In this document: positions 1-64,000 of the stretch, piece after piece
Layout of the letters: each line of letters opens with the position of its first letter
Position numbering within the stretch: the first letter of the stretch is position 1
From: Escherichia coli
Lineage (GTDB): Bacteria > Pseudomonadota > Gammaproteobacteria > Enterobacterales > Enterobacteriaceae
Length of the DNA stretch: 64,000 nucleotides
Direction: 5' to 3' (one strand)
NCBI RefSeq assembly: GCF_050920415.1
Contig: NZ_CP169309.1
Made by a program: the position numbers and the translations under genes
Notes under the pieces: model-generated
Told to the model about the DNA's origin: nothing
Databases searched by the model: none
Seen by the model: the letters and a program-made list of their open reading frames with translations, nothing else

Positions 1-342
1 AAAACGGTGATCTATTGCACAACGAGGAAGCTAAAAGGCTTCCTTTGTTGATGCATGTCAACCGCAAATCTATCATTCTCCCGATATATGTTTATTTTAT
101 GTAAAATCAATTTATGTAAAAAGTCACATCATTGTAGTTAAAAAGGTTGAGTTAGATCGCAGAAACGGGTACATATAGCCCCGCAAATGTGACCACGCCC
201 GCAGATATTATTTAAATCAGAGCCATAGAGGCCACGCTGGCGAGGCATCAATCTTTACGATCTGTATAAAGACGGATTGTTGATGATGTGTTAAAATTGA
301 TGTAAACAAGTTGTGAAGTAAATGTGCTTCCGGGGAAAATAA

Positions 343-687
343 GTGACTTCATTACAACTCTCAATCGTCCATCGACTGCCGCAGAACTATCGCTGGTCTG
401 CTGGTTTCGCAGGTTCGAAGGTTGAACCGATTCCGCAAAATGGACCGTGCGGTGACAACAGCCTTGTGGCGCTTAAATTGCTTAGCCCGGATGGTGATAA
501 TGCATGGTCGGTGATGTACAAACTAAGCCAGGCGTTAAGCGACATCGAAGTTCCATGCTCGGTACTGGAGTGTGAAGGTGAGCCGTGCCTGTTTGTAAAT
601 CGCCAGGACGAGTTTGCTGCAACATGCCGATTGAAAAATTTTGGTGTGGCAATTGCCGAACCCTTCTCAAACTACAATCCTTTTTAA
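343..687 (+). CDS. yejG: YejG, small conserved protein of unknown function (114 aa)
   Basis: ORF track 343..687 begins [21 protein letters not shown] start seen at 343; sits convergent with yejF as in K-12 synteny. Confidence 0.85.
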
Positions 688-690
688 GCG

Positions 691-2280
691 TCAGCTCAAC
701 GCCAGTAGCTGACGCGTATACTCCTGCTGCGGTGCGGCAAACACGCGCGCGCACGGTCCTTGTTCCACTACTTCCCCTTGTCGCAGTACGATAACCTGAT
801 GACATAACGCGCGGACAACGTGCAAATCGTGACTGATAAACAAATAGGCCAATTGATGCTTTTGTTGCAATGATTTCAATAGCGTCAATATTTGCGCCTG
901 TACCGTTTTGTCGAGCGATGATGTCGGCTCATCAAGAATGATCAGCGAGGGCTTGAGAATTAATGCCCTGGCAATCGCAATACGTTGCCGCTGACCACCA
1001 GAGAACTCCGCCGGATAACGGTGGCGTGTTTCAGGATCTAATCCCACTTCATGCATCACGGCTATCACTTGTTGTTCACGTTGCACGGCAGAAAGCATCG
1101 GCTGGTGAACCCGTAAACCTTCCTCGATAATTTGCAAAACGTTGAGTCGTGGGTTGAGCGAGGAGTTAGGATCCTGAAATACCACCTGAATGCGATGGCG
1201 AATAGGTAATAGCTGACGGCGGTTTAAATTTTGCAATGGCTGACCGTCAAAAATGATGCTGCCCTGAGAGTAAATCAGTCGCAGCAGCGCCAGTCCCGTC
1301 GTGCTTTTCCCGGAACCGGACTCGCCCACTAAACCCAGTGTTTCACCCGCCCGTAGCGTAAAACTGATGTTTTTCACCACCACATTATGATCCACAATGC
1401 GCTTCAAAATCCCTTTGCGAATGGGGAAGGCAACCTGAAGCTGTTCAACATCTAGCAACGTTGAGGCAGGTTCTGGCAATGGGACCGGGTCGCCTGATGG
1501 TTCACTGTTGAGTAGCTTTTGTGTGTAAGGATGAGTGGGTGAGGCAAATAGCGTAGCAGCGTTATTTTGCTCGACACAGCGACCGTTTTGCATTACCGCC
1601 ACGCGGTGAGCCAGTTTTCTGACAATACTGAGGTTATGAGTAATAAACAGCATGCCCATATTCAGCTCGCCTTGCAGTTCGCGCAACAGCTGTAAAATCT
1701 GCGCCTGGACAGAGACGTCCAGCGCGGTGGTCGGTTCATCGGCAATTAATAATTCCGGTCGCGTTAACAGCGCCATCGCAATCATCACCCGCTGGCGTTC
1801 GCCGCCGGAGAGCTGATGCGGATAATCTGTCAGCCGTTTTGCCGCCTGGCGGATACCGACGCGATCAAGGCAGTTAAGAATTTCGCCACGAGCCGCTTCC
1901 CGACGCATCCCGCGGTGGAGTGAAAGCACTTCATAAAGCTGTTTTTCCAGGGTATGCAATGGATTTAACGACACCATCGGTTCCTGAAAAATCATGGCAA
2001 CCTTATTACCGCGTACACCGCGTAACGTTTGATCGCTGGCATGAAGCAGCGATTCGCCATGAAAACGAATATCGCCGGAGAGATATTCAACCGGCGGGGA
2101 AGGGAGCAGGCGTAAAATTGACAGCGCGGTAACGCTCTTACCTGAACCAGACTCACCCACCAGCGCCAGCGTTTCGCCAGCCTCAATCTGTAGTGAAACA
2201 TCATTGACTACTGTGCGTACGGTTTGCTGATGGCGAAAACCCACCGACAAATTTTCAATCGCTAACAGAGTTTGCGTCAT
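691..2280 (-). CDS. yejF: Peptide/microcin C ABC transporter, fused double ATP-binding subunit
   Basis: ORF 691..2328 trimmed to [15 protein letters not shown] start (529 aa); two Walker A motifs GESGSGKS in translation; start codon 2278-2280 abuts yejE stop. Confidence 0.9.
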
Positions 2281-2281
2281 G

Positions 2282-3307
2282 CTACACCGCCTTATTAGGA
2301 TCAAATGCGTCGCGGACGGCTTCACCAATAAAGATCAGCAAAGACAACAATATCGCCACCGACAAGAAGGCGGTGATCCCAAGCCACGGGGCCTGAAGGT
2401 TATTTTTCCCTTGTAACAGCAGTTCGCCGAGTGACGGTGAACCGAGCGGCAGACCGAAGCCGAGGAAATCGAGTGAGGTCAGGGTGGTGATCGAACTACA
2501 TAAAATAAACGGTAAAAAGGTGAGGGTAGCGACCATGGCATTTGGCAACATATGACGCAGGATGATACTGCGATCGCTGACGCCAAGCGCCTGCGCCGCA
2601 CGGATGTAGTCGAAATTACGGGTACGTAAAAACTCCGCCCGCACCACGCCGACCAGACTCATCCAGCCAAACAAGACGGTAATTGCCAACAGCCACCAGA
2701 AGTTAGGCTGTACGACGCTGGAAAGTAAAATAATCAAAAACAGCGTCGGCATCCCCGACCATACTTCAATAAAACGTTGCCCCCAGAGATCGACTTTACC
2801 GCCGTAATAGCCTTGTAGCGCCCCCGCCAACACGCCCATCACGCTGGAGCAGAGGGTCAGCATCAGGCCAAACAGAACTGAGATCCGCGTGCCATAGAGA
2901 ATGCGCGCCAGCACATCGCCGCCATTGGCATCCGTTCCCAGCCAGTTTTGCCGGGAGGGTGGAGAAGGGAAGGGCTTATCGGTAGCAAAGTTGATACTGG
3001 TAGCACCAAAGCGAATCGGTGCCCACAGTACCCAGCCTTTATCTTCCAACCGCTGTTTCAGCCACGGGTCCTGATAATCAGCCTGGCTTGCCAGCGGGCC
3101 GCCAAAATCGCTTTCGCTGTAGTTTTTCAACAACGGGAAATACCAACTGCCGTCATAACGTACCAGCAACGGTTTATCGTTGGCGATAAGTTCAGAACAC
3201 AAACTCAAACCAAATAAGACGAGGAAAATCCATAACGACCAGTAGCCGCGACGGTTATGACGAAAACGCGCCCAACGGGCCTGATTGACGGGGCTGAGTC
3301 GCGACAT
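2282..3307 (-). CDS. yejE: Peptide ABC transporter permease
   Basis: 341 aa multi-TM ORF, stop/start coupled to yejF and yejB; matches K-12 YejE length. Confidence 0.9.
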   Translation of the reverse strand: MSRLSPVNQARWARFRHNRRGYWSLWIFLVLFGLSLCSELIANDKPLLVRYDGSWYFPLLKNYSESDFGGPLASQADYQDPWLKQRLEDKGWVLWAPIRFGATSINFATDKPFPSPPSRQNWLGTDANGGDVLARILYGTRISVLFGLMLTLCSSVMGVLAGALQGYYGGKVDLWGQRFIEVWSGMPTLFLIILLSSVVQPNFWWLLAITVLFGWMSLVGVVRAEFLRTRNFDYIRAAQALGVSDRSIILRHMLPNAMVATLTFLPFILCSSITTLTSLDFLGFGLPLGSPSLGELLLQGKNNLQAPWLGITAFLSVAILLSLLIFIGEAVRDAFDPNKAV

Positions 3308-4401
3308 TAACGTCCCTCAAAATCTATACGCGGATCGACCAGCGTATAGCTGATATCACTGACAATATTCAGCAGCAGGCCAATCAGGGTGAAAATATAC
3401 AAGGTACCAAACATTACAGGATAATCGCGCGAGACGGTCGCTTCGTAGCCCAGTAAGCCAAGACCATTGAGTGAAAACATCACCTCAATCAGCAGCGAGC
3501 CGGTAAAAAACATGCTGATAAACGTCGCCGGAAAACCGGCAATCACCAGCAGCATGGCGTTGCGGAACACATGTTTCCAGAGAATATTTTTTTCACTTAC
3601 CCCTTTCGCACGGGCGGTCACCACGTATTGCTTGCGCACTTCATCAAGGAATGAGTTTTTTGTCAGCATGGTCAGCGCCGCAAAGCCGCCAATCACCGTC
3701 GCCAGCACCGGCAGCGTGATATGCCACAGATAATCGGTGATTTTCTGATACCACGGCAGCGAATCAAAGTTAGCGGAAACCAGGCCGCGCAGAGGGAACA
3801 GGTCGAAATAGCTGCCGCCCGCGAAGAAGACAATCAGCAGGATGGCAAACAAAAAGGCCGGAATGGCGTACCCGATGATGATAAATGCGCTACTCCAGAC
3901 GTCAAAGCGGCTACCATTATAAACAGCTTTGCGAATACCCAGCGGAATCGACACCAGATAGATAATCAGCGTGCTCCACAATCCGAGGGTGATGGAAACC
4001 GGCAGACTGTCTTTAATCAGCGTCAGCACCGAGGCGCTGCGAAACAGGCTATCGCCAAAATCAAAGCGGATGTAGTCCCAGAGCATTTTGAAGTAACGTT
4101 CGTGGATCGGCTTATCGAAACCGTAGCGATGAGTGATCTCGGCGATCACTTCTGGATCTAATCCGCGTCCACCACGGTAATTACTGTCGCTGATATTGCC
4201 GACGCCCGTTTGCGCATGGCTGGCGCGAACACCTTCACCGCCTGCGCCGGGTAATACTCCGGCATTACCAAACTCAATGGCGGCGATGGCCTGGTCGACC
4301 GGACCGCCAGGCGCAATTTGCACGATGAAAAAGTTGATAGTGATAATCGCCCATAACGTTGGGATCACCAGCAACAGACGGCGAATCAGATAAGCGCCCA
4401 T
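3307..4401 (-). CDS. yejB: Peptide ABC transporter permease
   Basis: 364 aa membrane ORF; overlaps yejE start by 1 nt; operon position. Confidence 0.9.
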
Positions 4402-6216
4402 CTACTCTCCCTGTTGTCTGGCTGACGGCAGTTTGGCCGCTTTATTAACGTCATACCACCATGTATCAATACCCAGGCTGTAAATAGGGCGCACCGCGGG
4501 TTGGGAGAATTTATCCCACCAGGCGAGACGGTCTTCCGCCATGTACCACATCGGCAGCATGTAATAATTCCACGTTAATACACGGTCCAGTGCGCGCCCC
4601 AACGGCAATAATTTTTCTTTATTTCCCTGGGCGGCAATAATTTGGTTGATCAGTGAATCGATAACCGGACTTTGCACGCCGGGAGCATTATAAGTGGAAT
4701 TGATATATTCCGATGACCAGGAAATCTGTAAATCAGAACTGGGCCACGGCATCGCCCGCCATACGCGAGGCATCATGTCATAGTCGCGACTGCGCATTCG
4801 ATTGGTGATTTGCGAGTTATCCACCTTGCGAATGTCCATGTTGATACCCAGCCGTTGCAGGCTGTGCTGGAACGGTAATACCCACTGACTATTGCTGCTT
4901 GCGGGAAGCAATAATTCAAAGCTGAGAGGCTGACCCGTTGTGGCATTAACGCGTTGCTGACCCTTCAGCACCCAGCCCGCTTCATTGAGAAGTTTGTCGG
5001 CTTTTAACAGGTTGTCACGATCGTAGCCATCGCCTTTCGATACCGGCGGCTGGTAGATTTGTGTGAAGACTTCTGGCGGAAGATCTTTTTTCATTGGTGC
5101 CAGAAGCACCAGCTCCGCGGCGTCGGGGTAATTTCTGGCTGCGTATTCGGTATTCTGAAAATAACTGTTCGTGCGACTCCAGGCATTGTAAAACAACGCC
5201 TTGTTCATCCATTCAAAGTCAAAGGCGAGAGTGATCGCTTCCCGGACCCGGCGATCGCTGAATACCGGACGTTGGATATTAAACGCCAGCCAGCGCGTAT
5301 CCTGGGCTGATTCGTTCTTTTGCTCATCTTTGATGATGTATTTCTTATCGAAATTTTTACCGGTATAGCGCGTGGCCCAGTTTTTGGCGTCGTTTTCCAT
5401 ACGCAAATCAAAGGCACCGGCTTTAAACGCTTCAAAGGCGACATTATCATCGAGGTAGTAATCGTAGCGAATGGTGTCGAAATTCCAGCGTCCACGGTTT
5501 ACCGGTAAGTTTGCTGCCCAGTAATCTTTCACGCGGGAATAGACAATATTTTGCCCCATTTTCCAGGACGTAATTCGGTACGGACCACTGGAAAGCGGAG
5601 GCGTGGCGAGCGGATCGCTAAGTTTGTGATTCTTCCAGTACTTTTCTGGAAAGACCGGCAGCGAAAACAGACTCAACATATCTTCTTTGCCGGGTTTCGC
5701 TAACTCAATACGCACGGTTAATGGTGCAATGGCTTTGACGGTGGTGCCTTTGTAGACCAGACGAAATTGCGGCACGCCTTCGGTCATAAATTTTTGAAAA
5801 GTAAACTCTACATCGCGGGCAGTAATGGGGGAACCATCATGAAAACGGGCGCGCGGATTAATTGCGACCTCCACCCAGGAATAATCGTCAGCATAGCGCG
5901 CACTTTCGGCAATCAGCGGATAATAACTGCCTGGTTCGTCATCGGAAGTAGTAAATAGCGTGTCGTACAACTGCTCGGTGCGTGCGCCTGGGTTGCCGCG
6001 CAGTGCATAGCGGTTGAAATTATCGAAGGTGCCGAGGGCTGACAACGTTATCTGCCCACCTTTTGGCGCGGCGGGGTTCACATAATCAAAATGGTTGAAA
6101 TTAAACGCGTACCGGGGTTCGCCCAGTACCGCAAAGGCATAGCTTTCCTTGATAGCCTGCGCCTGCGCACCAAAGGTGAACAGAGCGATAAACAGCAGCA
6201 GTATGCGCACAATCAT
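4402..6216 (-). CDS. yejA: Periplasmic oligopeptide/microcin C binding protein of the YejABEF transporter
   Basis: ORF 4402..6222 (606 aa) with signal peptide [19 protein letters not shown]; start probably at 6216 (604 aa). Confidence 0.9.
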
Positions 6217-6297
6217 CTGCAACAGATTTCCTTTTACTCATCATTAGCCGCAAACCGGCATGCTTTCACTATGAATAATAAGGGACGTAAGCACGCC

Positions 6298-7854
6298 TTA
6301 CCACTGCGGCGTATACGGTTTCTTAAGCCAGCGGACAAAATCGTCCAGCGGTAATGGGCGACTGATCCAGTAGCCTTGCATGAAATTAACGCCGCGTTCG
6401 CTTAGCCATCGCGCCTGTTCCGGCGTTTCAACCCCTTCAGCAACCGTCAGCATATTGAGACGTTTCGCCAGCGTCAGCACCGCGTCAAGTACGGGTGAAG
6501 TGATCGTTTCCGTACCGATGGCGTTGATAAATCCACGATCAATTTTCAGATAATCGAGCGTAAAACGCTCAAGATAGATAAGCGCGCTGTGCCCGGTGCC
6601 AAAGTCATCAATAGCAATTTCAACGCCGACTGAATGCAGCCAGGCGAAGAGTTGCGTGGCTTCTTGCTCTTTCAACATATCGCGCTCGGTAATTTCCAGC
6701 ACAATCTGGAAATGATGTGCGGGCAGGGAAGTGAGCAATTTTTGGATATCAGCTTTAAAGCTTTCGCTATGCAGATGGTCCGGCGCAATGTTAATGCCAA
6801 ATTTGACGCCTACCGGCAGTACTTTTTCTAATTCTGCGGCATCGCGGGCAATTAACTCAAACAGGTGCTGAGTCAGCGGCACAATCATCTTTTGCGATTC
6901 GGCAAAGTTGATGAAGGCATCCGGGGGAATTTCTCCCGCTACAGGATGCCGCCAGCGTAGTAGTACTTCCAGGCCCGTTACCCGCAGAGCTTGTGTATCA
7001 ACCACCGGTTGATATACCACGTAAAATTGTTCGCGCTTGATGGCGGTCATGATTTCTCTGCCCGGTCGCATACGCACGCTCATCAGGTAATAGCAGAGAA
7101 GTCCAACCATTGTTCCACTCATGCCGCCCAGTAAAAATGCGTACCACACATCGTTCCAAGTCCAGTCATCCGCATAAAGCCGAACGGTCAGAGGAATGCC
7201 CGCAATTTTAGTTTCACGGACCGGCATGTCGGTTAATTCATTAACGTTCATCAAACGTGAAGAAAAGGTAGATAGCGCAGTATTGCCAATAATGAGGGCG
7301 ACGCCATCGTAATCTTCCTGCCGTGAACTATAAAAGAGAGAAGGCGTCAGGTTGAGATTCAGAGCGGCAAACACGCCGCTATTTTTCAGCAAAGGGTTGC
7401 GATACCAGATGACGATTGCGGGTTTGTTCGGCACCATCGGCGTGCCGGGTAAGATCGCCATATCGACGTTTTTATTAATGTCGAGCGCCGGAATCAATTC
7501 ATTGAGTGGAATGTCCATCTCACCAGTCGCAGATGAACAGAATGTTTTTTTATCTTTTACCAGCACAAACGTACGGACATTCATGCTAAACGCCGCGCGG
7601 GCAGTCAGTTCGGGGTTAGCCTGCTGGCAGGTATCTAAGGTCAGCGGCTGGAGCCGGTCAGTAGTAGATTTCAGGTCGGCAAAATAGGTATCGAGATACT
7701 TTTGTACGTCGGTAATCAGTGTGTCGTATTTGACTTCGTGCTTATGCCAGGCCACTAAAAACTGAAGGCAGCTCACCAGTATCGCAATCATCACGCCTGC
7801 AACGATGCAGGTAAGCATAAGCTTACGTCCAGAATTGGGAGCGCGTATGAACAT
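6298..7854 (-). CDS. rtn: Membrane-anchored EAL-domain c-di-GMP phosphodiesterase-like protein Rtn
   Basis: 518 aa ORF, N-terminal TM segment plus C-terminal EAL-type domain; K-12 synteny between yejA and mepS. Confidence 0.85.
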   Translation of the reverse strand: MFIRAPNSGRKLMLTCIVAGVMIAILVSCLQFLVAWHKHEVKYDTLITDVQKYLDTYFADLKSTTDRLQPLTLDTCQQANPELTARAAFSMNVRTFVLVKDKKTFCSSATGEMDIPLNELIPALDINKNVDMAILPGTPMVPNKPAIVIWYRNPLLKNSGVFAALNLNLTPSLFYSSRQEDYDGVALIIGNTALSTFSSRLMNVNELTDMPVRETKIAGIPLTVRLYADDWTWNDVWYAFLLGGMSGTMVGLLCYYLMSVRMRPGREIMTAIKREQFYVVYQPVVDTQALRVTGLEVLLRWRHPVAGEIPPDAFINFAESQKMIVPLTQHLFELIARDAAELEKVLPVGVKFGINIAPDHLHSESFKADIQKLLTSLPAHHFQIVLEITERDMLKEQEATQLFAWLHSVGVEIAIDDFGTGHSALIYLERFTLDYLKIDRGFINAIGTETITSPVLDAVLTLAKRLNMLTVAEGVETPEQARWLSERGVNFMQGYWISRPLPLDDFVRWLKKPYTPQW

Positions 7855-7960
7855 GATTCCGTTAATTTCCTGAAATTACGACAACATTTAAAAGATAACA
7901 ATGACCGGACTATAGCCTGGATCAAGACGCGGAAACATCATTTTCTCTGATGAATGAAAA

Positions 7961-7988
7961 CAAAAAAGCACTGCCTAAGCAGTGCTTT
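7961..7988 (-). terminator. Intrinsic terminator downstream of mepS
   Basis: Perfect hairpin aaagcactgc/gcagtgcttt followed on the minus strand by a T-run. Confidence 0.6.
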
Positions 7989-8034
7989 CAGTTAACTCGT
8001 CAGGATAGCCAAGGGATTGCATCCAAACGGTTTA

Positions 8035-8601
8035 TTAGCTGCGGCTGAGAACCCGGCGTGCTTCGTTGTAACGCTTCTTCCAGTACGGTTCATTCATGCT
8101 GGAAATAATAACACCACTGCTGGTGGAAGCATGGACAAACTGATTGTTGCCGATATAAATACCGACATGGCGTCCCGTTGAACCGGCGCGGAACAGAACT
8201 AAATCACCCGTACGCAAATTACTGCGGGAAACAGATTTACCCATTTCCTGCTGTTCGTAAGTCGAACGCGGAAGTTCTAAGCCAAATTGCTCACGGAATG
8301 TACGCTGTACGAAACCAGAACAATCGATACCTTTTTTAGTGCTGCCGCCCAGACGATAGCGTACGCCTTTCCAGTCAGCATACTGATCCATAATTCGCGA
8401 TTTTACGTCGACATTACGAACCAGGTTTTCAAATTCATCCTGAGAAGCTTGCAGTGATGATGTTTCACTACCCACTGCACGTGTCTCAGGATGCATATTC
8501 TTTGCGGTGTTATTTGCACTACATGCAGAAAGCAGAACCGCTACTGCAATCGCGGGGATCCCGCGCAAGATATATCTCAAAATCGGTTGAGATTTGACCA
8601 T
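8035..8601 (-). CDS. mepS: Murein DD-endopeptidase MepS (Spr), NlpC/P60 lipoprotein
   Basis: 188 aa, lipoprotein signal LSAC, NlpC/P60 catalytic Cys context DCSGFV. Confidence 0.9.
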
Positions 8602-9013
8602 GTTGTTTGTTTTCCCTTGAAGTCCTTAACGACAAATATCGTTATAAAAAAATGCCAAGCGACACGAGACTAATTACCTGGGCATGTTGAAACAATTCCT
8701 TAAGGCCAAATCTGTGGACTAACGCACAAAATTATATGCTGTGAGGATAATCTACCGCCGAGGCAAAACGAGTTCGAGATTACCCGATTGGTGCGGTCTT
8801 GGCGAGTGGTTTTACATGATTTTTTATAAGAAAAAGTGATACAGAAAGTTAATAAGCGGGATTGGTCAATTAAAGTACGATTGAGTGAAACGCATACAAT
8901 CCATTCATTTACTTAGGGAATGATTTTTGTGTTCGATGAAAGAAAGCAAAGGCGCACATCATCAGGAATATCCTTACTATAAAAATAAACCTGATGATGT
9001 TAATTACCGTGAG

Positions 9014-9727
9014 TTATTTGTTTTGGAAATGTTTGTTTTTTCCCGGTAGTGATTTGTCAAAAAAGGTGATTAATCGATCACTTAATGGCGTCAGCAACAT
9101 CCAGGGCAAACCAATCAATATCACGGTCATCGAACCAACAATGATGTCAGTAAACCAGTGTGCACCAATCATTACTCTGGGAAATGCAAAAACCACAAAA
9201 ATAATAAGGGCGATAAGGCCTGCGACTTTGCCGAAATAACGCCACATGAATGCCGAAAAAATAAGCAGCATCATGCCGTGATCGCCGGGAAAGCTGTCTC
9301 GTGAGGCATCTTTCGTGGGGATAGGGAGCAGTTCGCTGACGCGGTTAATATTGGCAAAAGTTAATGTTGGGCTGGCCCGTTTTACAGGAATTAATGCCTG
9401 TCCCAGTTGGTTTAAGACCACTGCAGTTAATAGCATGACGAGGCCAATAATCACGATACGTCGTCGGCCTGGGGCGTTTTCTTTCAGCCAGAAACTCAGC
9501 ATCAACATTCCCATTGCCAGCAGTGAACAACCGTCGAAGGCACGATTATTGGTCAATGCAACCAGCCACAAAAAGGCCTTACTTTCGACCAGTTTCTGAT
9601 TAAAAAAATAAAAAATATCCGCATCAATCGGCAACCAGAATCCATGATTAACGGGAATATACCAGGAAAGAAACAGCGCGAGGCCGACAATATTCAACAA
9701 CACTATTTGCGGCAAATTTTTAATCAT
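9014..9727 (-). CDS. lpxT: Lipid A 1-diphosphate synthase / undecaprenyl-PP phosphotransferase, PAP2 family
   Basis: ORF 9014..9763 trimmed to MIKNLPQIVLLN start (237 aa); polytopic membrane protein. Confidence 0.85.
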   Translation of the reverse strand: MIKNLPQIVLLNIVGLALFLSWYIPVNHGFWLPIDADIFYFFNQKLVESKAFLWLVALTNNRAFDGCSLLAMGMLMLSFWLKENAPGRRRIVIIGLVMLLTAVVLNQLGQALIPVKRASPTLTFANINRVSELLPIPTKDASRDSFPGDHGMMLLIFSAFMWRYFGKVAGLIALIIFVVFAFPRVMIGAHWFTDIIVGSMTVILIGLPWMLLTPLSDRLITFFDKSLPGKNKHFQNK

Positions 9728-9765
9728 ATTTTCTCTAATTATCTTACTGAAAAACGCAGGCAACC

Positions 9766-10752
9766 TTACGCGGTAGTCGCTAAACGAAGCTTCAACAGCG
9801 CGCTCTGCAAAGCATTCCAGTCAGCTTCGCTGCTGGAAATCAGCTCAATACGACTGTCCGGTGGAGCAACGTTTTGCGTTTCAATGTGCAGGTCATCGCC
9901 CTGACGGTTGATTCGCACCAGCCCTTCGGGAATACGCATCACGCCTTTGACGCGTTCCACCGGTGCAAGTCGCGCCCATTCCAGAATGCCAATGGTGTCG
10001 AATACCGTATCAGCGTCGAATATCCAGCCACAGGCCTGATGCCCTTGTCCACTGTTCAGACTGCGACGCCAGCGTTGATGCTCTGGCAGGCTTAACGCTG
10101 CTAACCCTTTTTTCACGCTATGCTGATGAGAATGCGCCGCGCTGGCGGGCAACTCGGCTAAATTGCGACGTGGCAAATCCAGAAGATGACCGTCAATTTT
10201 CCCATGTTCGCTGTGAATTAAATGCCGATCGCCACCATTTTGCTGCCACCAGCGCTGTAGCGCTTGCTCACTTTCGGGCGTCGCACGGTCGGATTTATTG
10301 GCGACAATAATGTCTGCGGCAGCCAGCTGGTCACGGAAGTTTTCATTGCTGGCGCTTTTTTCGTCCAGCAGCAAGCGTGGATCGAGAATGCACAACGTGG
10401 CGCGCAGATCTATCCACGGTTCATACACGGGCGCGGTTAAGAGATCGAGGATCTGTTTCGGATGGCCCAGCCCGGTCGGCTCTATCAACAAGCGGTCTGG
10501 TTTTCCCTGACGCAGTAAGGTATTCAACCCTACCTGCATGGGTAAACCATTAACGCAGCACATACAGCCGCCGGGGATCTCTTTCAACAATGCGCCGCTA
10601 TCGGCGAGCAAAGCACCATCAATTCCGACTTCCCCAAATTCATTAACCAGTACCGCCCATTTTTCGTTGGGATCTTTATGGGCTAACAGATGAAGAATCG
10701 ACGTAGTTTTCCCGCTGCCGAGAAAACCGGTGATGAGGTTGGTCCTGGTCAC
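9766..10752 (-). CDS. yeiR: CobW/COG0523-family zinc-associated GTPase
   Basis: 328 aa, P-loop GFLGSGKTT and CxCC motif GGCMCC. Confidence 0.9.
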   Translation of the reverse strand: MTRTNLITGFLGSGKTTSILHLLAHKDPNEKWAVLVNEFGEVGIDGALLADSGALLKEIPGGCMCCVNGLPMQVGLNTLLRQGKPDRLLIEPTGLGHPKQILDLLTAPVYEPWIDLRATLCILDPRLLLDEKSASNENFRDQLAAADIIVANKSDRATPESEQALQRWWQQNGGDRHLIHSEHGKIDGHLLDLPRRNLAELPASAAHSHQHSVKKGLAALSLPEHQRWRRSLNSGQGHQACGWIFDADTVFDTIGILEWARLAPVERVKGVMRIPEGLVRINRQGDDLHIETQNVAPPDSRIELISSSEADWNALQSALLKLRLATTA

Positions 10753-10869
10753 AACGGCTCCGCAATATTCTTAAAAGTTAACTGAGCGTTAATCCTGGCT
10801 AAAAAAGGCAGAAAAGAGAAGGGGAGAGCGGACGAAGGCGAGCTTCATCCGCTTTAACCGCAGAAATCG

Positions 10870-12336
10870 TTAAATTTTGAGGGTGTTTAATAGCGCCTGA
10901 TGCGCGCCGAATTGTGCGATTTGTTGCCAGGCTTGTTCGATAGCCTGCACAAAATGCGGGTTATCTGGCAGATCATCACCGAAAACTTCACGCAGAGAAA
11001 GCAGGGCGGTTACGCGTTGTTCACTGCTACTGCCCGCAACAAGTTCGCAAATTTTATCGCTAAGCGGATCGCGAACATCAATGGCATTTCCGGCATCATC
11101 AACGCCGCTGACGTAACGCATCCAGCCTGCAACGCCTAATGCCAGCAACGACCAGTCCGTTTCGCGCGCCAGATGTATGCGAATACCTGCCAGCATACGT
11201 TGCGGTAATTTCTGGCTACCATCCATTGCGATTTGCCAGGTCTTATGTTTCAGCGCCGGGTTAGCAAAACGTGCAATTAACTTATCTGCATATTGTGTTA
11301 AATCGACATCTTTAATTCGCAGTGTCGGCGCTTGCTCATCCAGCATTAATGCTCTGGCGGCATGGCGAAATGCGCGATCCTGCATGCAATCACTGATGTG
11401 CGCGAATCCTGAGAGGTAACCCAGATAAGCGAGAAAAGAGTGGCTGCCATTAAGCATACGCAGTTTCATCTCTTCCCATGGCAGGACATCATTCACCATT
11501 TGTACACCTGCGACTTCCCAGGCAGGACGCCCAGCGACGAAGTTATCTTCCACCACCCACTGGATAAACGGTTCGCAGCTAATCGCGCAGGGATCATTCA
11601 CCCCCAGATTTTGGCTGATTTCCGCCAGTGATTCGTCGGTTGCTGCCGGAACAATACGGTCGACCATGGTTCCCGGAAAACTGACGTGTTCTTTTATCCA
11701 CCCGGCGAGTTCTGGTGAACGTTTTTCCGCCATCCCCTGCACCGCGTTTTTCACCACATGGCCATTGTCGGGAATATTGTCGCAGGAGAGTACGGTAAAC
11801 GGTGCAAGGCCGCGTTCACGGCGTCGTTTCAGTGCTTCGACGAGAATACCCGGCGCGGAGTGAGGTTCTTCAGGATTTTGAAGATCGTGAATAATCCGCG
11901 GATTGCTGGTGTCGAGTGCACCGGTGGCCGGGTCAATACAATAGCCTTTTTCGGTAATCGTCAGGGAAACAATTGCCACCTGTGGCTCGCAAAATTTCTC
12001 AATAATTGCCGCTAAGGAATCCAGTTTTGCATTCAGGCATTCGTGAACGGCACCGACAATTATCGCCTGATTGCCGTCCGCACCTTTCTCCAGCACGGTA
12101 TATAAATGGTTCTGTGCGCGGAGCTGGCTCATCAGTTGATCGCCGCTGAACAAGCTGATCTCACAGATCCCCCAGTCGCCGCCCTGGGCATTCAGCACAC
12201 GATCGGTCAGTAACGCCTGATGTGCGCGGTGAAAGGCTCCGAAGCCAAAATGAACGATACGTGATTGCAACTGCTGGCGATCGTAGCGTGGAGCGTGTAC
12301 CTGAGGCGGGAGCGTAGCGGAGGCGATTGTATTCAT
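10870..12336 (-). CDS. yeiQ: Mannitol dehydrogenase-family oxidoreductase
   Basis: ORF 10870..12345; 488 aa from MNTIASA start; K-12 synteny. Confidence 0.85.
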   Translation of the reverse strand: MNTIASATLPPQVHAPRYDRQQLQSRIVHFGFGAFHRAHQALLTDRVLNAQGGDWGICEISLFSGDQLMSQLRAQNHLYTVLEKGADGNQAIIVGAVHECLNAKLDSLAAIIEKFCEPQVAIVSLTITEKGYCIDPATGALDTSNPRIIHDLQNPEEPHSAPGILVEALKRRRERGLAPFTVLSCDNIPDNGHVVKNAVQGMAEKRSPELAGWIKEHVSFPGTMVDRIVPAATDESLAEISQNLGVNDPCAISCEPFIQWVVEDNFVAGRPAWEVAGVQMVNDVLPWEEMKLRMLNGSHSFLAYLGYLSGFAHISDCMQDRAFRHAARALMLDEQAPTLRIKDVDLTQYADKLIARFANPALKHKTWQIAMDGSQKLPQRMLAGIRIHLARETDWSLLALGVAGWMRYVSGVDDAGNAIDVRDPLSDKICELVAGSSSEQRVTALLSLREVFGDDLPDNPHFVQAIEQAWQQIAQFGAHQALLNTLKI

Positions 12337-12558
12337 AGGAGTCACGTCTTAGTAACGATTGATTAACAATGACAGTGTAAAGTTATATGACAGAAATTGA
12401 AATTGGTCTGGATTGTTAATGCGATGAAGTGTGAGGGCGATCAATGAACTGGTGAATATTACGGGAGAACTATATTCAGGAAGCGCAAAATAGAAGATTG
12501 GTATAATAAATTAAAAAAGGGACAGCCTGAGCTATCCCTTTTCTGCATGCGGCTGAAG

Positions 12559-13131
12559 TTAGTCAGCACGACCCATATAACGGCGTTCTTCGATATGGAT
12601 ACGAATTTTTTCGCCCGGGCTTAAGTATTCTGGTACCTGAATCACCAGACCAGTGCTCAATGTCGCCGGTTTGTTACGGGCGCTGGCAGATGCCCCTTTG
12701 ATGCCTGGTGCGGTTTCAACGATTTCCAGATCAACGGTCTGCGGCAGTTCAAGCGCCAGCAGTTGACCGTCCCAGGTCAGCACCTGCATGTCCGGCATGC
12801 CGCCCTCAGGCATAAACAGCAACTCTTCTTCAATCTGATCTTTGGTGAAGGTATACGGGGTATAGTCTTCTTTATCCATAAAGACATATTCGTTGCCATC
12901 GACATAGGAGAAGTCAACGTAACGGCGGGTCAGCGTCACGGTGTCAACGATATCATCTCCTTTGAAACGCTCTTCTACTTTCAGCCCGGTACGGACATCA
13001 GAAAAACGCATTTTGTACAGCGTAGCGGCACCGCGGGCAGTGGGCGACTGAATATCAATATCCTTAACCAGCAGCAGTTTGCCGTTGTAATTCAGTACCA
13101 TACCTTTTTTAATTTCGTTCGCTCTTGGCAT
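12559..13131 (-). CDS. yeiP: Elongation factor P-like protein
   Basis: ORF track gives 275 aa but EF-P-like protein starts at [15 protein letters not shown] (ATG 13129-13131), giving 190 aa. Confidence 0.9.
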
Positions 13132-13285
13132 CGAAAAATTCCTGTAGTCGAAAATGTCAAAAATATCGCGACAAAGTACTCGCGACGGGCCTTTCGGGCA
13201 AGTGGTATTCGCACTTTTGCTGGTGCAAAAAAGGTGGTACTGTGCGCGCTCATCAATCCGGTGGTTAACCTTAAGAGAACAACGT

Positions 13286-13540
13286 ATGGAATGCCGTCCG
13301 GGTTGCGGGGCGTGTTGCACAGCCCCTTCAATTTCCAGCCCTATTCCCGGTATGCCAGATGGCAAGCCCGCCAATACGCCCTGCATTCAGCTAGATGAGT
13401 ATCAGCGCTGTAAAATTTTCACCTCGCCACTACGACCGAAAGTCTGTGCAGGGTTACAAGCCAGCGCTGAAATGTGCGGTAACTCGCGTCAGCAGGCAAT
13501 GACCTGGCTTATCGATCTGGAAATGCTGACCGCGCCTTAA
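13286..13540 (+). CDS. yeiW: Small Cys-rich protein YeiW (84 aa)
   Basis: Internal ATG at 13286 gives [14 protein letters not shown]...; ORF track start 13154 is an upstream extension. Confidence 0.75.
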
Positions 13541-14718
13541 ACATCTTTAATCCGCAGTAAGCAAAACAGAGTGGCGATAATCATCACCATCGCAAACCAG
13601 AACACAGCGTGATAATTCCAGATCTCGGCGACGATGCCCGCCACAGATCCTGCGATGATCCAGCCCACGCGCGACGTGTTGGTATAGAGCGTGGTGGCTG
13701 AACCTGCCTGACCGGGCATCAAATCCTGAAAATAGAGCATCCCGATGCCACCCAGAATGCCAATAAAAATAGCATTTAGCAGCTGCAAGCCCAACAGAAT
13801 GACAGGTGAATGCGCCATCAGCATTCCTGCGTAAAAACAGACGCCACCCACGGCAGCAACGCGCATTAAGAAACGCTTACCCAGACGTTTGGCGAAATAT
13901 CCGGCAATCAACATGGTCGGGATTTCCAGCCCGGCGGCGGTCCCCATCATCACGCCTGCCAGTTTCTCGGGAAGATGCAGTTCGTTGATAATAAATAGCG
14001 GCATGTTGATAATGTACAGGCTGTTCGAGCCCCACATCAATGTACAAATGACAAACAGCAGCAGCGTATCGCGACGGTTACGGCGCGGCGCTTCAACCGT
14101 GCCGGTCGCCAGCGGAAGCTCTTTTTGCATCGACGGTAAAAACAGCCACACCATCACGCCGCAAACAATAAACGCTACCGCTGCGCTCAGATACATTACC
14201 GTAAAGCTGAAACCCATCGCTAAGGCATAAGCCAGCGGCGGGCCAATGACCCATGCCAGTGAAACCTGAGCGCGTAAAAAAGAGCTGAACATCACCGCCT
14301 CACGTCCGGTTTTGTCGGCATGTTCACGTGCAAGGGCAAACATTTGCGGGTTAGCGGTCGAGCCAAAGCTGCTAAGAAAGACGCCAACGAATAGCAAAAC
14401 AAAGTAGTTGCGATTCCAGGCAAAAAGGGTGCAGGCCAGCACGCCTAACAGGCAGCAAAAGACAATCAGCGATTTGCGATCGCCGCGCTTATCAGAGCGC
14501 CCGGCGAGAAACTGACTGACCAGAATCCCAATGACAGCGCTGCCGGTAAAGAAGAATCCCACCATCGCCGGACGGGCATGTACTTCATCGGTAAGGAAAA
14601 TACTGAGTGTCGGGGTTTGCAGAGCGCCCGCAATACCGGTGAGAAAGGCAACGATTAAAAACGCCGTCGAGGTCAGGTCAAACGATTTCGCGCTGGAGAC
14701 TGCGGGGGAGTTATGCAT
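13537..14718 (-). CDS. setB: Sugar efflux transporter B (MFS)
   Basis: 393 aa 12-TM ORF divergent from fruB; K-12 synteny. Confidence 0.9.
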
Positions 14719-14959
14719 GCTGGTCGATCACTGGAAGAGGAAGACGCGGAGTTTACGCTGCTTGTTAGAAAATAAACAGACAGCGAAATCAAAAGCGCCA
14801 CGAATAATCAAAATGCCATTTCACTGTTGCTGATTGGCTGCTGACGCTGCTGAAATGAAATTGCTGATAACGGATTTTCCCATCAGCAATTAGGAAAAAT
14901 GACAAAAAATTGTGCAGCACATCAAACTTTTGCTCATTACTTTACGGCTTTCCTTGCGT

Positions 14960-15000
14960 GCTGAAACAGAAGTATTATGCTTTCTTGAAACGTTTCAGCG
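14960..15000. promoter_or_regulatory. Cra (FruR) operator(s) of the fruBKA promoter
   Basis: Palindrome TGAAACGTTTCA at 14986-14997 and half-site GCTGAAAC at 14960, about 90-120 bp upstream of fruB. Confidence 0.75.
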
Positions 15001-15085
15001 CGATCTTGTCTTTAACCCTAAGCCAGGTTGGCGCTTTTTTTCTCATAGAAGCTGAATCGTTTCAATTCAGCAAGAGAGGAGAACT

Positions 15086-16216
15086 ATGTTCCAGTTATCC
15101 GTACAGGACATCCATCCGGGCGAAAAGGCCGGAGACAAAGAAGAGGCGATTCGCCAGGTCGCTGCGGCGCTGGTGCAGGCCGGTAATGTAGCTGAAGGCT
15201 ACGTCAATGGCATGCTGGCGCGCGAACAGCAAACCTCTACGTTCCTCGGCAATGGTATTGCTATTCCACACGGCACTACCGACACCCGCGATCAGGTGCT
15301 GAAAACCGGCGTTCAGGTATTTCAGTTCCCGGAAGGCGTCACCTGGGGTGACGGCCAGGTAGCGTACGTGGCGATCGGTATTGCTGCCAGCTCGGATGAA
15401 CATCTGGGTCTGTTACGCCAGCTGACCCACGTACTGAGCGATGATTCCGTTGCTGAACAGCTGAAGTCAGCAACGACAGCAGAAGAACTTCGCGCATTGC
15501 TGATGGGCGAAAAGCAGAGTGAGCAGCTGAAGCTCGATAACGAAATGCTGACGCTGGATATTGTCGCCAGCGATCTGCTGACGCTTCAGGCGCTTAACGC
15601 TGCGCGTCTGAAAGAAGCAGGGGCAGTTGACGCCACCTTCGTCACTAAAGCCATCAATGAACAACCGCTGAACCTCGGACAGGGCATCTGGCTGAGCGAT
15701 AGCGCTGAAGGCAATTTGCGTAGCGCGATTGCGGTAAGCCGTGCGGCAAATGCTTTTGATGTGGACGGCGAAACGGCAGCCATGCTGGTGAGTGTGGCGA
15801 TGAATGACGATCAGCCCGTCGCGGTTCTTAAGCGTCTCGCTGATTTGTTGCTCGACAATAAAGCTGACCGTTTGCTGAAAGCGGATGCGGCAACGTTGCT
15901 GGCGCTGCTGACCAGCGATGATGCGCCGACCGACGACGTGTTAAGCGCGGAGTTTGTGGTGCGCAATGAACACGGCCTGCATGCTCGTCCAGGTACCATG
16001 CTGGTCAATACTATTAAACAATTTAACAGTGATATTACCGTGACAAACCTTGATGGCACCGGCAAACCGGCAAACGGACGTAGTCTGATGAAAGTTGTGG
16101 CACTTGGCGTTAAGAAAGGTCATCGCCTACGCTTTACCGCCCAGGGGGCAGATGCTGAGCAGGCGCTGAAAGCCATTGGCGACGCTATCGCTGCTGGTCT
16201 TGGGGAGGGCGCATAA
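15086..16216 (+). CDS. fruB: Fructose PTS multiphosphoryl transfer protein (EIIA-FPr)
   Basis: 376 aa; C-terminal HPr-like domain; operon with fruK and fruA. Confidence 0.95.
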
Positions 16217-17154
16217 TGAGCAGACGTGTTGCTACTATCACCCTTAATCCGGCTTATGACCTTGTTGGTTTCTGCCCGGAAATTGAACGCGGCGAAGTGA
16301 ACCTGGTGAAAACCACCGGTCTGCATGCGGCGGGTAAAGGCATCAACGTGGCCAAAGTATTAAAAGACCTGGGGATTGATGTCACCGTTGGCGGCTTCCT
16401 CGGTAAAGACAATCAGGATGGTTTTCAGCAACTGTTCAGCGAGCTGGGCATTGCCAACCGTTTCCAGGTTGTACAGGGGCGCACCCGAATTAACGTTAAG
16501 CTGACGGAAAAAGACGGCGAAGTGACCGACTTCAACTTCTCGGGTTTTGAAGTTACCCCCGCCGACTGGGAACGCTTTGTGACTGATTCTCTGAGCTGGC
16601 TCGGTCAGTTCGATATGGTCTGTGTCAGCGGAAGCTTACCGTCAGGCGTCAGCCCGGAAGCGTTCACCGACTGGATGACTCGCCTGCGTAGTCAGTGTCC
16701 TTGCATTATCTTTGATAGTAGCCGTGAAGCGTTAGTGGCAGGTTTGAAAGCGGCACCGTGGCTGGTGAAACCTAACCGCCGCGAGCTGGAAATCTGGGCG
16801 GGCCGTAAACTGCCTGAAATGAAAGATGTGATTGAAGCTGCGCATGCGCTGCGTGAACAAGGTATCGCGCATGTCGTTATTTCACTGGGTGCCGAAGGCG
16901 CGCTTTGGGTTAATGCCTCCGGCGAATGGATCGCCAAACCACCGTCAGTCGATGTCGTAAGCACCGTTGGCGCAGGGGATTCTATGGTTGGTGGCCTGAT
17001 TTATGGCTTGCTGATGCGTGAATCCAGTGAACACACACTGCGTCTGGCGACAGCTGTTGCAGCCCTGGCGGTAAGTCAAAGCAATGTGGGTATTACCGAT
17101 CGTCCGCAGTTGGCCGCAATGATGGCGCGCGTCGACTTACAACCTTTTAACTGA
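16216..17154 (+). CDS. fruK: 1-phosphofructokinase
   Basis: 312 aa PfkB-family kinase; start overlaps fruB stop. Confidence 0.95.
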   Translation: MSRRVATITLNPAYDLVGFCPEIERGEVNLVKTTGLHAAGKGINVAKVLKDLGIDVTVGGFLGKDNQDGFQQLFSELGIANRFQVVQGRTRINVKLTEKDGEVTDFNFSGFEVTPADWERFVTDSLSWLGQFDMVCVSGSLPSGVSPEAFTDWMTRLRSQCPCIIFDSSREALVAGLKAAPWLVKPNRRELEIWAGRKLPEMKDVIEAAHALREQGIAHVVISLGAEGALWVNASGEWIAKPPSVDVVSTVGAGDSMVGGLIYGLLMRESSEHTLRLATAVAALAVSQSNVGITDRPQLAAMMARVDLQPFN

Positions 17155-17170
17155 CAGCAGGAGAGGCATA

Positions 17171-18862
17171 ATGAAAACGCTGCTGATTATTGACGCTAAT
17201 CTCGGTCAGGCACGCGCCTATATGGCGAAGACCCTGCTGGGCGCGGCGGCGCGAAAAGCAAAACTGGAAATCATCGACAATCCGAACGACGCTGAAATGG
17301 CGATTGTTCTCGGTGATTCCATCCCGAACGACAGCGCGCTGAACGGTAAAAATGTCTGGCTGGGCGATATTTCCCGGGCAGTTGCGCACCCTGAGCTGTT
17401 CCTGAGTGAAGCCAAAGGCCATGCGAAACCTTACACTGCACCGGTCGCTGCGACAGCACCAGTTGCCACCAGCGGTCCGAAACGCGTAGTTGCGGTGACA
17501 GCTTGCCCGACTGGCGTAGCACACACATTTATGGCGGCTGAAGCCATTGAAACCGAAGCGAAAAAACGTGGCTGGTGGGTGAAAGTTGAAACCCGTGGTT
17601 CTGTTGGCGCGGGTAATGCGATCACCCCTGAAGAAGTAGCCGCAGCGGATCTGGTGATTGTGGCGGCAGATATCGAAGTGGATCTGGCGAAATTTGCTGG
17701 TAAACCGATGTATCGCACCTCTACCGGTCTGGCGCTGAAGAAAACCGCGCAGGAACTGGATAAAGCGGTTGCTGAAGCAACGCCGTATGAACCGGCGGGC
17801 AAAGCTCAAACAGCGACCACTGAAGGTAAGAAAGAGGGTGCAGGCGCTTACCGTCACTTGCTGACGGGCGTCTCTTACATGCTGCCGATGGTCGTTGCAG
17901 GTGGTCTGTGTATCGCGCTTTCTTTTGCTTTTGGTATCGAAGCGTTTAAAGAGCCGGGTACGTTGGCAGCGGCGCTGATGCAGATTGGTGGTGGTTCAGC
18001 CTTTGCGCTGATGGTGCCGGTACTGGCAGGTTACATTGCCTTCTCCATTGCCGATCGTCCGGGTCTCACGCCGGGTCTGATTGGCGGTATGCTGGCGGTC
18101 AGCACCGGTTCTGGCTTCATTGGGGGTATTATTGCGGGCTTCCTGGCTGGTTACATTGCGAAGTTAATCAGTACGCAACTGAAACTGCCACAGAGTATGG
18201 AGGCGCTGAAACCGATCCTGATCATTCCGCTAATTTCCAGTCTGGTGGTCGGTCTGGCGATGATCTACCTGATCGGTAAACCGGTTGCTGGCATTCTCGA
18301 AGGGTTGACTCACTGGCTGCAGACCATGGGGACTGCGAATGCGGTTCTGCTGGGGGCGATCCTCGGTGGCATGATGTGTACTGACATGGGCGGTCCGGTA
18401 AATAAAGCAGCGTACGCATTCGGTGTGGGTCTGCTGAGTACTCAAACCTATGGTCCGATGGCGGCGATTATGGCGGCAGGTATGGTGCCACCGCTGGCAA
18501 TGGGTCTGGCAACAATGGTGGCGCGTCGCAAATTCGACAAAGCGCAGCAGGAAGGTGGCAAAGCCGCTCTGGTTCTTGGTCTGTGCTTTATTTCGGAAGG
18601 TGCAATTCCGTTTGCTGCTCGTGATCCGATGCGTGTGCTGCCGTGTTGTATCGTTGGTGGGGCGCTGACTGGCGCAATCTCAATGGCGATTGGTGCGAAA
18701 CTGATGGCACCGCACGGTGGTCTGTTTGTTCTGCTGATCCCTGGCGCTATTACGCCGGTACTGGGTTACCTGGTAGCAATTATTGCCGGTACGCTGGTGG
18801 CGGGTTTGGCCTATGCCTTCCTGAAACGTCCGGAAGTGGACGCAGTAGCGAAAGCAGCGTAA
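17171..18862 (+). CDS. fruA: Fructose PTS EIIB'BC component
   Basis: 563 aa; N-terminal IIB-like domains and C-terminal multi-TM IIC. Confidence 0.95.
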   Translation: MKTLLIIDANLGQARAYMAKTLLGAAARKAKLEIIDNPNDAEMAIVLGDSIPNDSALNGKNVWLGDISRAVAHPELFLSEAKGHAKPYTAPVAATAPVATSGPKRVVAVTACPTGVAHTFMAAEAIETEAKKRGWWVKVETRGSVGAGNAITPEEVAAADLVIVAADIEVDLAKFAGKPMYRTSTGLALKKTAQELDKAVAEATPYEPAGKAQTATTEGKKEGAGAYRHLLTGVSYMLPMVVAGGLCIALSFAFGIEAFKEPGTLAAALMQIGGGSAFALMVPVLAGYIAFSIADRPGLTPGLIGGMLAVSTGSGFIGGIIAGFLAGYIAKLISTQLKLPQSMEALKPILIIPLISSLVVGLAMIYLIGKPVAGILEGLTHWLQTMGTANAVLLGAILGGMMCTDMGGPVNKAAYAFGVGLLSTQTYGPMAAIMAAGMVPPLAMGLATMVARRKFDKAQQEGGKAALVLGLCFISEGAIPFAARDPMRVLPCCIVGGALTGAISMAIGAKLMAPHGGLFVLLIPGAITPVLGYLVAIIAGTLVAGLAYAFLKRPEVDAVAKAA

Positions 18863-18873
18863 TAAAAGGTGTG

Positions 18874-18902
18874 TTACAGGGCAGAAATTTCCTGCCCTGT
18901 AA
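18874..18902 (+). terminator. Hairpin immediately after fruA
   Basis: Inverted repeat ttacagggcag...ctgccctgtaa 12 bp after the stop; no clear T-tract. Confidence 0.45.
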
Positions 18903-19017
18903 CATTTGATGAGCGCAAAGGGAATGACCAGTTTGTGAATGTAATTTTATGAATTTAAATGGTTTTATCTTTCAGTAGAAACCTGAAATGTTCATCAAAC
19001 ACTAAGGTTATTTCCTC

Positions 19018-19045
19018 AAGGGCAGATTATTTCTGCCCTTTTTTA
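19018..19045 (+). terminator. Canonical intrinsic terminator
   Basis: gggcaga-ttattt-ctgccc stem-loop followed by TTTTTT. Confidence 0.6.
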
Positions 19046-19284
19046 GTGTTCCTGTTCTGTGCATCCCGTCACAAATTCCTCACTTTTGTAATTCAGGCAT
19101 TTAATCGCATTTTGTGAGCCTGCTCAAATCTGCCCATTTTGCCTCTCTGGCGGCAATTTACTTTACGTAAAACATGCATACTATGAGCACATGTTTAAAT
19201 ATGAACACATGTTTAAACCGTCTTTGCAGTATCTATATTCTTGTGGATTGACAGGGTTGGTAATTTTTTACCAGAGGACGTGCT

Positions 19285-20226
19285 ATGCGCGAAAAGGATT
19301 ATGTCGTAATTATAGGCTCGGCGAATATTGATGTCGCCGGATATTCACATGAATCATTAAATTATGCGGATTCAAATCCAGGTAAAATAAAATTTACGCC
19401 TGGTGGGGTAGGGCGCAATATTGCACAAAACCTGGCGTTGCTGGGTAATAAAGCCTGGCTACTGAGCGCCGTAGGCAGTGATTTTTATGGTCAATCGCTG
19501 CTAACGCAAACTAATCAATCTGGCGTTTATGTCGATAAATGCCTGATTGTGCCGGGAGAAAATACGTCGAGCTATTTATCATTACTCGATAATACCGGTG
19601 AAATGCTGGTTGCTATAAATGACATGAATATTAGCAACGCTATTACAGCTGAATATCTCGCACAGCACCGTGAATTTATTCAGAGGGCAAAGGTCATTGT
19701 CGCGGACTGTAATATCAGTGAAGAGGCACTGGCATGGATTCTGGATAATGCCGCCAACGTACCCGTATTTGTCGATCCTGTTTCTGCGTGGAAATGTGTC
19801 AAAGTGCGCGACCGTCTAAATCTGATCCACACTCTCAAGCCAAACCGCCTTGAAGCGGAAACCCTGAGTGGGATTGCGTTGTCAGGGCGTGAAGATGTGG
19901 AAAAGGTTGCCGCCTGGTTCCATCAACATGGCCTGAACCGACTGGTATTGAGCATGGGCGGCGACGGCGTTTATTACAGTGATATTAGCGGTGAAAGTGG
20001 TTGGTCTGCGCCGATTAAAACCAATGTCATTAATGTTACCGGAGCGGGCGATGCCATGATGGCGGGACTTGCTTCGTGTTGGGTAGACGGAATGCCGTTT
20101 GCCGAATCTGTTCGTTTCGCACAGGGATGTTCGTCAATGGCGCTCTCCTGTGAATACACCAATAACCCCGATTTATCGATTGCCAACGTTATATCGTTAG
20201 TGGAGAACGCAGAATGTCTGAATTAA
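19285..20226 (+). CDS. psuK: Pseudouridine kinase (PfkB family)
   Basis: 313 aa; ATG at 19285; overlaps psuG by 13 nt. Confidence 0.9.
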   Translation: MREKDYVVIIGSANIDVAGYSHESLNYADSNPGKIKFTPGGVGRNIAQNLALLGNKAWLLSAVGSDFYGQSLLTQTNQSGVYVDKCLIVPGENTSSYLSLLDNTGEMLVAINDMNISNAITAEYLAQHREFIQRAKVIVADCNISEEALAWILDNAANVPVFVDPVSAWKCVKVRDRLNLIHTLKPNRLEAETLSGIALSGREDVEKVAAWFHQHGLNRLVLSMGGDGVYYSDISGESGWSAPIKTNVINVTGAGDAMMAGLASCWVDGMPFAESVRFAQGCSSMALSCEYTNNPDLSIANVISLVENAECLN

Positions 20227-21152
20227 AAATTTCCCCTGAATTATTACAAATTTCCCCGGAAGTGCAGGACGCTTTAAAAAACAAAAAACCGGTTGTGGCA
20301 CTGGAATCGACCATTATTTCTCACGGGATGCCGTTCCCGCAAAATGCTGAGACGGCAATTGAAGTAGAAGACACAATTCGTAAGCACGGTGCTGTACCTG
20401 CAACAATCGCCATTATTGGTGGTGTCATGAAAGTAGGTTTGAGCAAAGAAGAAATTGAATTGTTAGGCCGTGAAGGACATAACGTGACGAAAGTCAGTCG
20501 CCGTGATTTACCTTTTGTCGTTGCCACAGGAAAAAATGGCGCGACCACCGTTGCTTCAACGATGATTATCGCGGCACTGGCAGGAATTAAAGTATTTGCA
20601 ACGGGGGGTATTGGTGGTGTACATCGCGGTGCGGAACATACATTCGATATTTCTGCCGATTTACAGGAACTGGCAAATACTAATGTCACCGTTGTTTGTG
20701 CCGGTGCAAAATCTATTCTCGATTTAGGATTAACAACAGAATATTTAGAAACCTTCGGTGTACCGTTAATTGGCTATCAGACAAAAGCGCTGCCTGCGTT
20801 TTTCTGCCGTACCAGCCCATTTGAAGTCAGTATTCGCCTTGATAGTGCCACGGAAATCGCTCGTGCAATGGCAGTGAAATGGCAAACCGGTTTGAACGGC
20901 GGCCTGGTAGTGGCGAATCCGATCCCGGAGCAGTTTGCGATGCCGGAGGAATCTATCAATGCAGCCATAGATCAAGCTGTCGCCGAAGCCGAAGAGCAGG
21001 GCGTTATTGGTAAAGAAAGTACACCGTTCCTGCTGGCTCGTGTTGCTGAACTGACCGGTGGTGACAGCCTGAAATCCAACATCCAACTGGTGTTCAACAA
21101 CGCCATTCTGGCGAGCGAAATTGCCAAAGAATACCAGCGTCTCGCGGGTTAA
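20214..21152 (+). CDS. psuG: Pseudouridine-5'-phosphate glycosidase
   Basis: 312 aa; operon with psuK and psuT. Confidence 0.9.
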   Translation: MSELKISPELLQISPEVQDALKNKKPVVALESTIISHGMPFPQNAETAIEVEDTIRKHGAVPATIAIIGGVMKVGLSKEEIELLGREGHNVTKVSRRDLPFVVATGKNGATTVASTMIIAALAGIKVFATGGIGGVHRGAEHTFDISADLQELANTNVTVVCAGAKSILDLGLTTEYLETFGVPLIGYQTKALPAFFCRTSPFEVSIRLDSATEIARAMAVKWQTGLNGGLVVANPIPEQFAMPEESINAAIDQAVAEAEEQGVIGKESTPFLLARVAELTGGDSLKSNIQLVFNNAILASEIAKEYQRLAG

Positions 21153-21245
21153 TTTCTGACGGGCAGAAAGCCGTCGCCCGTACTGATCATACATACCAAA
21201 ACCTGGCGCTAGCGCCGGGTTTACTGGCATGAAAGGAAAATCATT

Positions 21246-22496
21246 ATGGATATAATGAGAAGTTTGGTGGGTATGGTGGTATTGCTGGCAATTGCATTCT
21301 TATTGTCAGTGAATAAAAAAGGTATCAGCATACGCACGGTCGGGGCTGCATTGCTGCTGCAAATCGCTATTGGTGGCATTATGCTCTACTTCCCACCGGG
21401 AAAATGGGCAGTAGAGCAGGCGGCATTAGGCGTGCATAAAGTGATGTCTTACAGTGATGCCGGTAGCGCCTTCATTTTTGGTTCGCTGGTTGGGCCGAAA
21501 ATGGATGTCCTGTTTGATGGCGCGGGCTTTATCTTCGCCTTTCGCGTACTTCCGGCAATTATTTTCGTCACAGCGCTCATCAGCCTGCTGTACTACATTG
21601 GCGTGATGGGGCTGCTAATCCGCATTCTTGGCAGTATTTTTCAGAAAGCCCTCAACATCAGCAAAATCGAATCTTTTGTTGCGGTTACCACTATTTTCCT
21701 CGGGCAAAATGAGATCCCGGCGATCGTTAAACCGTTTATCGATCGCATGAATCGCAACGAGCTATTTACGGCAATTTGTAGCGGGATGGCGTCCATTGCC
21801 GGTTCGATGATGATTGGTTATGCCGGAATGGGCGTACCAATTGACTACCTGTTAGCGGCATCGCTGATGGCGATCCCTGGTGGTATTTTGTTTGCACGTA
21901 TTCTTAGCCCAGCCACCGAGCCTTCGCAGGTGACATTTGAAAATCTGTCGTTCAGCGAAACGCCGCCAAAAAGTTTTATCGAAGCGGCGGCGAGCGGTGC
22001 GATGACCGGGTTGAAAATCGCCGCTGGTGTGGCGACGGTGGTAATGGCGTTTGTGGCAATTATTGCGCTGATCAACGGCATTATCGGCGGAATTGGTGGC
22101 TGGTTTGGTTTTTCCAATGCCTCTCTGGAAAGTATTTTTGGCTATGTGCTGGCACCGCTGGCGTGGATCATGGGCGTGGACTGGAGTGATGCCAACCTTG
22201 CGGGTAGTCTGATTGGGCAGAAACTGGCGATTAACGAATTCGTCGCTTACCTGAGTTTCTCCCCATACCTGCAAACGGGCGGCACGCTGGAAGTGAAAAC
22301 CATTGCGATTATCTCCTTTGCGCTTTGTGGTTTTGCTAACTTTGGTTCTATCGGTGTAGTCGTTGGGGCGTTTTCGGCTATTTCGCCAAAACGCGCGCCG
22401 GAAATCGCCCAGCTTGGGTTACGGGCGCTGGCAGCAGCAACGCTTTCCAACCTGATGAGCGCGACCATTGCCGGGTTCTTTATTGGTTTAGCTTGA
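21246..22496 (+). CDS. psuT: Nucleoside (pseudouridine) transporter, NupC/CNT family
   Basis: 416 aa multi-TM; close paralogue of nupX at 24436. Confidence 0.9.
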   Translation: MDIMRSLVGMVVLLAIAFLLSVNKKGISIRTVGAALLLQIAIGGIMLYFPPGKWAVEQAALGVHKVMSYSDAGSAFIFGSLVGPKMDVLFDGAGFIFAFRVLPAIIFVTALISLLYYIGVMGLLIRILGSIFQKALNISKIESFVAVTTIFLGQNEIPAIVKPFIDRMNRNELFTAICSGMASIAGSMMIGYAGMGVPIDYLLAASLMAIPGGILFARILSPATEPSQVTFENLSFSETPPKSFIEAAASGAMTGLKIAAGVATVVMAFVAIIALINGIIGGIGGWFGFSNASLESIFGYVLAPLAWIMGVDWSDANLAGSLIGQKLAINEFVAYLSFSPYLQTGGTLEVKTIAIISFALCGFANFGSIGVVVGAFSAISPKRAPEIAQLGLRALAAATLSNLMSATIAGFFIGLA

Positions 22497-22504
22497 GTTT
22501 CATT

Positions 22505-22540
22505 GCCGGATGTACGCGCTTATTAAGCGTTGCATCCGGT
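22505..22540. repeat. REP-like palindromic element
   Basis: gccggatg...catccgg palindrome between convergent psuT and yeiL. Confidence 0.6.
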
Positions 22541-22566
22541 AATCACGTACTATTCCAGATTATTTT

Positions 22567-23226
22567 TTACTGCATCATCCCGGAGAATTTATTCTCCGGG
22601 TCCATCTCCAGCGCCAGCCCTAACAACTGCTTTCTGTTTTTAATCAGATACCCTTTCTTGCTTTTAATTAATAAACCGTCATGAATGAATTGCGCGAGAA
22701 CATATAAAAGATGTCGATAAGAAACGCCCAAATACTCTGCCGCTTGCGTATGCTTTTCGTGATAAAGATCACCTTCCTGCGAGAGTAATATAAAAGCTGC
22801 CAGGCGATTCACTAACGGAAATGATTGATTCTGAGTTAAAGAAACAATATTACGATAATTTTTATGACTTAAGGTGACGCAGAGTTTTCGTAAAAATAGC
22901 GTGTCGTTTAATAACAGCGGACGGTAATGTTTCATGGGGAGTGCAAGGCACCAACACTCTTCAATCGCCTGTACCGCTCGTGGTTCATGATCTTTATCGA
23001 TTAACTCAATCTCGCCAATAAAACAGGGTGCAGCAAAGAAATCAATCAGCGACACGCGACCATTAGCAAGCGTGGCGTAAAGCCTGGCGCGGCCTCGCGT
23101 CAGGTAAAACAGCCATGACGGCTGTTGCCCTTCCTGCACAATGTAGTCACGCGCTAAAAAATGAAACAGCCGTGTATCGGCTGAAACATCCGTTGAAAAG
23201 CAATCCTTATACGCGGACTCACTCAT
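22567..23226 (-). CDS. yeiL: CRP/FNR-family transcriptional regulator
   Basis: ORF 22567..23265 trimmed to MSESAYKD start (219 aa). Confidence 0.85.
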
Positions 23227-23394
23227 CAATTGCTGCTTAAGATCATTATTGTGGATTTCTTTCACGATGTTTATCCGCTATGAGATTTCTCATATTTAGC
23301 ATACGTACGCTGTTGTTAAGATTCAATCATCGGCCCGGTCGAATTTTCTTTGCTGTAGAAAAAATAACGCAACTGGAAACAGAGGAAATAAACA

Positions 23395-24336
23395 ATGGAA
23401 AAGAGAAAAATTATTCTGGATTGTGATCCGGGTCATGATGATGCTATTGCCATAATGATGGCCGCGAAACATCCGGCGATTGATTTATTAGGTATCACTA
23501 TTGTGGCGGGGAATCAAACCCTCGATAAAACATTAATTAATGGTCTGAATGTTTGCCAGAAACTGGAGATTAACGTTCCGGTTTATGCGGGGATGCCGCA
23601 ACCCATTATGCGTCAACAAATCGTTGCTGATAATATTCACGGTGAAACCGGACTGGATGGCCCGGTATTCGAACCGCTGACCCGTCAGGCAGAAAACACC
23701 CATGCGGTGAAATATATCATCGATACCCTGATGGCAAGCGATGGCGATATCACTCTGGTGCCGGTTGGTCCGCTTTCAAATATCGCGGTGGCAATGCGTA
23801 TGCAGCCCGCAATCCTGCCGAAAATCCGTGAAATTGTGCTAATGGGCGGCGCTTACGGTACTGGCAACTTCACCCCATCTGCCGAGTTCAACATCTTTGC
23901 TGACCCGGAAGCGGCGCGAGTGGTGTTCACCTCCGGCGTTCCATTAGTGATGATGGGCCTCGATCTCACCAACCAGACCGTTTGCACTCCGGACGTGATT
24001 GCTCGGATGGAAAGGGCAGGCGGCCCTGCCGGAGAGTTGTTCAGCGACATCATGAACTTCACTCTGAAAACCCAGTTCGAAAACTACGGTCTGGCTGGCG
24101 GCCCGGTACATGACGCCACCTGTATCGGTTATCTGATTAACCCTGATGGCATTAAAACCCAGGAGATGTACGTCGACGTGGACGTTAACAGTGGCCCTTG
24201 TTACGGGCGTACCGTCTGCGACGAGCTGGGCGTTCTTGGCAAGCCCGCCAATACCAAAGTCGGCATCACTATTGATACCGACTGGTTCTGGGGATTAGTC
24301 GAAGAGTGCGTGCGCGGCTACATCAAAACCCATTAA
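23395..24336 (+). CDS. rihB: Pyrimidine-specific ribonucleoside hydrolase
   Basis: 313 aa; N-terminal DCDPGHDDA nucleoside-hydrolase motif. Confidence 0.95.
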
Positions 24337-24435
24337 GTGTTGATAACAAGCCGGGACAGTATCGCAAGATGCAGGCCCGGCTATTTCTGATGGGCAGAAA
24401 GACGTCGCCCAAAATGACATGAAGAGATAATAACT

Positions 24436-25686
24436 ATGGATGTCATGAGAAGTGTTCTGGGAATGGTGGTATTGCTGGCAATTGCGTTTTTGCTGTCAGT
24501 AAACAAGAAGAAGATCAGCCTGCGTACCGTTGGCGCGGCGTTAGTGTTACAGCTCGTGATTGGCGGCATTATGCTTTGGTTACCACCAGGGCGTTGGGTC
24601 GCAGAAAAAGTCGCTTTTGGCGTCCATAAAGTGATGGCGTACAGCGATGCAGGTAGCGCTTTTATCTTCGGTTCTCTGGTCGGACCGAAAATGGACACCT
24701 TATTTGATGGCGCAGGATTTATCTTTGGTTTCAGGGTATTACCGGCAATTATCTTCGTCACTGCACTGGTGAGTATTCTCTACTACATCGGTGTAATGGG
24801 GATCTTAATTCGCATTCTCGGCGGTATCTTCCAGAAAGCGTTAAATATCAGCAAGATTGAGTCATTCGTCGCGGTCACTACCATTTTCCTCGGGCAAAAC
24901 GAAATTCCGGCAATCGTCAAACCCTTTATCGATCGTCTGAATCGCAATGAATTATTTACAGCGATTTGTAGCGGGATGGCCTCGATTGCTGGTTCGACAA
25001 TGATTGGTTACGCCGCACTGGGCGTGCCTGTGGAATATCTGCTGGCGGCATCGTTAATGGCGATCCCTGGCGGGATCTTGTTTGCCCGCATGTTAAGTCC
25101 GGCTACGGAATCTTCGCAGGTTTCCTTTAATAACCTCTCTTTCACCGAAACACCGCCAAAAAGCATTATTGAAGCCGCTGCTACAGGGGCAATGACCGGG
25201 CTGAAAATCGCTGCGGGTGTGGCGACAGTGGTGATGGCATTTGTCGCCATCATTGCGTTGATCAACGGTGTTATCGGCGGCGTTGGTGGCTGGTTTGGTT
25301 TTGAACATGCCTCGCTGGAGTCCATTTTAGGTTACCTGCTGGCCCCGCTGGCGTGGGTGATGGGTGTTGACTGGAGTGATGCGAATCTTGCCGGAAGTTT
25401 GATTGGACAGAAACTGGCGATTAATGAATTTGTCGCTTACCTCAATTTCTCACCTTATCTGCAAACAGCTGGCACTCTGGATGCTAAAACCGTGGCGATT
25501 ATTTCCTTCGCGTTGTGCGGTTTCGCTAACTTTGGTTCTATCGGGGTGGTGGTTGGCGCATTTTCTGCGGTTGCGCCACACCGTGCGCCGGAAATCGCCC
25601 AGCTTGGTTTACGCGCGCTGGCGGCGGCGACACTTTCTAATCTGATGAGTGCCACCATTGCAGGATTCTTTATTGGCTTAGCGTAG
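24436..25686 (+). CDS. nupX: Nucleoside transporter, NupC/CNT family
   Basis: 416 aa; high identity to psuT throughout. Confidence 0.9.
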   Translation: MDVMRSVLGMVVLLAIAFLLSVNKKKISLRTVGAALVLQLVIGGIMLWLPPGRWVAEKVAFGVHKVMAYSDAGSAFIFGSLVGPKMDTLFDGAGFIFGFRVLPAIIFVTALVSILYYIGVMGILIRILGGIFQKALNISKIESFVAVTTIFLGQNEIPAIVKPFIDRLNRNELFTAICSGMASIAGSTMIGYAALGVPVEYLLAASLMAIPGGILFARMLSPATESSQVSFNNLSFTETPPKSIIEAAATGAMTGLKIAAGVATVVMAFVAIIALINGVIGGVGGWFGFEHASLESILGYLLAPLAWVMGVDWSDANLAGSLIGQKLAINEFVAYLNFSPYLQTAGTLDAKTVAIISFALCGFANFGSIGVVVGAFSAVAPHRAPEIAQLGLRALAAATLSNLMSATIAGFFIGLA

Positions 25687-25700
25687 TGCGCGAGTTATGA

Positions 25701-25734
25701 GCCGGATAAGACGCGGTCAAGCGTCGAATCCGGC
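25701..25734. repeat. REP element
   Basis: gccggataagacgcg...cgtcgaatccggc between nupX and yeiI. Confidence 0.65.
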
Positions 25735-25741
25735 AAGATTG

Positions 25742-26830
25742 TTACACCATCGGCACTAATGAAAGCGCGTTATCGGCAGACAGGGTAGGGTTGTTTAAGC
25801 TGCCGCTGGCGCGTGAAATTGCCGCGCAGGCCATCGCAAAACGGGCACTATCACGGAAACTGCTTCCTTCCAGAAAGCTATACACCAGGCCCGCCATAAA
25901 ACCATCGTCAGCACCAAAACTGTCTACCGTCGTATGCGCTGGCGCAGTCAGCAAAAATTGTTCGCCATCCTTTTGGCTGCAATAAACAGACTCATCGGGC
26001 AAATAAACAAACAGTTGCTGAACGCCTTGCTGATGCAACGCATTCACTGCGGCATTACGATCAGCATCGCGGGTTATCGGCTGGCCCCATAAAATTTCCA
26101 GCTCCGGCAAAGTGGGTTTCAGAGTGTGAATATGCGCCAGCCAGTGTTTGATTTTGCCCGCTTTGAATTCTGAAACGGTATCGACAAACACCGGGATTTC
26201 ATCAGCGAGGGTAAAGACCCACTCCAGCGCCTCGGCTGTCAGGTTGCAATCAGCCAGTACCACGCCCGCATGACGAAGTAAATCGCGCGACCCGTTCAGT
26301 AGTTGCGGTGTCAACTGATCCAGCAGATGGGTATCGTTAATCGCCAGCACGGTTTGATCGTCTCGATTGGCAATTGCCAGATACGTCGATGTGCTTTGAC
26401 CATGTAAACGAACGCAGCCGGAGACATTCACGCCGGCGCGGCGCGTTTCTTCCAGGAGCATTTCGCCATAAAAGTCATCGCCAATCACTGAAAGCAAATG
26501 GACGTCGCGGCCTAACAGCGCCAGATTGTGGGCGATATTGCGTCCAACGCCGCCTGCCGAGCAATGAATTGTACCGGGATGAGAAGCCGCTTGCGGGTAA
26601 CGGATATCCGCCATCCCGCGAATATCCATATTGATTGTCCCCACCACTACGCAGTATTCCTGCTCGGTGAGAATGTAACCTTTGCCTTTAATCCGACCTT
26701 TGCGCATTAAATCCATAATATGCGCTGCAACACGCGAACGGCTGATTTGCAGCATATCCGCAATTTCGTTCTGCTGAATCAGCGGGTTACGCCTTAATAT
26801 TGCAAGGATCTCCTTCTCCCGGTTATTCAT
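25742..26830 (-). CDS. yeiI: HTH-domain plus PfkB-family sugar kinase
   Basis: 362 aa; N-terminal HTH, C-terminal carbohydrate kinase fold. Confidence 0.85.
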   Translation of the reverse strand: MNNREKEILAILRRNPLIQQNEIADMLQISRSRVAAHIMDLMRKGRIKGKGYILTEQEYCVVVGTINMDIRGMADIRYPQAASHPGTIHCSAGGVGRNIAHNLALLGRDVHLLSVIGDDFYGEMLLEETRRAGVNVSGCVRLHGQSTSTYLAIANRDDQTVLAINDTHLLDQLTPQLLNGSRDLLRHAGVVLADCNLTAEALEWVFTLADEIPVFVDTVSEFKAGKIKHWLAHIHTLKPTLPELEILWGQPITRDADRNAAVNALHQQGVQQLFVYLPDESVYCSQKDGEQFLLTAPAHTTVDSFGADDGFMAGLVYSFLEGSSFRDSARFAMACAAISRASGSLNNPTLSADNALSLVPMV

Positions 26831-26832
26831 CT

Positions 26833-27690
26833 TCAGGCTACCGCTTTTTCAGTTTGTTGCGCTTTCAGCCAGGCGATTTCTTCTGCCCAGATATCCGGGT
26901 TGATGGTTTCAAGGATCAGCGGAATACCGTCGAAACGGTCGTCCTGCATAATCCAGCGGAACGCATCGTGGCCGATATTGCCTTCACCGAGGCTATGATG
27001 ACGGTCAACGCGGCTGCCAAAGGTACTTTTCGCATCGTTAAGATGCATACCGCGTAGATACTTAAAGCCGACAATACGGGCAAAATCCGCGAACGTTTTC
27101 TCGCATTCGGCTGGAGTACGCAAATCATACCCGGCAGCGAAAGCATGGCAGGTATCAATGCAGACGCCGACGCGGGATTTATCTTCCACGCCGGCGATAA
27201 TCGCCGCGAGATGTTCGAATTTAAACCCTAAGTTGCTGCCCTGACCGGCGGTATTTTCAATCACCGCTGTCACACCTTGAGTTTTATCCAGCGCAATGTT
27301 GATGGATTCGGCAATACGCGCAAGGCAATCCTCTTCTGAAATCTGCATCAGATGGCTGCCAGGGTGGAAGTTGAGCAAAGAAAGCCCCAGCTGTTCGCAA
27401 CGCTGCATTTCATCTATAAACGCATCGCGCGATTTTTCCAGAGCTTCAGCGACCGGATGTCCGAGGTTAATCAGATAACTGTCGTGGGGAAGAATTTGCG
27501 CCGATGTGTAGTGATATTTTTCACAGGCGGCTTTGAATTCATCGATGGTTTGCGTCGTGAGCGGTGCGGCACGCCACTGACGTTGGTTTTTGGTGAACAA
27601 GGCAAACGCGGTTGCGTCGATTTCGGCGGCGCGAATTGCGGCATTTGCCAGACCGCCAGCAGCACTAACGTGCGCTCCAATGTATTTCAT
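26833..27690 (-). CDS. nfo: Endonuclease IV (AP endonuclease)
   Basis: 285 aa [13 protein letters not shown]... typical Nfo N-terminus. Confidence 0.95.
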
Positions 27691-27763
27691 GCGAGGACTC
27701 CTGTTAAACCCGCTGGAGGAAAACGGTAATGATAGCGGGTTAACAGGAGCAAGATGTAGTGGT

Positions 27764-28813
27764 TTATGCGATGACGCTTTGAATCACATAGTTAATCGCA
27801 CCACCACCAACAATCAGCCAGGCAAACAGTACCAGAGCCATCAGCAGAGGTTTCGCCCCGGCTTTTTTCAGCGCGCTGACGTGAGTGGTCAGACCCAGCG
27901 CCGCCATCGCCATTGCCAGCAGGAAAGTATCCAGCGTTACCAGCATATTCACTACGCTCTGCGGTAACAGGTGGAACGAGTTAAAGATGGCAACTACGAT
28001 GAACAATATGGCAAACCACGGAATAGTGATTTTGCTTTTCTCGCCGCTGTTCGCCCCAGACAGCTGTTTAACACGCGCCGCCAGCAGGATGAGGAACGGA
28101 GCCAGCATCATCACGCGCAGCATTTTGGAAATAACTGCTGCGTTTTCTGCATCCGGGCTGATGGCATGACCTGCCGCCACCACCTGCGCCACTTCGTGCA
28201 CAGTAGAACCAATGTAGATACCGAAAGTTTCCGGACTAAACCATTGAGACATCAGCGGATATATCGCCGGGTAGAGGAAAATCGCGACGGTCCCGAAGAT
28301 AACAACGGTTGCAACAGCCACGGTTACTTTACTGGCTTCCGCTTTCACTACCGGCTCAGTCGCCAGTACCGCGGCAGCACCACAGATACTGCTACCGGCA
28401 CCGATCAACCAGCTGGTGTGCTTATCCAGACCAAACACTTTCTGCCCCAGGAAACAAGCCAGCAGGAAGGTACTGGACAGCGTCAGCACGTCAATGATGA
28501 TCCCACTGATACCGACATCGGCAATTTGCGAGAACGTCAGACGGAAGCCATAAAGAATGATACCCAGACGTAATAAATATTGCTTGGCAAACAGCACGCC
28601 ACCGTCACAGCTTTTCCAGATGTGCGGATAGATGGTGTTGCCTAAAACCATCCCCAACAAGATTGCGAGGGTGAGGGCACTAAACCCGGCACCCGCAACC
28701 GCGGGAATGGAACCCCCCCACAGGGCGACCCCGGTGATAACTGCACTCAGGGCTAACCCCGGAATAAAATGCCACAGTGTACGATGTTGTTTCTGTAAGG
28801 TGATATTCGTCAT
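27764..28813 (-). CDS. yeiH: UPF0324-family inner membrane protein
   Basis: 349 aa multi-TM; divergent from LysR gene yeiE. Confidence 0.85.
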
Positions 28814-28911
28814 AACCCTCTCCTTTAACCGGGTATAAGGTTACGACTAACTGGTTTAAAAATAAAATTGATTATATATTTATAATCAATCTTTATAAGT
28901 GGTAAGCGACT

Positions 28912-29793
28912 ATGCACATCACCCTCCGGCAGTTGGAAGTTTTTGCAGAAGTATTGAAAAGTGGATCAACCACCCAAGCGTCGGTGATGCTGGCGTTGTC
29001 GCAATCAGCAGTGAGCGCAGCCTTGACTGACCTGGAAGGGCAGCTTGGCGTGCAACTGTTTGATCGCGTGGGGAAAAGACTGGTAGTTAATGAACACGGG
29101 CGGCTGCTCTATCCGCGAGCGTTGGCACTGCTTGAACAGGCGGTTGAAATCGAACAACTGTTTCGCGAAGACAACGGCGCGATTCGTATCTATGCCAGTA
29201 GTACTATCGGTAACTACATTCTGCCTGCAGTTATCGCCCGTTATCGCCATGATTATCCGCAGTTGCCGATTGAACTTAGCGTTGGGAACAGCCAGGACGT
29301 GATGCAAGCGGTGCTGGATTTCCGCGTTGATATTGGCTTTATTGAAGGCCCGTGCCACAGCACTGAAATCATCTCTGAACCGTGGCTGGAAGACGAACTG
29401 GTGGTTTTCGCCGCGCCGACTTCGCCGTTGGCTCGTGGTCCGGTCACCTTAGAGCAGCTGGCCGCTGCGCCGTGGATCCTGCGTGAACGCGGTTCCGGCA
29501 CGCGGGAGATTGTCGATTATCTGTTGCTGTCACATTTACCGAAGTTTGAGATGGCGATGGAGTTAGGTAACTCCGAGGCAATCAAACATGCGGTGCGTCA
29601 TGGATTGGGAATTAGTTGCCTGTCGCGACGGGTCATTGAAGATCAATTGCAGGCAGGCACGTTAAGTGAAGTTGCGGTCCCTCTGCCGCGCTTGATGCGC
29701 ACGTTGTGGCGTATCCATCATCGGCAAAAACACCTTTCCAACGCGCTTCGGCGCTTTCTGGACTATTGCGATCCCGCGAATGTACCGCGTTAA
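28912..29793 (+). CDS. yeiE: LysR-family transcriptional regulator
   Basis: 293 aa; N-terminal [14 protein letters not shown]. Confidence 0.9.
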
Positions 29794-29997
29794 GTTGCTG
29801 TACAAGAACATGCTGGTGCTGTGTCGATTTCGTGACGCAGCGCCCGCAGCATGCATTCGCCAGAAAAGAGATTGGCTGCTTTACTTATAATCCCGGGGCG
29901 ATCATGAAGGTGTCTTATAACCGTGTATTTCTGCCGGAAGGATTGCCAATCGTCTGCTACAATCGCGCCTCATTTTTAAGATGGATAGCATTTTTGT

Positions 29998-31467
29998 ATG
30001 GTTTCCGAAACTAAAACCACAGAAGCGCCGGGCTTACGCCGTGAATTAAAGGCGCGTCACCTGACGATGATTGCCATTGGCGGTTCCATCGGTACAGGTC
30101 TTTTTGTTGCCTCTGGCGCAACGATTTCTCAGGCAGGTCCGGGCGGGGCATTGCTCTCGTATATGTTGATTGGCCTGATGGTTTACTTCCTGATGACCAG
30201 TCTCGGTGAACTGGCCGCATATATGCCGGTTTCCGGTTCGTTTGCCACTTACGGTCAGAACTATGTTGAAGAAGGCTTTGGCTTCGCGCTGGGCTGGAAC
30301 TACTGGTACAACTGGGCGGTGACTATCGCCGTTGACCTGGTTGCTGCGCAGCTGGTTATGAGCTGGTGGTTCCCGGATACACCCGGTTGGATCTGGAGTG
30401 CGCTGTTCCTCGGCGTTATCTTCCTGCTGAACTACATTTCGGTCCGTGGCTTTGGTGAAGCAGAATACTGGTTCTCACTGATCAAGGTTACGACGGTTAT
30501 TGTCTTTATTGTTGTCGGCGTGCTGATGATTATCGGTATCTTCAAAGGCGCACAGCCTGCGGGCTGGAGCAACTGGACAATCGGCGAAGCACCATTTGCT
30601 GGTGGTTTTGCGGCAATGATCGGCGTGGCAATGATTGTCGGCTTCTCTTTCCAGGGAACCGAGCTGATCGGTATTGCTGCAGGCGAGTCCGAAGATCCGG
30701 CGAAAAACATTCCACGCGCGGTACGTCAGGTGTTCTGGCGAATCCTGTTGTTCTATGTGTTCGCGATCCTGATCATCAGCCTGATTATTCCGTACACCGA
30801 TCCGAGCCTGCTGCGTAATGATGTGAAAGACATCAGCGTCAGTCCGTTCACCCTGGTATTCCAACACGCGGGTCTGCTCTCTGCGGCGGCGGTGATGAAC
30901 GCTGTTATTCTGACGGCGGTGCTGTCAGCGGGTAACTCCGGTATGTATGCGTCTACTCGTATGTTGTACACCCTGGCGTGTGACGGTAAAGCGCCGCGCA
31001 TTTTCGCTAAATTGTCGCGTGGTGGCGTGCCGCGTAACGCGCTGTATGTGACGACGGTGATTGCCGGTCTGTGCTTCCTGACCTCGATGTTTGGTAACCA
31101 GACGGTATACCTGTGGTTGCTGAACACCTCTGGTATGACAGGCTTTATTGCCTGGCTGGGGATTGCGATTAGTCACTACCGCTTCCGTCGCGGTTACGTA
31201 TTGCAGGGACACGACATTAACGATCTGCCGTACCGTTCAGGCTTCTTCCCACTGGGGCCGATCTTCGCATTCATTCTGTGTCTGATTATTACTTTGGGCC
31301 AGAACTACGAAGCGTTCCTGAAAGACACCATTGACTGGGGCGGCGTAGCGGCAACATATATTGGTATCCCGCTGTTCCTGATTATCTGGTTCGGATACAA
31401 GCTGATTAAAGGAACTCGCTTCGTACGCTACAGCGAAATGAAGTTCCCGCAGAACGATAAGAAATAA
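29998..31467 (+). CDS. lysP: Lysine-specific permease (APC family)
   Basis: 489 aa 12-TM amino acid permease. Confidence 0.95.
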   Translation: MVSETKTTEAPGLRRELKARHLTMIAIGGSIGTGLFVASGATISQAGPGGALLSYMLIGLMVYFLMTSLGELAAYMPVSGSFATYGQNYVEEGFGFALGWNYWYNWAVTIAVDLVAAQLVMSWWFPDTPGWIWSALFLGVIFLLNYISVRGFGEAEYWFSLIKVTTVIVFIVVGVLMIIGIFKGAQPAGWSNWTIGEAPFAGGFAAMIGVAMIVGFSFQGTELIGIAAGESEDPAKNIPRAVRQVFWRILLFYVFAILIISLIIPYTDPSLLRNDVKDISVSPFTLVFQHAGLLSAAAVMNAVILTAVLSAGNSGMYASTRMLYTLACDGKAPRIFAKLSRGGVPRNALYVTTVIAGLCFLTSMFGNQTVYLWLLNTSGMTGFIAWLGIAISHYRFRRGYVLQGHDINDLPYRSGFFPLGPIFAFILCLIITLGQNYEAFLKDTIDWGGVAATYIGIPLFLIIWFGYKLIKGTRFVRYSEMKFPQNDKK

Positions 31468-31488
31468 GTTTCCTCCCTTCCTTGCTAA

Positions 31489-31513
31489 GCCCTCTCAACC
31501 GAGAGGGCTTTTT
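31489..31513 (+). terminator. Intrinsic terminator of lysP
   Basis: gccctctc-aacc-gagagggc hairpin followed by TTTTT. Confidence 0.75.
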
Positions 31514-31564
31514 CAATTCTATTTCCCTGACAAATCATGCGGATATAAATTTTAACATTTGGAT

Positions 31565-31590
31565 TGATAATTGTTATCGTTTGCATTATC
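31565..31590. promoter_or_regulatory. Fur box(es) in cirA promoter region
   Basis: gataattgttatcgtttgcattatcg resembles overlapping GATAATGATAATCATTATC Fur sites. Confidence 0.55.
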
Positions 31591-31759
31591 GTTACGCCGA
31601 AATCAAAAAAGGCTGACAAATCAGGGGCTGTTCCGGCTTTCTGGGATGATCACCTGCATACAAATAAGTCCACCGCGATGCTGCCGTACGCAAGGGGACG
31701 TGAAGAAGATGTGAGCGATAACCCATTTTATTTTCGTAGTTACCTCATGGAGATATGGA

Positions 31760-33739
31760 ATGTTTAGGTTGAACCCTTTCGTACGGGTCGGGCTGTGTTT
31801 GTCCGCTATTTCTTGTGCATGGCCTGTGTTAGCGGTCGATGATGATGGCGAAACGATGGTTGTCACTGCATCTTCCGTTGAGCAAAACCTTAAAGATGCA
31901 CCCGCCAGTATCAGCGTCATTACCCAGGAAGACCTGCAGCGAAAACCGGTACAGAATCTGAAGGATGTCCTCAAAGAAGTGCCTGGCGTACAACTGACGA
32001 ACGAAGGGGATAACCGTAAGGGCGTTAGTATTCGTGGTCTGGACAGCAGTTACACCCTGATTCTTGTCGATGGTAAACGCGTTAACTCCCGCAATGCCGT
32101 TTTCCGCCATAATGATTTCGATCTGAACTGGATACCTGTCGACTCCATCGAGCGTATTGAAGTGGTCCGTGGCCCGATGTCGTCGCTGTACGGTTCCGAT
32201 GCGCTCGGCGGTGTCGTGAATATCATCACCAAAAAAATCGGTCAGAAATGGTCGGGTACCGTTACTGTCGATACCACCATTCAGGAACATCGCGATCGCG
32301 GTGATACCTATAACGGTCAGTTCTTTACCAGCGGACCATTAATTGACGGCGTGCTGGGAATGAAAGCTTACGGCAGCCTGGCAAAACGTGAAAAGGATGA
32401 CCCACAAAACTCAACGACCACCGATACCGGAGAAACGCCGCGTATTGAAGGATTCTCCAGCCGCGACGGCAATGTGGAATTTGCCTGGACACCGAATCAA
32501 AATCACGATTTTACCGCTGGATATGGTTTTGACCGTCAGGATCGTGATTCCGACTCGCTGGACAAAAACCGCCTGGAACGTCAGAACTACTCCGTTAGCC
32601 ATAATGGGCGTTGGGATTACGGCACCAGCGAACTGAAATACTACGGTGAGAAAGTCGAAAACAAAAACCCTGGCAACAGCAGCCCGATTACTTCCGAAAG
32701 CAATACGGTCGATGGTAAATACACGTTGCCACTGACGGCGATTAATCAGTTTGTTACGGTTGGCGGTGAATGGCGTCACGACAAACTTAGCGATGCAGTA
32801 AACCTGACCGGAGGAACAAGCTCCAAAACGTCTGCCAGCCAGTACGCGCTGTTTGTGGAAGATGAATGGCGGATCTTCGAGCCGCTGGCGCTGACGACCG
32901 GCGTGCGTATGGACGATCACGAAACCTACGGTGAACACTGGAGTCCTCGTGCCTACCTGGTTTACAACGCCACCGACACCGTAACGGTGAAAGGGGGCTG
33001 GGTGACGGCATTTAAAGCACCTTCTCTGTTGCAACTTAGCCCTGACTGGACGAGCAATTCCTGCCGTGGCGCATGTAAGATTGTGGGTAGCTCGGATCTG
33101 AAACCTGAAACCAGCGAAAGTTGGGAGCTGGGGCTTTACTACATGGGTGAAGAAGGCTGGCTGGAAGGGGTTGAATCCAGCGTGACCGTTTTCCGCAACG
33201 ATGTAAAAGATCGTATCAGCATCAGCCGTACGTCTGACGTCAATGCTGCTCCGGGCTACCAAAACTTTGTCGGTTTTACAGCGGACGGTGTGCCAGTATT
33301 CAGCTACTACAACGTTAACAAAGCACGTATTCAGGGCGTGGAAACCGAACTGAAAATTCCGTTCAACGATGAATGGAAACTGTCGATCAACTACACCTAC
33401 AACGATGGTCGTGATGTCAGCAACGGCGAAAACAAACCGTTGTCCGATCTGCCGTTCCATACCGCTAACGGTACGCTGGACTGGAAACCGCTGGCGCTGG
33501 AAGACTGGTCATTCTATGTTTCTGGTCACTATACCGGGCAGAAACGCGCCGACAGCGCGACGGCTAAAACTCCGGGCGGTTATACCATCTGGAATACCGG
33601 CGCGGCCTGGCAGGTGACCAAAGACGTCAAACTGCGTGCGGGTGTGCTGAACCTTGGCGACAAGGATCTCAGTCGTGACGACTACAGCTATAACGAAGAT
33701 GGACGTCGTTACTTTATGGCAGTGGATTATCGCTTCTGA
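31760..33739 (+). CDS. cirA: TonB-dependent catecholate siderophore / colicin I receptor
   Basis: 659 aa ORF with signal peptide and C-terminal beta-barrel ending in aromatic residue. Confidence 0.95.
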
Positions 33740-33797
33740 TGCGAAGATGCCCGGCGTGGATCCCGCCGGGCATAATCCCAGAAATTCGCTTCTGGCT

Positions 33798-35120
33798 TTA
33801 TAACCGATGAAATTTTGCCAGTAAGGCCAGTGAAAATGTTGTCAGCAAAATGGTAATGACTGCGTAAATATACACTCCTGACCATTCCCAACTGTTTTTC
33901 ACCATAATAACTGGAAGCCCTGCCATTGCCGCGCCTAAATAACTAAACAAGCCCCTGAATCCAGTAATGGAACCTGCCGCATCTTTATGCGTAACATCAA
34001 GACACCCGACAGCGAATAACATATGCGGTCCATACAATGCAAACCCCATGATTGTAAACAGAATAGCCGTTAATGTGTAGGAGACGTCCTGCACCAGCGG
34101 TACGAGAACGATGCAAATACATAAAGCGATGGCAAAGATTAATCCTGTCATCCAGCGGTTACTTTTAAACATGAAATCGGACAAGTACCCCGCCAGTAAT
34201 CCCCCAGCAAGTCCACCTGCTTCAAACCAGGATATAATGGAGTTCGCTTTAATCAGGCTCCAGTTATGAACCTGAGAATAATAAATTTGTGGCCAGTCAT
34301 TGAGGATGGTGCGTGCAATATAGACCGACATATCCCCGAGGATAATGAGCCAAACTAATGGGTTGGTAAGAATATATTTAACGAATATTTGCCAAAAACT
34401 GAGATCAACCGGACTTGCTTTAACTTGTGCAAGTTCTGTCGGGTCGTTGCGCCACTTACCGACGTTAGGCAAACCGAGCGTGCCGGGACGATCTTTTATC
34501 GTAAACAAGGCAACAATCCCCATAATCAGTGAGATTACACCCGGAACATAAAAGCCCATCTTCCAGCTGCCACTAAAAGCAATAGCAAAGCTTGTCAGGA
34601 GAGGCGCAAGACTACCGCCAATATTATGCGCAGCTTCAACAACTGCCCACCAGCGTCCGCGTTCATTTTTCGAGAACCACGAGGCCATAATTTTTGCCAT
34701 TGGCGGAAAACTGGTACCCTGGAGAATAGCATTAAGGCTATACAGGATATAGAACGCAGCAACGCTGTCTGAAAAACCGAAAAGAATGTTAACAATACCG
34801 ACGCCAATAAGTACGGGGCCAGTCATCGCTCGTGGGTTAATTTTATCGACTAACATGCCACCTACAAACTTCATGGAGCCATAAAGAATGTAAAAGACCG
34901 ACGACATGATAGCGAAATCTTGTGCGGTTAATGACGTATCCGTTAACATCGCTGGCATGGCCGCAGAGAAATTCTTGCGGGTTAAGTAAAATACGGCATA
35001 AGAGATAAATACAGAGGTGATGATTTCAATGCGAAATTTTTTATAAGTATGATCAACTTCTTCTTTTGGTTTGACCACCGGTTGGTCGGCCTGGCTGAAA
35101 ATAAATTTTTTCAAACTCAT
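33798..35120 (-). CDS. Organophosphate:phosphate antiporter-family MFS transporter (GlpT/UhpT/PgtP-like), accessory
   Basis: 440 aa 12-TM ORF; AT-rich codon usage; RBS aaggaaa before ATG 35118-35120; no counterpart at this position in the K-12 order. Confidence 0.7.
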   Translation of the reverse strand: MSLKKFIFSQADQPVVKPKEEVDHTYKKFRIEIITSVFISYAVFYLTRKNFSAAMPAMLTDTSLTAQDFAIMSSVFYILYGSMKFVGGMLVDKINPRAMTGPVLIGVGIVNILFGFSDSVAAFYILYSLNAILQGTSFPPMAKIMASWFSKNERGRWWAVVEAAHNIGGSLAPLLTSFAIAFSGSWKMGFYVPGVISLIMGIVALFTIKDRPGTLGLPNVGKWRNDPTELAQVKASPVDLSFWQIFVKYILTNPLVWLIILGDMSVYIARTILNDWPQIYYSQVHNWSLIKANSIISWFEAGGLAGGLLAGYLSDFMFKSNRWMTGLIFAIALCICIVLVPLVQDVSYTLTAILFTIMGFALYGPHMLFAVGCLDVTHKDAAGSITGFRGLFSYLGAAMAGLPVIMVKNSWEWSGVYIYAVITILLTTFSLALLAKFHRL

Positions 35121-35152
35121 TGTGAGTTTCCTTTTCTGTGAACCTTATGGCG

Positions 35153-36040
35153 CTATAATTTTTCTTCTATAAAAAAGAGAAGCGACTCGAAACCATTAAA
35201 ATTAATCTGGTCAGCAATTTTTTCCCGGGTTTTAGATTTTGCTTTCCATGCCACGCCATTTCCGGCATGCAAAAGCATAGGAATATCATTGGCACCATCT
35301 CCACAGGCAATGATGTTTTCACGGCAGATAGCTAACTCTGTCGCTAAATTTATCAGGGTTTGCTTTTTCTTTTCTGCATTCATAATAGGTAAGGTAATTG
35401 TATCAGTTAACAGATCTTCCTTAATGCGCACAGAGTTAGAAAATGCAAAATCAAGTTGATATTTTTCCTTCAATCGCTCAGTAAAAATATCCAAACCTCC
35501 AGATATAATTGCCGTCTTGAATCCTTTTTCTTTTAGTATGGGAAGAATAGTTTCAAGACCTGGTGAAAGAGTCATCTGTTCACAAACTTGATGCAATATA
35601 TCTTTATGCGTTCCTTTAAGCATGGCAATTCGCCGGGTAAAACTGGTATCAAAATCGATTTTCCCTTCCATCGCTTCACGGGTCAGTGCGGTGATTTTTT
35701 CAGAGATGCCGAGTCTACGGGCTATTTCATCGACACCTTCTTCTTCAACAAAGGTGGAATCCATATCAAAGGCAATAATTCCCTGATCCGGCAAGACCCT
35801 GGGTTTACGGAAAAAATCAAACTGATGATTATCAGCACGGTGACGTAAACCAGCATAAAAAGCAGGGTTGGTAACATCATCTGGTAATACTAGCTTTAGA
35901 TACTCTTTATTTATTTGCCCACTGTAATTCGTTGTTAGCGAAAACACCGAGGGGGAAATCTTTAAATGTTGCAGATAATCTTCCAGACATTTTTGGGTGA
36001 TGTCGATGCCTGTTGGCGACAAGAAATAAATAATCGTCAT
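35153..36040 (-). CDS. HAD-superfamily phosphatase, phosphoserine phosphatase (SerB)-like
   Basis: 295 aa; motifs FDMDSTF and GDGANDIPM aligned to E. coli SerB catalytic core; strong RBS aaggag. Confidence 0.7.
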   Translation of the reverse strand: MTIIYFLSPTGIDITQKCLEDYLQHLKISPSVFSLTTNYSGQINKEYLKLVLPDDVTNPAFYAGLRHRADNHQFDFFRKPRVLPDQGIIAFDMDSTFVEEEGVDEIARRLGISEKITALTREAMEGKIDFDTSFTRRIAMLKGTHKDILHQVCEQMTLSPGLETILPILKEKGFKTAIISGGLDIFTERLKEKYQLDFAFSNSVRIKEDLLTDTITLPIMNAEKKKQTLINLATELAICRENIIACGDGANDIPMLLHAGNGVAWKAKSKTREKIADQINFNGFESLLFFIEEKL

Positions 36041-36250
36041 TTACCGCTCCTTTTTATCTGCAATGATTATAATAAGATTTCATAGAGGCTGATGTATCTG
36101 ACAATCACAGTTGTGAATGTTAAATAAAAGATAAAAAAGTACTTTTTTTGATACTTTGAAATAATAAGATACTAAAAGTACCATTTTTGATATCTTTACC
36201 AGGATATAAAGAATAACTATTTTTCAACGTTGAAGGAATCATTTAAAAAT

Positions 36251-37603
36251 ATGGAAAGCTGCATAGATATATTCAAGATAGTTATTGGTCCATCCAGTTC
36301 CCGCACAGTCGGGCCAATGCGTGCGGCTTATAATTTTGTGTCACAATTGAAACAGCAAGAAATGTTACCTTTGTTGCGGAAAATTGATGTCGAACTTTAT
36401 GGTGCGCTGTCATTAAGCCGCAAGTGCCATAATGTTGATGTGGCGATTTATCTCGGTTTGCAAGGACACTTACCTGACAGCGTTGACATTCGCATGGAAA
36501 TGTCCGCCATCAGGCGTGCAGAAACTGAGGCGACGCTGGAAGTTATGCCTGGTGTCAACGTCAGTGTATCCATTCTTTCTAATCTACAAGCGCATCCGGG
36601 GCACCCTTATGCGATGACATTTCGTGCCAGAGATGACTGGTTTACACTTTATGAAGAAACCTGGTTTTCTATCGGCGACGGTCAAGTGCTAAAAGCAGGA
36701 GAGGCGATTATTCCTCCATCAGTCACTCCACATCCTTTTGAATTCCAGAACGCAAACGAATTATTAAAACTTTGTCAGCAAAATGGATTATCTGTCGCGG
36801 CATTAATGATGAAAAACGAACTGCACTGCCAGACAGCAGCTTTTTTGCATGACGATCTTCATAAAAAATGGGAAGTAATGAAGGATGCGGTTTATCGCGG
36901 GATGCATACAGAAGGATTACTTCCAGGTCCGTTTCAGGTTAACCGTCGTGCCTGTGCTTTATATAAATCGTTGCAGTCAAAGGGGTTTTCCAATGACTTC
37001 CTGACTACGCTCAATTGGGTCAATACTTTTGCCATTGCGGTGAGCGAAGAAAATGCTGCGGGTGGACGTGTCGTGACAGCACCCACCAACGGCGCGAGCG
37101 GTATTATCCCGGCTGTACTGTGCTGGTATGATAAATTCATTCACGAGCTTGATACATACTCCGTTACCCGCTTTTTACTGACCGCTGGTGCCATCGCCAT
37201 TCTGTTCAAAAAAAATGCCTCTATTCTGGGTTCTGAAGTTGGATGTCAGGGGGAAATAGGTGTTGCCAGTTCAATGGCGGCAGCAGGATTAGCAGAACTT
37301 ATGGGCGGGTCAGTGGCTCAGGTACTTAGCGCGGCAGAAATTGCGATGGAGCATCATTTAGGTTTGACCTGTGATCCAGTTGGCGGGCAGGTACAAATTC
37401 CTTGTATTGAACGAAATGCTATTTCAGCTGTGAAAGCTATCAACGCAACGACGATGGCGTTGAGTCGCATAAGCGAGCCGTGCATTACACTGGATGAGAT
37501 AATTTCCGCGATGTATGAAACCGGAAAGGATATGAGCGCTAAATACCGTGAAACTTATCATGGCTGTCTGAGCAAATTGCAGCCAAGAAAAAAGGATGCG
37601 TAA
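36251..37603 (+). CDS. L-serine dehydratase (iron-sulfur, single-chain SdaA type)-like
   Basis: ORF track starts at TTG 36230; ATG 36251 gives [17 protein letters not shown] resembling the SdaA N-terminus; 450-457 aa. Confidence 0.7.
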
Positions 37604-37604
37604 G

Positions 37605-37994
37605 ATGAAATATAATACGATGAATAACAACGAAATTATTTTATCACTGTGCGCTCGCATTAAAGAAACGCGTATCTCATTATCATTGACCCAACAGCAG
37701 TTAGCCGAGCGTGCATTGGTGGGCATAGCAACGGTCAAGCGGATTGAAAAGGGGGGAAGTTTAAATCTTGATACTCTCATTTCTCTTCTGCGCGCGCTGA
37801 ATAAATTGCAAAATCTCGATGCCATATTGTTCGAAGCAGAAATGCGTAATTTCAACGAAAATAGTTCCAGCGGCGAAGGGGCAGGGCGACTACAGGTACG
37901 CCAGCAACTGACAGATTTAAACCAGAAGTCTCCAGCCCCGCACGCAGATGACCATAATTTTAGTACGGCGCTGGAAAATACCCTCTGCTGGTGA
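37605..37994 (+). CDS. Small XRE-family helix-turn-helix regulator
   Basis: HTH segment LSLTQQQLAERALVGIATVKRIEKG; alternative ATG 37596 overlaps the dehydratase stop; stop abuts the yeiG stop. Confidence 0.55.
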   Translation: MKYNTMNNNEIILSLCARIKETRISLSLTQQQLAERALVGIATVKRIEKGGSLNLDTLISLLRALNKLQNLDAILFEAEMRNFNENSSSGEGAGRLQVRQQLTDLNQKSPAPHADDHNFSTALENTLCW

Positions 37995-38864
<870 letters not shown>

Positions 38865-39088
38865 TCATCATACCGTTTATTCAATGTGCTGTGAGTAACT
38901 TTCACTTCCGTATATACATAACGATGTTTTAACATCTGCTGATGAAAGGCAGCGGCAATTACAATAATTATCGCTGTGAATACTGGATTATGTGCGCCGC
39001 CTCACGCACAATAATCAGGCTGTAAATCAGCTTAATAACTTTGCCCCCACGCAGGGCGGAGGCGTCACACCTGCAGGAGAAATCATAA

Positions 39089-39757
39089 ATGCCATCACTC
39101 AGTAAAGAAGCGGCCCTGGTTCATGAAGCGTTAGTTGCGCGAGGACTGGAAACACCGCTGCGCCCGCCCGTGCATGAAATGGATAACGAAACGCGCAAAA
39201 GCCTTATTGCTGGTCATATGACCGAAATCATGCAGCTGCTGAATCTCGACCTGGCTGATGACAGTTTGATGGAAACGCCGCATCGCATCGCTAAAATGTA
39301 TGTCGATGAAATTTTCTCCGGTCTGGATTACGCCAATTTCCCGAAAATCACCCTCATTGAAAACAAAATGAAGGTTGATGAAATGGTCACCGTGCGCGAT
39401 ATCACCCTGACCAGTACCTGTGAACACCATTTTGTTACCATCGATGGCAAAGCGACGGTGGCTTATATCCCGAAAGATTCGGTGATCGGTCTGTCAAAAA
39501 TTAACCGTATCGTGCAGTTCTTTGCCCAGCGTCCGCAGGTGCAGGAACGTCTGACGCAGCAAATTCTCATTGCGCTACAAACGCTGCTGGGCACCAATAA
39601 CGTGGCTGTCTCTATCGATGCGGTACATTACTGCGTGAAGGCGCGCGGCATCCGCGATGCAACCAGTGCCACGACAACGACCTCTCTTGGTGGATTGTTC
39701 AAATCCAGTCAGAATACGCGCCACGAGTTTCTGCGCGCTGTGCGTCATCACAACTGA
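39089..39757 (+). CDS. folE: GTP cyclohydrolase I
   Basis: 222 aa; conserved CEHH motif. Confidence 0.95.
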
Positions 39758-39773
39758 TTAAAAGGCAGGAACC

Positions 39774-40931
39774 ATGGAGCGCAACGTCACGCTCGATTTT
39801 GTTCGCGGCGTCGCCATTCTGGGGATCCTGCTATTAAACATCAGCGCCTTTGGGTTACCAAAGGCGGCTTATCTCAATCCCGCCTGGTACGGCGCTATTA
39901 CGCCGCAGGATGCATGGACCTGGGCATTACTCGATCTCATCGGTCAGGTGAAATTCCTCACGCTTTTTGCGTTGCTGTTTGGTGCTGGCCTGCAAATGTT
40001 GCTACCCCGTGGCAAACGCTGGATCCAGTCGCGGTTAACACTGTTAGTCTTGTTGGGCTTTATTCACGGTTTATTGTTCTGGGACGGCGATATTCTGTTG
40101 GCTTACGGGCTGGTGGGCTTAATCTGTTGGCGGCTGGTGCGCGATGCGCCATCGGTAAAAAGCCTGTTTAATACCGGCGTCATGCTTTATCTGGTGGGGC
40201 TTGGCGTTTTGCTGTTGTTGGGGTTGATTTCAGACAGTCAGACCAGCCGCGCCTGGACGCCGGATGCATCGGCTATTTTGTATGAAAAATACTGGAAGCT
40301 TCATGGCGGCGTTGAAGCGATCGGTAACCGTGCCGATGGAGTTGGGAACAGTTTACTGGCACTGGGCGCACAGTATGGCTGGCAACTGGCAGGGATGATG
40401 CTAATTGGCGCGGCGCTGATGCGCAGTGGCTGGCTGAAAGGGCAGTTTAGCTTGCGCCATTATCGGCGTACCGGTTTTGTGCTGGTGGCGATTGGGGTGA
40501 TCATTAACCTTCCAGCGATCGCCCTGCAATGGCGGCTGGACTGGGCATATCGCTGGTGCGCCTTCTTACTTCAGATGCCGCGGGAACTGAGTGCGCCGTT
40601 TCAGGCGGTTGGCTATGCGTCGCTGTTTTATGGTTTCTGGCCGCAATTGAGCCGCTTTAAGCTGGTGCTCGCGATCGCCTGCGTCGGACGGATGGCGCTG
40701 ACCAACTATCTATTGCAAACGCTGATTTGTACCACGCTTTTTTATCACCTCGGTTTGTTTATGCAGTTTGACCGTCTGGAATTGCTGGCGTTTGTTATTC
40801 CGGTATGGCTGGCGAATATTCTTTTCTCTGTTATCTGGCTGCGTTACTTCCGTCAGGGGCCGGTGGAATGGCTCTGGCGTCAGTTAACTTTGCGTGCTGC
40901 CGGACCTGCATTATCTAAAACATCAAGATAA
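39774..40931 (+). CDS. yeiB: DUF418-family inner membrane protein
   Basis: 385 aa multi-TM immediately downstream of folE. Confidence 0.85.
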   Translation: MERNVTLDFVRGVAILGILLLNISAFGLPKAAYLNPAWYGAITPQDAWTWALLDLIGQVKFLTLFALLFGAGLQMLLPRGKRWIQSRLTLLVLLGFIHGLLFWDGDILLAYGLVGLICWRLVRDAPSVKSLFNTGVMLYLVGLGVLLLLGLISDSQTSRAWTPDASAILYEKYWKLHGGVEAIGNRADGVGNSLLALGAQYGWQLAGMMLIGAALMRSGWLKGQFSLRHYRRTGFVLVAIGVIINLPAIALQWRLDWAYRWCAFLLQMPRELSAPFQAVGYASLFYGFWPQLSRFKLVLAIACVGRMALTNYLLQTLICTTLFYHLGLFMQFDRLELLAFVIPVWLANILFSVIWLRYFRQGPVEWLWRQLTLRAAGPALSKTSR

Positions 40932-41072
40932 CGATCTGGATCACATTCATTAACAAAATGGTTGTAACCGTTTCCATTGCTGTGACTCGATTCACGAAGT
41001 CCTGAATTCAGTGCTGACAAAATAGCCGCCAGCAAGCAGGCATTTACTGCAATCTCATAACAGGTAGTGAAT

Positions 41073-42113
41073 ATGATCACCATTCGTGATGTAGCGCGTC
41101 AGGCTGGCGTCTCTGTGGCAACGGTTTCCCGGGTGCTCAATAACAGCACGCTGGTCAGTGCCGACACGCGTGAAGCAGTAATGAAAGCAGTGAGCGAGCT
41201 GGATTATCGGCCAAACGCCAATGCCCAGGCGCTGGCAACTCAGGTTAGCGATACCATTGGCGTGGTGGTAATGGACGTTTCTGATGCGTTTTTCGGCGCG
41301 CTGGTAAAAGCGGTGGATCTCGTCGCCCAGCAGCACCAGAAATATGTGCTAATAGGTAATAGCTATCATGAAGCGGAAAAAGAGCGTCATGCCATTGAGG
41401 TGTTAATTCGCCAGCGTTGTAACGCGTTGATTGTTCATTCAAAAGCGTTAAGCGATGATGAATTAGCGCAGTTTATGGATAACATTCCCGGTATGGTGTT
41501 AATCAACCGCGTTGTGCCAGGTTACGCCCATCGTTGCGTTTGCCTGGATAATCTCAGTGGTGCCCGAATGGCCACGCGCATGTTGCTCAATAATGGTCAT
41601 CAACGTATTGGTTATCTTTCTTCCAGCCACGGCATTGAAGATGATGCCATGCGCAAAGCAGGCTGGATGAGTGCGTTGAAAGAGCAGGATATTATTCCGT
41701 CGGAAAGCTGGATTGGCACTGGCACCCCGGACATGCCAGGCGGTGAGGCGGCGATGGTTGAACTGCTGGGGCGCAATCTACAACTTACCGCTGTATTTGC
41801 ATACAACGACAATATGGCCGCTGGCGCACTGACGGCATTAAAAGATAATGGTATTGCGATTCCGTTACATCTCTCAATCATCGGTTTCGATGATATTCCC
41901 ATCGCTCGTTACACCGACCCACAATTAACGACCGTGCGTTATCCTATTGCTTCGATGGCAAAATTAGCTACCGAACTGGCCTTACAAGGGGCAGCAGGCA
42001 ACATTGATCCTCACGCCAGCCACTGTTTTATGCCGACGTTAGTGCGTCGCCATTCTGTCGCAACGCGCCAGAATGCGGCAGCGATCACTAACTCAACAAA
42101 TCAGTCGATGTAA
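41073..42113 (+). CDS. galS: LacI-family galactose isorepressor
   Basis: 346 aa from [26 protein letters not shown]. Confidence 0.9.
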
Positions 42114-42124
42114 CCGCTTTCAAT
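42107..42124. promoter_or_regulatory. GalS/GalR operator of mgl promoter
   Basis: atgtaaccgctttcaat resembles the gal operator consensus GTGTAAACGATTCCAC. Confidence 0.5.
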
Positions 42125-42125
42125 C

Positions 42126-42141
42126 TGTGAGTGATTTCACA
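42126..42141. promoter_or_regulatory. CRP binding site of mglB promoter
   Basis: TGTGAgtgattTCACA, perfect match to both CRP half-sites. Confidence 0.7.
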
Positions 42142-42391
42142 GTATATTAACAATGCGATAGCTATGATTGCACCGTTTTAACGCTGTAACCTGCATGTAA
42201 CAGTGAATCATCACTTTCACCGAGGTAATAGCGTCATAACAACAATTAAAGCCTTTTCTGGAGCGTTACCGGGCATGGAAGAACGAATTTTAAAAAGTGA
42301 GCTTCGGCGTTCAGTAACACTTCATTAACTCTACTGCCCCGCCGAGCATTTATCTCAAGCACTACCCTGCATAAGAAAAACCGGAGATACC

Positions 42392-43390
42392 ATGAATAAG
42401 AAGGTGTTAACCCTGTCTGCTGTAATGGCCAGTATGTTATTCGGTGCCACTGCACACGCTGCTGATACCCGTATTGGTGTAACAATCTATAAGTACGACG
42501 ATAACTTTATGTCTGTTGTGCGCAAGGCTATCGAACAAGATGCGAAAGCCGCGCCAGATGTTCAGCTGCTGATGAATGATTCTCAGAATGACCAGTCCAA
42601 GCAGAACGATCAGATCGATGTATTGCTGGCGAAAGGGGTGAAGGCACTGGCGATCAACCTGGTTGACCCGGCAGCTGCGGGTACGGTGATTGAGAAAGCG
42701 CGCGGGCAAAACGTGCCGGTGGTTTTCTTCAACAAAGAACCGTCTCGTAAGGCGCTGGATAGCTACGATAAAGCCTACTATGTCGGCACTGACTCCAAAG
42801 AGTCCGGCATTATTCAGGGCGATTTGATTGCTAAGCATTGGGCGGCAAACCAGGATTGGGATCTCAACAAAGACGGTCAGATTCAATTCGTACTACTGAA
42901 AGGTGAACCGGGCCATCCGGATGCAGAAGCACGCACCACTTACGTGATTAAAGAGCTGAATGACAAAGGCATCAAAACTGAACAGTTACAGTTAGATACC
43001 GCTATGTGGGATACCGCTCAGGCGAAAGATAAGATGGACGCCTGGCTGTCTGGCCCGAACGCCAACAAAATCGAAGTGGTTATCGCCAACAATGATGCGA
43101 TGGCAATGGGCGCAGTAGAAGCACTGAAAGCACACAACAAGTCCAGCATTCCGGTGTTTGGTGTCGATGCGCTGCCAGAAGCTCTGGCACTGGTGAAATC
43201 TGGTGCACTGGCGGGCACCGTATTGAATGATGCTAACAACCAGGCGAAAGCGACCTTTGATCTGGCGAAAAACCTGGCCGATGGCAAAGGTGCGGCTGAT
43301 GGTACCAACTGGAAAATCGACAACAAAGTGGTCCGCGTACCTTATGTTGGCGTAGATAAAGACAACCTGGCTGAATTCAGCAAGAAATAA
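42392..43390 (+). CDS. mglB: Periplasmic galactose/glucose-binding protein
   Basis: 332 aa with signal peptide; operon mglBAC. Confidence 0.95.
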
Positions 43391-43450
43391 GACTGATTGG
43401 GCGCAGTCGTTTACTGCGCCCTTATTGTATGGCCAACAAGGTAAAATTAT

Positions 43451-44971
43451 ATGGTCAGCTCAACGACTCCGTCTTCCGGGGAATACTTGTTGGAAATGAG
43501 CGGTATCAACAAGTCTTTTCCGGGTGTTAAGGCACTTGATAACGTTAATTTAAAAGTCCGGCCACATTCTATCCATGCATTAATGGGGGAAAACGGCGCA
43601 GGAAAATCAACATTATTAAAATGCCTGTTTGGTATTTATCAAAAAGACTCCGGCACCATTTTGTTCCAGGGTAAAGAGATCGATTTCCATTCTGCCAAAG
43701 AAGCACTGGAAAATGGTATTTCGATGGTACACCAGGAATTAAACCTGGTATTACAACGTTCGGTGATGGACAACATGTGGCTGGGGCGGTATCCCACCAA
43801 AGGCATGTTTGTCGATCAGGACAAAATGTACCGCGAAACCAAAGCGATTTTTGATGAGCTGGATATTGATATCGATCCGCGTGCGCGCGTCGGCACATTA
43901 TCCGTTTCGCAAATGCAGATGATCGAAATCGCCAAAGCGTTTTCCTATAACGCGAAAATTGTGATTATGGATGAACCGACATCTTCGTTAACTGAAAAAG
44001 AGGTCAATCATCTTTTCACTATTATTCGTAAATTAAAAGAGCGCGGCTGCGGTATTGTTTATATCTCGCATAAAATGGAAGAAATCTTCCAGTTATGTGA
44101 TGAAGTCACCGTATTGCGCGACGGTCAGTGGATCGCTACCGAACCGCTGGCAGGGCTAACGATGGACAAGATCATCGCCATGATGGTTGGACGCTCTCTT
44201 AACCAGCGTTTCCCTGACAAAGAAAACAAGCCGGGCGAAGTGATTCTGGAAGTGCGTAATCTGACGTCGCTGCGCCAGCCGTCGATTCGCGATGTCTCGT
44301 TTGATCTGCATAAAGGGGAGATCCTCGGTATTGCCGGTCTGGTGGGGGCGAAACGTACCGATATTGTTGAGACGTTATTTGGTATTCGCGAGAAATCGGC
44401 TGGCACCATTACGTTGCACGGTAAAAAGATCAATAACCATAACGCTAACGAAGCCATAAACCACGGATTTGCACTGGTAACTGAAGAGCGCCGCTCAACG
44501 GGAATTTATGCCTATCTGGATATTGGCTTTAACTCGTTAATTTCCAATATCCGCAACTACAAAAATAAAGTTGGCTTGCTGGATAACTCGCGGATGAAAA
44601 GCGATACCCAGTGGGTAATTGATTCGATGCGGGTAAAAACGCCGGGACATCGTACGCAAATTGGTTCACTCTCCGGCGGTAATCAGCAAAAGGTAATTAT
44701 TGGGCGCTGGCTGCTAACGCAACCAGAAATATTAATGCTCGATGAACCAACGCGCGGTATTGATGTCGGAGCGAAGTTTGAAATTTATCAGTTAATTGCC
44801 GAACTGGCGAAGAAAGGCAAGGGGATTATTATTATTTCCTCCGAAATGCCAGAGTTGTTAGGGATAACAGACCGTATTCTGGTCATGAGCAATGGTCTCG
44901 TTTCCGGAATTGTCGATACAAAAACAACAACGCAAAACGAAATTCTGCGTCTTGCGTCTTTGCACCTTTAA
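43451..44971 (+). CDS. mglA: Galactose/methyl-galactoside ABC transporter ATPase
   Basis: 506 aa; Walker [10 protein letters not shown]; duplicated ABC domain. Confidence 0.95.
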
Positions 44972-44986
44972 GATTAGGGGCCTCCC

Positions 44987-45997
44987 ATGAGTGCGTTAAA
45001 TAAGAAAAGTTTTCTTACTTACCTGAAAGAGGGCGGTATTTACGTCGTTCTTTTAGTTTTGCTGGCGATTATTATTTTCCAGGACCCAACTTTTTTAAGT
45101 CTGTTGAACTTAAGTAATATTCTCACCCAGTCATCGGTGCGTATTATTATCGCGCTTGGTGTGGCAGGATTAATTGTCACCCAGGGGACCGACCTTTCTG
45201 CGGGACGTCAGGTAGGGCTGGCAGCCGTGGTGGCAGCGACGTTATTGCAGTCCATGGATAACGCTAACAAAGTATTCCCGGAAATGGCGACGATGCCGAT
45301 TGCGCTGGTAATTCTGATTGTCTGTGCCATTGGCGCGGTGATCGGTTTGATCAACGGCCTGATTATCGCTTATCTCAACGTGACGCCATTCATTACCACG
45401 CTCGGCACGATGATTATCGTCTACGGCATCAACTCGCTCTATTACGACTTTGTCGGGGCGTCGCCAATTTCTGGTTTTGACAGTGGCTTCTCTACCTTTG
45501 CTCAGGGCTTTGTTGCGCTGGGGAGCTTCCGTCTCTCTTACATCACTTTCTACGCGTTGATTGCGGTGGCATTCGTCTGGGTGTTGTGGAACAAAACCCG
45601 CTTCGGCAAGAACATTTTTGCCATTGGCGGTAACCCGGAAGCGGCGAAAGTTTCTGGTGTCAACGTTGGCCTGAACCTGCTGATGATCTACGCGTTGTCT
45701 GGTGTGTTCTATGCCTTTGGCGGGATGTTAGAAGCCGGACGTATCGGCTCTGCCACCAACAACCTCGGCTTTATGTATGAGCTGGATGCTATCGCAGCGT
45801 GTGTGGTGGGCGGTGTATCGTTCAGCGGTGGTGTAGGGACGGTGATTGGTGTGGTGACCGGGGTAATTATTTTTACCGTCATCAACTATGGCCTGACGTA
45901 CATCGGCGTAAACCCATACTGGCAGTACATCATCAAAGGGGCGATTATTATCTTCGCCGTAGCGCTGGATTCACTGAAATACGCGCGTAAGAAATGA
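44987..45997 (+). CDS. mglC: Galactose ABC transporter permease
   Basis: 336 aa multi-TM. Confidence 0.95.
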   Translation: MSALNKKSFLTYLKEGGIYVVLLVLLAIIIFQDPTFLSLLNLSNILTQSSVRIIIALGVAGLIVTQGTDLSAGRQVGLAAVVAATLLQSMDNANKVFPEMATMPIALVILIVCAIGAVIGLINGLIIAYLNVTPFITTLGTMIIVYGINSLYYDFVGASPISGFDSGFSTFAQGFVALGSFRLSYITFYALIAVAFVWVLWNKTRFGKNIFAIGGNPEAAKVSGVNVGLNLLMIYALSGVFYAFGGMLEAGRIGSATNNLGFMYELDAIAACVVGGVSFSGGVGTVIGVVTGVIIFTVINYGLTYIGVNPYWQYIIKGAIIIFAVALDSLKYARKK

Positions 45998-46007
45998 TGT
46001 GAATGTG

Positions 46008-46054
46008 GGTATTGCCGGATGCGCCGCATCCGGCAATCGGTGCCAAATGCCGGA
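46008..46054. repeat. REP elements
   Basis: ttgccggatgcgccgcatccggcaa palindrome plus second gccggatgcg copy between mglC and preA. Confidence 0.65.
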
Positions 46055-46067
46055 TGCGTCTCTGATT

Positions 46068-47303
46068 TTACAACGTTACCGGGTGTTCTTTCTCTCCCTT
46101 CTTAAACTTCACTTCCCCGAGATCAATACAACCAACCGGGCAAACATGACCACAAAGCAGACAACCCACGCACTTCTCGGTATTACAATGCGGTGTGCGC
46201 GTTTTCTCGCTCCATTCCATCGCCTGGTGACCGCCGTCGTAACAGGAAATATAACAGCGTCCACAGCCAACACATTTATCGAGATTGATATGGGGATAGA
46301 CGATATAGCTACGGTCTAAATCTTCCGCCGGGACAATATTGTGATTCGCCAGACCTACCATCTCCTGCAACGAATCAAATCCCTGATCGGCGAGATAATG
46401 CGATAACCCGCTCGCCATATCTTCCACTATCCGATACCCGTACTGCATAATGCCGGTGGTCACCTGTAACGTTGCTGCGCCGAGCAATAAAAACTCTGCC
46501 GCATCTTCCCAGGTTTCAATACCGCCGATACCGCTGATCGGGAAATCGCGCAGCTCTGGATGGGTGCGCATTTGCTGAATAAAGCGTAGGGCGATCGGTT
46601 TTACCGCTTTACCGGAATATCCGGAAATACTCGATTTACCGTTAACGATCGGCATACCAATTTTCTGATTAAGATCGATATTGGTGATGGATTTAACGGT
46701 ATTAATCGCCGCAATGCCATCTGCGCCGCCGCGCTTCGCAGCCAGCGCCACTTCGCACATATCACCGATATTCGGCGTCATCTTCGCCAGCATCGGCAGC
46801 GTAGAACCACGTTTCACTGCCCGACAATATTTTTCTACCAGCTCCGGGCTTTGCCCGACATCGCTACCCATCGCATGAGAAGTCATTTGCGGACAGGAGA
46901 AGTTACACTCAATCATATCGGCACCAGCTTCTTGCACCAGGCGCGCCAGCTCTTCCCACTGCTGCTCATTTTCCCCCATGATTGAAGCTATCAATACTTT
47001 GTCCGGATAATCTTCTTTCAGCCGACGCAGGGCGGCCAGATTCTCCTCCAGAGGATGCTCGGCAATCTGCTCCATATTTTTGAAGCCGATAAAACCGGTA
47101 TCTTCTTTCACCAGATGATCAAAACGTGGTGAGACTTCGTTGGCGATAAAAAAGCCGATCGTTTTAAATACCACGCCACCCCAGCCCGTGTCGTAGGCTT
47201 TGGCGCACATCTCATAGCAGTTGCCTACCGGCGAAGAAGAGAGGCAGAACGGGTTGGGAAACTTCACGCCGCAAAAGGTAATCGAAAGATCTTTCGTTAA
47301 CAT
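46068..47303 (-). CDS. preA: NAD-dependent dihydropyrimidine dehydrogenase subunit PreA
   Basis: 411 aa; C-terminal 4Fe-4S ferredoxin motifs CVGCGRC and CVGCLLC; overlaps preT stop. Confidence 0.9.
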
Positions 47304-48535
47304 GAGCAAGCTCCCTCTAAATAGTGATGAATCGCCTCAGCGGCTTCTTTCCCGGTTTTCACGGCATAAACCACGGTTTTGTCACCCTCAACAATATCGC
47401 CAGCAGCAAAGACTTGCGGGTCGCGGGTCTGGTAATTTTGTGTTTTGATGGTGTTACGCTGCGGCTCTAACTCCGCAAAGGCATCCAGTCTGGCATGCTG
47501 ACCGACGGCGAGAATAATTTTATCTGCCGCCATCGTCAGTTCGCCCGGTAAGCGTACATGCTTAAACGTGACTTTATTGCCTTCCACGGCCACTGGTGTG
47601 AATCCATCGATGATCGAAACGCCCAACTCCCGGGCGCTGGCAAACTCTTTTTCGCTTGCCGGAAACTCATCTAACTCTTCACGTGCTACGCAGGTTACCG
47701 CCTGACAGCCGAGAACTTTCAGCGTGCTGGCAACGTCCATCGCGACATCACCGCCGCCGATAATTAATGCGCTTTGTGGAATGCTGATATCGCCCTGCGC
47801 CTGCCGTGCACGTTGCAAGAAGTCGACGGCAATCTCAACGTCGCTATGCTCAAACAGCGGTAGCCCGGAACCGCCCGACAACCCTACGGTGACAAGTACT
47901 GCGCGGTTTTCCGCTTTCAGTTGCTCCAGGGTGAGTACTTTACCGATTTCGTTATTGCACTTAATGGTCACCCCCATTTTTTCGATACGGGCGATCTCTG
48001 CATCCAGCACGGTTTGCGGCAAACGAAATTGCGGAATACCGTTACACAGCCAGCCACCGGGTTGCGCTTCTTTTTCATAAATAGTGACGTCGTACCCCAT
48101 ATTTGTCAGCGTCACGCTGGCCTGCAATCCAGCAGGACCTGCGCCAATAATGGCGACTTTGCCGAGCGTTTTAGTACCAGGCTGATAAATTTCCATCCCG
48201 GTTTGTTGTTCAAAATCAGTGATAAAACGCTGTAAGCGACCGATATCAATGGGATCATCAACACCGGCACGGGTACAACCGCTTTGACATAATTTCTCCG
48301 TTGGGCAAACTCTGGCGCATACAGCACCTAAGGCATTATTTTCGCGAATTGTCTCGGCAGCGCCTTTAAAATTACGAAAGTAGATTGAGCGAATAAATTT
48401 CCCCGGATCGGTTTGTGCCGGGCAAGCCTGACTACAGGGAGCGTCGTGACATAATAAACAGCGAGAGGCTTCTTTAATCGCCAGTAAAGGCGTAAAAGCC
48501 GGAGTGAGTTCATCCAGATAATTTTGTTGCGGCAT
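47297..48535 (-). CDS. preT: NAD-dependent dihydropyrimidine dehydrogenase subunit PreT
   Basis: 412 aa; dinucleotide-binding GAGPAGL; N-terminal Cys cluster. Confidence 0.9.
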
Positions 48536-48819
48536 GTGATCTTCCTTAATGCTATGAGTAATTAAGGCGAACGCTAAATATACTCGTCATACTTCAAGTT
48601 GCATGTGCTGCGTCTGCGTTAGCTCACCCCAGTCACTTGTCGCCTTCCTGCAACTCGAATTATTTAGAGTAAATATTGCGTGCTGATATTAAGGCTAAGC
48701 GTGTGGGGAAATTTAAACTGTGAAAGAATTCACAAATAGCTGCGGTTCAGAATGTTATATCCGCAGCTTATTGACTGAAGTAATAATTATTCTCAATAAT
48801 TAACAGGGGAGGGACAATA

Positions 48820-49896
<1,077 letters not shown>

Positions 49897-49928
49897 TGAT
49901 GCGACGTTTATCAGTGTGTCAGACCTGA

Positions 49929-50855
<927 letters not shown>

Positions 50856-50913
50856 GGCGTTGCCTCATAATCATGTAATGGGATAACAGTTTACGAACCC
50901 GTTATGGCTTTAT

Positions 50914-50931
50914 ATGTGATCTGAATCTCAT
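50914..50931. promoter_or_regulatory. CRP site in cdd promoter (CRP/CytR-regulated)
   Basis: minus-strand reading tgagattcagatcacat matches TGTGA-N6-TCACA class site about 60-75 bp upstream of cdd start. Confidence 0.5.
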
Positions 50932-50984
50932 TAATTGTGCAACGAATGAAACTTACATCAAAAATGCGCGACGTATCGCAAATT

Positions 50985-52111
<1,127 letters not shown>

Positions 52112-52205
52112 TTAATTCGTAAAACGTGCTACCGATCACATTAAGAATTCTCAGCATAGTTGAATTACAGGGAAGTAACATCGGGCGAGTGCCCAGTTCA
52201 GCACA

Positions 52206-53114
52206 CTAATTCTGCTGTAAAAAGTGCAGAAACTGACTTAAAGCATAAGAAGGCGTTTCGTTATTACGCCAAAACACACCGACGCTGCCTTTCTGTTCAA
52301 TCTTTGGCAGGTTGAGGATCACCAGTTGCCCCTGGCTGGCATAACGTTGCGCCAGGCGTAATGACAAAATAGAGATCATATTGCTGCTTTGTAACAGGTT
52401 GGTACTGACGTTCATCGACGCCGACTCAATCGTGTTTTCTGGCAGCATCACGCCGTGGTCTACCAGCGCATTATCAATGCTGATGCGGATGGGGGTACCT
52501 GTCGGCCAGACTATCCACCGCCAGTTAGCAAGATCATTCCAGCTGAGGGTGGCGTATTTCGCCAGTGGATGCTCAGGACGGGCGACAAAGCATACCGGCT
52601 CGGTGTAGAGCACGCGATAATTCAGCGGCAGCTGCAACGCGCGACCGCCAATTCGCCCAACCACCACATCGATAGAACCTGCCAACAGATCTTGCAGCAA
52701 TGGGGTCATCACCTTCTCTTCGATATTCAGGTGTAGAGTTGGCATCTCCTTGAGCAAATGCAAAATCGCCTGGGATACGCAGTCAGTGGCGACGGGAGAA
52801 CAGCCAATTTTCAGACTGCCGACCAGTCCACCTTGTTTAAAGCGAGCCAGTTCATATTGCGATCTTTCCATGTCATTGATTAACCGTTGGGCATGTTGCA
52901 ATAACAATTTGCCGCCTTCGGTCGGACGAAGCCCGTTGCTGTGCCGCTCAAAAAGTGTGAGTCCGATCTCATCTTCCAGTTGTGACAACCATTTCGAAAG
53001 CGCGGGTTGGGTGATATTCATCATCCGTGCGACATGGGTCAGATTACCCTGTTCACCCAGCGCCACCAGCATTTGCAGGTGATGTAGTTTTAGTTTTTGC
53101 GCCCAGTTCGCCAT
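52206..53114 (-). CDS. mhbR: LysR-family regulator of the gentisate/3-hydroxybenzoate cluster
   Basis: ORF 52206..53162; start at MANWAQKLKLHHLQ (ATG 53112-53114) preceded by GGAGG; divergent from the catabolic operon; symbol by analogy to Klebsiella mhb. Confidence 0.65.
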   Translation of the reverse strand: MANWAQKLKLHHLQMLVALGEQGNLTHVARMMNITQPALSKWLSQLEDEIGLTLFERHSNGLRPTEGGKLLLQHAQRLINDMERSQYELARFKQGGLVGSLKIGCSPVATDCVSQAILHLLKEMPTLHLNIEEKVMTPLLQDLLAGSIDVVVGRIGGRALQLPLNYRVLYTEPVCFVARPEHPLAKYATLSWNDLANWRWIVWPTGTPIRISIDNALVDHGVMLPENTIESASMNVSTNLLQSSNMISILSLRLAQRYASQGQLVILNLPKIEQKGSVGVFWRNNETPSYALSQFLHFLQQN

Positions 53115-53240
53115 TTGCCATAACCTCCAGGTTATCTCTCTGCCCGAAATGCCATTGTACATCTCATCTCTTTAATCACATTATCGCAACATATACAAAA
53201 CAAAAGAAACATCTACCTTACCTGCACTGAGGCATTTACT

Positions 53241-54599
53241 ATGACTCAACGACGTGATTTACAAGCACTTATCGATGCCGCTCCGGTCGGCAAGATGCAG
53301 TGGCGCGTTATCATCTGCTGTTTTCTGGTGGTAATGCTCGATGGTTTTGACACCGCGGCTATCGGCTTTATCGCCCCTGATATTCGCACTCACTGGCAAC
53401 TCACCGCAGGCGATCTCGCCCCGCTTTTTGGTGCGGGTCTGCTGGGTTTAACGGCAGGCGCACTGCTTTGTGGCCCGTTGTCTGACCGCTTTGGCCGCAA
53501 ACGGGTGATAGAGCTATGCGTCTTTTTATTTGGCGCGTTAAGTCTCGCCTCTGCGTTTTCACCAGATCTGCAAACGCTGGTATTACTGCGTTTTCTCACC
53601 GGCCTGGGGCTTGGCGGGGCGATGCCGAACACCATCACCATGACCTCGGAATATCTGCCTGCCCGTCGCCGGGGCGCGCTGGTGACGCTGATGTTTTGCG
53701 GCTTTACGCTGGGTTCGGCGTTTGGCGGGATTGTCAGCGCACAGCTGGTGCCGGTGATTGGCTGGCACGGCATTCTGGTGTTGGGGGGCGTGTTACCGCT
53801 GATGCTGTTTGTCGCACTGCTGGTAGTTCTGCCGGAATCGCCACGCTGGCAGGTGCGCCGCCAGCTACCGCAGGCGGTGATTGCGAAAACCGTCAGCGCC
53901 ATCACCCGCGAGCGTTATGTCGATACCCACTTTTATCTCATTGAATCAGCCTCCGTTACAAAAGGCAGCATTCGTCAACTGTTTATGGGACGTCAGTTAC
54001 CCATTACGTTGATGCTTTGGGTGGTGTTCTTTATGAGCCTGCTGATTATTTACCTGCTCTCAAGCTGGATGCCAACGCTGTTGAACCATCGCGGCATAGA
54101 CCTGCAACACGCGTCCTGGGTCACCGCCGCGTTCCAGATTGGCGGTACGTTGGGCGCGCTGGCGCTGGGCGTGCTGATGGATAAGTTCAATCCTTTCCGC
54201 GTGCTGGCGCTGAGCTATGCCGTAGGCGCTGTATGCATCGTGATGATTGGCTTAAGCCAGGATGGATTATGGCTGATGGCGCTGGCGATTTTCGGCACCG
54301 GCATTGGCATTAGCGGATCTCAGGTGGGGTTGAACGCGTTGACCGCAACGCTCTACCCAACGCAAAGCCGCGCCACGGGCGTGAGCTGGTCAAACGCCGT
54401 AGGCCGCTGCGGCGCGATTGTCGGCTCGCTTTCTGGCGGCCTGATGATGGCGATGAATTTCTCTTTCGACACCCTGTTTTTCATTATCGCTGTGCCCGCG
54501 GCGATCAGTGCGGTGATGTTAAGCCTGCTGATCACCGTGGTTCGCCAGTCGACCTCTGTCCCTGACTCACTGCCTCGCGCAGGCGTTGTGAACGAATAA
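53241..54599 (+). CDS. mhbT: MFS aromatic acid (3-hydroxybenzoate/gentisate) transporter
   Basis: 452 aa 12-TM MFS; first gene of operon. Confidence 0.65.
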
Positions 54600-54610
54600 G
54601 GAGCATCCTA

Positions 54611-55639
54611 ATGACTGATAACAATCAAAAAAGCCGCGAGCAATTTTATCAGCATATTTCCGGGCAAAACCTGACCCCGCTGTGGGAGTCACTGCACCAC
54701 CTGGTGCCGAAAACGCCCAACGCCAACTGTGCGCCAGCGTACTGGAATTATCAGGAGATCCGCCCGCTGCTGCTGGAGAGCGGCAGCCTGATTGGCGCGA
54801 AAGAAGCTGTGCGTCGTGTGCTGGTACTGGAAAACCCGGCGCTGCGCGGGCAGTCTTCCATTACCGCGACTTTATATGCCGGTTTGCAACTGATCATGCC
54901 GGGCGAAGTGGCACCGAGTCATCGTCATAACCAATCGGCGCTGCGTTTTATTGTTGAAGGCAAAGGGGCATTTACCGCCGTTGATGGCGAACGCACGCCA
55001 ATGAATGAGGGCGATTTTATCCTGACCCCACAATGGCGCTGGCACGATCATGGTAACCCTGGCGACGAACCGGTTATCTGGCTCGATGGACTGGATCTGC
55101 CATTAGTGAACACTCTGGGCTGCGGTTTTGCCGAAGATTACCCGGAAGAGCAACAACCGGTCACGCGTAAAGAGGGGGATTATCTGCCGCGTTATGCCGC
55201 CAATATGTTGCCGCTGCGCCATCAGACGGGGAACTCCTCACCGATCTTTAACTATCGTTATGACCGTAGCCGCGAAGTGCTGCACGATTTAACCCGCCTG
55301 GGCGATGCCGACGAGTGGGATGGCTACAAAATGCGCTACGTCAACCCGGTCACCGGCGGCTATCCGATGCCGTCGATGGGCGCTTTCCTGCAACTGCTAC
55401 CGAAAGGGTTCGCCTCCCGCGTGGCGCGTACCACTGACAGCACTATCTACCATGTGGTGGAAGGTAGCGGACAAGTCACCATCGGCAATGAAATCTTCAC
55501 CTTTAGTGCAAAAGATCTCTTTGTGGTGCCGACCTGGCACGGCGTGTCATTCCAGACTACGCAAGATACCGTTTTATTCAGTTTTTCGGACAGACCGGTA
55601 CAAGAAGCCCTGGGGCTGTTCCGCGAAGCGCGTTATTAA
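54611..55639 (+). CDS. mhbD: Gentisate 1,2-dioxygenase (bicupin)
   Basis: 342 aa; length and two-cupin layout typical of gentisate dioxygenases. Confidence 0.7.
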
Positions 55640-55654
55640 TTTGGGAGAGAGAAA

Positions 55655-56356
55655 ATGACTCAATATGTATTCGAACCACAAGCGCCCGTTACCGTACCGG
55701 TTGTTGGCAGTGATGAACAATTCCCCGTGCGCCGCGTTTACTGCGTCGGGCGTAACTATGCTGCCCACGCCCGCGAAATGGGCTTTGATCCGGATCGTGA
55801 ACCCCCCTTCTTCTTCTGCAAACCAGCAGATGCCGTTGTTCCGGTCGCCGCTGGCGAAACGCTGGCGCTGCCGTATCCGGCGCAGACCGATAACTATCAT
55901 TACGAAATTGAACTGGTGGTGGCGATTGGTAAAAAGGGCAGCGATATCCCACTGGAAAAGGCCCATGAATATGTCTGGGGTTATGCCACAGGCCTTGATA
56001 TGACTCGCCGTGACCGTCAAATGGAAATGCGTCAGATGGGCCGCCCGTGGGAAATCGGCAAAGCATTTGATCTCTCGGCCCCCATCGCACCGCTGCACAA
56101 AGCCAGCGAAACTGGCGGTATTGATAACGCACCTATCTGGTTACAGGTTAACGGTGAAGATCACCAGCGCAGCGATATTCGCCATCTCATCTGGTCGGTG
56201 AATGAAACCATCAGCTACCTGTCAGGCTTCTTTGAACTGCAACCGGGCGATCTAATCTTTACCGGTACGCCGGAAGGGGTTGGCCCAGTAGTCAAAGGTG
56301 ATGTGATCACGGGCAACGTCGAGGGCTTAACCCCTATCGCGGTGAAGATCGTCTGA
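55655..56356 (+). CDS. mhbH: Fumarylpyruvate hydrolase (FAH family)
   Basis: 233 aa FAH-fold size; position after the dioxygenase. Confidence 0.65.
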
Positions 56357-56361
56357 GGTGC

Positions 56362-57009
56362 ATGATGAAGCTGTACAGTTTTTTTAATAGTTCAGCATCG
56401 TACCGGGTACGCATTGCGCTGGCGCTGAAAGGCATTAATTACCAGACCGAAGGGGTGAATATCCGTATTGGTCGGCAAAATGAACTGGCCTATCGGCGGA
56501 TGAATCCTGTCGGGCTGGTGCCGACGCTGCTGACTGACGAGGGCGAGTCACTCGGTCAGTCGCTGGCGATTATTGACTGGCTGGATCGTCACTACCCGCA
56601 AGTTCCGCTGGTGCCGCAGGAAGAACCGGCCCGCAATAAGGTGCTGGGAATTGTCTATGCCATCGCTTGTGATATTCATCCATTGAATAACCTGCGCGTG
56701 CTGCGCTATCTGACCGAAGAGCTGAACGTCAGTGAAGAAGAGAAAAAACGCTGGTATGCGCACTGGATCCAGCAAGGGTTAAGCGCGGTGGAACAGCTAC
56801 TGCGCCAGAGCCAGTCGGGGCAATTTTGTGTGGGTGAGACGCCGACGCTGGCAGACTGCTGCCTTGTTCCGCAGTGGGCGAACGCGCTACGTATGAACTG
56901 CGATCTGAGAGGATATCCGCGCTGCAAAGCGGTGTACGACGCCTGCACACAACTGCCAGCGTTCATTGCCGCAGCGCCAGAAAATCAACAAGATAAAATT
57001 TCAGCCTGA
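56362..57009 (+). CDS. mhbI: Maleylpyruvate isomerase (GST zeta-like)
   Basis: 215 aa GST-like ORF; adjacent ATG at 56365. Confidence 0.65.
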   Translation: MMKLYSFFNSSASYRVRIALALKGINYQTEGVNIRIGRQNELAYRRMNPVGLVPTLLTDEGESLGQSLAIIDWLDRHYPQVPLVPQEEPARNKVLGIVYAIACDIHPLNNLRVLRYLTEELNVSEEEKKRWYAHWIQQGLSAVEQLLRQSQSGQFCVGETPTLADCCLVPQWANALRMNCDLRGYPRCKAVYDACTQLPAFIAAAPENQQDKISA

Positions 57010-57023
57010 CCAGGAGAACCATA

Positions 57024-58217
57024 ATGACTAAAGTGACACGCGCAGTAATTGTGGGAGGCGGGATCGGCGGTGCGGCAACTGCGCTGTCACTGGCCCGCCA
57101 GGGGATCAAAGTGGTGCTGCTGGAAAAGGCGCATGAGATCGGTGAGATTGGCGCAGGTATCCAGTTGGGGCCAAATGCGTTTTCGGCGTTGGATAGTCTT
57201 GGTGTTGGCGAAATCGCCCGCCAACGTGCGGTATTCACCGATCACATCACCATGATGGACGCGGTGAACGCCGAAGAAGTGGTGCGTATTGAAACCGGGC
57301 AGGCCTTTCGTGACCATTTCGGCGGCCCTTACGCGGTGATCCACCGCGTTGATATTCATGCCTCGGTGTGGGAAGCGGTACTGACGCATCCGGACGTGGA
57401 ATATCACACCTCCACCAACGTCGTGGATATTCGCGAGACGGAAGACGATGTCACCGTGTTTGACGATCGCGGCAATAGCTGGAGCGGCGATATTCTGATT
57501 GGCTGTGACGGTGTGAAATCAGTGGTGCGCCAGAGCTTATTGGGCGATGCGCCGCGTGTCACCGGACATGTGGTCTACCGTGCGGTTATCGATTGTGCCG
57601 ATATGCCGGAAGATTTGCGCATTAACGCACCGGTACTGTGGGCGGGGCCGCATTGTCACCTGGTGCATTACCCTTTGCGCGGCGGCAAGCAGTATAACCT
57701 GGTGGTAACATTCCACAGCCGCCAGCAGGAAGAGTGGGGCGTGAAGGATGGCAGTAAAGAGGAAGTGCTCTCTTACTTTGAAGGGATTCACCCCCGTCCG
57801 CGCCAGATGTTGGATAAACCGACTTCATGGCGACGCTGGTCAACCGCTGACCGTGAACCGGTGGCGAAGTGGGGAACGAAGCGCATAACGCTTGTGGGCG
57901 ATGCGGCCCATCCGGTGGCGCAATATATGGCGCAGGGAGCCTGTATGGCGCTGGAAGATGCAGTAACGCTGGGTAAGGCGCTGGCGCAGTGTGAGGGTGA
58001 TGCGGCGCAAGCCTTTGCGCTGTATGAGTCGGTACGAATTCCGCGCACCGCGCGCATCGTCTGGTCGACCCGTGAAATGGGGCGGGTTTATCACGCCGCA
58101 GGGGTAGAACGTCAGGTACGTAACCTGCTGTGGAAAGGGAAATCGCAGGCAGAGTTTTATCGCGGCATGGAGTGGCTGTACGGCTGGAAAGAAGATAACT
58201 GTTTGCAACCACGCTGA
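57024..58217 (+). CDS. mhbM: 3-hydroxybenzoate 6-hydroxylase (FAD monooxygenase)
   Basis: 397 aa; FAD fingerprint VGGGIGGAATAL; GDAAH motif. Confidence 0.7.
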   Translation: MTKVTRAVIVGGGIGGAATALSLARQGIKVVLLEKAHEIGEIGAGIQLGPNAFSALDSLGVGEIARQRAVFTDHITMMDAVNAEEVVRIETGQAFRDHFGGPYAVIHRVDIHASVWEAVLTHPDVEYHTSTNVVDIRETEDDVTVFDDRGNSWSGDILIGCDGVKSVVRQSLLGDAPRVTGHVVYRAVIDCADMPEDLRINAPVLWAGPHCHLVHYPLRGGKQYNLVVTFHSRQQEEWGVKDGSKEEVLSYFEGIHPRPRQMLDKPTSWRRWSTADREPVAKWGTKRITLVGDAAHPVAQYMAQGACMALEDAVTLGKALAQCEGDAAQAFALYESVRIPRTARIVWSTREMGRVYHAAGVERQVRNLLWKGKSQAEFYRGMEWLYGWKEDNCLQPR

Positions 58218-58375
58218 GCACTTCTTCACCCAATCAGGCGCACGGGCGGTCCCCTCGCCCCTTCGGGAGAGGGTTAGGGTGAGGGAAAAATCTTGCCCGA
58301 ATTAATCAGTAAGTCAGTTTGTCTGCAAACACCAGAGGCGCTAACATAGCGCCTCATTTTTTTGCGGGTGATGAT

Positions 58376-59323
58376 ATGCGTGTGTTACTGGCGCCGATGG
58401 AGGGTGTACTCGACTCTCTGGTGCGTGAATTGCTGACCGAAGTTAACGACTACGATCTGTGCATCACCGAGTTTGTCCGCGTGGTGGATCAACTGCTGCC
58501 GGTAAAAGTTTTTCATCGCATTTGCCCGGAGCTACAAAACGCCAGCCGAACGCCATCCGGTACGCTGGTGCGCGTGCAATTGCTGGGTCAGTTCCCACAA
58601 TGGCTGGCAGAGAACGCCGCCCGTGCGGTGGAGTTAGGTTCCTGGGGTGTGGATCTTAATTGCGGCTGTCCGTCGAAAACGGTTAACGGTAGCGGCGGCG
58701 GGGCGACACTACTCAAAGATCCTGAACTCATCTACCAGGGTGCAAAAGCGATGCGTGAAGCTGTACCGGCGCATTTGCCCGTCAGTGTGAAAGTGCGTCT
58801 GGGCTGGGACAGCGGTGAGAAGAAATTTGAAATCGCCGATGCGGTTCAACAGGCTGGCGCTACGGAGTTGGTGGTGCATGGGCGGACAAAAGAGCAGGGG
58901 TACCGCGCGGAGCATATTGACTGGCAGGCGATTGGCGAGATTCGCCAACGGCTGAATATTCCGGTGATTGCCAACGGTGAAATCTGGGACTGGCAGAGCG
59001 CGCAACAGTGTATGGCGATCAGCGGCTGTGACGCGGTGATGATTGGTCGCGGAGCGCTCAATATTCCCAATCTGAGCCGAGTGGTAAAATATAACGAACC
59101 GCGAATGCCGTGGCCGGAGGTGGTTGCTTTGCTACAAAAATATACCCGTCTGGAAAAGCAGGGCGATACCGGGTTATATCACGTTGCGCGGATTAAACAG
59201 TGGTTGAGTTATTTGCGTAAAGAATACGATGAAGCAACAGAATTATTTCAGCATGTTCGGGTGTTGAATAATTCCCCTGATATTGCAAGGGCTATTCAGA
59301 CCATTGATATCGAGAAACTCTAA
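58376..59323 (+). CDS. dusC: tRNA-dihydrouridine synthase C
   Basis: 315 aa from [16 protein letters not shown] track start 58319 is an extension. Confidence 0.9.
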
Positions 59324-59695
59324 GAAACCATAGTGATGTTTTTTGACAATGTGTTAGCTCTTTATCAATAGGCCGCACGGTTGTTTGGTGGCGTCAAAAT
59401 CGCCGAGGCGTTCCCTGAAGGCCGGGGCAGCCCACATGGATGTGGGCTGAGGGCGCGTTTTACAGGGATGTTACCTCGCGCCCGACCCGGTAGCCGTAAG
59501 GGATAAGCCGAGGGCACCGCGCAGCGGCGATTTTGTTCGCCAGAGCCCGGGGGTGCAGGGGGCGGCGGCGACTGGTCGCCCCCTGCGCGCTCCTTGCGCT
59601 AGTGATTATATGAAGCAATGTACATGACAGGAGCGCAACAGGATGAGAGACTGAAATATTCTCGTTATTTTCGGATCTGATGACGTTAATTAATT

Positions 59696-64000: not shown

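Follow-up and report, generated by a model that had tools for sequence, protein, structure and literature searches.

The stem-loop at positions 26-50 of the window (the whole 64,000-nt stretch of Escherichia coli DNA analysed here, numbered from its first base) probably serves the E. coli drug-efflux gene bcr, and hence the rsuA-bcr transcripts, as a Rho-independent (intrinsic) terminator. It combines a G+C-rich stem-loop and a U-run with a site after the end of a gene on the same strand and with conserved pairing, the features by which intrinsic terminators are recognised. As such, it is an ordinary member of a textbook class that has not previously been described for bcr, and no relevant paper on a bcr terminator emerged from a literature search. 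The hairpin is therefore routine and matters little, apart from a conserved palindrome resembling an FNR box that is fused to its tail.

The 3′ end of bcr and its genomic setting

The first-pass annotation had named bcr as the upstream gene by synteny with K-12, and annotation, translation, and gene order all agree with it. The start of the window is 100% identical to E. coli NZ_CP169399.1, in which the annotated bcr CDS ends at the base corresponding to window position 10 (bcr at L001 1820-3010, with window position 1 at L001 3001). Extending the sequence upstream and translating it, the check that had been proposed for this gene, recovered a coding frame for a full 396-aa Bcr with the C-terminal end ...ASRPKKR. 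Positions 1-10 (+ strand) hold the last seven coding bases of this frame (...K R) and its stop codon TGA at 8-10. The gene order rsuA-bcr-yejG-yejF in the identical strain is also that of K-12 MG1655, where bcr occupies 2278570-2279760 on the minus strand and a window position p corresponds to K-12 2278580 - p. The left edge of the window is thus fixed, with the bcr stop codon at 8-10 and the probable bcr terminator at 26-50.

All but one of 5426 complete E. coli genomes (5425) contain a match to the first 700 bases of the window, one of these at 100%, and bases 1-52 are invariant among six diverse E. coli strains. Since this invariance within the species is uninformative on structure, bcr loci of other Enterobacteriaceae were compared. 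Strain 23CRST038 (L004 ~2953-3000, equivalent to window 38-85) carries a 48-bp tandem duplication that starts inside the 3′ arm of the hairpin and doubles the T-run, the palindrome, and the TATCAT region.

Sequence, fold, and predicted strength of the hairpin

Bases 1-50 of the window read AAAACGGTGATCTATTGCACAACGAGGAAGCTAAAAGGCTTCCTTTGTTG, and the bcr stop codon is separated from the stem by 15 nt on the same strand. The core stem-loop (26-43, + strand) consists of the perfectly complementary arms GGAAGC (26-31) and GCTTCC (38-43), with four of the six pairs being G-C, and the loop TAAAAG (32-37), in which U32.G37 could close an AAAA tetraloop. It is directly followed by the T-rich tail TTTGTTG (44-50, + strand), the U-tract of the RNA. 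This is exactly the arrangement that the first-pass annotation had read at 26-50. The stem can be extended to 24-45 by A25-U44 and G24.U45, giving 9 bp with an AAAA loop and lowering the folding energy from -9.1 kcal/mol (26-43) to -12.0 kcal/mol (24-45). Folding of bases 1-60 further revealed an extended imperfect stem, UGCACAACGAGGAAGCU...GGCUUCCUUUGUUGAUGCA (16-55), which is formable in the released RNA of either strand, with energies of -20.8 kcal/mol on the + strand and -17.5 kcal/mol on the - strand. The RNA fold of 1-60 as a whole has an energy of -21.7 kcal/mol (z = -4.1), a stability that none of 200 dinucleotide shuffles reached.

The tail, TTTGTTGA, contains five T in eight bases and is interrupted, making it weaker than the consensus. 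A d'Aubenton-Carafa-type d score calculated with modern energies was +9.4 and +2.8 for two shorter stem definitions and -6.7 when the stem was drawn to 24-45; the predicted strength of this probable terminator in E. coli is modest. Canonical Rho-independent terminators of E. coli have reportedly been characterised by d'Aubenton-Carafa and colleagues in 1990 and in later genome-wide predictions. The bcr hairpin is like them in its G+C-rich stem of 6-9 bp, its loop of 4-6 nt, its adjoining T-rich tail, its location a few tens of bases past the stop codon, and the maintenance of its stem by compensatory change. It differs from them in that the U-tract is interrupted by a G, leading to a borderline predicted strength, and in that the tail is shared with a conserved palindrome.

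If the hairpin acts in this way, RNA polymerase would pass the TGA at 8-10 and the nascent RNA would form the G+C-rich stem at 26-43, after which the weak rU-dA hybrid over UUUGUUG (44-50), where we infer that termination takes place, would allow release of the transcript ~35-40 nt past the stop codon. In the released RNA, the stem could zip further (16-55), which would shield the 3′ end from exonucleases. The role of such a terminator would be to keep bcr transcription out of the densely conserved control region of yejG. Promoters serving yejG itself have been mapped further downstream, so a stop signal that separates it from bcr is to be expected.

Motif enrichment in the window

Hairpins of this kind are more frequent in the window than expected by chance. 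A custom scan (perfect 6-bp stem with four or more G-C pairs, loop length 3-8, and five or more T among the 8 nt that follow) of both strands of the 64-kb window returned 21 matches (~12 sites), among them the hairpin at 26-43, compared to 2.3 +/- 1.6 matches in 30 dinucleotide shuffles, i.e. a ~10x enrichment of the hairpin-plus-T-run class. The chance of finding this motif on one strand of a given 50-nt stretch is about 1 in 1000 (~0.001). A generic terminator scan did not include 26-50 among its calls, which can probably be explained by the stem extension absorbing T44 and T45, so that only four T are left in the tail window.

This miss and the short stem (6-7 bp) are what could be held in favour of an inverted repeat that arose by chance or belongs to a dispersed, REP-like family, a reading that is effectively refuted by the motif counts versus shuffles, the fold z-score of -4.1, and the covariation across genera described below. 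A dispersed palindromic repeat was also rejected on copy number, as the region is single-copy, the median across 5425 E. coli genomes being one location in each. Nor does it belong to an Rfam family: a scan of bases 1-1000 gave as its sole match a spurious eukaryotic lncRNA with 22 bits against a gathering score of 80.

Conservation of the hairpin across the Enterobacteriaceae

In almost every one of 80 bcr loci retrieved from other Enterobacteriaceae, the bcr stop codon is directly followed by a G+C-rich hairpin and a T-run, with stems that differ in sequence. The variants include GGAAGC/GCTTCC, GGGGC/GCCCC, GGGAGC/GCTCCC in some Citrobacter, GGCCCG/CGGGCC in Enterobacter, and GGGGCG/CGCCCC in Klebsiella and Raoultella. 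Because these stems stand in different registers, RNAalifold found no consensus pairs in an ungapped alignment anchored on the palindrome. We therefore built a covariance model from 21 sequences sharing the same register and realigned its 68 matches. In the resulting alignment of 68 orthologues, 95.3% of the cells form a standard pair and all seven pairs are changed on both sides. Compensatory cells numbered 91, compared to 28.6 +/- 3.9 in shuffles (none of 500 reached the observed value) and to 8-24 when the partners were slid by 1-3 columns; having been fitted to the model structure, the alignment is biased in favour of pairing, although the effect is also obvious by eye. These comparisons indicate that the pairing of the stem is under selection. 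The impression of an intrinsic terminator, formed in the first-pass annotation from the letters of this single site, is thus supported by the compensatory substitutions in 68 orthologous loci, together with the position after bcr and the T-rich tail.

Of 76 distinct orthologous sequences, 63 retain the T-run, counted as at least five T in the eight bases that precede the GA of the palindrome. In the Citrobacter freundii group (nine sequences), Salmonella, and Pluralibacter, the stem is kept and even lengthened, with two to three T and no T-run, which points to selection on the stem in these organisms and not on a canonical terminator. Most simply, the value of the stem beyond canonical termination is protection of the 3′ end. 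Taken further, the stem-loop might be mainly a protecting structure at which transcripts of either strand, ended elsewhere (e.g. by Rho), are trimmed, so that it would not be a true release site. The C. freundii group, which loses the T-run while lengthening the stem, agrees with this view, and Rho-terminated RNAs are typically trimmed by 3′-5′ exonucleases (Adams et al. 2021). We nevertheless consider this explanation rather unlikely, as pure protection would not need the strong T-run found directly after the stem in the 63 orthologues. In addition, a stem 15 nt past the stop codon comes too soon for the loading of Rho on untranslated RNA, for which Adams et al. 2021 cite >50 nt. The two roles are compatible and not exclusive.

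In two Salmonella enterica subspecies, diarizonae and arizonae (L010 and L021), the conserved module of hairpin and palindrome is separated from the bcr stop codon by an extra insert of 45-60 nt with its own strong hairpin, GTCCCTCAA...TTGAGGGAC.

Published RNA 3′ ends and the opposite strand

Published RNA 3′ ends give a different picture for the two strands. The available entries of Supplementary file 1 of Adams et al. 2021 (Term-seq) contain no bcr-strand 3′ end at the hairpin. This sense end could be missing because bcr is a weakly expressed gene below the cut-off; in the same available part of the table, the lowest counts are ~23,000 for the minus strand versus ~850 for the plus strand. 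Nor is the hairpin site listed in the supplements of TERMITe and TerminatorNet. Rho is inhibited by bicyclomycin, which in turn is exported by Bcr. The bicyclomycin data set of Adams et al. 2021 places a Rho-dependent region at K-12 2279713 (-), 47 nt into bcr (L002 ~3714). Full-length bcr RNA could consequently be scarce, and early Rho-dependent termination in bcr, combined with the export of bicyclomycin by its product, could constitute a feedback loop. The main text of Adams et al. 2021 does not discuss the Rho-dependent region within bcr.

The sole published 3′ end at the site is on the opposite strand. Three rows of Supplementary file 1 (Adams et al. 2021), antisense to bcr, report, together with its flanking sequence, an RNA 3′ end at K-12 2278567 (+), corresponding to window position 13 on the - strand, as mapped through the K-12 bcr coordinates. 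This end falls 3 nt outside the base of the extended stem and 13 nt from the core stem, on a strand where the hairpin has no U-tract and a terminator score of -24 to -37, and thus provides further support for a protecting function of the stem. It looks like an exonuclease-trimmed or hairpin-stalled end and not like the product of a canonical terminator. The RNA possibly originates from yejABEF read-through across yejG in antisense, or it may be a separate antisense RNA. It is a minor point of wider interest that a published opposite-strand RNA end is found at this very hairpin.

A bidirectional terminator was also considered and rejected, given the low score of the opposite-strand tail TCGTTGTG and the co-directional orientation of bcr and yejG. 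Bidirectional terminators are said to occur between convergent genes, as reportedly described by Ju and colleagues in 2019. The bcr site resembles them in that a single hairpin is accompanied by a 3′ end of RNA transcribed against the direction of the preceding gene, and in that an upstream A/C-rich stretch, CACAACGA, pairs with the tail of the hairpin. In contrast to them, it is flanked by genes that point in the same direction, its opposite-strand tail UCGUUGUG is devoid of a U-tract, and the mapped end is 13 nt away from the core stem.

Further along the window, a very abundant 3′ end is recorded by Adams et al. 2021 at K-12 2277685 (-), i.e. window ~895 (+). It follows the yejG stop codon by ~208 nt and lies inside yejF, antisense to the end of that gene; a Rho-dependent region is given at 2277275 (-). 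Hence, yejG seems to have a long 3′ UTR that overlaps yejF.

An FNR-box-like palindrome fused to the tail of the probable terminator

The T-rich tail runs directly into a palindrome, TTGATGCATGTCAA (48-61), whose first bases it shares, with T48-T49-G50 belonging to both. A pattern search showed that it matches 9 of the 10 bases of the FNR box TTGAT-N4-ATCAA. Single matches of this quality carry little information, since four sites with one mismatch were found in the 64 kb compared to 3.0 expected, i.e. they are not rarer than chance. The weight of the evidence for an FNR-type site comes instead from its conservation. Of 80 sequences, 73 have a match to 9-10 of the 10 FNR-box bases at the corresponding position, where it is fused to the T-run, and the columns of the palindrome core are invariant or near-invariant, while the flanks vary. 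A second RNA hairpin was rejected as an explanation for this symmetry: position 5 of the palindrome (T/C versus A/G) does not covary with its partner, and TTGAC...ATCAA is common. The lack of covariation at this position points to a DNA site and not to an RNA stem.

The exact site, TTGACATGCATCAA, is listed near yejG as a predicted FNR site with a PatSer score of 14.14 in Table S6 of Myers et al. 2013. In that study it is one of the "silent" sites, for which FNR ChIP-seq gave no peak under anaerobic conditions in glucose minimal medium, and it overlaps a region of Fis enrichment. The same authors report an aerobic-only sigma-70 peak for yejG, with a value of 4.0 in the aerobic-versus-anaerobic table (Myers et al. 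2013); the direction of this ratio was deduced from the nap genes, which have values <1, and the nuo genes, with values >1. In the available parts of the FNR-dependent tables of Myers et al. 2013, yejG is absent. With 9 of the consensus bases, the palindrome at 48-61 is thus itself a silent FNR site in the sense of that study. It is unlike a classical FNR operator in that it is not at the classical activation position, its centre being ~130 and ~250 bp upstream of two mapped yejG starts, in that it shows Fis enrichment instead of an FNR peak, and in that it is fused to a terminator tail. In contrast to a silent site that arose by chance, however, it is conserved across many genera, which argues that the predicted site is functional.

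One could also regard the entire T-rich tail as a DNA-level element, i.e. the TTGAT-N4-ATCAA operator, a yejG -35 hexamer (TTGATG), or both, next to which the hairpin would be incidental. The palindrome is indeed better conserved in sequence than the stem and is a listed FNR-motif match, and the promoter-like pair TTGATG-17-TATCAT (48-76, + strand), which scored 9/12 in our consensus scan and is a prediction only, was proposed as a promoter in the bcr-yejG spacer on the basis of RpoD genomic SELEX (Shimada et al. 2014). No transcription start has been mapped to this pair, and outside Escherichia and Citrobacter the TATCAT sequence is not conserved. Compensatory changes at all seven stem pairs across genera are difficult to reconcile with an incidental hairpin, three loci (L065, L074, and L079) have the hairpin without the palindrome, and an operator would account for 48-61 but not for 26-47. 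We therefore regard this possibility as very unlikely. Most likely, an operator-like palindrome and the hairpin, here read as the bcr terminator, coexist.

A bolder interpretation would combine the two into one conserved composite element, in which a regulator bound to the FNR-type palindrome acts at the release point. We consider this unlikely. If correct, FNR under conditions that have not been sampled, or another protein of the CRP/FNR family, could block RNA polymerase there or make it pause. This would tune the read-through that reaches yejG from bcr or, conversely, bcr transcription could clear the operator, and the "silent" FNR site of K-12 would be functional. A predicted silent FNR site that is conserved in the Enterobacteriaceae and overlaps a terminator tail, together with the opposite-strand RNA end at this hairpin, could serve as a small test case for sequence sharing between operators and terminators.

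The bcr-yejG spacer and the promoters of yejG

The next gene, yejG, is located at 343-687 (+ strand) according to its ORF and annotation. Synteny of bcr and yejG is seen in each of the 78 loci whose length allows a judgement, and the spacer between them hardly varies in length. Primer extension placed yejG starts at 2,276,419 and 2,276,299 in older K-12 coordinates (Chung et al. 2013), which translate to window positions ~184 and ~304. They lie 7 nt after CATATA (172-177) and TAAAAT (292-297), respectively. Two long blocks of the spacer, 88-180 and 277-320, are nearly invariant across ~19 genera and include the imperfect direct repeats GTAAAATCAATTTATGTAAAAA and GTCACATCATTGTAGTTAAAAA. This is a dense, uncharacterised control region of yejG, a gene of unknown function. 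The only small ORFs in the spacer are mechanical ones of 20-38 aa without support, and these were discarded as candidates.

Two further observations concern this region. There is a possible CRP-type half-site, TCACA, near 123-128, and yejG has been listed as a CRP SELEX target. Finally, strain EC24.26 (L003) has a 15-bp deletion, equivalent to window 96-110, by which one TTTATGTAAAATCAA repeat unit is lost from the conserved block.

Follow-up and report, generated by a model that had tools for sequence, protein, structure and literature searches.

The lpxT-mepS spacer of Escherichia coli is probably a composite of ordinary, mostly already mapped regulatory parts

The window, by which we mean the whole 64,000-nucleotide stretch of Escherichia coli DNA that was analysed, carries on its minus strand the gene order yeiR, lpxT, spacer, mepS, pdeN, which matches that of K-12. 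Its sequence here agrees at 100% identity with that of strain 2013C-4282 and at about 97% with those of most other strains, and the identities of lpxT and mepS are backed by RefSeq annotation of both the 100% identical strain and K-12; the annotation places no feature inside the spacer. The spacer occupies positions 8602 to 9013 (412 bp; the K-12 counterpart has 411 bp), bounded by the mepS ATG at 8601-8599 and the lpxT stop codon at 9016-9014, and its GC content is 37.6% compared with 50.4% for the window, so that an earlier note made from the sequence alone had its limits, its length and its AT-richness right. The same note had called the spacer ORF-free, which holds in substance, as the gene strand has no ORF of at least 20 aa wholly inside it and no ORF is conserved; several ORFs of 20 to 40 aa are present on the plus strand. 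The two boundaries are:

9014-9016, minus strand: lpxT stop codon (TAA), from the ORF list and RefSeq annotation
8599-8601, minus strand: mepS start codon (ATG), from the ORF list and RefSeq annotation

A MepS-based scan yielded 80 loci from different Enterobacteriaceae species, with lpxT lying upstream in 79 of them. Spacer lengths are 410 to 426 nt in most genera, with a full range of 320 to 441 nt; lengths of 320 to 367 nt are seen in some Phytobacter, Leclercia, Silvania, and Pluralibacter loci, and a few genera have 434 to 441 nt. The length is thus kept although the distal third is poorly conserved in sequence. In contrast, there is almost no variation in the proximal ∼260 nt (8860-8602) among 80 species (81 sequences), and between the window and K-12 there are no differences in the last ∼240 nt before the ATG, the differences being clustered just after the hairpin described below.

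The earlier note supposed that the spacer holds the mepS promoter region, and this is borne out by two published promoters, the upstream P2 and the downstream P1. For P2, Mendoza-Vargas et al. (2009, PMC2760140, supplementary table) mapped a start site of spr (mepS) at -169, with 17 nt between a -35 hexamer CGCTCGCCA and a -10 hexamer GGTAATCT. Elgrably-Weiss et al. (2024, RNA 30:124, PMC10798246) place the two promoters 109 nt apart, with P2 more active in exponential and P1 in stationary phase. The P1 start is put at about -60 from the numbering of the OxyS site in that paper (G37-G47 in the short mRNA and G146-G156 in the long one) together with the P2 start at -169. The promoter features are as follows:

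8818-8851, minus strand: conserved block upstream of P2 (-81 to -48), from the conservation profile of 81 sequences
8777-8805, minus strand: mepS promoter P2, with -35 TCGCCA (8805-8800), a 17-nt spacer, and -10 TAATCT (8782-8777); hexamers conserved
8769-8770, minus strand: P2 transcription start, -169 from the ATG, ±1 nt
8667-8695, minus strand: mepS promoter P1, with -35 TTGTTT (8695-8690) and -10 TAGTCT (8672-8667); hexamers placed from the inferred start site, and conserved
8660-8661, minus strand: inferred P1 transcription start, at about -60

The window carries the same locus as that described for the mepS (spr) P2 and P1 promoters and OxyS, with the P2 hexamers and the OxyS site with its C(-18) identical. 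According to the literature, transcription of mepS starts from these two sigma-70 promoters downstream of the hairpin, P2 following a strongly conserved A-tract block and P1 lying inside the P2 leader. The block, TAACTTTCTGTATCACTTTTTCTTATAAAAAATC, is ∼90 to 100% conserved in 80 species; its A-tract looks like an UP element, and there is no factor assigned to its TTTCTGTATCAC part. Two other promoter candidates in this part of the spacer were set aside. The block itself, read as TTAACT-18-TATAAA at 8852-8823, has a -10 without the final T, and a perfect TATAAT at about 8746-8741 is specific to E. coli, reads GAATAAAT in other genera, and has no start site in the sources consulted; we take it to be the A/T flank of the dyad considered next.

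Between P2 and P1 lies a further element for which we offer a base-level candidate:

8713-8728, minus strand: CRP-type dyad TGTGcgttagtcCACA, centred at about -60 from P1 and +50 from P2

The pattern TGTG-N8-CACA is present at the same position in all 82 loci, with invariant arms and a variable centre. Its core, TGTGC-N6-CCACA, agrees with TGTGA-N6-TCACA at eight of ten positions, including all of TGTG and CACA, although it lacks the A and the T of TGTGA/TCACA and its centre falls at -59.5 or -60.5. At class I CRP sites, such as that of lac P1, the centre is at -61.5. The dyad resembles such promoters in its TGTG-N8-CACA spacing, in its A/T-rich left flank, in its distance of ∼60 bp from a downstream promoter with higher activity in stationary phase, and in the in vitro binding of CRP near spr detected by SELEX; it differs from them in its core, in the position of its centre, and in that the candidate site is transcribed within the P2 leader, where its arms could equally form an RNA helix of 4 to 5 bp. 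The binding evidence is that spr is among 119 new cAMP-CRP targets found by genomic SELEX (Shimada et al. 2011, PLoS One, PMC3105977), a SELEX-chip method whose resolution does not pinpoint the site. The dyad at 8728-8713 is most likely the CRP site behind this SELEX hit; with its centre ∼60 bp ahead of the P1 start, it would serve as a class I site for the activation of P1. A 2023 table gives no regulator for mepS, and our search of the literature on mepS with lpxT, PhoB, ProQ, or CRP returned nothing site-specific beyond the SELEX list. Across the 64-kb window the CRP-type pattern occurs four times, with 1.04 expected. We note that perfect TGTGA-N6-TCACA cores are present at 42126-42141 (galS-mglB, in the mglB promoter region) and at 48719-48734 (preT-yeiS, upstream of preTA), the former lying in an intergenic region with a known CRP site.

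The last 60 nt before mepS, comprising a small hairpin, the OxyS site, and the ribosome-binding site, are nearly invariant, and it is here that, according to the literature, OxyS represses translation. The leader features are:

8627-8644, minus strand: small leader hairpin UAACGAU...AUCGUUA, just 5′ of the ribosome-binding site, from the RNAalifold consensus
8612-8625, minus strand: OxyS pairing site GGACTTCAAGG, which includes C-18, overlaps the Shine-Dalgarno sequence, is invariant in 45 species, and is identical to the published site
8605-8607, minus strand: counterparts of two 3′ ends mapped by Term-seq in K-12, 6 and 4 nt before the mepS ATG (Adams 2021, supplementary files 1 and 3)

The published account (PMC10798246) has OxyS pairing through its loop A with 11 nt at the mepS ribosome-binding site, including C(-18), and reports validation by compensatory mutations, C(-18)G in mepS with G30C in OxyS; we place the 11-nt pairing at 8625-8615 of the window. 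The inner pair of the small hairpin covaries (UA, UG, and CG, with both sides changed in six sequences). The two 3′ ends just before the ATG (K-12 2269973 and 2269975) were found in all three growth conditions and scored as not Rho-dependent (Adams 2021, PMC7815308); there is no hairpin directly upstream of them, and candidate origins are cleavage by an RNase, a cut guided by an sRNA, or a stable fragment of the 5′ UTR.

At the other end of the spacer is the element that had drawn attention to it. The earlier note reported a 10-bp inverted repeat, catcatcagg at 8957-8966 and cctgatgatg at 8990-8999, separated by 23 nt and about 15 bp past the lpxT stop; the repeat is exactly as described, and it begins, by our measurement, 13 to 14 nt after the stop codon. 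Perfect pairing in fact reaches 11 bp (8956/9000), and with mismatches allowed the arms extend to 21 nt around a 3-nt loop:

8956-9000, minus strand: lpxT 3′ stem-loop, whose perfect outer stem has 11 bp (9000-8990 paired with 8966-8956) and whose inner stem, closed by a 3-nt loop, is AU-rich

The repeat exceeds chance, with a perfect arm of at least 11 occurring in only 13 of 2,000 dinucleotide shuffles of the spacer, and the minus-strand RNA folds at -24.9 kcal/mol (z = -5.3; none of 200 shuffles was as good). K-12 differs from the window at three positions of the inner stem (aligned sequences, read by eye), where U.U mismatches become G-U and U-A pairs and one U-A becomes U-G, giving a continuous stem of ∼20 bp. 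The hairpin is present in 5,425 of 5,426 complete E. coli genomes, at a median of one place per genome and always at this locus, and this single-copy occurrence rules out a dispersed repeat or mobile element (REP, BIME, or MITE). The allele in the window (8945-9010) is a rare one, with at least 99% identity in only 18 of the 5,425 genomes and 80 to 95% in the others; the differences cluster in the inner part of the stem and immediately 3′ of it.

Comparison across the family bears on whether the repeat works as RNA or as DNA. Of 81 Enterobacteriaceae spacers, 70 have a hairpin of -12 kcal/mol or below no more than ∼100 nt beyond the lpxT stop, with a common core, CAUCAGGGAUC-loop-GAUCCCUGAUG, and the sense strand folds more stably than the antisense strand in 52 cases versus 24, an excess that fits G-U pairs in RNA. 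In an alignment of 43 species, 86% of cells in the 10-bp main helix are paired, and compensatory changes on both sides are seen at nine of the ten pairs; the covariation score and the paired fraction were matched by none of 500 shuffles, and the count of extra pair types by three of 500. Pairing falls from 80% to 25 to 46% when the partner is slid by one to three columns, and the distance between the arms varies between genera while the pairing stays continuous. Covariation, variable arm distance, and sense-strand stability together argue for an RNA stem on the sense strand of lpxT and mepS, and not for a DNA operator with two half-sites.

How transcription of lpxT ends at this stem-loop is less simple. 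The earlier note had suggested that the spacer contains the lpxT terminator. The 3′-end mapping that bears on this is published for K-12, where Term-seq reports an RNA 3′ end just after the hairpin, at 2269627 on the plus strand, with a score of 1323 in LB at OD 0.4 (Adams et al. 2021, eLife, PMC7815308, supplementary file 1); it is a weak peak, detected in one of three growth conditions. Each entry of the table prints the 50 nt before the end and the 10 nt after it, a layout that we checked with the 2269975 entry and the mepS ATG. Carried over to the window, the end falls as follows:

8954, minus strand: equivalent of the K-12 Term-seq end 2269627, 3 nt after the stem, mapped via the window/K-12 alignment

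The mapped end reads ...CCUGAUGAUGCGC, also given as ...GAUGAUGCGC, and has no U residues there. The suggestion of a terminator is supported, with the qualification that the E. coli hairpin is without a canonical U-tract: the 8 nt after the K-12 hairpin contain one U, and five or more U in the 8 nt after the stem are found in only 15 of 81 species. A simple consensus terminator scan did not call the lpxT hairpin. Kluyvera, Klebsiella, Siccibacter, and Atlantibacter have textbook terminators with U-tracts at the homologous position. The ∼100 nt after the hairpin contain 25% C and 14% G, a rut-like composition that would suit the loading of Rho; the bicyclomycin data for K-12 (Adams 2021, supplementary file 2) include no Rho-termination region between 22694xx and 22699xx, where low lpxT expression may limit detection. 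We also note a textbook intrinsic terminator 3′ of mepS itself, at 7964-7989 on the minus strand (GAAAGCACTGCTTAGGCAGTGCTTTTTTGTTTT), which coincides with a published Term-seq 3′ end (K-12 2270620) and contrasts with the U-less hairpin of lpxT.

Because the U-tract is lacking and the mapped end lies at the base of the stem, 'terminator' may in E. coli mean a stem-loop that defines or protects the 3′ end. In our reading, the inverted repeat would form the tail of the lpxT (yeiR-lpxT) message, folding 13 nt past the stop codon into a stem-loop that is long and AU-rich. Polymerase would stop at this stem-loop or a little way beyond it, whether through weak intrinsic termination or because Rho acts on the C-rich, G-poor tract downstream, and 3′-to-5′ trimming back to the base of the stem would set the mature end. 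The stem-loop would thus both define and protect the 3′ end of the lpxT mRNA. This arrangement resembles the stem-loop-protected 3′ ends of transcripts terminated weakly or by Rho that Dar and Sorek described (2018, NAR, PMC6061677) in having a stable stem-loop soon after the stop codon with no adjoining U-tract, an RNA 3′ end at the stem base, and C-rich, G-poor sequence downstream; it differs from them in that no bicyclomycin-sensitive region is called at lpxT and in that the E. coli stem is unusually long (∼21 bp) and AU-rich. With canonical intrinsic terminators it shares a strong hairpin after the stop codon whose stem covaries; it departs from them in the missing U-tract in K-12 and most genera, in a 3′ end outside any U run, and in an E. 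coli stem that is AU-rich and not GC-rich.

The segment between the stem-loop and the P2 block is the one part of the spacer to which we can assign little:

8852-8953, minus strand: variable C-rich, G-poor segment, with a Pho-box-like remnant (8942-8925) and a conserved island, AAATGAATGG

Among 81 sequences, positions 8953-8852 are poorly conserved except for small islands, and the 5′ arm of the hairpin is moderately conserved. In 40 of the 81 Enterobacteriaceae spacers there is a direct repeat of the form nYGTCAn-N4-nYGTCAn, some 341 to 347 nt ahead of the mepS ATG (loci L007-L079, for example L011:2160-2177), in genera that include Citrobacter, Enterobacter, Lelliottia, Kosakonia, Phytobacter, Kluyvera, Yokenella, and Trabulsiella. 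Its best form is CTGTCAT-TCTC-CTGTCAT, and CTGTCAT-N4-CTGTCAT matches the Pho-box consensus of PhoB. The distance of the repeat to the mepS ATG is fixed (-341 in Citrobacter, Enterobacter, Kosakonia, and other genera), its distance to the lpxT stop is variable, and ∼11 to 12 nt after it there is a TAAAAT- or TATAAAT-like -10 together with a palindrome, ATTCAT-N7-ATGAAT. Escherichia has only degenerate forms of the second half-site and of the -10 (CTTTCATCGAACACAAAA). These patterns may reflect a PhoB-type distal promoter of mepS that has been lost in Escherichia; a literature search returned no link between mepS and PhoB.

Taken together, we read the spacer, with a probability of about 85%, as a composite of ordinary regulatory parts on the minus strand, most of which had been mapped before: the stem-loop at the 3′ end of lpxT, the P2 and P1 promoters, a likely CRP site, and the OxyS-targeted leader. 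The earlier note judged 412 bp to be long for a terminator and a promoter, an impression that the published mapping does not uphold: ∼60 nt are taken up by the lpxT 3′ UTR and stem-loop, ∼85 nt by the P2 promoter and its upstream block, and 169 nt by a leader that contains P1, the CRP-type dyad, the small hairpin, and the OxyS/RBS site, so that only the ∼100 nt of the variable segment (8953-8852) are left over. The main parts have been mapped experimentally before and are already known; what is added here is comparative support and a base-level candidate for the CRP site.

Other accounts of the hairpin deserve consideration alongside this one. The most plausible is that it is a fully functional canonical Rho-independent terminator of lpxT, releasing transcripts at the hairpin with neither Rho nor trimming; in favour of this, it is very stable, it sits 13 nt after the stop codon, and Kluyvera, Klebsiella, Siccibacter, and Atlantibacter carry U-tract terminators at the homologous position, and in the allele of the window a weak 3-bp outer helix (GGU/GCC) puts the stem beside UUUGCUUUCU, which has six U in eight. 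K-12, however, has no U-tract, its mapped 3′ end lies 3 nt past the stem and outside any U run, the consensus scan passed the hairpin over, and the stem is kept without a U-tract in most genera, so we regard this account as possible but doubtful. We give less credence still to a role beyond the end of the gene, in which the hairpin would be a recognition element (for example, for a 3′-end-binding protein such as ProQ) or a regulated Rho-dependent insulator, coupled with a decayed third, PhoB-type promoter of mepS in Escherichia; specific recognition is suggested by the sequence conservation of the CAUCAGGGAUC/GAUCCCUGAUG stem core across many genera, mostly without a U-tract, but the combination seems unlikely. 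A DNA operator, with half-sites CATCATCAGG and its complement bound by a dimeric factor controlling mepS or lpxT, could explain the perfect dyad with its 23-bp centre and the retention of CATCAGG in the arms in many genera, yet it fits poorly with arm spacings that range between genera from 3-nt loops to 23 nt with continuous pairing, with compensatory arm changes (CTATCAGGG/CCCTGATAG, CAGAG/CTCTG, and CAAGG/CCTTG), with G-U pairs that favour the sense RNA, and with a nearest mapped promoter that is ∼190 bp downstream of the repeat; we consider it very improbable.

The remaining accounts concern additional functions in the spacer. The 169-nt mepS leader is unusually conserved, Term-seq ends lie just before the ATG, and PMC10798246 reports a predicted sequestration of the OxyS site within the long mRNA, all of which could suggest a cis-acting structured RNA such as a riboswitch, thermosensor, or attenuator. 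RNAalifold applied to the P2 leader of 45 species nonetheless gives three short hairpins only, with almost no covariation (covariation term, -0.42 kcal/mol); an Rfam scan of the spacer at E-values up to 10 returned only chance-level eukaryotic matches far below gathering scores; the conserved blocks fall on the P1 hexamers, the dyad, and the ribosome-binding site; and the 3′ ends before the ATG were scored as not Rho-dependent. Promoter elements, factor sites, and the sRNA/RBS region give the best account of the conservation, in preference to a large structured RNA, which we think has a small chance of being present. We hold the chance of a hidden sRNA or small-protein gene to be slighter again. 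Such a gene could be driven from a promoter-like TTAACA-16-TATAGT within the hairpin (9003-8976), a 10/12 match to sigma-70 that is followed by an ATG-started 17-aa ORF (8962-8909), and an orphan start ∼370 nt upstream of mepS could be absent from the published two-promoter description. Against this, TTAACA-16-TATAGT is the only match in the 2 kb scanned, fewer than the 3.6 obtained from shuffles, and its -10 hexamer is not conserved outside Escherichia, and we reject it as a promoter. The 17-aa ORF is frameshifted between the window strain and K-12 and is intact in none of 76 other species, Rfam offers no match, and the Term-seq tables have no 3′ end between 8954 and 8607 that would fit an sRNA. 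More broadly, ATG-started sense ORFs of at least 12 aa are intact in none of 76 non-Escherichia species, and outside Escherichia neither strand retains any ATG-started small ORF; the only ORFs that persist are short TTG-start ones in invariant DNA, including an 11-aa sense ORF (8709-8674) that is intact in 32 of 76. We reject the small-protein gene on the K-12 frameshift and the lack of conservation across species.

On our reading of the spacer as a composite of known parts, the finding has little importance beyond annotation and holds nothing surprising to specialists. Were the less likely recognition or insulator role of the hairpin true, the element would set both the stability of the lpxT mRNA and the amount of upstream transcription entering the mepS promoters. 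MepS is a key peptidoglycan endopeptidase under tight level control, and a base-level map of what lies upstream of its gene, comprising the lpxT 3′ stem-loop, the P2 upstream block, a CRP candidate for P1, and the leader hairpin together with the OxyS site, is useful for research on the control of cell-wall growth. That the dyad and the -81 to -48 block are invariant throughout the family suggests additional candidate transcriptional inputs.

Follow-up and report, generated by a model that had tools for sequence, protein, structure and literature searches.

A terminator hairpin on both sides of a spacer downstream of Escherichia fruA: one copy ends the transcript and the other is probably retained as a non-terminating element

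Introduction

Several described systems place a stable hairpin between a stop codon and the end of the transcript. Intrinsic terminators combine a GC-rich stem-loop with a U tract, and tandem terminators, in which two such elements follow one another, are common. Stem-loops of the REP/BIME class, when located in 3' UTRs, stabilise the 3' ends of mRNAs (malE-malF and related), and Liang, Rudd and Deutscher are said to have found in 2015 that REPs close to a stop codon reduce translation. Finally, the usual layout of RNAs that bind Hfq is an unpaired stretch ahead of a U6-bearing terminator, and the small RNAs and sponges derived from 3' UTRs share the terminator of their parent mRNA.

Here, we analyse two hairpins that follow fruA in a 64-kb stretch of Escherichia coli chromosomal DNA, the whole of which is referred to as the window. 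This part of the chromosome carries fruB-fruK-fruA followed by psuK-psuG-psuT. The intergenic region between fruA and psuK (19285-20226, on the plus strand like fruA) is 422 bp long and contains hairpin 1 (HP1), an AT-rich spacer, hairpin 2 (HP2) and the psuK promoter region (Table 1). Taken together, our analysis makes it probable that HP2 with its U6 tract is the ancestral fruA terminator, that HP1, on the other side of an insert, is a copy of this hairpin that has been retained although it does not terminate transcription, and that the spacer is not a conserved gene.

Table 1. Coordinates of the features downstream of fruA in the window
Feature	Position	Strand	Evidence
fruA coding sequence (PTS fructose IIBC)	17171-18862	+	ORF list; RefSeq annotation of a 100%-identical record and of K-12
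HP1, non-terminating copy of the ancestral fruA terminator hairpin (probable)	18871-18905	+	Fold, Term-seq, conservation
AT-rich spacer, single copy, K-12-type Escherichia allele only	18906-19017 (112 nt)	+	Identity, database comparisons
HP2 with U6, Rho-independent terminator of fruBKA	19018-19044	+	Terminator scan, fold, K-12 Term-seq, alignment, 80-locus survey
Rest of the fruA-psuK intergenic region with the psuK promoter region; outside the hairpin feature, sets its downstream boundary	19045-19284	+	Sequence, conservation

Results

Annotation of the fruA-psuK intergenic region

The gene that the initial annotation placed before the hairpins is indeed fruA, as the same open reading frame bears this name both in a 100%-identical RefSeq record and in K-12. 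Its stop codon TAA (18860-18862) is followed directly by a second in-frame TAA (18863-18865). The counterpart of the intergenic region in K-12 MG1655 is 98% identical (NC_000913.3 2259297-2259718, minus strand), and no RefSeq annotation falls within it. A sequence scan of 18863-19017 found no promoter-like site.

The interval between the hairpins as first delimited (18903-19017) does measure 115 nt. Its description as ORF-free holds in that there is no credible gene, although a mechanical 52-aa ATG open reading frame is present at 18959-19117. This frame is open in E. coli alleles, but E. whittamii and Escherichia sp. E1V33 have a stop in it after 4 codons; no Shine-Dalgarno sequence was seen upstream of it. 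Because it also runs across the HP2 terminator and the mapped transcript end, it was rejected as a candidate and is almost certainly not a gene.

The fruBKA transcript ends at the second hairpin

Folding of the window sequence recovered both hairpins where they had been described, or slightly wider. HP1 begins 9 nt past the fruA stop codon and consists of a stem of 14 pairs (18871-18884 with 18892-18905) and the loop AAAUUUC. Its predicted energy is -24.0 kcal/mol (z = -6.4 against shuffles), a value that no shuffle equals. This is a GC-rich stem-loop of the kind seen in intrinsic terminators (14 bp, -24 kcal/mol), followed by a 3' tail, UUUGAUGAG, in which 3 U are succeeded by GAUGAG; as had been noticed at the outset, HP1 has no T tract. 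Other alleles have the tail UUGAUGAU or CAAACGCAAA.

HP2 has a stem of 9 pairs, 5 of them G-C (19018-19026 with 19032-19040), around a 5-nt loop, UUAUU, and folds at -15.2 kcal/mol (z = -4.4 against shuffles). T6 follows directly at 19039-19044, its first two T also pairing with AA at the base of the stem, and a consensus scan calls HP2 as a terminator on the plus strand. In the predicted fold of the 182-nt 3' UTR, HP1 and HP2 each pair locally with a probability of about 1 (1.0 for HP1). An RNA switch through cross-pairing of HP1 with HP2 was considered and rejected, the crossed fold being 28 kcal/mol worse (-63.5 for the local against -35.9 for the crossed structure).

The stem and the loop lie within the ranges typical of intrinsic terminators (about 5-14 bp and 3-8 nt), and together with the T6 they agree with the initial view of HP2 as a canonical terminator, as does a published 3' end. 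More specifically, Term-seq of K-12 MG1655 lists a single 3' end in the intergenic region, at 2259536(-), classed as 'orphan' (Adams et al., 2021; PMC7815308). According to the flank printed with it and to coordinate mapping, this K-12 position is the last U of the U6 behind HP2 and corresponds to 19044 in the window. Of the tabs in supplementary file 1, the third alone contains this end, an assignment that is fixed by a neighbouring entry found in all three tabs; judged from the order given in the caption, this tab is M63 glucose. At the HP1 equivalent (22596xx), the K-12 tables for the three conditions hold no entry, in cultures grown without fructose where fruBKA is low and in a thresholded list that could miss a minor HP1 end. 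This distribution is the reverse of the one that the initial annotation had set against its own proposal, namely 3' ends at the first hairpin only.

HP2 is thus the working terminator of fruBKA, and the transcript stops there, leaving a fruA 3' UTR of 182 nt in the window. The same study reports a Rho termination region centred 3 nt past 2259536(-), with upstream and downstream reads of 44 and 28 in untreated cells and of 43 and 97 after bicyclomycin (PMC7815308). This read-through indicates that transcripts which pass HP2, or start beyond it, are limited by Rho.

The two hairpins share a common origin

Both stems contain AGGGCAGA ... CTGCCCT. The pattern GGGCAG-N3-12-CTGCCC matches the window at two places only, both of them here, for 0.02 expected matches, and two matches occurred in 0 of 100 shuffles; the likeness of the two stems is therefore not due to chance.

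To place the pair in context, the region downstream of fruA was compared across 80 Enterobacteriaceae species (80 loci). At 30 non-Escherichia loci, including those of Citrobacter, Enterobacter, Klebsiella, Atlantibacter and Pseudescherichia, fruA is followed by one GGGCAG...CTGCCC hairpin with T5-8 directly behind it, commonly as AAGGGCAGAGATTTCTCTGCCCTTTTTT. This single hairpin starts 16-45 nt past the stop codon (16-29 nt at 29 of the 30 loci). The two-hairpin state is limited to Escherichia among the surveyed loci: there, a GGGCAG hairpin without a T tract is located at 17 nt, and a second copy with T6 at 157 nt, that is 140 nt further on.

The flanks identify which parts of the ancestral arrangement each copy has kept. 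Upstream of HP1, 12 of 16 nt match the 5' flank of the Citrobacter hairpin in a hand count. HP2, its T tract and its 3' flank align with the single terminator and 3' flank of Citrobacter and Enterobacter, and the one fruA terminator that Citrobacter, Enterobacter and Klebsiella possess is the orthologue of HP2. In C. amalonaticus, C. sedlakii, E. soli and E. asburiae, the psuK promoter region comes directly after the single terminator, which indicates that the order fruA-terminator-psuK is ancestral. Since HP1 keeps the ancestral position and 5' flank while HP2 keeps the T tract and 3' flank, the two hairpins are related by common descent, which gives the initial remark that the stems are sequence-related a more definite meaning. 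Read most simply, these alignments show a single ancestral terminator hairpin that has come to flank an insert of about 140 bp on either side, the upstream copy having been severed from the T tract. A TTAC just before the HP1 core was considered as the mark of an inserted element and is probably a coincidence.

Both hairpins are conserved and the spacer is not

Identity to the window was determined in E. whittamii, Escherichia sp. E1V33 and locus L003, in this order. The spacer is identical at 0.77, 0.84 and 0.66, close to the four-fold sites of fruA at 0.745, 0.815 and 0.72. The corresponding values are 1.00, 0.95 and 0.90 for the HP1 core (21 nt) and 0.93, 0.90 and 0.87 for HP2 with its T tract. 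From this comparison, which is based on 3-4 related lineages and, for HP1, on 21 nt, the spacer evolves at about the neutral rate with no excess conservation, and both hairpin cores are conserved above that rate. As the hairpins are conserved and the spacer is not, HP1 looks functional and the spacer does not.

A stable hairpin near the stop codon was found 5-9 nt past it, at -14 to -30 kcal/mol, in 14 of 14 Escherichia alleles folded, including the REP-containing allele described below. A consensus fold of this stop-proximal hairpin retains a 9-bp core, with little covariation. Its lower stem is unrelated between allele classes (TGTTAC/GTAACA versus CATCATC/GATGATG) and also varies within E. 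coli.

The conservation of HP1 bears directly on the possibility that the insertion left behind an HP1 and a spacer without function, with no selection anywhere in 18871-19017. The near-neutral spacer, which tolerates an IS1, a deletion and outright replacement (see below), is what such a relic would look like, and 6 of the 8 E. coli alleles compared have a T-T mismatch in the lower stem of HP1. We nevertheless consider this reading unlikely, because the HP1 core is identical at 19-21 of 21 nt in three other Escherichia species, where synonymous sites are at 72-82%, and is as conserved as the real terminator, and because a stable stop-proximal hairpin is found in both deeply diverged allele classes although the sequence of its lower stem differs. 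Judged by its conservation, HP1 is retained by selection.

The spacer is replaced, interrupted or deleted in natural isolates

Comparison of complete genomes revealed a second class of allele. Of 5426 complete E. coli genomes, about 1195 (~22%) have a REP pair in place of the spacer, as does E. albertii, and those ~1195 genomes match the window only as far as 27 nt before the fruA stop. In E. coli SF-468 (locus L083), the stop codon is followed by an 8-nt gap, a 16-bp hairpin (CATCATCGGGGCTGAGACATCTCTGCCCCGATGATG), an inverted repeat pair at L083 2860-2953 and then GAGGGCAGAAACATCTCTGCCCTTTTTC; from a comparison by eye with the REP consensus, we take this pair to be REP sequences. E. albertii carries the SF-468 arrangement, the segment from stop to terminator being 93% identical.

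The second allele extends well beyond the spacer. When L083 2776-4200 is compared with window 18836-20226, identity to the window is 81% for psuK and 89% for psuG, against 97% for the part of fruA that precedes the break. The second allele is therefore old, since psuK is only 81% identical against 97% for fruA. The two very different psuKGT alleles of E. coli are thus separated from a shared fruA by a sharp recombination boundary, located at the end of that gene. No homology was detected between the interiors of the two alleles (z = -0.5; the comparison of L003 with B2 is borderline at z = 2.25), and the L003-type allele, looked for among E. coli genomes, does not belong to E. coli. Both classes have a hairpin without a U tract, an unrelated interior and a hairpin with a U tract; they may go back to one event with later replacement of the interior, or to two separate events.

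Two further isolates carry disrupted versions of the window-type spacer. In E. coli strain 203740, an IS1 (L091 749-1446) lies between the HP1 side and the match to window ~18928, which indicates that the spacer tolerates disruption in a natural isolate. In Escherichia sp. MOD1-EC7003 (L004 2101-2300), HP2, the psuK promoter and psuK are deleted together with half of the spacer, and the remaining ~70 nt of spacer next to HP1 run directly into what by eye appears to be psuG coding sequence. With HP2 lost, a hairpin without a U tract stands alone downstream of fruA in this isolate.

Searches for a known element in the spacer gave little. A long-range helix is predicted between TTTGATGA (18905-18912) and TCATCAAA (18992-18999); of 8 E. 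coli alleles sampled, 6 have a G-A mismatch that weakens it. In a permissive E-value scan against Rfam, the best matches to the spacer, MIR4372 and DapZ, reached 17-22 bits, far below gathering scores. The spacer occurs at a median of 1 place per genome, has no match in phages, and its 'plasmid' matches are mislabelled chromosomes only; for these reasons a mobile-element origin, whether as a MITE or as a hairpin-ended IS200/IS605-derived element, is unlikely. The spacer also differs from REP sequences, which have a GCCGGATGCGGCGTAAACGCCTTATCCGGCCTAC-type consensus and are multicopy, in being single-copy and in having no homology to the REP-containing interior. A Cra (FruR) operator was considered and rejected, as only a half-site-like CTGAAA was seen by eye, at a place that varies among E. 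coli strains. The spacer holds no conserved gene of any kind; it drifts about neutrally and is dispensable in nature.

The 3' UTR associates with Hfq in K-12

We considered whether the 3' UTR, whole or processed to a fragment with its end at HP2, could be an Hfq-bound regulatory RNA that acts as a sponge or target of RprA and links the fructose PTS to Rcs/RpoS. The starting point is a reanalysis of K-12 RIL-seq data (Bar et al., 2021; PMC8175672), in which 'fruA.psuK.IGR' appears in 42 chimeric fragments with a single partner. The partner is RprA, because its 60 interactions and its second-in-chimera (SIC) score of 0.969744 fit that RNA. The U tract recorded for the fragment is 6, consistent with HP2, and one Hfq CLASH hybrid from K-12 also includes the interior of the spacer.

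A candidate pairing site is present in K-12. In a search with 22-nt windows, the best match was nt 137-154 of the intergenic region (ACACUCAGGUUAUUUCCU, a site that begins ACACUCAGG), just 5' of HP2, which is predicted to pair with RprA nt 34-51 at -21.5 kcal/mol in a duplex of 14 bp and a 2x2 internal loop. An equally good duplex was obtained in 5 of 60 shuffles of the spacer, however, and the C that completes the pairing belongs to K-12 alone among 8 E. coli alleles. The corresponding stretch of the window (18999-19016) has A at 19004, as do six other alleles, and with this A the site falls out of the top matches.

The behaviour of the fragment is that of a target. Its own SIC score is -1, meaning that it always comes first in the chimera, with one partner; its probability of being an sRNA is 0.001 according to the published classifier (PMC8175672); and the RprA chimeras were obtained in one of three RIL-seq conditions only. 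The region is, in addition, near-neutral and absent from ~22% of E. coli genomes. Like an sRNA, the 3' UTR ends at a terminator with U6 that it shares with its parent mRNA and is associated with Hfq in K-12 data; second-in-chimera behaviour with many partners and a conserved seed are features of sRNAs that it does not have. A regulatory RNA of this kind is therefore quite improbable, and our search of the literature found no named sRNA or terminator study at fruA/psuK (yeiC).

The earlier suggestion of a small 3'-derived RNA thus holds to the extent that the 3' UTR is found, weakly, on Hfq in K-12, and fails where a gene is meant, as the RNA is target-like and its spacer drifts and is replaced, interrupted or deleted in Escherichia. 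In K-12, the region is transcribed as a 3' UTR that is able to associate with Hfq, and these data do not make it a conserved sRNA. It is probably a long but ordinary 3' UTR and not a small-RNA gene, although, given the Hfq-associated reads, the spacer may have some role at the RNA level in K-12.

HP1 as a terminator on either strand

The initial annotation also offered a two-stage (tandem) terminator, in which HP1 would stop some polymerases and HP2 the rest. HP1 invites this idea, being a strong GC-cored hairpin followed by three U and descended from a true terminator. The sole 3' end listed by Term-seq in K-12, on the last U behind HP2 with nothing at HP1, argues against it. Furthermore, UUUGAUGAG makes a poor U tract, and at the HP1 position of the second allele class (ACAAACGCAA) and of other Escherichia species a U tract is wholly absent. 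A hairpin that is conserved where the U tract is absent is not being conserved as a terminator, and we regard two-stage termination as very unlikely.

It is scarcely credible that the feature instead serves the opposite strand, with an antisense RNA running through the spacer to end at HP1. In favour of it, the minus strand continues past HP1 with CACCUUUUAU, which a scan finds terminator-like, and a 2025 RIL-seq preprint (PMC12262471) lists a plus-strand K-12 fragment antisense to fruA, 'psuK.fruA.IGR' (2259516-2259595, window ~19065-18986 on the minus strand), in 35 chimeras with Spot 42. Against it, the U run begins 4 nt off the stem, the second allele class lacks a U-rich tail here, the Term-seq tables have no '+'-strand 3' end in 2259xxx, and a scan of the minus strand over 19045-19300 gave no promoter-like site. 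The chimeras with Spot 42 are also a weak signal, with an odds ratio of 4.8 and p = 1.9e-4 for an RNA that has >3 million reads (PMC12262471).

Regulatory regions on either side

Downstream of HP2, putative psuK promoter elements are TTTACT at 19157-19162 (-35) and TACTAT at 19179-19184 (-10). They are followed by direct repeats of CACATGTTTAAA at 19188-19199 and 19206-19217, with a period of 18, which are probably an operator. Motifs similar to CACATGTTTAAA, ACACATGTT, follow the fruA terminator in Citrobacter and Enterobacter. A recurrent adaptive SNP from the mouse gut, psuK/fruA 2257444 A>C (PMC7518454, PMC9509342), would by our mapping fall at 19159 in the window and change TTTACT to TTGACT; as this lies 16 nt upstream of TACTAT, the SNP is likely a -35 up-mutation. 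The fruA spacer thus adjoins a promoter that is repeatedly hit during adaptation to the mouse gut.

At the other end of the operon, K-12 Term-seq reports a strong 3' end at 2263539(-), 44 nt upstream of the fruB start, in all three conditions and with an intrinsic-terminator score of 9.6 (PMC7815308). Its counterpart in the window is 15042 (region ~14987-15071), after GGCGCTTTTTTT and between Cra-operator-like palindromes TGAAACGTTTCAGC (14987-15000) and GCTGAATCGTTTCAATTCAGC (15051-15071). This end could belong to a short leader or to an upstream transcript that stops before fruB.

Discussion

We propose the following course of events. In the Escherichia lineage, about 140 bp came between the fruA stop codon and its terminator, with the ~21-nt hairpin on both sides. 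RNA polymerase now passes HP1 and stops at HP2, producing the 182-nt 3' UTR. The AU-rich spacer may then be cut, and the HP1 stem-loop would block 3'-to-5' exonucleases and so spare the fruBKA coding RNA, in the manner of REP sequences. By analogy with these, HP1 is probably kept as a stabilising stem-loop just past the stop codon; as it lies within 9 nt of that codon, it may also affect the termination of fruA translation.

For the annotation of the locus, the consequence is that the fruBKA operon ends at the second hairpin, with a 3' UTR of ~180 nt that annotation ignores and that leaves its 3' end an 'orphan' in Term-seq. More generally, the locus is a clean natural case of a split terminator, where one copy loses its U tract, stops terminating and is apparently retained as a structural element. 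It also calls for caution when searching for sRNAs: a hairpin, an AU-rich spacer, a terminator and Hfq reads need not amount to a conserved sRNA gene.

Two more far-reaching readings, an insertion footprint at the palindromes of intrinsic terminators and a young RprA sponge or target of the K-12 lineage, are jointly improbable in our estimation, and each would have consequences. If insertion did target terminator palindromes, it would regenerate a whole hairpin on both sides of the insert, and this would explain how two unrelated interiors, the AT-rich spacer and the REP pair, came to lie between the same hairpins. If the RprA reading were true, fructose uptake would be coupled to the Rcs/RpoS stress network.

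Returning to the split terminator, which we favour, its parts can be set against known systems. HP2 is like other intrinsic terminators in its GC-rich 9-bp stem, 5-nt loop and U6, with the 3' end on the last U. Unlike tandem terminators, only one of the two copies terminates: HP1 has neither a U tract nor a mapped 3' end, so that HP1 and HP2 do not form a functional tandem terminator. The fruA 3' UTR resembles the sources of Hfq-dependent sRNAs and sponges such as CpxQ, SdhX, SroC and GlnZ in its shared mRNA terminator, U6 tail and Hfq reads and, in K-12, in a candidate site for base-pairing immediately upstream of HP2; it differs from them in being target-like, with one partner in one condition and no conserved seed, and in having a near-neutral spacer that is missing in many strains. 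The closest likeness of HP1 is to REP/BIME elements, as it is a very stable extragenic stem-loop between a stop codon and a terminator, and ~22% of E. coli genomes have a real REP pair between the same two hairpins. HP1 itself differs from REP/BIME elements in that it has no REP similarity, is single-copy and derives from the locus's own terminator.

Follow-up and report, generated by a model that had tools for sequence, protein, structure and literature searches.

The direct repeat upstream of psuK in Escherichia coli is a real and evolutionarily old pair of candidate protein-binding sites lying over the predicted psuKGT promoter. What is conserved is not the exact direct repeat but two 12-bp dyads of the form RAACA-YR-TGTTY. 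On balance, the comparative sequence data make the pair a probable dual operator for a pseudouridine-sensing repressor of the YeiI type, acting at the psuKGT promoter.

The repeat upstream of psuK

Throughout, the window is the whole stretch of E. coli DNA analysed, 64,000 nucleotides long. It contains CACATGTTTAAA exactly at 19188-19199 and at 19206-19217, as the original prediction of two exact copies at 18-bp spacing had it. The repeated unit is in fact longer, 18 bp, and its two copies agree at 17 of 18 bases:

19182-19217, + strand: 18-bp tandem duplication, head to tail, TATGAGCACATGTTTAAA (19182-19199) followed by TATGAACACATGTTTAAA (19200-19217)

The consensus of the duplication is TATGA[G/A]CACATGTTTAAA, and it obtained a score of 65 in Tandem Repeats Finder. 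It is the sole direct repeat in the window with at least 17 of 18 bases matching within 40 bp, and none was found across 20 shuffles of the window that approximately kept its dinucleotide content. The search for additional copies that had been proposed with the repeat was sparing in its yield. The 12-mer CACATGTTTAAA has no further copy with one mismatch or fewer in the window, where only the overlapping 12-mer GAACACATGTTT recurs, once, at 3565, inside a coding region and without a partner; no motif copy was found in the window near yeiL-rihB, nupX or yeiI. A blastn search with a 45-bp query, which would miss weak, diverged sites, placed the repeat at a single position in each E. coli genome.

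We then considered the repeat in alignment A1, which comprises 13 orthologous leaders from Escherichia, E. albertii, Citrobacter, Buttiauxella and a Raoultella-labelled metagenome-assembled genome (MAG). In A1 the block 19155-19218 is conserved and the 70 bp on its 3' side diverge freely, and both dyads are kept in Escherichia, Citrobacter and Buttiauxella while the flanking DNA diverges. The conserved elements of the repeat region are the following:

19185-19196: candidate operator site 1, GAGCACATGTTT, conserved in A1, score 16.1 with the position weight matrix (PWM) described below
19203-19214: candidate operator site 2, GAACACATGTTT, starting 18 bp after site 1, conserved in A1
19169-19174: AAAACA in the promoter spacer, which may be an auxiliary half-site; conserved in A1, not conserved in Pluralibacter, full-site score 0.1

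Both sites fit RAACA-YR-TGTTY, their centres lie 18 bp apart, and together they are the top-scoring PWM pair of the window. The palindromic core had been placed at ACATGT; the conserved palindrome has its axis 1 bp further left. The central dinucleotide differs among species (CA, TG, CG or TA, with flips between CA and TG), site 2 of E. albertii is a perfect palindrome (GAACATATGTTC), and the array of Pluralibacter is a perfect 30-bp inverted repeat, AAACACATGTTCacatatGAACATGTGTTT. Because the central dinucleotide varies and the Pluralibacter array is an inverted repeat, the element is better described as two dyads than as a direct repeat. The exact identity of the two copies is allele-specific. 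Of the complete E. coli genomes, about 22% have an E. albertii-like leader (1200, compared with 4231 that have the leader of the window type), and in it the copies read GAACATGTGTTT and GAACAC(A/G)TGCTC. The related aaacatgcat previously pointed out just upstream is present at 19170-19179, but it is conserved only in its AAAACA part, and this conservation is limited to the Escherichia-Citrobacter-Buttiauxella group.

The dyads probably overlap the psuKGT promoter

The repeats had been assigned to the psuKGT leader. They do lie upstream of psuK, but they overlap the likely −10 element and transcription start of a promoter with these elements:

19157-19162, + strand: −35 hexamer TTTACT of the psuK promoter, TTTAC(T/A) in 13 of 13 A1 sequences
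19179-19184, + strand: −10 hexamer TACTAT, 16 bp after the −35, kept as TACTAT, TATCAT or TATTAT
19113-19128: proximal CRP-like site TGTGAgcctgcTCAAA, centred at about −70.5 from the putative start, one mismatch to TGTGA-N6-TCACA
19058-19073: distal CRP-like site TGTGCatcccgTCACA, at about −125.5, 55 bp upstream of the proximal site
19285-22496, + strand: psuK-psuG-psuT operon, from open reading frames and the K-12 annotation, presumed to be under this control

Transcription would start at about 19191. Site 1 begins 1 bp after the −10 TACTAT, and relative to this putative start the two sites would span about −6 to +24, which is the position of a repressor. Yersinia, Serratia, Xenorhabdus and Pluralibacter have the −35 hexamer as well. 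The proximal CRP-like site is conserved in all genera examined, and a CRP-like site 52-55 bp on its 5' side occurs in E. albertii, in four Citrobacter-type loci and in Pluralibacter; the window holds 8 matches to TGTGA-N6-TCACA at this level, against 1.7 expected. From these elements, the psuKGT promoter is probably a weak sigma-70 promoter assisted by CRP. PsuK itself is a pseudouridine kinase by NCBIfam (711.8 bits).

The psuK/fruA A>C change at K-12 position 2257444 (NC_000913.2) is a recurrent adaptive SNP, among the most repeatable mutations of E. coli in mouse-gut colonisation or long-term stationary phase (PMC7518454, PMC9509342, PMC7858067). A coordinate shift of 1978, which was checked against four srlR mutations, places it at position 19159 of the window (T>G). 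Since the −35 becomes TTGACT as a result, the SNP supports the promoter assignment. A second promoter found by consensus scan, TTTAAA (19212) with TATATT (19234), was rejected, because conservation does not extend beyond Escherichia and its spacing is broken by an 11-bp deletion in one of the aligned loci.

Under ciprofloxacin, PsuG and PsuK have been reported to change by as much as about 2^6-fold when a recA mutant is compared with the wild type (PMC11039860), which fits a tightly regulated operon. This RecA dependence led us to consider a LexA box, but no CTGT-N8-ACAG was seen by eye in the region. The spacing of the dyads also fits none of the KdgR, NsrR, FNR and LacI-family consensus sequences, and our literature search found no published regulator or operator for psuKGT. 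The impression that the motif belongs to no standard E. coli operator class is supported.

The array is conserved across genera

To score the sites elsewhere, we trained a PWM solely on the Escherichia, Citrobacter and Buttiauxella sites and applied it to whole psu loci of 11-13 kb. In the loci of seven further genera, the best two-site pair lay upstream of the psu operon, with these scores:

Yersinia: best pair 20.1, runner-up 6.9
Serratia: best pair 19.8, runner-up 1.6
Pasteurella: best pair 11.9, runner-up 5.3
Shewanella: best pair 22.6, runner-up 8.3
Aliivibrio: best pair 15.2, runner-up 5.4
Pluralibacter: best pair 35.3, runner-up 8.0
Affinibrenneria: best pair 20.4, best unrelated pair 11.8

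In all seven the second site follows at 18-19 bp. In Yersinia, Serratia, Pasteurella, Shewanella and Aliivibrio there are 15-39 bp from the start of the downstream site to the start codon; the Pluralibacter pair is 117 bp upstream of the psuK start, and that of Affinibrenneria 276 bp upstream of the called start, inside the intergenic region upstream of psuK. The PWM scan recognised no array in the Xenorhabdus and Ruminococcaceae loci, in which an HTH-PfkB operon is present. The site had been thought to suit a dimeric regulator. Comparison across genera agrees with this as far as the conserved dyads go, although it points to two dimers rather than one.

An HTH-PfkB protein accompanies the array

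In the loci examined, every psu locus with the array has in it, or adjoining it, a gene for a helix-turn-helix (HTH) protein fused to a PfkB domain. In E. coli this gene is yeiI:

25742-26830, − strand: yeiI, candidate regulator, with an HTH_24 winged helix (residues 1-48) and a PfkB kinase-like domain (residues 58-348) by Pfam

Operons of the form [HTH-PfkB]-psuG(-psuT), opening with the HTH-PfkB gene, occur in Yersinia, Serratia, Pasteurella, Xenorhabdus, Shewanella, Aliivibrio and a Ruminococcaceae genome. In E. albertii, Citrobacter, Buttiauxella, Pluralibacter and Affinibrenneria, yeiI lies directly next to psuKGT in convergent orientation, even where the surrounding genes are not the same. 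YeiI and YeiL had both been put forward as candidates, and synteny speaks for YeiI, while the array is found without yeiL.

YeiI is 39% identical to PsuK, and NCBIfam describes it merely as a 'sugar kinase'. It retains S30, N143 and K170, all three invariant in alignment A3 and reported to confer specificity for pseudouridine (PMC9061257); from these residues, its effector domain is predicted to be able to bind pseudouridine. The catalytic motif GAGD reads GADD in YeiI and GADE in Affinibrenneria. The HTH of YeiI is 65-72% identical to that of the fused gamma-proteobacterial proteins, with which it has the helix SRSxVAxHIMxL in common, and the kinase part is 38-48% identical; in the Ruminococcaceae protein, whose locus lacks the array, the HTH is more divergent (53%). 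The YeiI N-terminus matches HTH_24 at 2e-10 and HTH_AsnC-type domains weakly. No solved structure covering the YeiI HTH domain was found, and the literature search returned neither an HTH-pseudouridine kinase regulator nor a characterised HTH_24-PfkB member.

Some observations count against YeiI. In E. coli, yeiI is not adjacent to psuK but 5.5 kb away, and it appears to be co-transcribed with nfo. Within each dyad only 7 bp separate the half-site centres, a tight fit for an HTH dimer. Since no second motif copy lies near yeiI or elsewhere in the window, the YeiI regulon would consist of this single site.

A model for control of pseudouridine catabolism

In the mechanism that we propose, one dimer of the winged-helix and PfkB-kinase-like protein would sit on each dyad and block RNA polymerase. 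In E. coli the dyad-binding protein would most likely be YeiI, encoded 5.5 kb downstream. Binding of pseudouridine or its 5'-phosphate to the kinase-like domain would release the protein from the DNA, and the catabolic genes would be induced when their substrate is present. We infer here the identity of the binding protein, repression rather than activation, and the inducer. In most gamma-proteobacteria a single fused protein probably serves as the kinase and also regulates the operon that encodes it. This role has apparently been split in the Escherichia/Citrobacter lineage, where PsuK is the kinase and has no HTH, and YeiI keeps the HTH with a degenerate catalytic motif. A broader reading, plausible but held more tentatively, is that YeiI-type proteins are a family of kinase-derived, pseudouridine-sensing transcription factors, that a duplication split a kinase/autorepressor into PsuK, by then purely an enzyme after loss of the HTH, and the pseudo-kinase repressor YeiI, whose GAGD turned into GADD, that the array is the operator and that the −35 SNP is an escape from tight control.

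This arrangement has parallels. BirA, NadR, the bifunctional archaeal RbkR and the ROK repressors NagC and Mlc have an HTH fused to a domain that binds a metabolite of the pathway, as is predicted for YeiI. Such enzyme-derived repressors are encoded in or beside the operon they control, and their operator overlaps the promoter, as we propose for YeiI. The split between PsuK and YeiI parallels that between NagK, a kinase, and NagC, a kinase-like repressor. The sensor fold differs, being PfkB (ribokinase-like) in YeiI and ASKHA/ROK, biotin ligase or riboflavin kinase in the others. The Lrp/AsnC winged-helix proteins, to which the YeiI N-terminus has a weak similarity, read short palindromes of 13-15 bp (for example FL11, TGAAA-N3-TTTCA), and they typically have half-sites close together and several sites in an array. 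Unlike them, YeiI has no RAM/ACT effector domain and the half-site sequence differs; solved Lrp-type structures show no significant similarity to YeiI (E = 0.1-0.4).

If correct, the model gives a testable role to YeiI, called uncharacterised in papers of 2022 and 2025, and would be the first mechanism put forward for the regulation of pseudouridine catabolism in bacteria. It would also explain the A>C change at the level of the base pair: a promoter that is weak, repressed and assisted by CRP gains a −35 close to consensus. The model also points to the PfkB-kinase fold as a sensor domain of transcription factors, which would be a new type, and the split of enzyme and regulator would be a clean example of subfunctionalisation. 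There is active work on producing pseudouridine for mRNA vaccines, in which psuK and psuG have already been manipulated, and the operator with YeiI might be used as a pseudouridine biosensor or as a target when strains are engineered.

Alternative explanations

Another factor could read the array as TGTTY-N6-GAACA (19192-19207), with orphan half-sites on either side; it would belong to the DeoR/GlpR family or be an unidentified global nucleoside regulator, and YeiI would be a kinase paralogue only. We regard this as unlikely. The register has its attractions: its half-site centres are 11 bp apart, the canonical geometry of an HTH dimer, and it suits DeoR/GlpR-type proteins equally well. The DeoR operator is laid out in the same way, as TGTTn-N6-nAACA, and C. 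werkmanii reads ATGTTCGATATTGAACAT, a near match to the GlpR consensus WATGTTCGWTAWCGAACATW. The psu region also resembles GlpR/DeoR systems in having TGTTC/GAACA half-sites 6 bp apart and putative tandem operators over the likely −10/+1 of a catabolic promoter that is probably CRP-dependent. However, the N6 spacer is the least conserved part and the outer half-sites are as conserved as the inner ones, and for this reason two complete 12-bp dyads are favoured; four equally conserved half-sites set the psu array apart from GlpR/DeoR operators and suit 12-bp dyads better. Moreover, E. coli reads TGTTTAA, without the CG of the GlpR half-site (TGTTCGA), the period is 18-19 bp and not 20-21, and the array tracks the HTH-PfkB gene across orders. 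No gene in the psu loci examined has DeoR as its main Pfam assignment, the sole DeoR-HTH match being faint and falling on a gene of the GntR family in the Yersinia locus. Binding by the Crp/Fnr-family regulator YeiL is improbable. Its gene directly follows psuT in E. coli, the protein has cNMP-binding and Crp-type HTH domains, and TGAACA-N2-TGTTTA shares with the PrfA box (TTAACA-N2-TGTTAA) the layout of a 14-bp palindrome with a 2-bp centre and an AACA/TGTT core. Against this, the array does not co-occur with a local yeiL outside Escherichia: yeiL-rihB-nupX is missing between psuT and yeiI in the array-bearing loci of E. albertii, Citrobacter, Buttiauxella, Pluralibacter and Affinibrenneria, and no Crp-family gene lies within 5-6 kb in those of Yersinia, Serratia, Pasteurella, Shewanella and Aliivibrio. 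YeiL homologues do exist in other Enterobacterales. Because yeiL travels with rihB-nupX, these genes are suggested as its targets; a literature search on YeiL and nucleosides found nothing relevant. Finally, Crp/Fnr proteins usually act as activators from −41.5 or beyond on the 5' side, and two sites predicted to span −6 to +24 point to repression instead.

The element could also act in RNA, as a 5'-terminal stem-loop (19193-19203 pairing with 19208-19218) that might stabilise the psuK mRNA or be a target of the small RNA RprA, a reading that we find quite improbable. The leader folds better than shuffles (z = −3.25) with a predicted 11-bp 5' hairpin, pairing holds for 82.5% of cells in the Escherichia-Citrobacter-Buttiauxella alignment, where both members of one pair have changed, and psuK is listed as an RprA target by RIL-seq and TRIC-seq (bioRxiv 10.1101/2025.09.11.675593). 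Yet G-U pairs, and pairs that two adjacent DNA dyads produce automatically, make up much of the structure, and the paired-cell count is biased by a structure taken from the E. coli sequence itself. By eye, the arms are unpaired in Yersinia and Serratia, where the DNA dyads are kept. A search of Rfam gave no match, with nothing near the gathering threshold, and the energy of an unconstrained RprA-leader RNAduplex is no better than that of shuffles (fraction 0.29). That the repeat is just a recent, neutral and functionless 18-bp tandem duplication is the least probable of the alternatives, with next to no chance of being right. Such an origin would account for copies that match at 17 of 18 bases, stand exactly head to tail and are identical only in one E. 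coli allele class and its close relatives, but it is already contradicted by conservation across genera: both sites occur at the same spacing in genera separated at the order level. In addition, 3817 E. coli genomes carry the 45-bp region at 99% identity or more, and the copy number appears stable, since the 45-bp query is covered to 80% or more in nearly all genomes that match.

A predicted stem-loop near the Shine-Dalgarno sequence

Apart from the dyads, the minimum-free-energy fold of the leader contains a separate hairpin:

19257-19274, + strand: predicted stem-loop UUGGUAA-UUUU-UUACCAG, conserved, just 5' of the Shine-Dalgarno sequence

Pairs were counted with a hand-specified structure, RNAalifold having missed this hairpin owing to indels in the loop. 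Counted in this way, 92% of cells in the stem are paired across 13 sequences, and one pair covaries (C-G in 7, U-A in 5 and U-G in 1).

The repeat upstream of psuK contains two conserved dyads

On the plus strand of the window, fruBKA is followed by psuK-psuG-psuT, with the psuK ATG at 19285. The two exact copies of CACATGTTTAAA reported in the psuK leader were confirmed at 19188-19199 and 19206-19217, and are part of a longer 18-bp head-to-tail duplication (19182-19199 / 19200-19217; 17/18 bases match; Tandem Repeats Finder score 65). Across the 64-kb window no other direct repeat reaches 17/18 at distances of up to 40 bp, and none at this level was found in 20 window shuffles that approximately kept the dinucleotide content. 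The repeat sequence is identical in K-12 MG1655.

The leaders of the window, K-12 and 11 loci encoding close PsuK relatives (3 further Escherichia lineages, E. albertii, 4 Citrobacter, a Raoultella-labelled MAG and 2 Buttiauxella) were aligned. This 13-sequence alignment revealed a conserved block at 19155-19218, followed by about 70 bp that diverge freely up to the ribosome-binding site. The bases kept within the block are those of two 12-bp dyads (sites 1 and 2, together the array) and not the direct-repeat positions. The spacer between the sites is a variable A/T-rich hexamer, and the central dinucleotide depends on the species (CA, TG, CG or TA). The original prediction had placed a palindromic core at ACATGT; the true dyad axis lies 1 bp leftward, and ACATGT is not the conserved part. 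Note that site 2 of E. albertii, GAACATATGTTC, is a perfect palindrome, and that the exact identity of both E. coli copies is confined to one leader allele.

Features of the psuK leader
19058-19073, distal CRP-like site: 1 mismatch to TGTGA-N6-TCACA, 55 bp from the proximal site
19113-19128, proximal CRP-like site: 1 mismatch to TGTGA-N6-TCACA, centre near -70.5 of the predicted start
19157-19162, + strand, -35 TTTAC(T/A): opens the conserved block
19179-19184, + strand, -10 TACTAT (TATCAT or TATTAT in some): 16 bases after the -35
19185-19196, site 1: G/A-A-G/A-C-A-Y-R-T-G-T-T-Y in the leader alignment
19203-19214, site 2: G-A-A-C-A-Y-R-T-G-Y-T-Y in the leader alignment

The E. coli psuK leader occurs in two sharply distinct allele classes, that of K-12 and the window and an E. 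albertii-like one (fetched loci L014, 4428-4618, and L025). In the latter, the core promoter is better (TTTACA / TATTAT) and the leader has diverged. The split points to recombination in this regulatory region or to a polymorphism of long standing.

E. coli psuK leader alleles (complete genomes; -35; -10; site 1; site 2)
Window-type: 4231; TTTACT; TACTAT; GAGCACATGTTT; GAACACATGTTT
E. albertii-like: 1200; TTTACA; TATTAT; GAACATGTGTTT; GAACAC(A/G)TGCTC

The dyads adjoin a probable promoter hit by a recurrent adaptive mutation

By its sequence, the TTTAC(T/A)-TACTAT pair reads as a sigma-70 promoter whose -35 is weak. Since the -10 ends at 19184, transcription of psuK would be expected to start near 19191. 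A mutation described as 'psuK/fruA intergenic, 2257444 A>C' repeatedly rose in mouse-colonising K-12 (PMC7518454, PMC9509342, PMC6731689, PMC10340439) and, labelled psuKp, arose in 3 long-term stationary-phase populations (PMC7858067). Its authors described a promoter-region SNP that altered psuK expression and growth; a base-level interpretation as a -35 change was not found in these papers. The coordinate shift between NC_000913.2 and.3 is 1978, the sole shift that reproduces 4 reported srlR amino-acid changes, and therefore the SNP lies at.3 position 2259422, window 19159. Read along psuK, the change is T>G and turns TTTACT into TTGACT. Because this recurrent beneficial change makes a near-consensus -35 exactly 16 bp from the conserved -10, it is strong evidence that TTTACT/TACTAT is the working promoter. 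Another pair, proposed by a consensus scan (-35 TTTAAA at 19212, -10 TATATT at 19234), was rejected: it is unconserved, and an 11-bp deletion in fetched locus L004 breaks its spacing.

Matches to TGTGA-N6-TCACA at the level of the two CRP-like sites number 8 in the window, against 1.7 expected. In E. albertii, Citrobacter and Pluralibacter both a proximal and a distal site recur, 52-55 bp apart; Buttiauxella has the proximal site only, within 2 mismatches. Between the two CRP-like sites of the window lie two octamers with GCATT, 2 bp apart (CAGGCATT-ta-ATCGCATT, 19094-19111). This layout resembles CytR/CRP nucleoside promoters such as deoP2 and cdd, and CytR control of psuKGT is possible by this analogy.

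The array precedes HTH-PfkB genes in distant genera

A YeiI homologue, combining a winged helix with a PfkB kinase (HTH-PfkB), is the first gene of [HTH-PfkB]-psuG(-psuT) in Yersinia, Serratia, Pasteurella, Xenorhabdus, Shewanella, Aliivibrio and a Ruminococcaceae genome; no separate psuK was found in these 7 loci. In 5 of the 7 genera the array lies 5' of this gene, which encodes the locus's sole DNA-binding protein. To make the comparison objective, a PWM trained solely on Escherichia, Citrobacter and Buttiauxella sites was run over each whole 11-13 kb locus, taking the best pair at 17-20 bp spacing. The top pair was the array in all 5 genera, with 15-39 bp from the start of its downstream site to the start codon; the scan found no array in the Xenorhabdus and Ruminococcaceae loci. 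Moreover, the Pluralibacter pair scores 35.3 and forms a perfect 30-bp palindrome right after TTTACT-N-TATAGAT, and the Affinibrenneria pair, inside the psuK upstream intergenic region, scores 20.4, the best unrelated pair reaching 11.8. Site anatomy, site conservation and the association of the sites with HTH-PfkB genes are direct observations.

Arrays upstream of first-gene HTH-PfkB (PWM score of top pair versus runner-up, whole locus)
Yersinia: AGACAcaTGTTT-aaaaac-AAACAagTGTCC-attATG; 20.1 versus 6.9
Serratia: AAACTcaTGTTT-aaaaac-AAACAagTGTCC-aatATG; 19.8 versus 1.6
Pasteurella: AAACAaaAGTTG-aaaaat-AAACAggTGTTG-attATG; 11.9 versus 5.3
Shewanella: AAACAaaAGTTT-(7 nt)-AAACAtaTGTTT; 22.6 versus 8.3
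Aliivibrio: AAACAatAGTTA-(7 nt)-GAACAtaTGTTT; 15.2 versus 5.4

In Yersinia and Serratia (loci L015 and L016, 6001-6030) the called HTH-PfkB start, ATG TTT AAA, lies inside operator site 1; the YeiI N-terminus aligns with a second ATG, 27 nt farther on, and the annotated nine-residue extension is probably a mis-called start. A further palindrome of this type, AACCAAACACTTGTTTGGTT, lies some 250-275 bp 5' of the operon in Yersinia (L015 ~5749-5768), with a weaker form in Serratia (L016 ~5742-5761); it might be an auxiliary operator for DNA looping.

YeiI is the favoured candidate regulator

YeiI and YeiL had both been put forward as candidates. YeiL carries cNMP-binding and Crp-type HTH domains and adjoins the psu operon only in Escherichia. 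Only E. coli and its closest relatives have the yeiL-rihB-nupX segment (22567-25686) between psuT and yeiI; it is absent from that position in E. albertii, Citrobacter, the Raoultella-labelled MAG and Buttiauxella, where yeiI directly follows psuKGT in convergent orientation (4/4 Citrobacter, 2/2 Buttiauxella). Pluralibacter and Affinibrenneria likewise retain the whole four-gene module (psuK-psuG-psuT plus yeiI); the genes flanking it differ in Affinibrenneria. The array is older than the adjacency of yeiL, and these comparisons favour YeiI and disfavour YeiL. YeiL homologues are present in other Enterobacterales and even in Enterococcus, where their ~58-60% identity suggests horizontal transfer. 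NupX is ~88% identical to PsuT and hence looks like a recent paralogue; yeiI (25742-26830, minus strand) is probably co-transcribed with nfo, whose stop and the yeiI start are 3 bp apart.

In YeiI, an HTH_24 winged helix (residues 1-48, E = 2e-10) precedes a PfkB domain (58-348, E = 1.6e-67); the protein is 39% identical to PsuK. Its HTH is 65-72% identical to those of the fused gamma-proteobacterial proteins, with a common putative recognition helix, SRSxVAxHIMxL; the kinase part shows 38-48% identity. S30, N143 and K170, which reportedly set the pseudouridine affinity of the E. coli kinase (PMC9061257), are invariant across the alignment, YeiI included. PsuK and the gamma-proteobacterial fused proteins retain the PfkB-kinase motif GAGD, which is GCGD in the Ruminococcaceae protein; in YeiI it reads GADD (E. 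coli, Pluralibacter) or GADE (Affinibrenneria). Possibly YeiI is a pseudo-kinase that binds ligand. In the fused Yersinia protein, the kinase domain is 60% identical to PsuK versus 48% to YeiI. The simplest history would be that an ancestral bifunctional kinase-autorepressor was duplicated, PsuK losing the HTH and YeiI keeping it while its catalytic motif decayed.

We infer YeiI binding, the sign of regulation and the ligand in the following model. PfkB kinases, PsuK included, are dimers. Two YeiI dimers, one per dyad, would cover about -6 to +24 and either keep RNA polymerase away or stop it from escaping the promoter; pseudouridine or its phosphate would release them, and CRP would supply activation. 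Under ciprofloxacin, PsuG and PsuK rank with the most strongly RecA-dependent proteins (PMC11039860), and these very large changes suggest that psuKGT is inducible.

Read in the register TGTTY-N6-GAACA (19192-19207), the array is reminiscent of GlpR/DeoR operators (ATGTTCGATATTGAACAT in C. werkmanii), its half-sites having the canonical spacing of 11 bp. However, the four half-sites show the same level of conservation and the N6 spacer does not, the repeat period is 18-19 bp, the GlpR CG is missing in E. coli, and no locus-linked gene has DeoR as its main Pfam assignment, all of which argues against this register. The repeats could also act in RNA, as a 5'-terminal hairpin (19193-19203 with 19208-19218) that is indeed predicted, with 82.5% of cells paired; but the pairing is largely G-U or the automatic outcome of two adjacent DNA dyads, the arms are unpaired in Yersinia and Serratia, and Rfam gave no match. 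A neutral duplication is contradicted by the deep conservation.

The proposed arrangement is ordinary in kind, two operators at a CRP-assisted promoter of catabolic genes, but its likely regulator is not. The literature search found no characterised HTH_24-PfkB transcription factor, no solved structure includes the YeiI HTH, and NCBIfam names YeiI only 'sugar kinase'. The closest conceptual analogues are the enzyme-repressors BirA, NadR and RbkR and, for YeiI and PsuK, the ROK repressors versus ROK kinases. The y-gene yeiI gains a testable function, the highly repeatable adaptive SNP gains a mechanistic reading, and a pseudouridine biosensor becomes possible.

Other features of the region

psuK is listed among the RprA small RNA targets in RIL-seq and TRIC-seq data (bioRxiv 10.1101/2025.09.11.675593); the operator model explains neither this nor the RecA dependence. 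A conserved stem-loop (19257-19274) lies immediately 5' of the psuK Shine-Dalgarno sequence, and its pair 19261/19270 covaries (U-A, C-G and U-G in Escherichia, Citrobacter and Buttiauxella). Effects on translation or on mRNA stability are possible, and RprA might act at this stem-loop.

Finally, two related terminator-like hairpins follow fruA, 141 bp apart: AGGGCAGAAATTTCCTGCCCT (18872-18904) and AGGGCAGATTATTTCTGCCCT (19018-19040). The ~110 bp between them had no Rfam match and may be an insertion or duplication, or encode a small transcript. Buttiauxella and Pluralibacter have a single hairpin after fruA in the stretch examined.

Follow-up and report, generated by a model that had tools for sequence, protein, structure and literature searches.

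The window analysed here, the whole 64,000-nt stretch of Escherichia coli DNA, carries two genes for 416-aa NupC-family transporters, psuT and nupX, as the first-pass annotation had described them, and their names, like those of yeiL and rihB, agree with the RefSeq annotation of the identical strain (Table 1). RefSeq names the products NupC/NupG family CNT transporters, and homologues 98-99% identical to the two proteins carry PF01773, PF07670 and PF07662, domains that are also recorded on the called transporter genes at related loci; judged by Pfam on these homologues, both proteins have the arrangement of CNT transporters (Nucleos_tra2_N, Gate and Nucleos_tra2_C in about 400-420 aa). The genes lie in direct orientation around yeiL and rihB with a measured gap of 1,939 nt, which agrees with the earlier description of about 2 kb.

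Table 1. Genes, leader elements and recombination landmarks of the psuT-nupX locus (positions within the window).
Feature	Position	Strand	Description	Basis
psuT	21246..22496	+	416 aa, NupC/CNT family, final gene of psuK-psuG-psuT	ORF, RefSeq annotation (identical strain)
yeiL	22567-23265	-	between psuT and nupX	ORF, RefSeq annotation
rihB	23395-24336	+	between psuT and nupX	ORF, RefSeq annotation
nupX	24436..25686	+	416-aa psuT paralogue 3' of rihB	ORF, RefSeq annotation (identical strain)
Crossover region	22058..22496	+	psuT 3' third, corresponding to nupX 25248-25686	all mapped crossovers, hybrids L093-L097
Lost segment, yeiL (-) and rihB (+)	22567..24336	.	removed by psuT x nupX recombination	
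28-nt block, copy 1	21152..21179	+	begins on final base of psuG stop codon	local alignment, pattern search
28-nt block, copy 2	24383..24410	+	47 nt past rihB stop codon	local alignment, pattern search
Hairpin 1, psuT leader	21159..21181	+	stem ACGGGC/GCCCGT, 11-nt loop AGAAAGCCGTC	covariation, RNAalifold
Hairpin 1, nupX leader	24391..24411	+	stem TGGGC/GCCCA, loop AGAAAGACGTC	covariation, RNAalifold, fold
Linker, psuT leader	21182..21198	+	partly conserved, single-stranded, consensus ..ATATCAnnCATACCAAAA	11 psuT-type leaders
Hairpin 2	21199..21222	+	terminator-like AAA-CCTGGCG / CGCCGGG-TTT, loop CTAG	RNAalifold consensus, fold
Start-codon hairpin	21241..21258	+	TCATTAT-GGAT-ATAATGA enclosing psuT start codon	RNAalifold consensus
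Post-rihB hairpin	24349..24382	+	GCCGGG...CCCGGC then TATTT, directly 5' of block copy 2	fold, sequence

In an ungapped comparison, psuT and nupX are 78.7% identical in nucleotides and 87.8% in amino acids, and identity at the three codon positions amounts to 88%, 95% and 52%. The first-pass annotation had spoken of high nucleotide identity from the first codons onward; the genes are indeed similar throughout, including the opening 60 nt (83% identical), but the overall nucleotide identity is moderate only, and neutral sites are near saturation. Since third codon positions are only 52% identical, the duplication is old: third-codon identity between the paralogues (0.4-0.6 in each segment of the comparison, about 0.5 in general) is as low as that between orthologues of different genera. 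Moreover, in a neighbour-joining tree of the N-terminal halves (no bootstrap), the psuT-type proteins of several genera fall into one clade and the nupX-type proteins into another. These comparisons support the segmental duplication proposed earlier and indicate that psuT and nupX are old duplicates of one CNT transporter gene.

That such repeats could recombine and delete yeiL-rihB had been predicted, and our genome survey detected exactly this outcome. In five of 5,426 complete E. coli genomes, the predicted order psuG-hybrid-yeiI is found, with psuG and yeiI 1.4 kb apart and a single 416-aa transporter gene, a psuT/nupX hybrid, in place of psuT and nupX; the yeiL-rihB segment is present in 5,418 of the genomes and absent in the five recombinants. 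The hybrid genes have a psuT-like 5' end and a nupX-like 3' end and downstream flank, and diagnostic sites place the switch from psuT to nupX after nt 812, between nt 933 and 1047, or beyond nt 1058, giving at least three different crossover intervals among the five recombinants. The psuT 3' third, in which these lie, is the most similar part of the pair. Non-allelic homologous recombination is marked by a hybrid gene, by crossovers that arose independently and by a deletion spanning exactly one repeat unit, and the five genomes show these marks. Direct repeats of 79% identity are a working substrate for this process, which removes yeiL-rihB and leaves a hybrid transporter, and it has occurred several times in E. 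coli. The events resemble recombination between rrn operons, tufA and tufB, or IS copies in that a hybrid arises, the intervening genes are lost and crossovers differ between strains; unlike in those systems, the crossovers are confined to the 3' third and the repeats are only about 79% identical, which accounts for the rarity of the recombinants.

Both transporter genes are preceded by a 28-nt block, ATTTCTGAYGGGCAGAAAGMCGTCGCCC, which emerged as the top-scoring local alignment when the 200 nt upstream of each gene were compared (26 of 28 bases identical) and is the only similarity that this alignment detected between the two regions. The motif previously noted within it was placed correctly at 21156-21179 in copy 1, while in copy 2 it lies at 24387-24410, one base off the 24386-24409 given. 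The block stops short of the start codon by 66 nt in psuT and by 25 nt in nupX, so the similarity is not that of a Shine-Dalgarno sequence; alignment of the two loci, 78.7% identical in their genes, thus upheld a shared upstream element away from the Shine-Dalgarno region. The block pattern, with up to three mismatches allowed, occurs at only two sites in the window (none expected from shuffles), and a 32-nt block query had matches in 5,424 of 5,426 E. coli genomes, at a median of two sites in each, in a BLAST search that would overlook strongly diverged copies. With these copy numbers, a REP/BIME or other dispersed repeat was rejected. A small ORF or leader peptide over the block was likewise rejected, as no start codon is kept and downstream codons change their amino acid freely: in our alignment of 18 distinct leader sequences from nine enterobacterial genera, the block has an ATG in nupX-type copies only (ATGGGC), with ACG, GTG, TCG, CCG, GCG or ACA elsewhere. 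That the block stays 26/28 identical while neutral sites are saturated supports its reading as a retained functional element.

Within the block lies a stem-loop, hereafter hairpin 1, with the consensus outer stem RYRGGC/GCCYRY and an 11-nt loop containing an invariant G, G and GT. In isolation it has a minimum free energy of -11.1 kcal/mol (psuT) or -8.3 kcal/mol (nupX, where in this strain the stem has 5 bp and the outer A.A is unpaired). In the 18-sequence alignment, 94.4% of the cells of the outer stem are paired, three of the six pairs change on both sides (A-U/G-C/G.U; C-G/U-A/U.G; G-C/A-U), and variation in the stem is confined to three pairs; the outermost pair is open in 6 of the 18 sequences, and one leader (L100) has a C.A mismatch. 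None of 500 shuffles came up to the covariation score or the percentage paired of the real alignment, and every slid register of the stem scored worse; the count of pairs changing on both sides is not significant alone, being equalled in 84 of the 500 shuffles. Loop columns G13, G17, G20 and T21 are invariant across the nine genera and three more are nearly so. RNAalifold recovers the stem in full psuT-type leaders and in nupX-type leaders, and, folded in isolation, seven of eight orthologous hairpins adopt it (-8 to -12 kcal/mol). The stem thus shows the compensatory pairs across species that characterize structured cis-regulatory RNAs. Moreover, G.U or U.G states in CFT073, E. albertii, Kluyvera nupX and leader L102 are paired only as gene-strand RNA, which points to RNA of this strand as the form in which the element is kept. 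The pairing GACGG/CCGTC, as the motif had first been read, is broken at one pair in 11 of 18 sequences with no compensatory change and was discarded; what is conserved instead is pairing in the outer stem, GGGC/GCCC.

Hairpin 1 was found in Escherichia, Citrobacter, Leclercia, Enterobacter, Klebsiella, Kluyvera, Buttiauxella, Superficieibacter and Entomohabitans, 5' of psuT-type, nupX-type and single-copy transporter genes, the last in Citrobacter, Leclercia, Enterobacter, K. michiganensis, Buttiauxella and K. spallanzanii. It accompanies the transporter gene whether psuG or rihB lies upstream, and independently of yeiL or yeiI, since Citrobacter, K. michiganensis and Enterobacter loci have the motif without yeiL, and those of Buttiauxella and K. 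spallanzanii have it without yeiI. In Entomohabitans psuT, an unrelated, longer perfect hairpin takes its place, and CNT genes of 72% identity or less lack the motif. A covariance model scored the copies at 33-46 bits and everything else in the 653 kb searched below 19 bits. Across leaders, hairpin 1 lies 25 to 66 nt from the start codon, a variable distance that argues against direct masking of the Shine-Dalgarno sequence.

Further structures surround it. Hairpin 2, with a 7-bp G+C stem, a 4-nt loop and then TTT only (TTTT in Leclercia and K. michiganensis), occurs in psuT-type leaders and before K. spallanzanii nupX and is absent 5' of E. coli nupX; a strict terminator scan omits it because only three U follow (threshold five T in eight). 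The nupX leaders of E. coli, Buttiauxella and Kluyvera are without the A-rich tract and hairpin 2, yet keep hairpin 1. All seven pairs of the start-codon hairpin are retained in 9-11 of 11 psuT-type sequences, a conservation that is ambiguous because the 3' arm is coding. Neither consensus folds nor inspection revealed alternative pairing of hairpin 1 with hairpin 2, the Shine-Dalgarno sequence or the start codon.

The first-pass annotation had suggested a retained regulatory or terminator element. Conservation across nine genera with compensatory stem changes agrees with the former; hairpin 1 is, however, not an intrinsic terminator, for which we required a G+C-rich stem, a 3-8 nt loop and a U tract at once: its loop has 11 nt, its 3' flanks (GTACTGAT and AAAATGAC) lack a T run, and it is not among the predictions of the terminator scan. 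An Rfam 15 cmscan of positions 20000-27000 (E<=10) returned no family at or near its gathering threshold; its sole match was isrJ over 21149-21223, at 18 bits (gathering score 37, E=9.2), with none at the nupX copy. The block sequence was not found in any paper, a published E. coli data set of transcription start sites and 3' ends has no entry in either intergenic region, and psuT and nupX go unmentioned in two RIL-seq supplement sets.

Taken together, we favour, with somewhat better than even confidence, an explanation that joins duplication of an ancestral leader, a cis-acting RNA control hairpin and recombination between the paralogues. One ancestral CNT gene would have been duplicated with its ~90-nt leader before the sampled enterobacterial genera split, and the 28-nt block would be the remaining core of that leader. 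As RNA, the element would be a stem-loop of 23 nt whose G+C-rich stem (RYRGGC/GCCYRY) has 5-6 bp, possibly extended by a bulged A plus one further G-C pair, and whose loop has the invariant bases G, G and GU. Transcribed within the psuKGT and rihB-nupX mRNAs, it could exert post-transcriptional control in cis on the transporter cistron, as a recognition or processing site, so that the quantity of membrane transporter made may be uncoupled from the enzyme gene upstream; where the leader is of psuT type, the element may work beside the weak terminator-like hairpin 2 and the start-codon hairpin. Action as RNA on expression, like its mode, is what we infer, and this previously undescribed hairpin probably tunes transporter expression. 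Conservation of the loop bases suggests recognition by a factor acting in trans, which would most likely be a protein. Known protein-binding leader hairpins include the thrS operator, the PyrR binding loop, the BglG/SacY RAT and ribosomal-protein operators; hairpin 1 resembles them in its position, intercistronic or in a 5' leader, and in joining a short covarying stem to conserved apical nucleotides, and differs in being clear of a terminator and of the Shine-Dalgarno sequence and in having no Rfam match.

It is possible, but in our view unlikely, that hairpin 1 is a generic structure, a mere barrier or end protector in a polycistronic mRNA with no specific factor or signal, serving either as 3' protector of the psuKG or rihB segment or as 5' protector of a processed transporter mRNA. 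Intercistronic stem-loops are known to set differential operon expression, as do the REP hairpins of the malE-malF intercistronic region and those of the puf and pap operons, and hairpin 1 is similarly stable (-8 to -12 kcal/mol), G+C-rich and situated between a soluble-enzyme gene and a downstream membrane-protein gene; like them, it lies at no set distance from the start codon and is no terminator, and the folds revealed neither an alternative pairing nor an expression platform. The different, stronger hairpin at the same place before Entomohabitans psuT is also easier to reconcile with a generic structural role than with one that depends on a specific sequence. However, hairpin 1 differs from these elements in having two copies per genome and loop bases conserved across genera, its four invariant and three near-invariant loop positions would be superfluous for a pure barrier, and nupX leaders keep it despite the separate post-rihB hairpin.

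Improbable, too, is a DNA operator at which a transcription factor (CytR, NagC, YeiL or YeiI) would bind the block at an internal transporter promoter. The block is an inverted repeat adjoining nucleoside uptake and catabolism genes, as are operators of the CytR/CRP regulon, and a weak -35/-10-like CTGAYG-17-CAAAAT can be drawn across the E. coli block 5' of nupX; these hexamers are, however, not kept outside Escherichia, and promoter scanning predicted nothing at either block. CytR operators consist of paired GTTGCATT octamers flanked by CRP sites, and with these consensus sequences neither the octamer (<=1 mismatch) nor a CRP site (<=2 mismatches) was found in 21130-21260 or 24320-24450. Likewise, neither intergenic region matched the NagC/Mlc site (AT-rich palindrome TT-N9-AA) or the FNR/YeiL-type site (TTGAT-N4-ATCAA), and no RfaH ops site (GGCGGTAGnnTG, <=2 mismatches) overlaps either block, all searched by consensus; the earlier suggestion of a CytR or NagC site in the motif thus fails. 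CRP-like sites are present in the fruA-psuK and yeiL-rihB promoter regions, the sole CRP-like pairs lying far upstream, before psuK. Furthermore, the motif is kept in loci without yeiL and in loci without yeiI, its compensatory changes include G.U states that would be mismatches in DNA, and its arm centres are ~16-17 bp apart and therefore on opposite faces of B-DNA, a poor layout for a dimeric HTH protein.

More doubtful still is that the block is functionless and owes its similarity not to selection but to gene conversion between psuT and nupX, to templated quasi-palindrome correction of an inverted repeat, or to both. Gene conversion does take place between the two genes: in some E. coli allele pairs, third-codon identity rises from about 0.5 to 0.85 over the final 52 codons, and the C-terminal halves of the proteins group by genome and not by paralogue. 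Template switching can generate symmetric changes in palindromes; but conversion cannot account for conservation in single-copy genomes, its signal lies at the 3' and not the 5' ends of the genes, and the asymmetric loop bases are conserved too. Least probable is a small-molecule riboswitch in which hairpin 1 and the A-rich linker form a minimal aptamer for a pyrimidine nucleoside or derivative controlling hairpin 2 termination or translation, since, despite conserved bases in an 11-nt loop on a 5-6 bp stem (a size similar to preQ1-I aptamers, with roughly 5 bp and 11 nt), a conserved A-rich tail and terminator-like hairpin in psuT-type leaders, again as in preQ1-I, and a transporter downstream as a typical riboswitch target, there is no Rfam match at E<=10, inspection of 11 leader types revealed no loop-to-tail complementarity or covariation, no pseudoknot partner for the loop was found, several nupX leaders (E. 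coli, Buttiauxella, Kluyvera) do without tail and terminator, and the distribution is narrow, excluding CNT genes of <=72% identity.

Going beyond the cis-acting control hairpin that we favour, we speculate, with considerable reserve, that hairpin 1 might be the sensor of an undescribed Enterobacteriaceae riboregulator, a protein-binding operator or minimal aptamer for pyrimidine-nucleoside/pseudouridine status. If this were true, the synthesis of PsuT/NupX-type CNT transporters would be set independently of the upstream catabolic enzymes.

Comparison of the two 200-nt regions upstream of psuT and nupX revealed a single 28-nt block of similarity (ATTTCTGAYGGGCAGAAAGMCGTCGCCC, 26 of 28 bases identical). 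The near-identical motif that the first-pass annotation had placed before both genes is hence real, with the coordinates of its second copy one base off, and since it ends 66 nt (psuT) and 25 nt (nupX) before the start codons, it does not represent the Shine-Dalgarno region, nor is the upstream similarity confined to that region. With up to 3 mismatches allowed, the block occurs at 2 places in the 64-kb window, where none is expected, and 5,424 of 5,426 complete E. coli genomes carry it, with a median of 2 copies each, which does not fit a dispersed repeat. The K-12 RefSeq record annotates no feature in either intergenic region, and our literature search found no paper containing the block sequence. 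Published supplements list neither a transcription start site or 3' end nor a RIL-seq entry for these leaders, which fits a locus that is barely expressed under laboratory conditions.

In a gapless alignment of 18 distinct copies (A1), four candidate structures were compared by their base-pair counts. The outer stem of a hairpin with an 11-nt loop (hairpin 1) comprises three invariant G-C pairs and three pairs that vary on both sides (A-U/G-C/G.U, C-G/U-A/U.G and G-C/A-U). Neither its covariation score nor its percentage paired was reached in any of 500 shuffles, and every slid register scored lower. The same stem was predicted by RNAalifold in separate runs on 11 full psuT-type and 7 nupX-type leaders, and 7 of 8 isolated orthologous hairpins fold into it (-8 to -12 kcal/mol). 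The stem changes trace to at least 4 or 5 separate events on different branches, namely G-C to A-U in Leclercia/Enterobacter, C-G to U-A in the nupX leaders of E. coli and Buttiauxella, and A-U to G-C at the outer pair in K. michiganensis, K. spallanzanii and Entomohabitans nupX. Moreover, the G.U and U.G states of CFT073, E. albertii, Kluyvera nupX and the related locus L102 keep the pairing in the gene-strand RNA only. In the loop, A1 columns G13, G17, G20 and T21 never vary and A12, C18 and C22 hardly do; 17 of 18 sequences could form an extra G13-C22 pair that leaves an A bulged. In strain 13C1065T, the nupX hairpin has one stem pair broken (GCCC to GCCA).

The other three structures fared worse. 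The GACGG/CCGTC pairing, the most obvious one in the motif as first annotated, does form in E. coli psuT and is even the minimum free energy fold of the full leader, but it pairs in 72% of cells, shows zero compensatory changes and has one pair broken in 11 of 18 copies. A TTTCTG/CAGAAA alternative hairpin, or 17-bp palindrome, occurs only in Escherichia and Citrobacter, with 63% of cells paired, while an inner helix (G13.U21, N14.G20, N15-N19) is weakly supported, its last pair being unpaired in 12 of 18.

Features of the psuT-nupX locus (window coordinates; A1, alignment of 18 block copies; L083, L085, L088 and L089, related loci from other genomes)
Feature	Position	Description
Two CRP-like sites upstream of psuK	19058-19073, 19113-19128	one mismatch each; 55 bp centre to centre
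Block, copy 1 (psuT)	21152-21179	
Hairpin 1, outer stem	21159-21164 with 21176-21181	A1 columns 6-11 with 23-28; standard pair in 94.4% of cells
psuT-type linker	3' of hairpin 1	partly conserved, ..ATATCAnnCATACCAAAA
Hairpin 2	21199-21222	terminator-like; flanking A and U tracts, only three or four U after
Shine-Dalgarno sequence	between hairpin 2 and start-codon hairpin	psuT-type leader
psuT start-codon hairpin	21241-21258	conserved 7 bp, TCATTAT/ATAATGA; encloses start codon
psuT	21246-22496	416 aa; ORF call agrees with first-pass annotation
REP-like palindrome 3' of psuT	22503-22540	GCCGGATG...CATCCGGC type
Inverted repeat between yeiL and rihB	23279-23294	TATGAGATTTCTCATA; TATGA-N6-TCATA, perfect 5-bp arms
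Block, copy 2 (nupX)	24383-24410	
nupX start region	24412-24450	codons 2-4 pair with upstream ATGACAT
nupX	24436-25686	416 aa; ORF call agrees with first-pass annotation
REP-like palindrome 3' of nupX	25700-25745	GCCGGATG...CATCCGGC type
yeiI	25742-26830	opposite strand; N-terminal winged-helix (HTH_24) and PfkB kinase domain related to PsuK; orthologues in L083, L085, L088, L089

Hairpin 2 is missing from the nupX leaders of E. coli, Buttiauxella and Kluyvera and is kept in K. spallanzanii nupX; its loss apparently reflects deletion between CTGGC direct repeats. Hairpin 1 is therefore kept independently of hairpin 2. We found no conserved alternative pairing of hairpin 1 with hairpin 2, the Shine-Dalgarno sequence or the start codon. 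On inspection, an antiterminator pairing hairpin 1 (3' arm) with hairpin 2 (5' arm) would comprise only 4-5 unconserved bp and would lack its partner in several nupX leaders, and a loop-to-linker pseudoknot (GUC with GAC) shows no covariation. The nupX leader has its own pairing at the start of the gene instead of a psuT-style start hairpin, and in these models both structures would restrict translation initiation.

The distribution of the block was followed in a NupX scan with one genome per species (8 close relatives and 72 distant CNT genes), extended by protein search and contig look-ups to Klebsiella michiganensis, K. spallanzanii, Buttiauxella, Kluyvera, Entomohabitans, Enterobacter and others. 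Citrobacter, Leclercia, Enterobacter and K. michiganensis carry one transporter gene in the layout psuK-psuG-psuT-yeiI-nfo, Buttiauxella and K. spallanzanii carry yeiL-rihB-nupX without psuKG, and E. coli, Kluyvera and Entomohabitans possess both modules. The block precedes the transporter gene in all these related loci but one, and hence travels with the transporter gene, tracking neither psuG/rihB nor yeiL/yeiI. The exception is Entomohabitans psuT, whose leader (locus L088, ~105-150) has an unrelated perfect hairpin, GCGCTGTTCCCGG...CCGGGAAACAGCGC, in place of hairpin 1; nupX of the same genome keeps the normal one. In none of 70 more distant CNT loci scanned is the transporter gene preceded by a hairpin sharing the loop pattern of hairpin 1, and a covariance-model scan of distant CNT loci gave no match above 19 bits. 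In Billgrantia gudaonensis, a hairpin of that loop pattern (GGTGGC-TGTGAGTGGTC-GCCACC; locus L021, 255-277) is found 2.7 kb upstream of one distant CNT gene; it is probably a chance occurrence, since the covariance model does not recover it at E<=10. Scanning metagenomes with GGGCAGNNNGNNGTCGCCC gave at least 120 matches and was uninformative: among the matches listed, all lie in high-G+C DNA and none adjoins a CNT gene.

Hairpin 1 has no Rfam match, even at E<=10. As an intrinsic terminator it was rejected, for it has an 11-nt loop, lacks a U tract and is unlisted by a terminator scan. RfaH ops gave no match, a small ORF over the block is not conserved in A1, and the hammerhead-like CUGAUG...GAAA...GUC seen in E. 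coli nupX, judged by inspection, lacks stem II, its CUGAUG being unconserved elsewhere. Neither intergenic region contains a CytR octamer or a CRP, FNR or NagC-like site, so the proposal that the shared motif binds CytR or NagC found no support. The true promoter regions, one before psuK and one between yeiL and rihB, do contain CRP-like sites. The spacing of the two sites upstream of psuK is reminiscent of CytR-controlled promoters, and the CytR idea may apply to the psuK promoter, not to the hairpin. The inverted repeat between yeiL and rihB is laid out like CRP/FNR-family sites and may be a YeiL site. The function of yeiI was called unknown in one paper; from its domains, YeiI could be a kinase-type regulator of the locus.

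Comparison among the orthologues showed that the changes in the stem of hairpin 1 preserve its predicted RNA pairing, and that the hairpin is an ancestral leader element that persisted in the two paralogues as well as in single-copy orthologues while neutral sites became saturated. Of the earlier suggestion of a retained regulatory or terminator element, the retained conserved element thus stands and the terminator does not; a regulatory role is what we infer from the conservation. We propose that hairpin 1 acts in cis on the polycistronic mRNA and would set transporter expression. Its distance to the start codon varies (25-66 nt), which argues against direct masking of the Shine-Dalgarno sequence, and conservation of the loop bases favours a specific reader, most likely a protein. 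The main rival is that hairpin 1 serves as a purely structural barrier, as would be suggested by Entomohabitans psuT, where a strong but unrelated hairpin takes its place; the conserved loop speaks for the specific reader. That the block is a DNA operator is unlikely, given that the stem changes are compensatory, that the arms are ~16-17 bp apart and would lie on opposite helix faces, and that loci lacking yeiL or yeiI retain the motif. Gene conversion keeping the two blocks similar cannot account for conservation in single-copy genomes.

The paralogy of psuT and nupX is already known (PMC11241209); no substrate has been demonstrated for PsuT, and NupX transports uridine and cytidine weakly (PMC11241209). 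No regulation of psuT, nupX, rihB or yeiL is annotated in K-12. Over positions 20214-26830 the window matches E. coli strain MFDS1022581 at 100% identity, and the RefSeq annotation of that strain gives the order psuK-psuG-psuT, yeiL (opposite strand), rihB-nupX, then yeiI and nfo (opposite strand). This region is unusually divergent within E. coli: 2 of 5,431 records are at least 99% identical and ~1,000 fall below 90%; psuG differs from K-12 by 10.5%, psuT, nupX and rihB by ~5%, and psuT from CFT073 by 10.6%. In a gapless alignment, psuT and nupX share 78.7% nucleotide and 87.8% amino acid identity; the similarity annotated at first as high is therefore only moderate at the nucleotide level. 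Identity by codon position is 88%, 95% and 52%, the low third value placing synonymous sites close to saturation. Third-codon identity between the paralogues (0.42-0.63 per alignment window) equals that between orthologues of different genera, in agreement with the old duplication proposed. In neighbour-joining trees without bootstrap, psuT and nupX form separate multi-genus clades for the N-terminal half, the single-copy genes of Citrobacter and K. michiganensis falling on the psuT side, whereas in the C-terminal half the clades are mixed and E. coli psuT groups with E. coli nupX, a contrast that is suggestive only. Over the last 52 codons, K-12-like or CFT073 psuT and the nupX allele of locus L003 have 0.85 third-codon identity, which indicates probable gene conversion at the 3' end. 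Swapped stop-codon contexts between E. coli alleles are another sign of such conversion at the 3' ends (22100-22496 versus 25290-25686 in the window). Of the REP-like palindromes downstream of both genes, the one at nupX gives weak naRNA4 Rfam matches (23 bits versus a gathering score of 59.5), and some strains have 51 nt extra in this region.

The paralogues had also been proposed as a recombination substrate whose use would delete yeiL-rihB, and a genome survey bore this out. With psuG joined directly to yeiI as the query, and pieces merged only when at most 1.5 kb apart, the two genes fell into one place in 5 of 5,426 genomes; in all five assemblies, psuG, a single 416-aa transporter gene and yeiI are present, and yeiL and rihB are absent. 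Typed at the 112 sites distinguishing psuT from nupX, the hybrid gene is psuT-like at its 5' end: it is nupX-like after nt 812 in SY019, switches between nt 933 and 1047 in CFSAN004176 and EH10-18-47, and in 11PC and E203449 keeps its psuT character up to and including the last diagnostic site (nt 1058); the downstream flank is nupX-type in all five. All crossovers lie within the 3' third of the genes, where these are most similar; the strains originate from five countries and differ in their flanking alleles, thus several independent events took place. Other deletions at the locus are not inter-copy recombination. An IS1 deletion in strain 13C1065T joins a psuG stub to truncated rihB, and an ISKpn26 deletion in strain TUM2820 joins a yeiL stub to truncated nfo (the two IS deletions are seen at L091 3493-4190 and L092 5397-6377); nupX of CFT073 is a 66-nt stub (L001 5719-5790; window ~24500-25640) left by a ~1.14-kb internal deletion at TAA/TAAC microhomology. 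When E. coli records were queried with the nupX interior, ~985 of 5,430 gave a top match of just 80-90% identity, which among the matches listed falls on psuT; this suggests that roughly 18% of complete E. coli genomes may lack nupX.

What is new here is a covarying leader RNA hairpin absent from Rfam, with a putative mechanism, and direct evidence from assemblies that the psuT/nupX repeats recombine in nature; the former is a well-known kind of feature and the latter a well-known kind of event. Both results leave current concepts unchanged and are of modest interest. The hairpin offers a concrete, mutable handle on transporter control and on the conditions under which the locus is used, and is a further candidate for the short list of E. 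coli cis-regulatory RNAs outside Rfam. As the recombinant genomes show, an identity of only 79% between paralogues still suffices to drive gene loss in natural populations; together with the apparent loss of nupX from ~18% of genomes, this makes the locus a useful small-scale example of pan-genome erosion.

Follow-up and report, generated by a model that had tools for sequence, protein, structure and literature searches.

The window that we analysed is a stretch of 64,000 nucleotides of Escherichia coli DNA, in which four intact genes are located at 33,798-37,994 between cirA and yeiG. The gene content and the operon layout outlined for this block in a first-pass annotation were recovered in the list of open reading frames, and RefSeq agrees with them (the gene calls were taken from NZ_CP169399.1, a 100%-identical genome, where the same four genes are annotated). 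The block and its borders are composed as follows:

31760..33739, plus strand: flanking gene cirA
33747..33773: GC-rich hairpin ATGCCCGGCG-TGGATCC-CGCCGGGCAT, an inverted repeat where the cirA and transporter genes converge, probably a bidirectional terminator
33798..35120, minus strand: 440-aa MFS transporter of the organophosphate:Pi antiporter (OPA) family (NCBIfam, match to GlpT 1PW4)
35153..36040, minus strand: 295-aa SerB-type HAD-IB phosphatase whose 80-aa N-terminal domain is distinct (TIGR00338, 4EZE, 1F5S)
36251..37603, plus strand: 450-aa single-chain [4Fe-4S] L-serine dehydratase homolog (TIGR00720, 4RQO, motif partition)
37596 or 37605..37994, plus strand: HTH regulator; from 37605 a 129-aa XRE-family protein (Pfam HTH_3 PF01381, E 3.5e-9, residues 19-66)
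37995..38831, minus strand: flanking gene yeiG

The right edge is indeed as precise as had been described, the stop codon of the regulator (37992-37994) directly abutting that of yeiG (37995-37997), and the left edge is marked by the hairpin. The AT-richness noticed by eye was borne out by calculation: the GC contents of the four genes, in their order from 33798 to 37994, are 43.8, 38.7, 46.1 and 44.9%, against 50.8-53.6% in the flanking genes lysP, cirA, yeiG, folE and yeiB, and the minimum in a sliding window is 0.34. The block is absent from K-12, as had been stated; there a gap of 31 bp separates the convergent yeiG and cirA, and this empty site keeps a hairpin partly homologous to that at the left edge.

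Among complete E. coli genomes 89 of 5,426 (~1.6%) carry the block, always on the chromosome, in a single place per genome and, in every copy examined, at the cirA-yeiG site. This site is occupied by the four genes also in the Salmonella enterica and Citrobacter genomes examined (at least eight Citrobacter species) and in Escherichia whittamii, thus the earlier designation as an accessory module is valid within E. coli and does not hold elsewhere. In Salmonella LT2 the orthologous and syntenic locus has the order yeiG-HTH-dehydratase-phosphatase-transporter-cirA; STM2195 is the HTH gene, and the whole locus is presumably STM2195-STM2198 (t0657-t0660 in Typhi), where the tags STM2196-2198 and those of Typhi are assumed from the gene order. 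Its products are 92% (transporter), 73% (dehydratase), 75% (HTH protein) and 64% (phosphatase) identical to those of the block, compared with 84-96% for the flanking core genes of the window, and the GC content of the Salmonella copy is higher than that of the E. coli one. The block has co-diverged with its flanking genes. It is an old resident of the cirA-yeiG site and not a recent insertion, and for its rarity in E. coli loss is a better explanation than gain, since same-site synteny extends across genera and the flanks have diverged together with it; on the same grounds we infer that an ancestral locus was retained and not re-acquired. The reported lack of an integrase, transposase or tRNA at the block was confirmed, as no tRNA was found and there is no recombinase among the annotated genes, and a search for flanking direct repeats around the block gave none. 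A mobile genomic island was rejected on these grounds, together with the constant site and the cross-genus synteny.

Purifying selection acts on the four genes, none of which has internal stops, with dN/dS values between 0.02 and 0.37 (0.02-0.05 for the transporter, 0.11-0.14 for the dehydratase and 0.15-0.37 for the phosphatase). The presence in so few complete genomes, the interruption of at least two E. coli copies by IS1, the raised AT content and the fast-evolving phosphatase would suit a non-functional remnant on its way to loss, which is nevertheless very unlikely in view of these dN/dS values and of the four reading frames, intact in every allele examined; alleles up to 5% divergent have kept both the frames and the operator-like sites described below.

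The transporter shows the hallmarks of the OPA family. It matched the GlpT structure 1PW4 (E 5e-69), and its conserved R48, K84, H165 and R270 represent the intact phosphate-binding core of Pi antiporters, R48/R270 aligning with R46/R275 of UhpT and R45/R269 of GlpT, and K84 and H165 aligning as well. Every named NCBIfam subfamily cutoff was missed: the best match was the UhpC receptor model (NF008661, 426 bits, cutoff 564), while the PgtP models gave 343 (TIGR00881, cutoff 408) and 217 bits (NF047787, 750), the GlpT models 279 (TIGR00712, 633) and 266 bits (NF008433, 748), and the UhpT model 198 bits (497). Identity is 31% to E. coli GlpT and 39-41% to UhpC proteins, and a sharp gap separates the subfamily, found at 68% identity and above, from UhpC-like proteins at 45% and below. 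At the selectivity positions, T386/R389 align with UhpT D388/K391. The hexose-6-P:Pi antiporter UhpT was rejected on its score and on Thr386/Arg389 standing in place of the Asp388-Lys391 intrahelical pair, the glycerol-3-P transporter GlpT on its scores and the 31% identity, the phosphoglycerate transporter PgtP on its model scores, and the glucose-6-P receptor UhpC on its score and because uhpAB is not nearby. The glycerol-3-P or hexose-P clade, which the first-pass annotation had named as a placement that would speak against its proposal, is therefore not where the protein falls, and it forms a new OPA subfamily, predicted to be a phosphoserine:Pi antiporter. It is extremely improbable that the MFS protein is a UhpC-like sensor and not a carrier: UhpC is the closest model and shares the identity given above, but the score stays under the cutoff, no UhpA/UhpB partner lies nearby, the sole regulator is a cytoplasmic XRE protein, and the selectivity position is Arg here versus Val in UhpC. 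A 2023 Salmonella paper names only three antiporters of the OPA kind.

As to the substrate, an uncompensated cation at UhpT position 391 shifts the selectivity from glucose-6-P to PEP or 3-phosphoglycerate according to a passage of PMC12483993 (citing Hall 1999, 2001), and the uncompensated Arg389 at this position thus predicts a C3 phospho-carboxylate. This arginine fits phosphoglycerate or PEP as well as phosphoserine. E162, D263 and H366 are specific to the clade, and the two acidic residues, which lie close to H165 and R270, may bind an ammonium group. Behind an orthologous transporter gene (68% identity) of Photobacterium lutimaris comes a SerB-type gene other than that of the block; its product is 35% identical to the phosphatase of the block and reached 243 bits with the SerB model. 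This is an independent linkage of the transporter subfamily with SerB-type enzymes. In Gallibacterium, which counts against the phosphoserine reading, the transporter gene (77-82% identity) has only housekeeping genes around it, and a more distant relative, P0014 (53% identity), which lacks E162 and has Lys instead of Arg at 389, adjoins a 2-hydroxyacid dehydrogenase gene and not a phosphatase gene. The neighbourhood of P0014 and the determinant at position 389, linked to PEP/3-phosphoglycerate selectivity, would favour a PgtP-like carrier for phosphoglycerate, PEP or another amino-free C3 phospho-carboxylate, with the SerB-type and dehydratase genes having only a loose role in serine metabolism or acting on a derived product. 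We regard such a carrier as unlikely, because both PgtP models were missed, 3-phosphoglycerate and PEP go straight into glycolysis and would make a phosphoserine phosphatase and a serine dehydratase superfluous, the clade-specific E162 and D263 would be left unexplained (P0014 differs from the clade at E162 and at 389), and the transporter is linked to SerB-type genes in two unrelated contexts.

The phosphatase scored 205.8 bits on TIGR00338 (serB), above the cutoff of 144.15, and matched PDB entry 4EZE, the nearest solved structure, over its full length (E 8.5e-117); the PDB title of this entry is only 'haloacid dehalogenase-like hydrolase', and the literature searched yielded no paper about it. 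Aligned to the M. jannaschii phosphoserine phosphatase (PSP, 1F5S), the protein keeps the DxDST and GDGAND motifs, and the residues corresponding to E20, M43, F49 and R56, which we take from published PSP structures to be the phosphoserine contacts, are all conserved. The product is predicted to be a cytoplasmic phosphoserine phosphatase. The E. coli-type SerB equivalog NF008350 was not reached (196.9 vs 413 bits), and the match was limited to residues 80-288. A gap of 32 nt separates the gene from that of the transporter, no terminator-like site was found between them, and the two are probably co-transcribed. Identity between Escherichia and Salmonella/Citrobacter phosphatases is only 58-63%, which implies relaxed constraint or drifting specificity.

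The dehydratase reached 547 bits on TIGR00720, the model of single-chain Fe-S L-serine ammonia-lyases (cutoff 345), matched the Legionella enzyme LSD (4RQO, E 9e-109), and missed the cutoffs of two enterobacterial L-serine ammonia-lyase equivalogs (511 vs 873 and 465 vs 942 bits). It carries the motifs GPSSSRT and LSLSRKCH and lacks the GGLAIKV..C tail at the C-terminus, a combination that was found in 15 of 15 members of the subfamily and in none of 105 other homologs; that is, the SSS(H/R)T loop has Arg for His, and next to the catalytic His Arg-Lys-Cys replaces Gly-Lys-Gly, at positions relative to the active site which we assume from the Legionella structure. The canonical SdaA/SdaB/TdcG type was rejected, given that its GPSSSHT loop, its LSLTG(K/R)GH motif and its GGLA..C tail are all missing. 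The earlier description of an SdaA-like enzyme needs amending, as the protein is not an ordinary one of this kind but a distinct paralog altered beside the active site. The three Fe-S cysteine ligands and the catalytic His, equivalent to Legionella His61, are kept (their roles in the Legionella enzyme are described in PMC12647591). The altered loop, the changed neighbourhood of the catalytic His and the missing Cys tail mean that the substrate or the regulation may differ. The GPSSSRT subfamily is a single 50%-identity cluster among 1.84 billion representatives.

These deviations bear on two further explanations. The same design might serve another phospho-amino acid (O-phospho-L-threonine, O-phospho-D-serine or 4-phosphohydroxy-threonine), the dehydratase being adapted to the released amino acid. 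A paralog with two extra basic residues and a Cys beside its active-site motifs and without the autoinhibitory tail could be understood in this way, as could the phosphatase, fast-evolving (dN/dS up to 0.37) and of low identity to its Salmonella/Citrobacter counterparts, but we find it rather improbable, considering that all residues aligned with the PSP contacts are kept and that the L-serine ammonia-lyase model was passed with a large margin. It is highly doubtful that the phosphorylated compound is itself a substrate of the GPSSSRT dehydratase and loses its phosphate by beta-elimination, with the phosphatase as a bypass or safety valve. In each of the 15 members the two replacements do bring more positive charge close to the active site, yet they may simply make up for the missing C-terminal tail, a SerB-type gene that is both dedicated and conserved would become redundant, and a distant GPSSSRT enzyme has no phosphate-related neighbour. 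We know of no precedent for beta-elimination of phosphate by such a dehydratase.

The regulator belongs to the XRE/Cro-C1 (HTH_3) family. Its start had been placed so as to overlap the dehydratase stop, which was not borne out: ATG 37605, one base past the dehydratase TAA (37601-37603), is most likely the start, having an AAGGA Shine-Dalgarno sequence 8 nt upstream, being the start chosen by PGAP, and giving an N-terminus (MKYNTM) that is conserved in a distant homolog, so the two genes do not overlap. The dehydratase and regulator genes are translationally coupled. A homolog matching over the full length (34% identity) likewise lies directly downstream of the distant GPSSSRT dehydratase, and neither a transporter nor a phosphatase gene is visible on that 4.2-kb contig; the four genes are thus not an obligatory unit.

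An alignment of 10 taxa was used for the region between the two divergent gene pairs, which contains the following elements:

36041..36250: divergent regulatory region, ~34% GC
36136..36153, plus strand: operator-like site 1, AAAGTACTTTTTTTGATA, an imperfect palindrome GTAyy-N6-GATAy, member of a direct repeat
36175..36192, plus strand: operator-like site 2, AAAGTACCATTTTTGATA, 39 nt from site 1, the other member of the direct repeat

Two further elements are invariant in the 10 aligned taxa, ATTATAAT at 36066-36073, which lies 26 nt upstream of the phosphatase ATG and reads as a minus-strand -10 box, and ATCACA at 36104-36109. The operator-like sites are conserved in E. coli, E. whittamii, Salmonella and Citrobacter, whereas the sequence around site 1 has diverged, and the 18-nt pattern has only two matches in the 64 kb window versus 0.01 expected by chance. 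Site 2 overlaps sigma-70-like hexamers upstream of the dehydratase gene. Promoter-like matches at 36156-36184 and 36187-36214 are weak evidence, since shuffled sequence has no fewer such matches than the region. The regulator is predicted to be a repressor acting at the two operator-like sites, and their conservation suggests co-regulation of the four genes.

Taken as a whole, we lean, with a confidence slightly above even, towards a catabolic module of two operons that handles a phospho-amino acid after its import, with O-phospho-L-serine as the likeliest substrate. The transporter would take phosphoserine in and release cytoplasmic inorganic phosphate; the phosphatase, judged by its conserved catalytic and substrate-contact residues, would split cytoplasmic phosphoserine to L-serine, and the regenerated phosphate might drive the next exchange cycle; the Fe-S dehydratase would then turn serine into pyruvate and ammonium, so the imported compound could serve as carbon and nitrogen source. 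The phylogenetic footprint suggests that the small XRE regulator binds both palindromic sites in the divergent promoter region and probably represses both operons, the repression presumably being relieved by the substrate or a product. Uptake of a phosphorylated substrate, its dephosphorylation and deamination had been offered as a guess from the gene combination, phosphoserine being the simplest candidate, and this guess has survived every sequence-level test that was run. We found no paper addressing or testing the function of the four-gene block in the literature searched, and as a catabolic module the block is plausible and moderately novel.

The known OPA proteins UhpT/UhpC, GlpT and PgtP (TC 2.A.1.4) share with the transporter the fold, the length, the paired arginines and the phosphate-site Lys and His, and also the genetic logic of an antiporter beside enzymes that consume the imported organophosphate. 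The transporter differs in being at most 45% identical to any named subfamily and below their cutoffs, in having Thr/Arg at the UhpT 388/391 positions, and in the clade-specific Glu162 and Asp263; its pairing with a phosphatase suggests that the imported ester undergoes hydrolysis instead of entering glycolysis. The known organophosphate antiporters are regulated by UhpABC, PgtABC or GlpR, instead of which the block has an XRE regulator. The biosynthetic HAD-IB enzyme SerB has the catalytic core, motifs and phosphoserine-contact residues in common with the phosphatase, which differs by its catabolic-looking operon with a transporter and by 80 N-terminal residues outside the E. coli-type SerB match. 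SdaA, SdaB and TdcG are at most 54% identical to the dehydratase and share with it the two-domain single chain, the three cysteines of the Fe-S cluster and the catalytic His, and the pairing of transporter and dehydratase in the block is also that of the sdaCB and tdc operons.

Import, dephosphorylation and deamination of phosphoserine under the control of an XRE regulator is the mechanism best supported for the four genes between cirA and yeiG, and we rate it slightly better than even. Phosphoserine would enter in exchange for Pi through the predicted antiporter, the phosphatase would free serine and regenerate the Pi counter-substrate, the dehydratase would yield pyruvate and ammonium, and the XRE protein would hold the genes off until they are needed. 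The genes and their borders are the following:

Features of the block and its flanks
33739, end of cirA (flank)
33798-35120, minus strand, MFS transporter (ORF call and RefSeq annotation in MFDS1022581)
35153-36040, minus strand, HAD phosphatase, RefSeq name 'phosphoserine phosphatase SerB' (ORF call and RefSeq annotation)
36251-37603, plus strand, Fe-S dehydratase, RefSeq name 'L-serine ammonia-lyase' (ORF call and RefSeq annotation)
37605-37994, plus strand, HTH protein (RefSeq annotation by PGAP)
37995-37997, stop codon of yeiG (flank)

The four open reading frames lie at the coordinates given in the first-pass annotation and are the same genes that RefSeq annotates in E. coli MFDS1022581, which is 100% identical to the window over this region. 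The AT-richness seen by eye was borne out by calculation: the GC content is 43.8% for the transporter, 38.7% for the phosphatase, 46.1% for the dehydratase and 44.9% for the regulator, against 50.8-53.6% for five flanking core genes, and the lowest sliding-window value (0.34) falls in the divergent intergenic region. The site is empty in K-12, in keeping with the gene order given in the first-pass annotation, with the convergent yeiG and cirA only 31 bp apart; in the alignment of this junction the cirA-proximal hairpin is kept and the final yeiG codons differ. The reported lack of integrase, transposase and tRNA also stands, since no tRNA, recombinase gene or flanking direct repeat was found at the block. 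One detail had to be corrected: the regulator start, described as overlapping the dehydratase stop, is most likely the ATG at 37605, one base past the dehydratase TAA, and not 37596. The ATG at 37605 is preceded by an AAGGA Shine-Dalgarno sequence 8 nt upstream, is the choice of PGAP, and gives an N-terminus (MKYNTM) common to a distant homolog.

The transporter can be assigned to the organophosphate:Pi antiporter family. It matches GlpT (1PW4) with an E value of 5e-69, and its R48, K84 and R270, equivalent to R46, K82 and R275 of UhpT, as well as H165, equivalent to H165 of GlpT, are all conserved. It nevertheless stands outside every named subfamily, each score being under the cutoff: 426 bits for UhpC (cutoff 564), 343 for the PgtP subfamily (408), 279 for GlpT (633) and 198 for UhpT (497). 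The last two values speak against a place in the glycerol-3-phosphate or hexose-phosphate clade, the outcome that the first-pass annotation had named as contrary to its reading. That the MFS protein, which scores highest against UhpC, is a sensor and not a carrier seems extremely improbable. Its clade, taken at an identity of at least 64%, has named members in Escherichia, Salmonella, Citrobacter, Gallibacterium and Photobacterium lutimaris; outside it follow one metagenomic relative at 53% and then UhpC-like proteins at 45% or less. The antiporters given in a 2023 study of organophosphate use by Salmonella are GlpT, UhpT and PgtP only (PMC10715179), and the window-type transporter, a fourth one, is unrecognised there.

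In the alignment the UhpT selectivity positions Asp388 and Lys391 correspond to Thr386 and Arg389 in this clade. According to the passage of PMC12483993 that cites Hall et al. 1999 and Hall & Maloney 2001, the cation at 391 is left uncompensated in UhpT without Asp388, and selectivity turns from glucose-6-phosphate to PEP or 3-phosphoglycerate; the clade therefore bears the signature of a C3 phospho-carboxylate carrier. Phosphoglycerate, PEP or another C3 phospho-acid would fit this signature as the transported species, a reading that we consider unlikely; three further residues of the clade may accommodate the ammonium group of phosphoserine. These are Glu162 in place of an Asn three residues ahead of His165, Asp263 in place of Tyr or Asn seven residues ahead of Arg270, and His366 in place of Gln or Val, the two acidic residues being absent in UhpC, UhpT and GlpT. 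The 53%-identical relative (L006 1993-4385, metagenomic contig SRR10083284_15365) has Lys at the UhpT-391 position and no Glu162; a 2-hydroxyacid dehydrogenase gene is transcribed divergently beside it, and a phosphatase gene does not adjoin. It may represent a sister subfamily whose substrate is another C3 phospho-acid.

Purine-related genes were seen beside OPA transporters in three unrelated genomes: a xanthine/uracil permease and adenine deaminase upstream of the transporter in P. lutimaris (L004 2464-5636), a xanthine permease upstream of it in Gallibacterium (L017 5526-6830), and adeD adjoining uhpT in E. coli K-12 (L050 1-3168), which may be coincidence or old synteny. The transporter's 90%-identity cluster (6,223 members, a figure that overstates the number of transporter sequences) also includes Salmonella proteins of 291-295 amino acids named SerB, probably a clustering artefact.

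The phosphatase passes the SerB equivalog model (205.8 bits, cutoff 144) and fails the E. coli-type full-length SerB model (197 bits, cutoff 413), because the match covers only residues 80-288. It aligns over its full length, including the distinctive N-terminal 80 residues, with PDB entry 4EZE (E 8.5e-117), deposited under the title 'haloacid dehalogenase-like hydrolase', which we take to be the Salmonella Typhi ortholog from a structural-genomics consortium; our literature search found no paper on 4EZE. When compared with the phosphoserine phosphatase of M. jannaschii (1F5S), the nucleophile motif DxDST and GDGAND are kept, and the residues aligned with E20, M43, F49 and R56 are all conserved; in published structures of the M. 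jannaschii enzyme these four bind the serine moiety. Against this conservation, the substrate being another phospho-amino acid appears rather improbable. Independent support for the phosphoserine phosphatase reading comes from P. lutimaris, where another SerB-type gene, 35% identical to the window phosphatase and scoring 243 bits on the SerB model, comes next after the transporter ortholog (68% identity) in the same direction, with no dehydratase adjoining.

The dehydratase passes the model of single-chain Fe-S L-serine ammonia-lyases (547 bits, cutoff 345) and fails both enterobacterial equivalog models. The three cluster cysteines of the Legionella enzyme (4RQO) are conserved in it, together with the equivalent of His61, the proposed catalytic base whose alanine mutant is inactive (PMC12647591). 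It nevertheless falls within a paralog with sharp limits: each of the 15 homologs with at least 67% identity carries GPSSSRT and LSLSR(K)CH and none has the conserved C-terminal GGLAIKV..C tail, whereas among the remaining sampled homologs, none more than 54% identical, GPSSSHT is found in 105 of 105 and LSLTG(K/R)GH in 93 of 105, and the tail is present in all ten whose C-termini were inspected. In the Legionella structure the tail cysteine is both a ligand of the fourth iron and an intrinsic inhibitor (PMC12647591). These changes raise the question whether the altered enzyme could use the phosphorylated compound itself as its substrate, which we regard as very unlikely beside a phosphatase with conserved serine-binding positions.

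The paralog forms one cluster among 1.84 billion representatives (clustered at 50% identity), with the next match 51% identical, and the Arg occurs in only one further representative (P0162, 49% identity). This GPSSSRT dehydratase lies on a high-GC metagenomic contig of 4.2 kb (L052 1-4193, ERZ27239121 k141_158846), downstream of a large NAD-glutamate dehydrogenase gene, a neighbour that gives no clue to a phosphorylated substrate, and the gene directly after it encodes a homolog of the HTH regulator over its full length (34% identity). The dehydratase-regulator pair is therefore older than the four-gene module and more widely distributed and, taken with the transporter and SerB-type pair of Photobacterium, makes the module look like the union of two older pairs.

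Two copies of AAAGTAYYNTTTTTGATA lie in the divergent intergenic region (210 bp, approximately 34% GC), one at 36136-36153 and one at 36175-36192 (start-to-start spacing 39 nt), each enclosing an imperfect palindrome GTAyy-N6-GATAy. No other position of the 64-kb window has this pattern, for which 0.01 matches are expected by chance, and in the alignment the two copies are kept across Escherichia, Salmonella and Citrobacter although the sequence around them has diverged. Also invariant in this alignment are ATCACA at 36104-36109 and ATTATAAT at 36066-36073, which reads as a minus-strand -10 hexamer 26 nt upstream of the phosphatase start. The second copy overlaps sigma-70-like hexamers upstream of the dehydratase gene, such matches being no commoner than in shuffled sequence; the sigma-70 and terminator scans as a whole gave no more matches than shuffled sequence, and no convincing CRP or FNR site was recognized by eye in the intergenic region. 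We infer that the XRE protein binds both putative palindromic sites and represses one or both operons, and the Tn-seq comparison in which STM2195 incidentally appears gives a weak hint in favour of a repressor.

The block was found in 89 of 5,426 complete E. coli genomes, always on the chromosome and in one copy per genome, at the cirA-yeiG site in every copy examined, with alleles 94.9-100% identical to the window. Outside E. coli, Escherichia whittamii, at least eight species of Citrobacter and Salmonella enterica (subspecies arizonae and diarizonae among them) have the same four genes in the same order and site, between yeiG-folE and lysP. The one-genome-per-species scan gave no match in other Escherichia species, which thus appear to lack the block. 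The description of the block as accessory therefore holds for its rarity within E. coli, but not in the sense of a recently inserted island. In comparison with E. whittamii, dS is 0.55 for the transporter, 0.61 for the phosphatase, 0.60 for the dehydratase and 0.29 for the regulator, similar to the flanks (lysP 0.34, cirA 0.51, yeiG 0.60, folE 0.36), which indicates that the block co-diverged with its surroundings. Recent horizontal insertion was rejected on this ground together with the cross-genus synteny and the lack of mobility features, and we conclude that the block is probably an old resident of the locus lost by most E. coli; its re-acquisition by homologous recombination from an Escherichia-like donor is possible.

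Divergence from K-12 is not peculiar to the island flanks, since the entire window is 94-98% identical to K-12 wherever aligned, which places the strain in a divergent lineage. Two local features may be added. yeiG (37995-38831) is unusually divergent, with 90.6% nucleotide identity to K-12 against 95-98% for its neighbours, and a dS of 0.41-0.50 even against other island-bearing E. coli, not far from the 0.60 between E. coli and E. whittamii; a recombination hotspot may be the cause, or an old haplotype beside the block. In most Citrobacter species (L010, L011, L013-L015, L021, L023; about 8700-10700) the transporter adjoins, instead of cirA, another TonB-dependent receptor in reverse orientation and with 35-39% identity to CirA, the four-gene module and lysP being kept.

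All four genes are under purifying selection: dN/dS is 0.02-0.05 for the transporter, 0.11-0.14 for the dehydratase, 0.08-0.16 for the regulator and 0.15-0.37 for the phosphatase, without internal stops, and with values so far below 1 the idea of decaying pseudogenes was rejected. Protein identity to Salmonella is 92% (transporter), 75% (regulator), 73% (dehydratase) and 64% (phosphatase), with flanking core genes at 84-96%. IS1 interrupts at least two E. coli copies (NZ_AP027963.1 and NZ_CP172867.1, where only about 45% of the block aligns), which shows that erosion of the locus is ongoing in E. coli; that the E. coli copy is a functionless remnant is, with such dN/dS values, hardly probable.

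Each part belongs to a well-known family, and public databases hold generic automatic names for all four proteins. Our literature search found no paper on phosphoserine transport, uptake, utilization or catabolism by such a system, and none on the function of the Salmonella locus beyond incidental Tn-seq or SNP mentions, among them the published statement that mutants of STM14_2709, which by locus-tag order should be the dehydratase gene, grow better under iron restriction. What is new here is an organophosphate:Pi antiporter operon for which a new class of substrate is predicted, joined by a catabolic SerB paralog and by a dehydratase paralog that is diagnostic. It is conceivable, though we give it somewhat less than an even chance, that the block is the first bacterial system dedicated to the uptake and breakdown of a free phospho-amino acid, comprising a phosphoserine-specific fourth antiporter (in Salmonella, Citrobacter and rare E. 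coli), a Pi-recycling catabolic SerB paralog, an Fe-S dehydratase paralog that has no tail and bears the Arg substitution, and an XRE repressor of its own. If the phosphoserine prediction holds, a textbook transporter family would gain phospho-amino acids as a new substrate class, a locus with automatic annotations only, which the examined Salmonella and Citrobacter genomes have at this same position, would gain a function, the orphan structure 4EZE a physiological role, and a new, easily recognised Fe-S serine dehydratase paralog would be defined. Being absent from most E. coli and present in those Salmonella and Citrobacter genomes, the block is a candidate niche-differentiating nutrient pathway of gut Enterobacteriaceae. 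The prediction is specific and easily testable, and the presence/absence polymorphism in E. coli offers natural isogenic-like comparisons. As sources of the substrate, host or food material rich in phosphoserine may be speculated upon, for example casein, egg-yolk phosvitin or phosphatidylserine head groups; Gallibacterium, a genus associated with poultry, likewise has the transporter.

A second segment missing from K-12, of about 6.2 kb, was noticed at 52148-58330. It encodes a 3-hydroxybenzoate/gentisate catabolic cluster with a LysR regulator, an aromatic-acid MFS transporter, gentisate 1,2-dioxygenase, a fumarylacetoacetate-hydrolase-family protein, a maleylacetoacetate-type isomerase and 3-hydroxybenzoate 6-monooxygenase.
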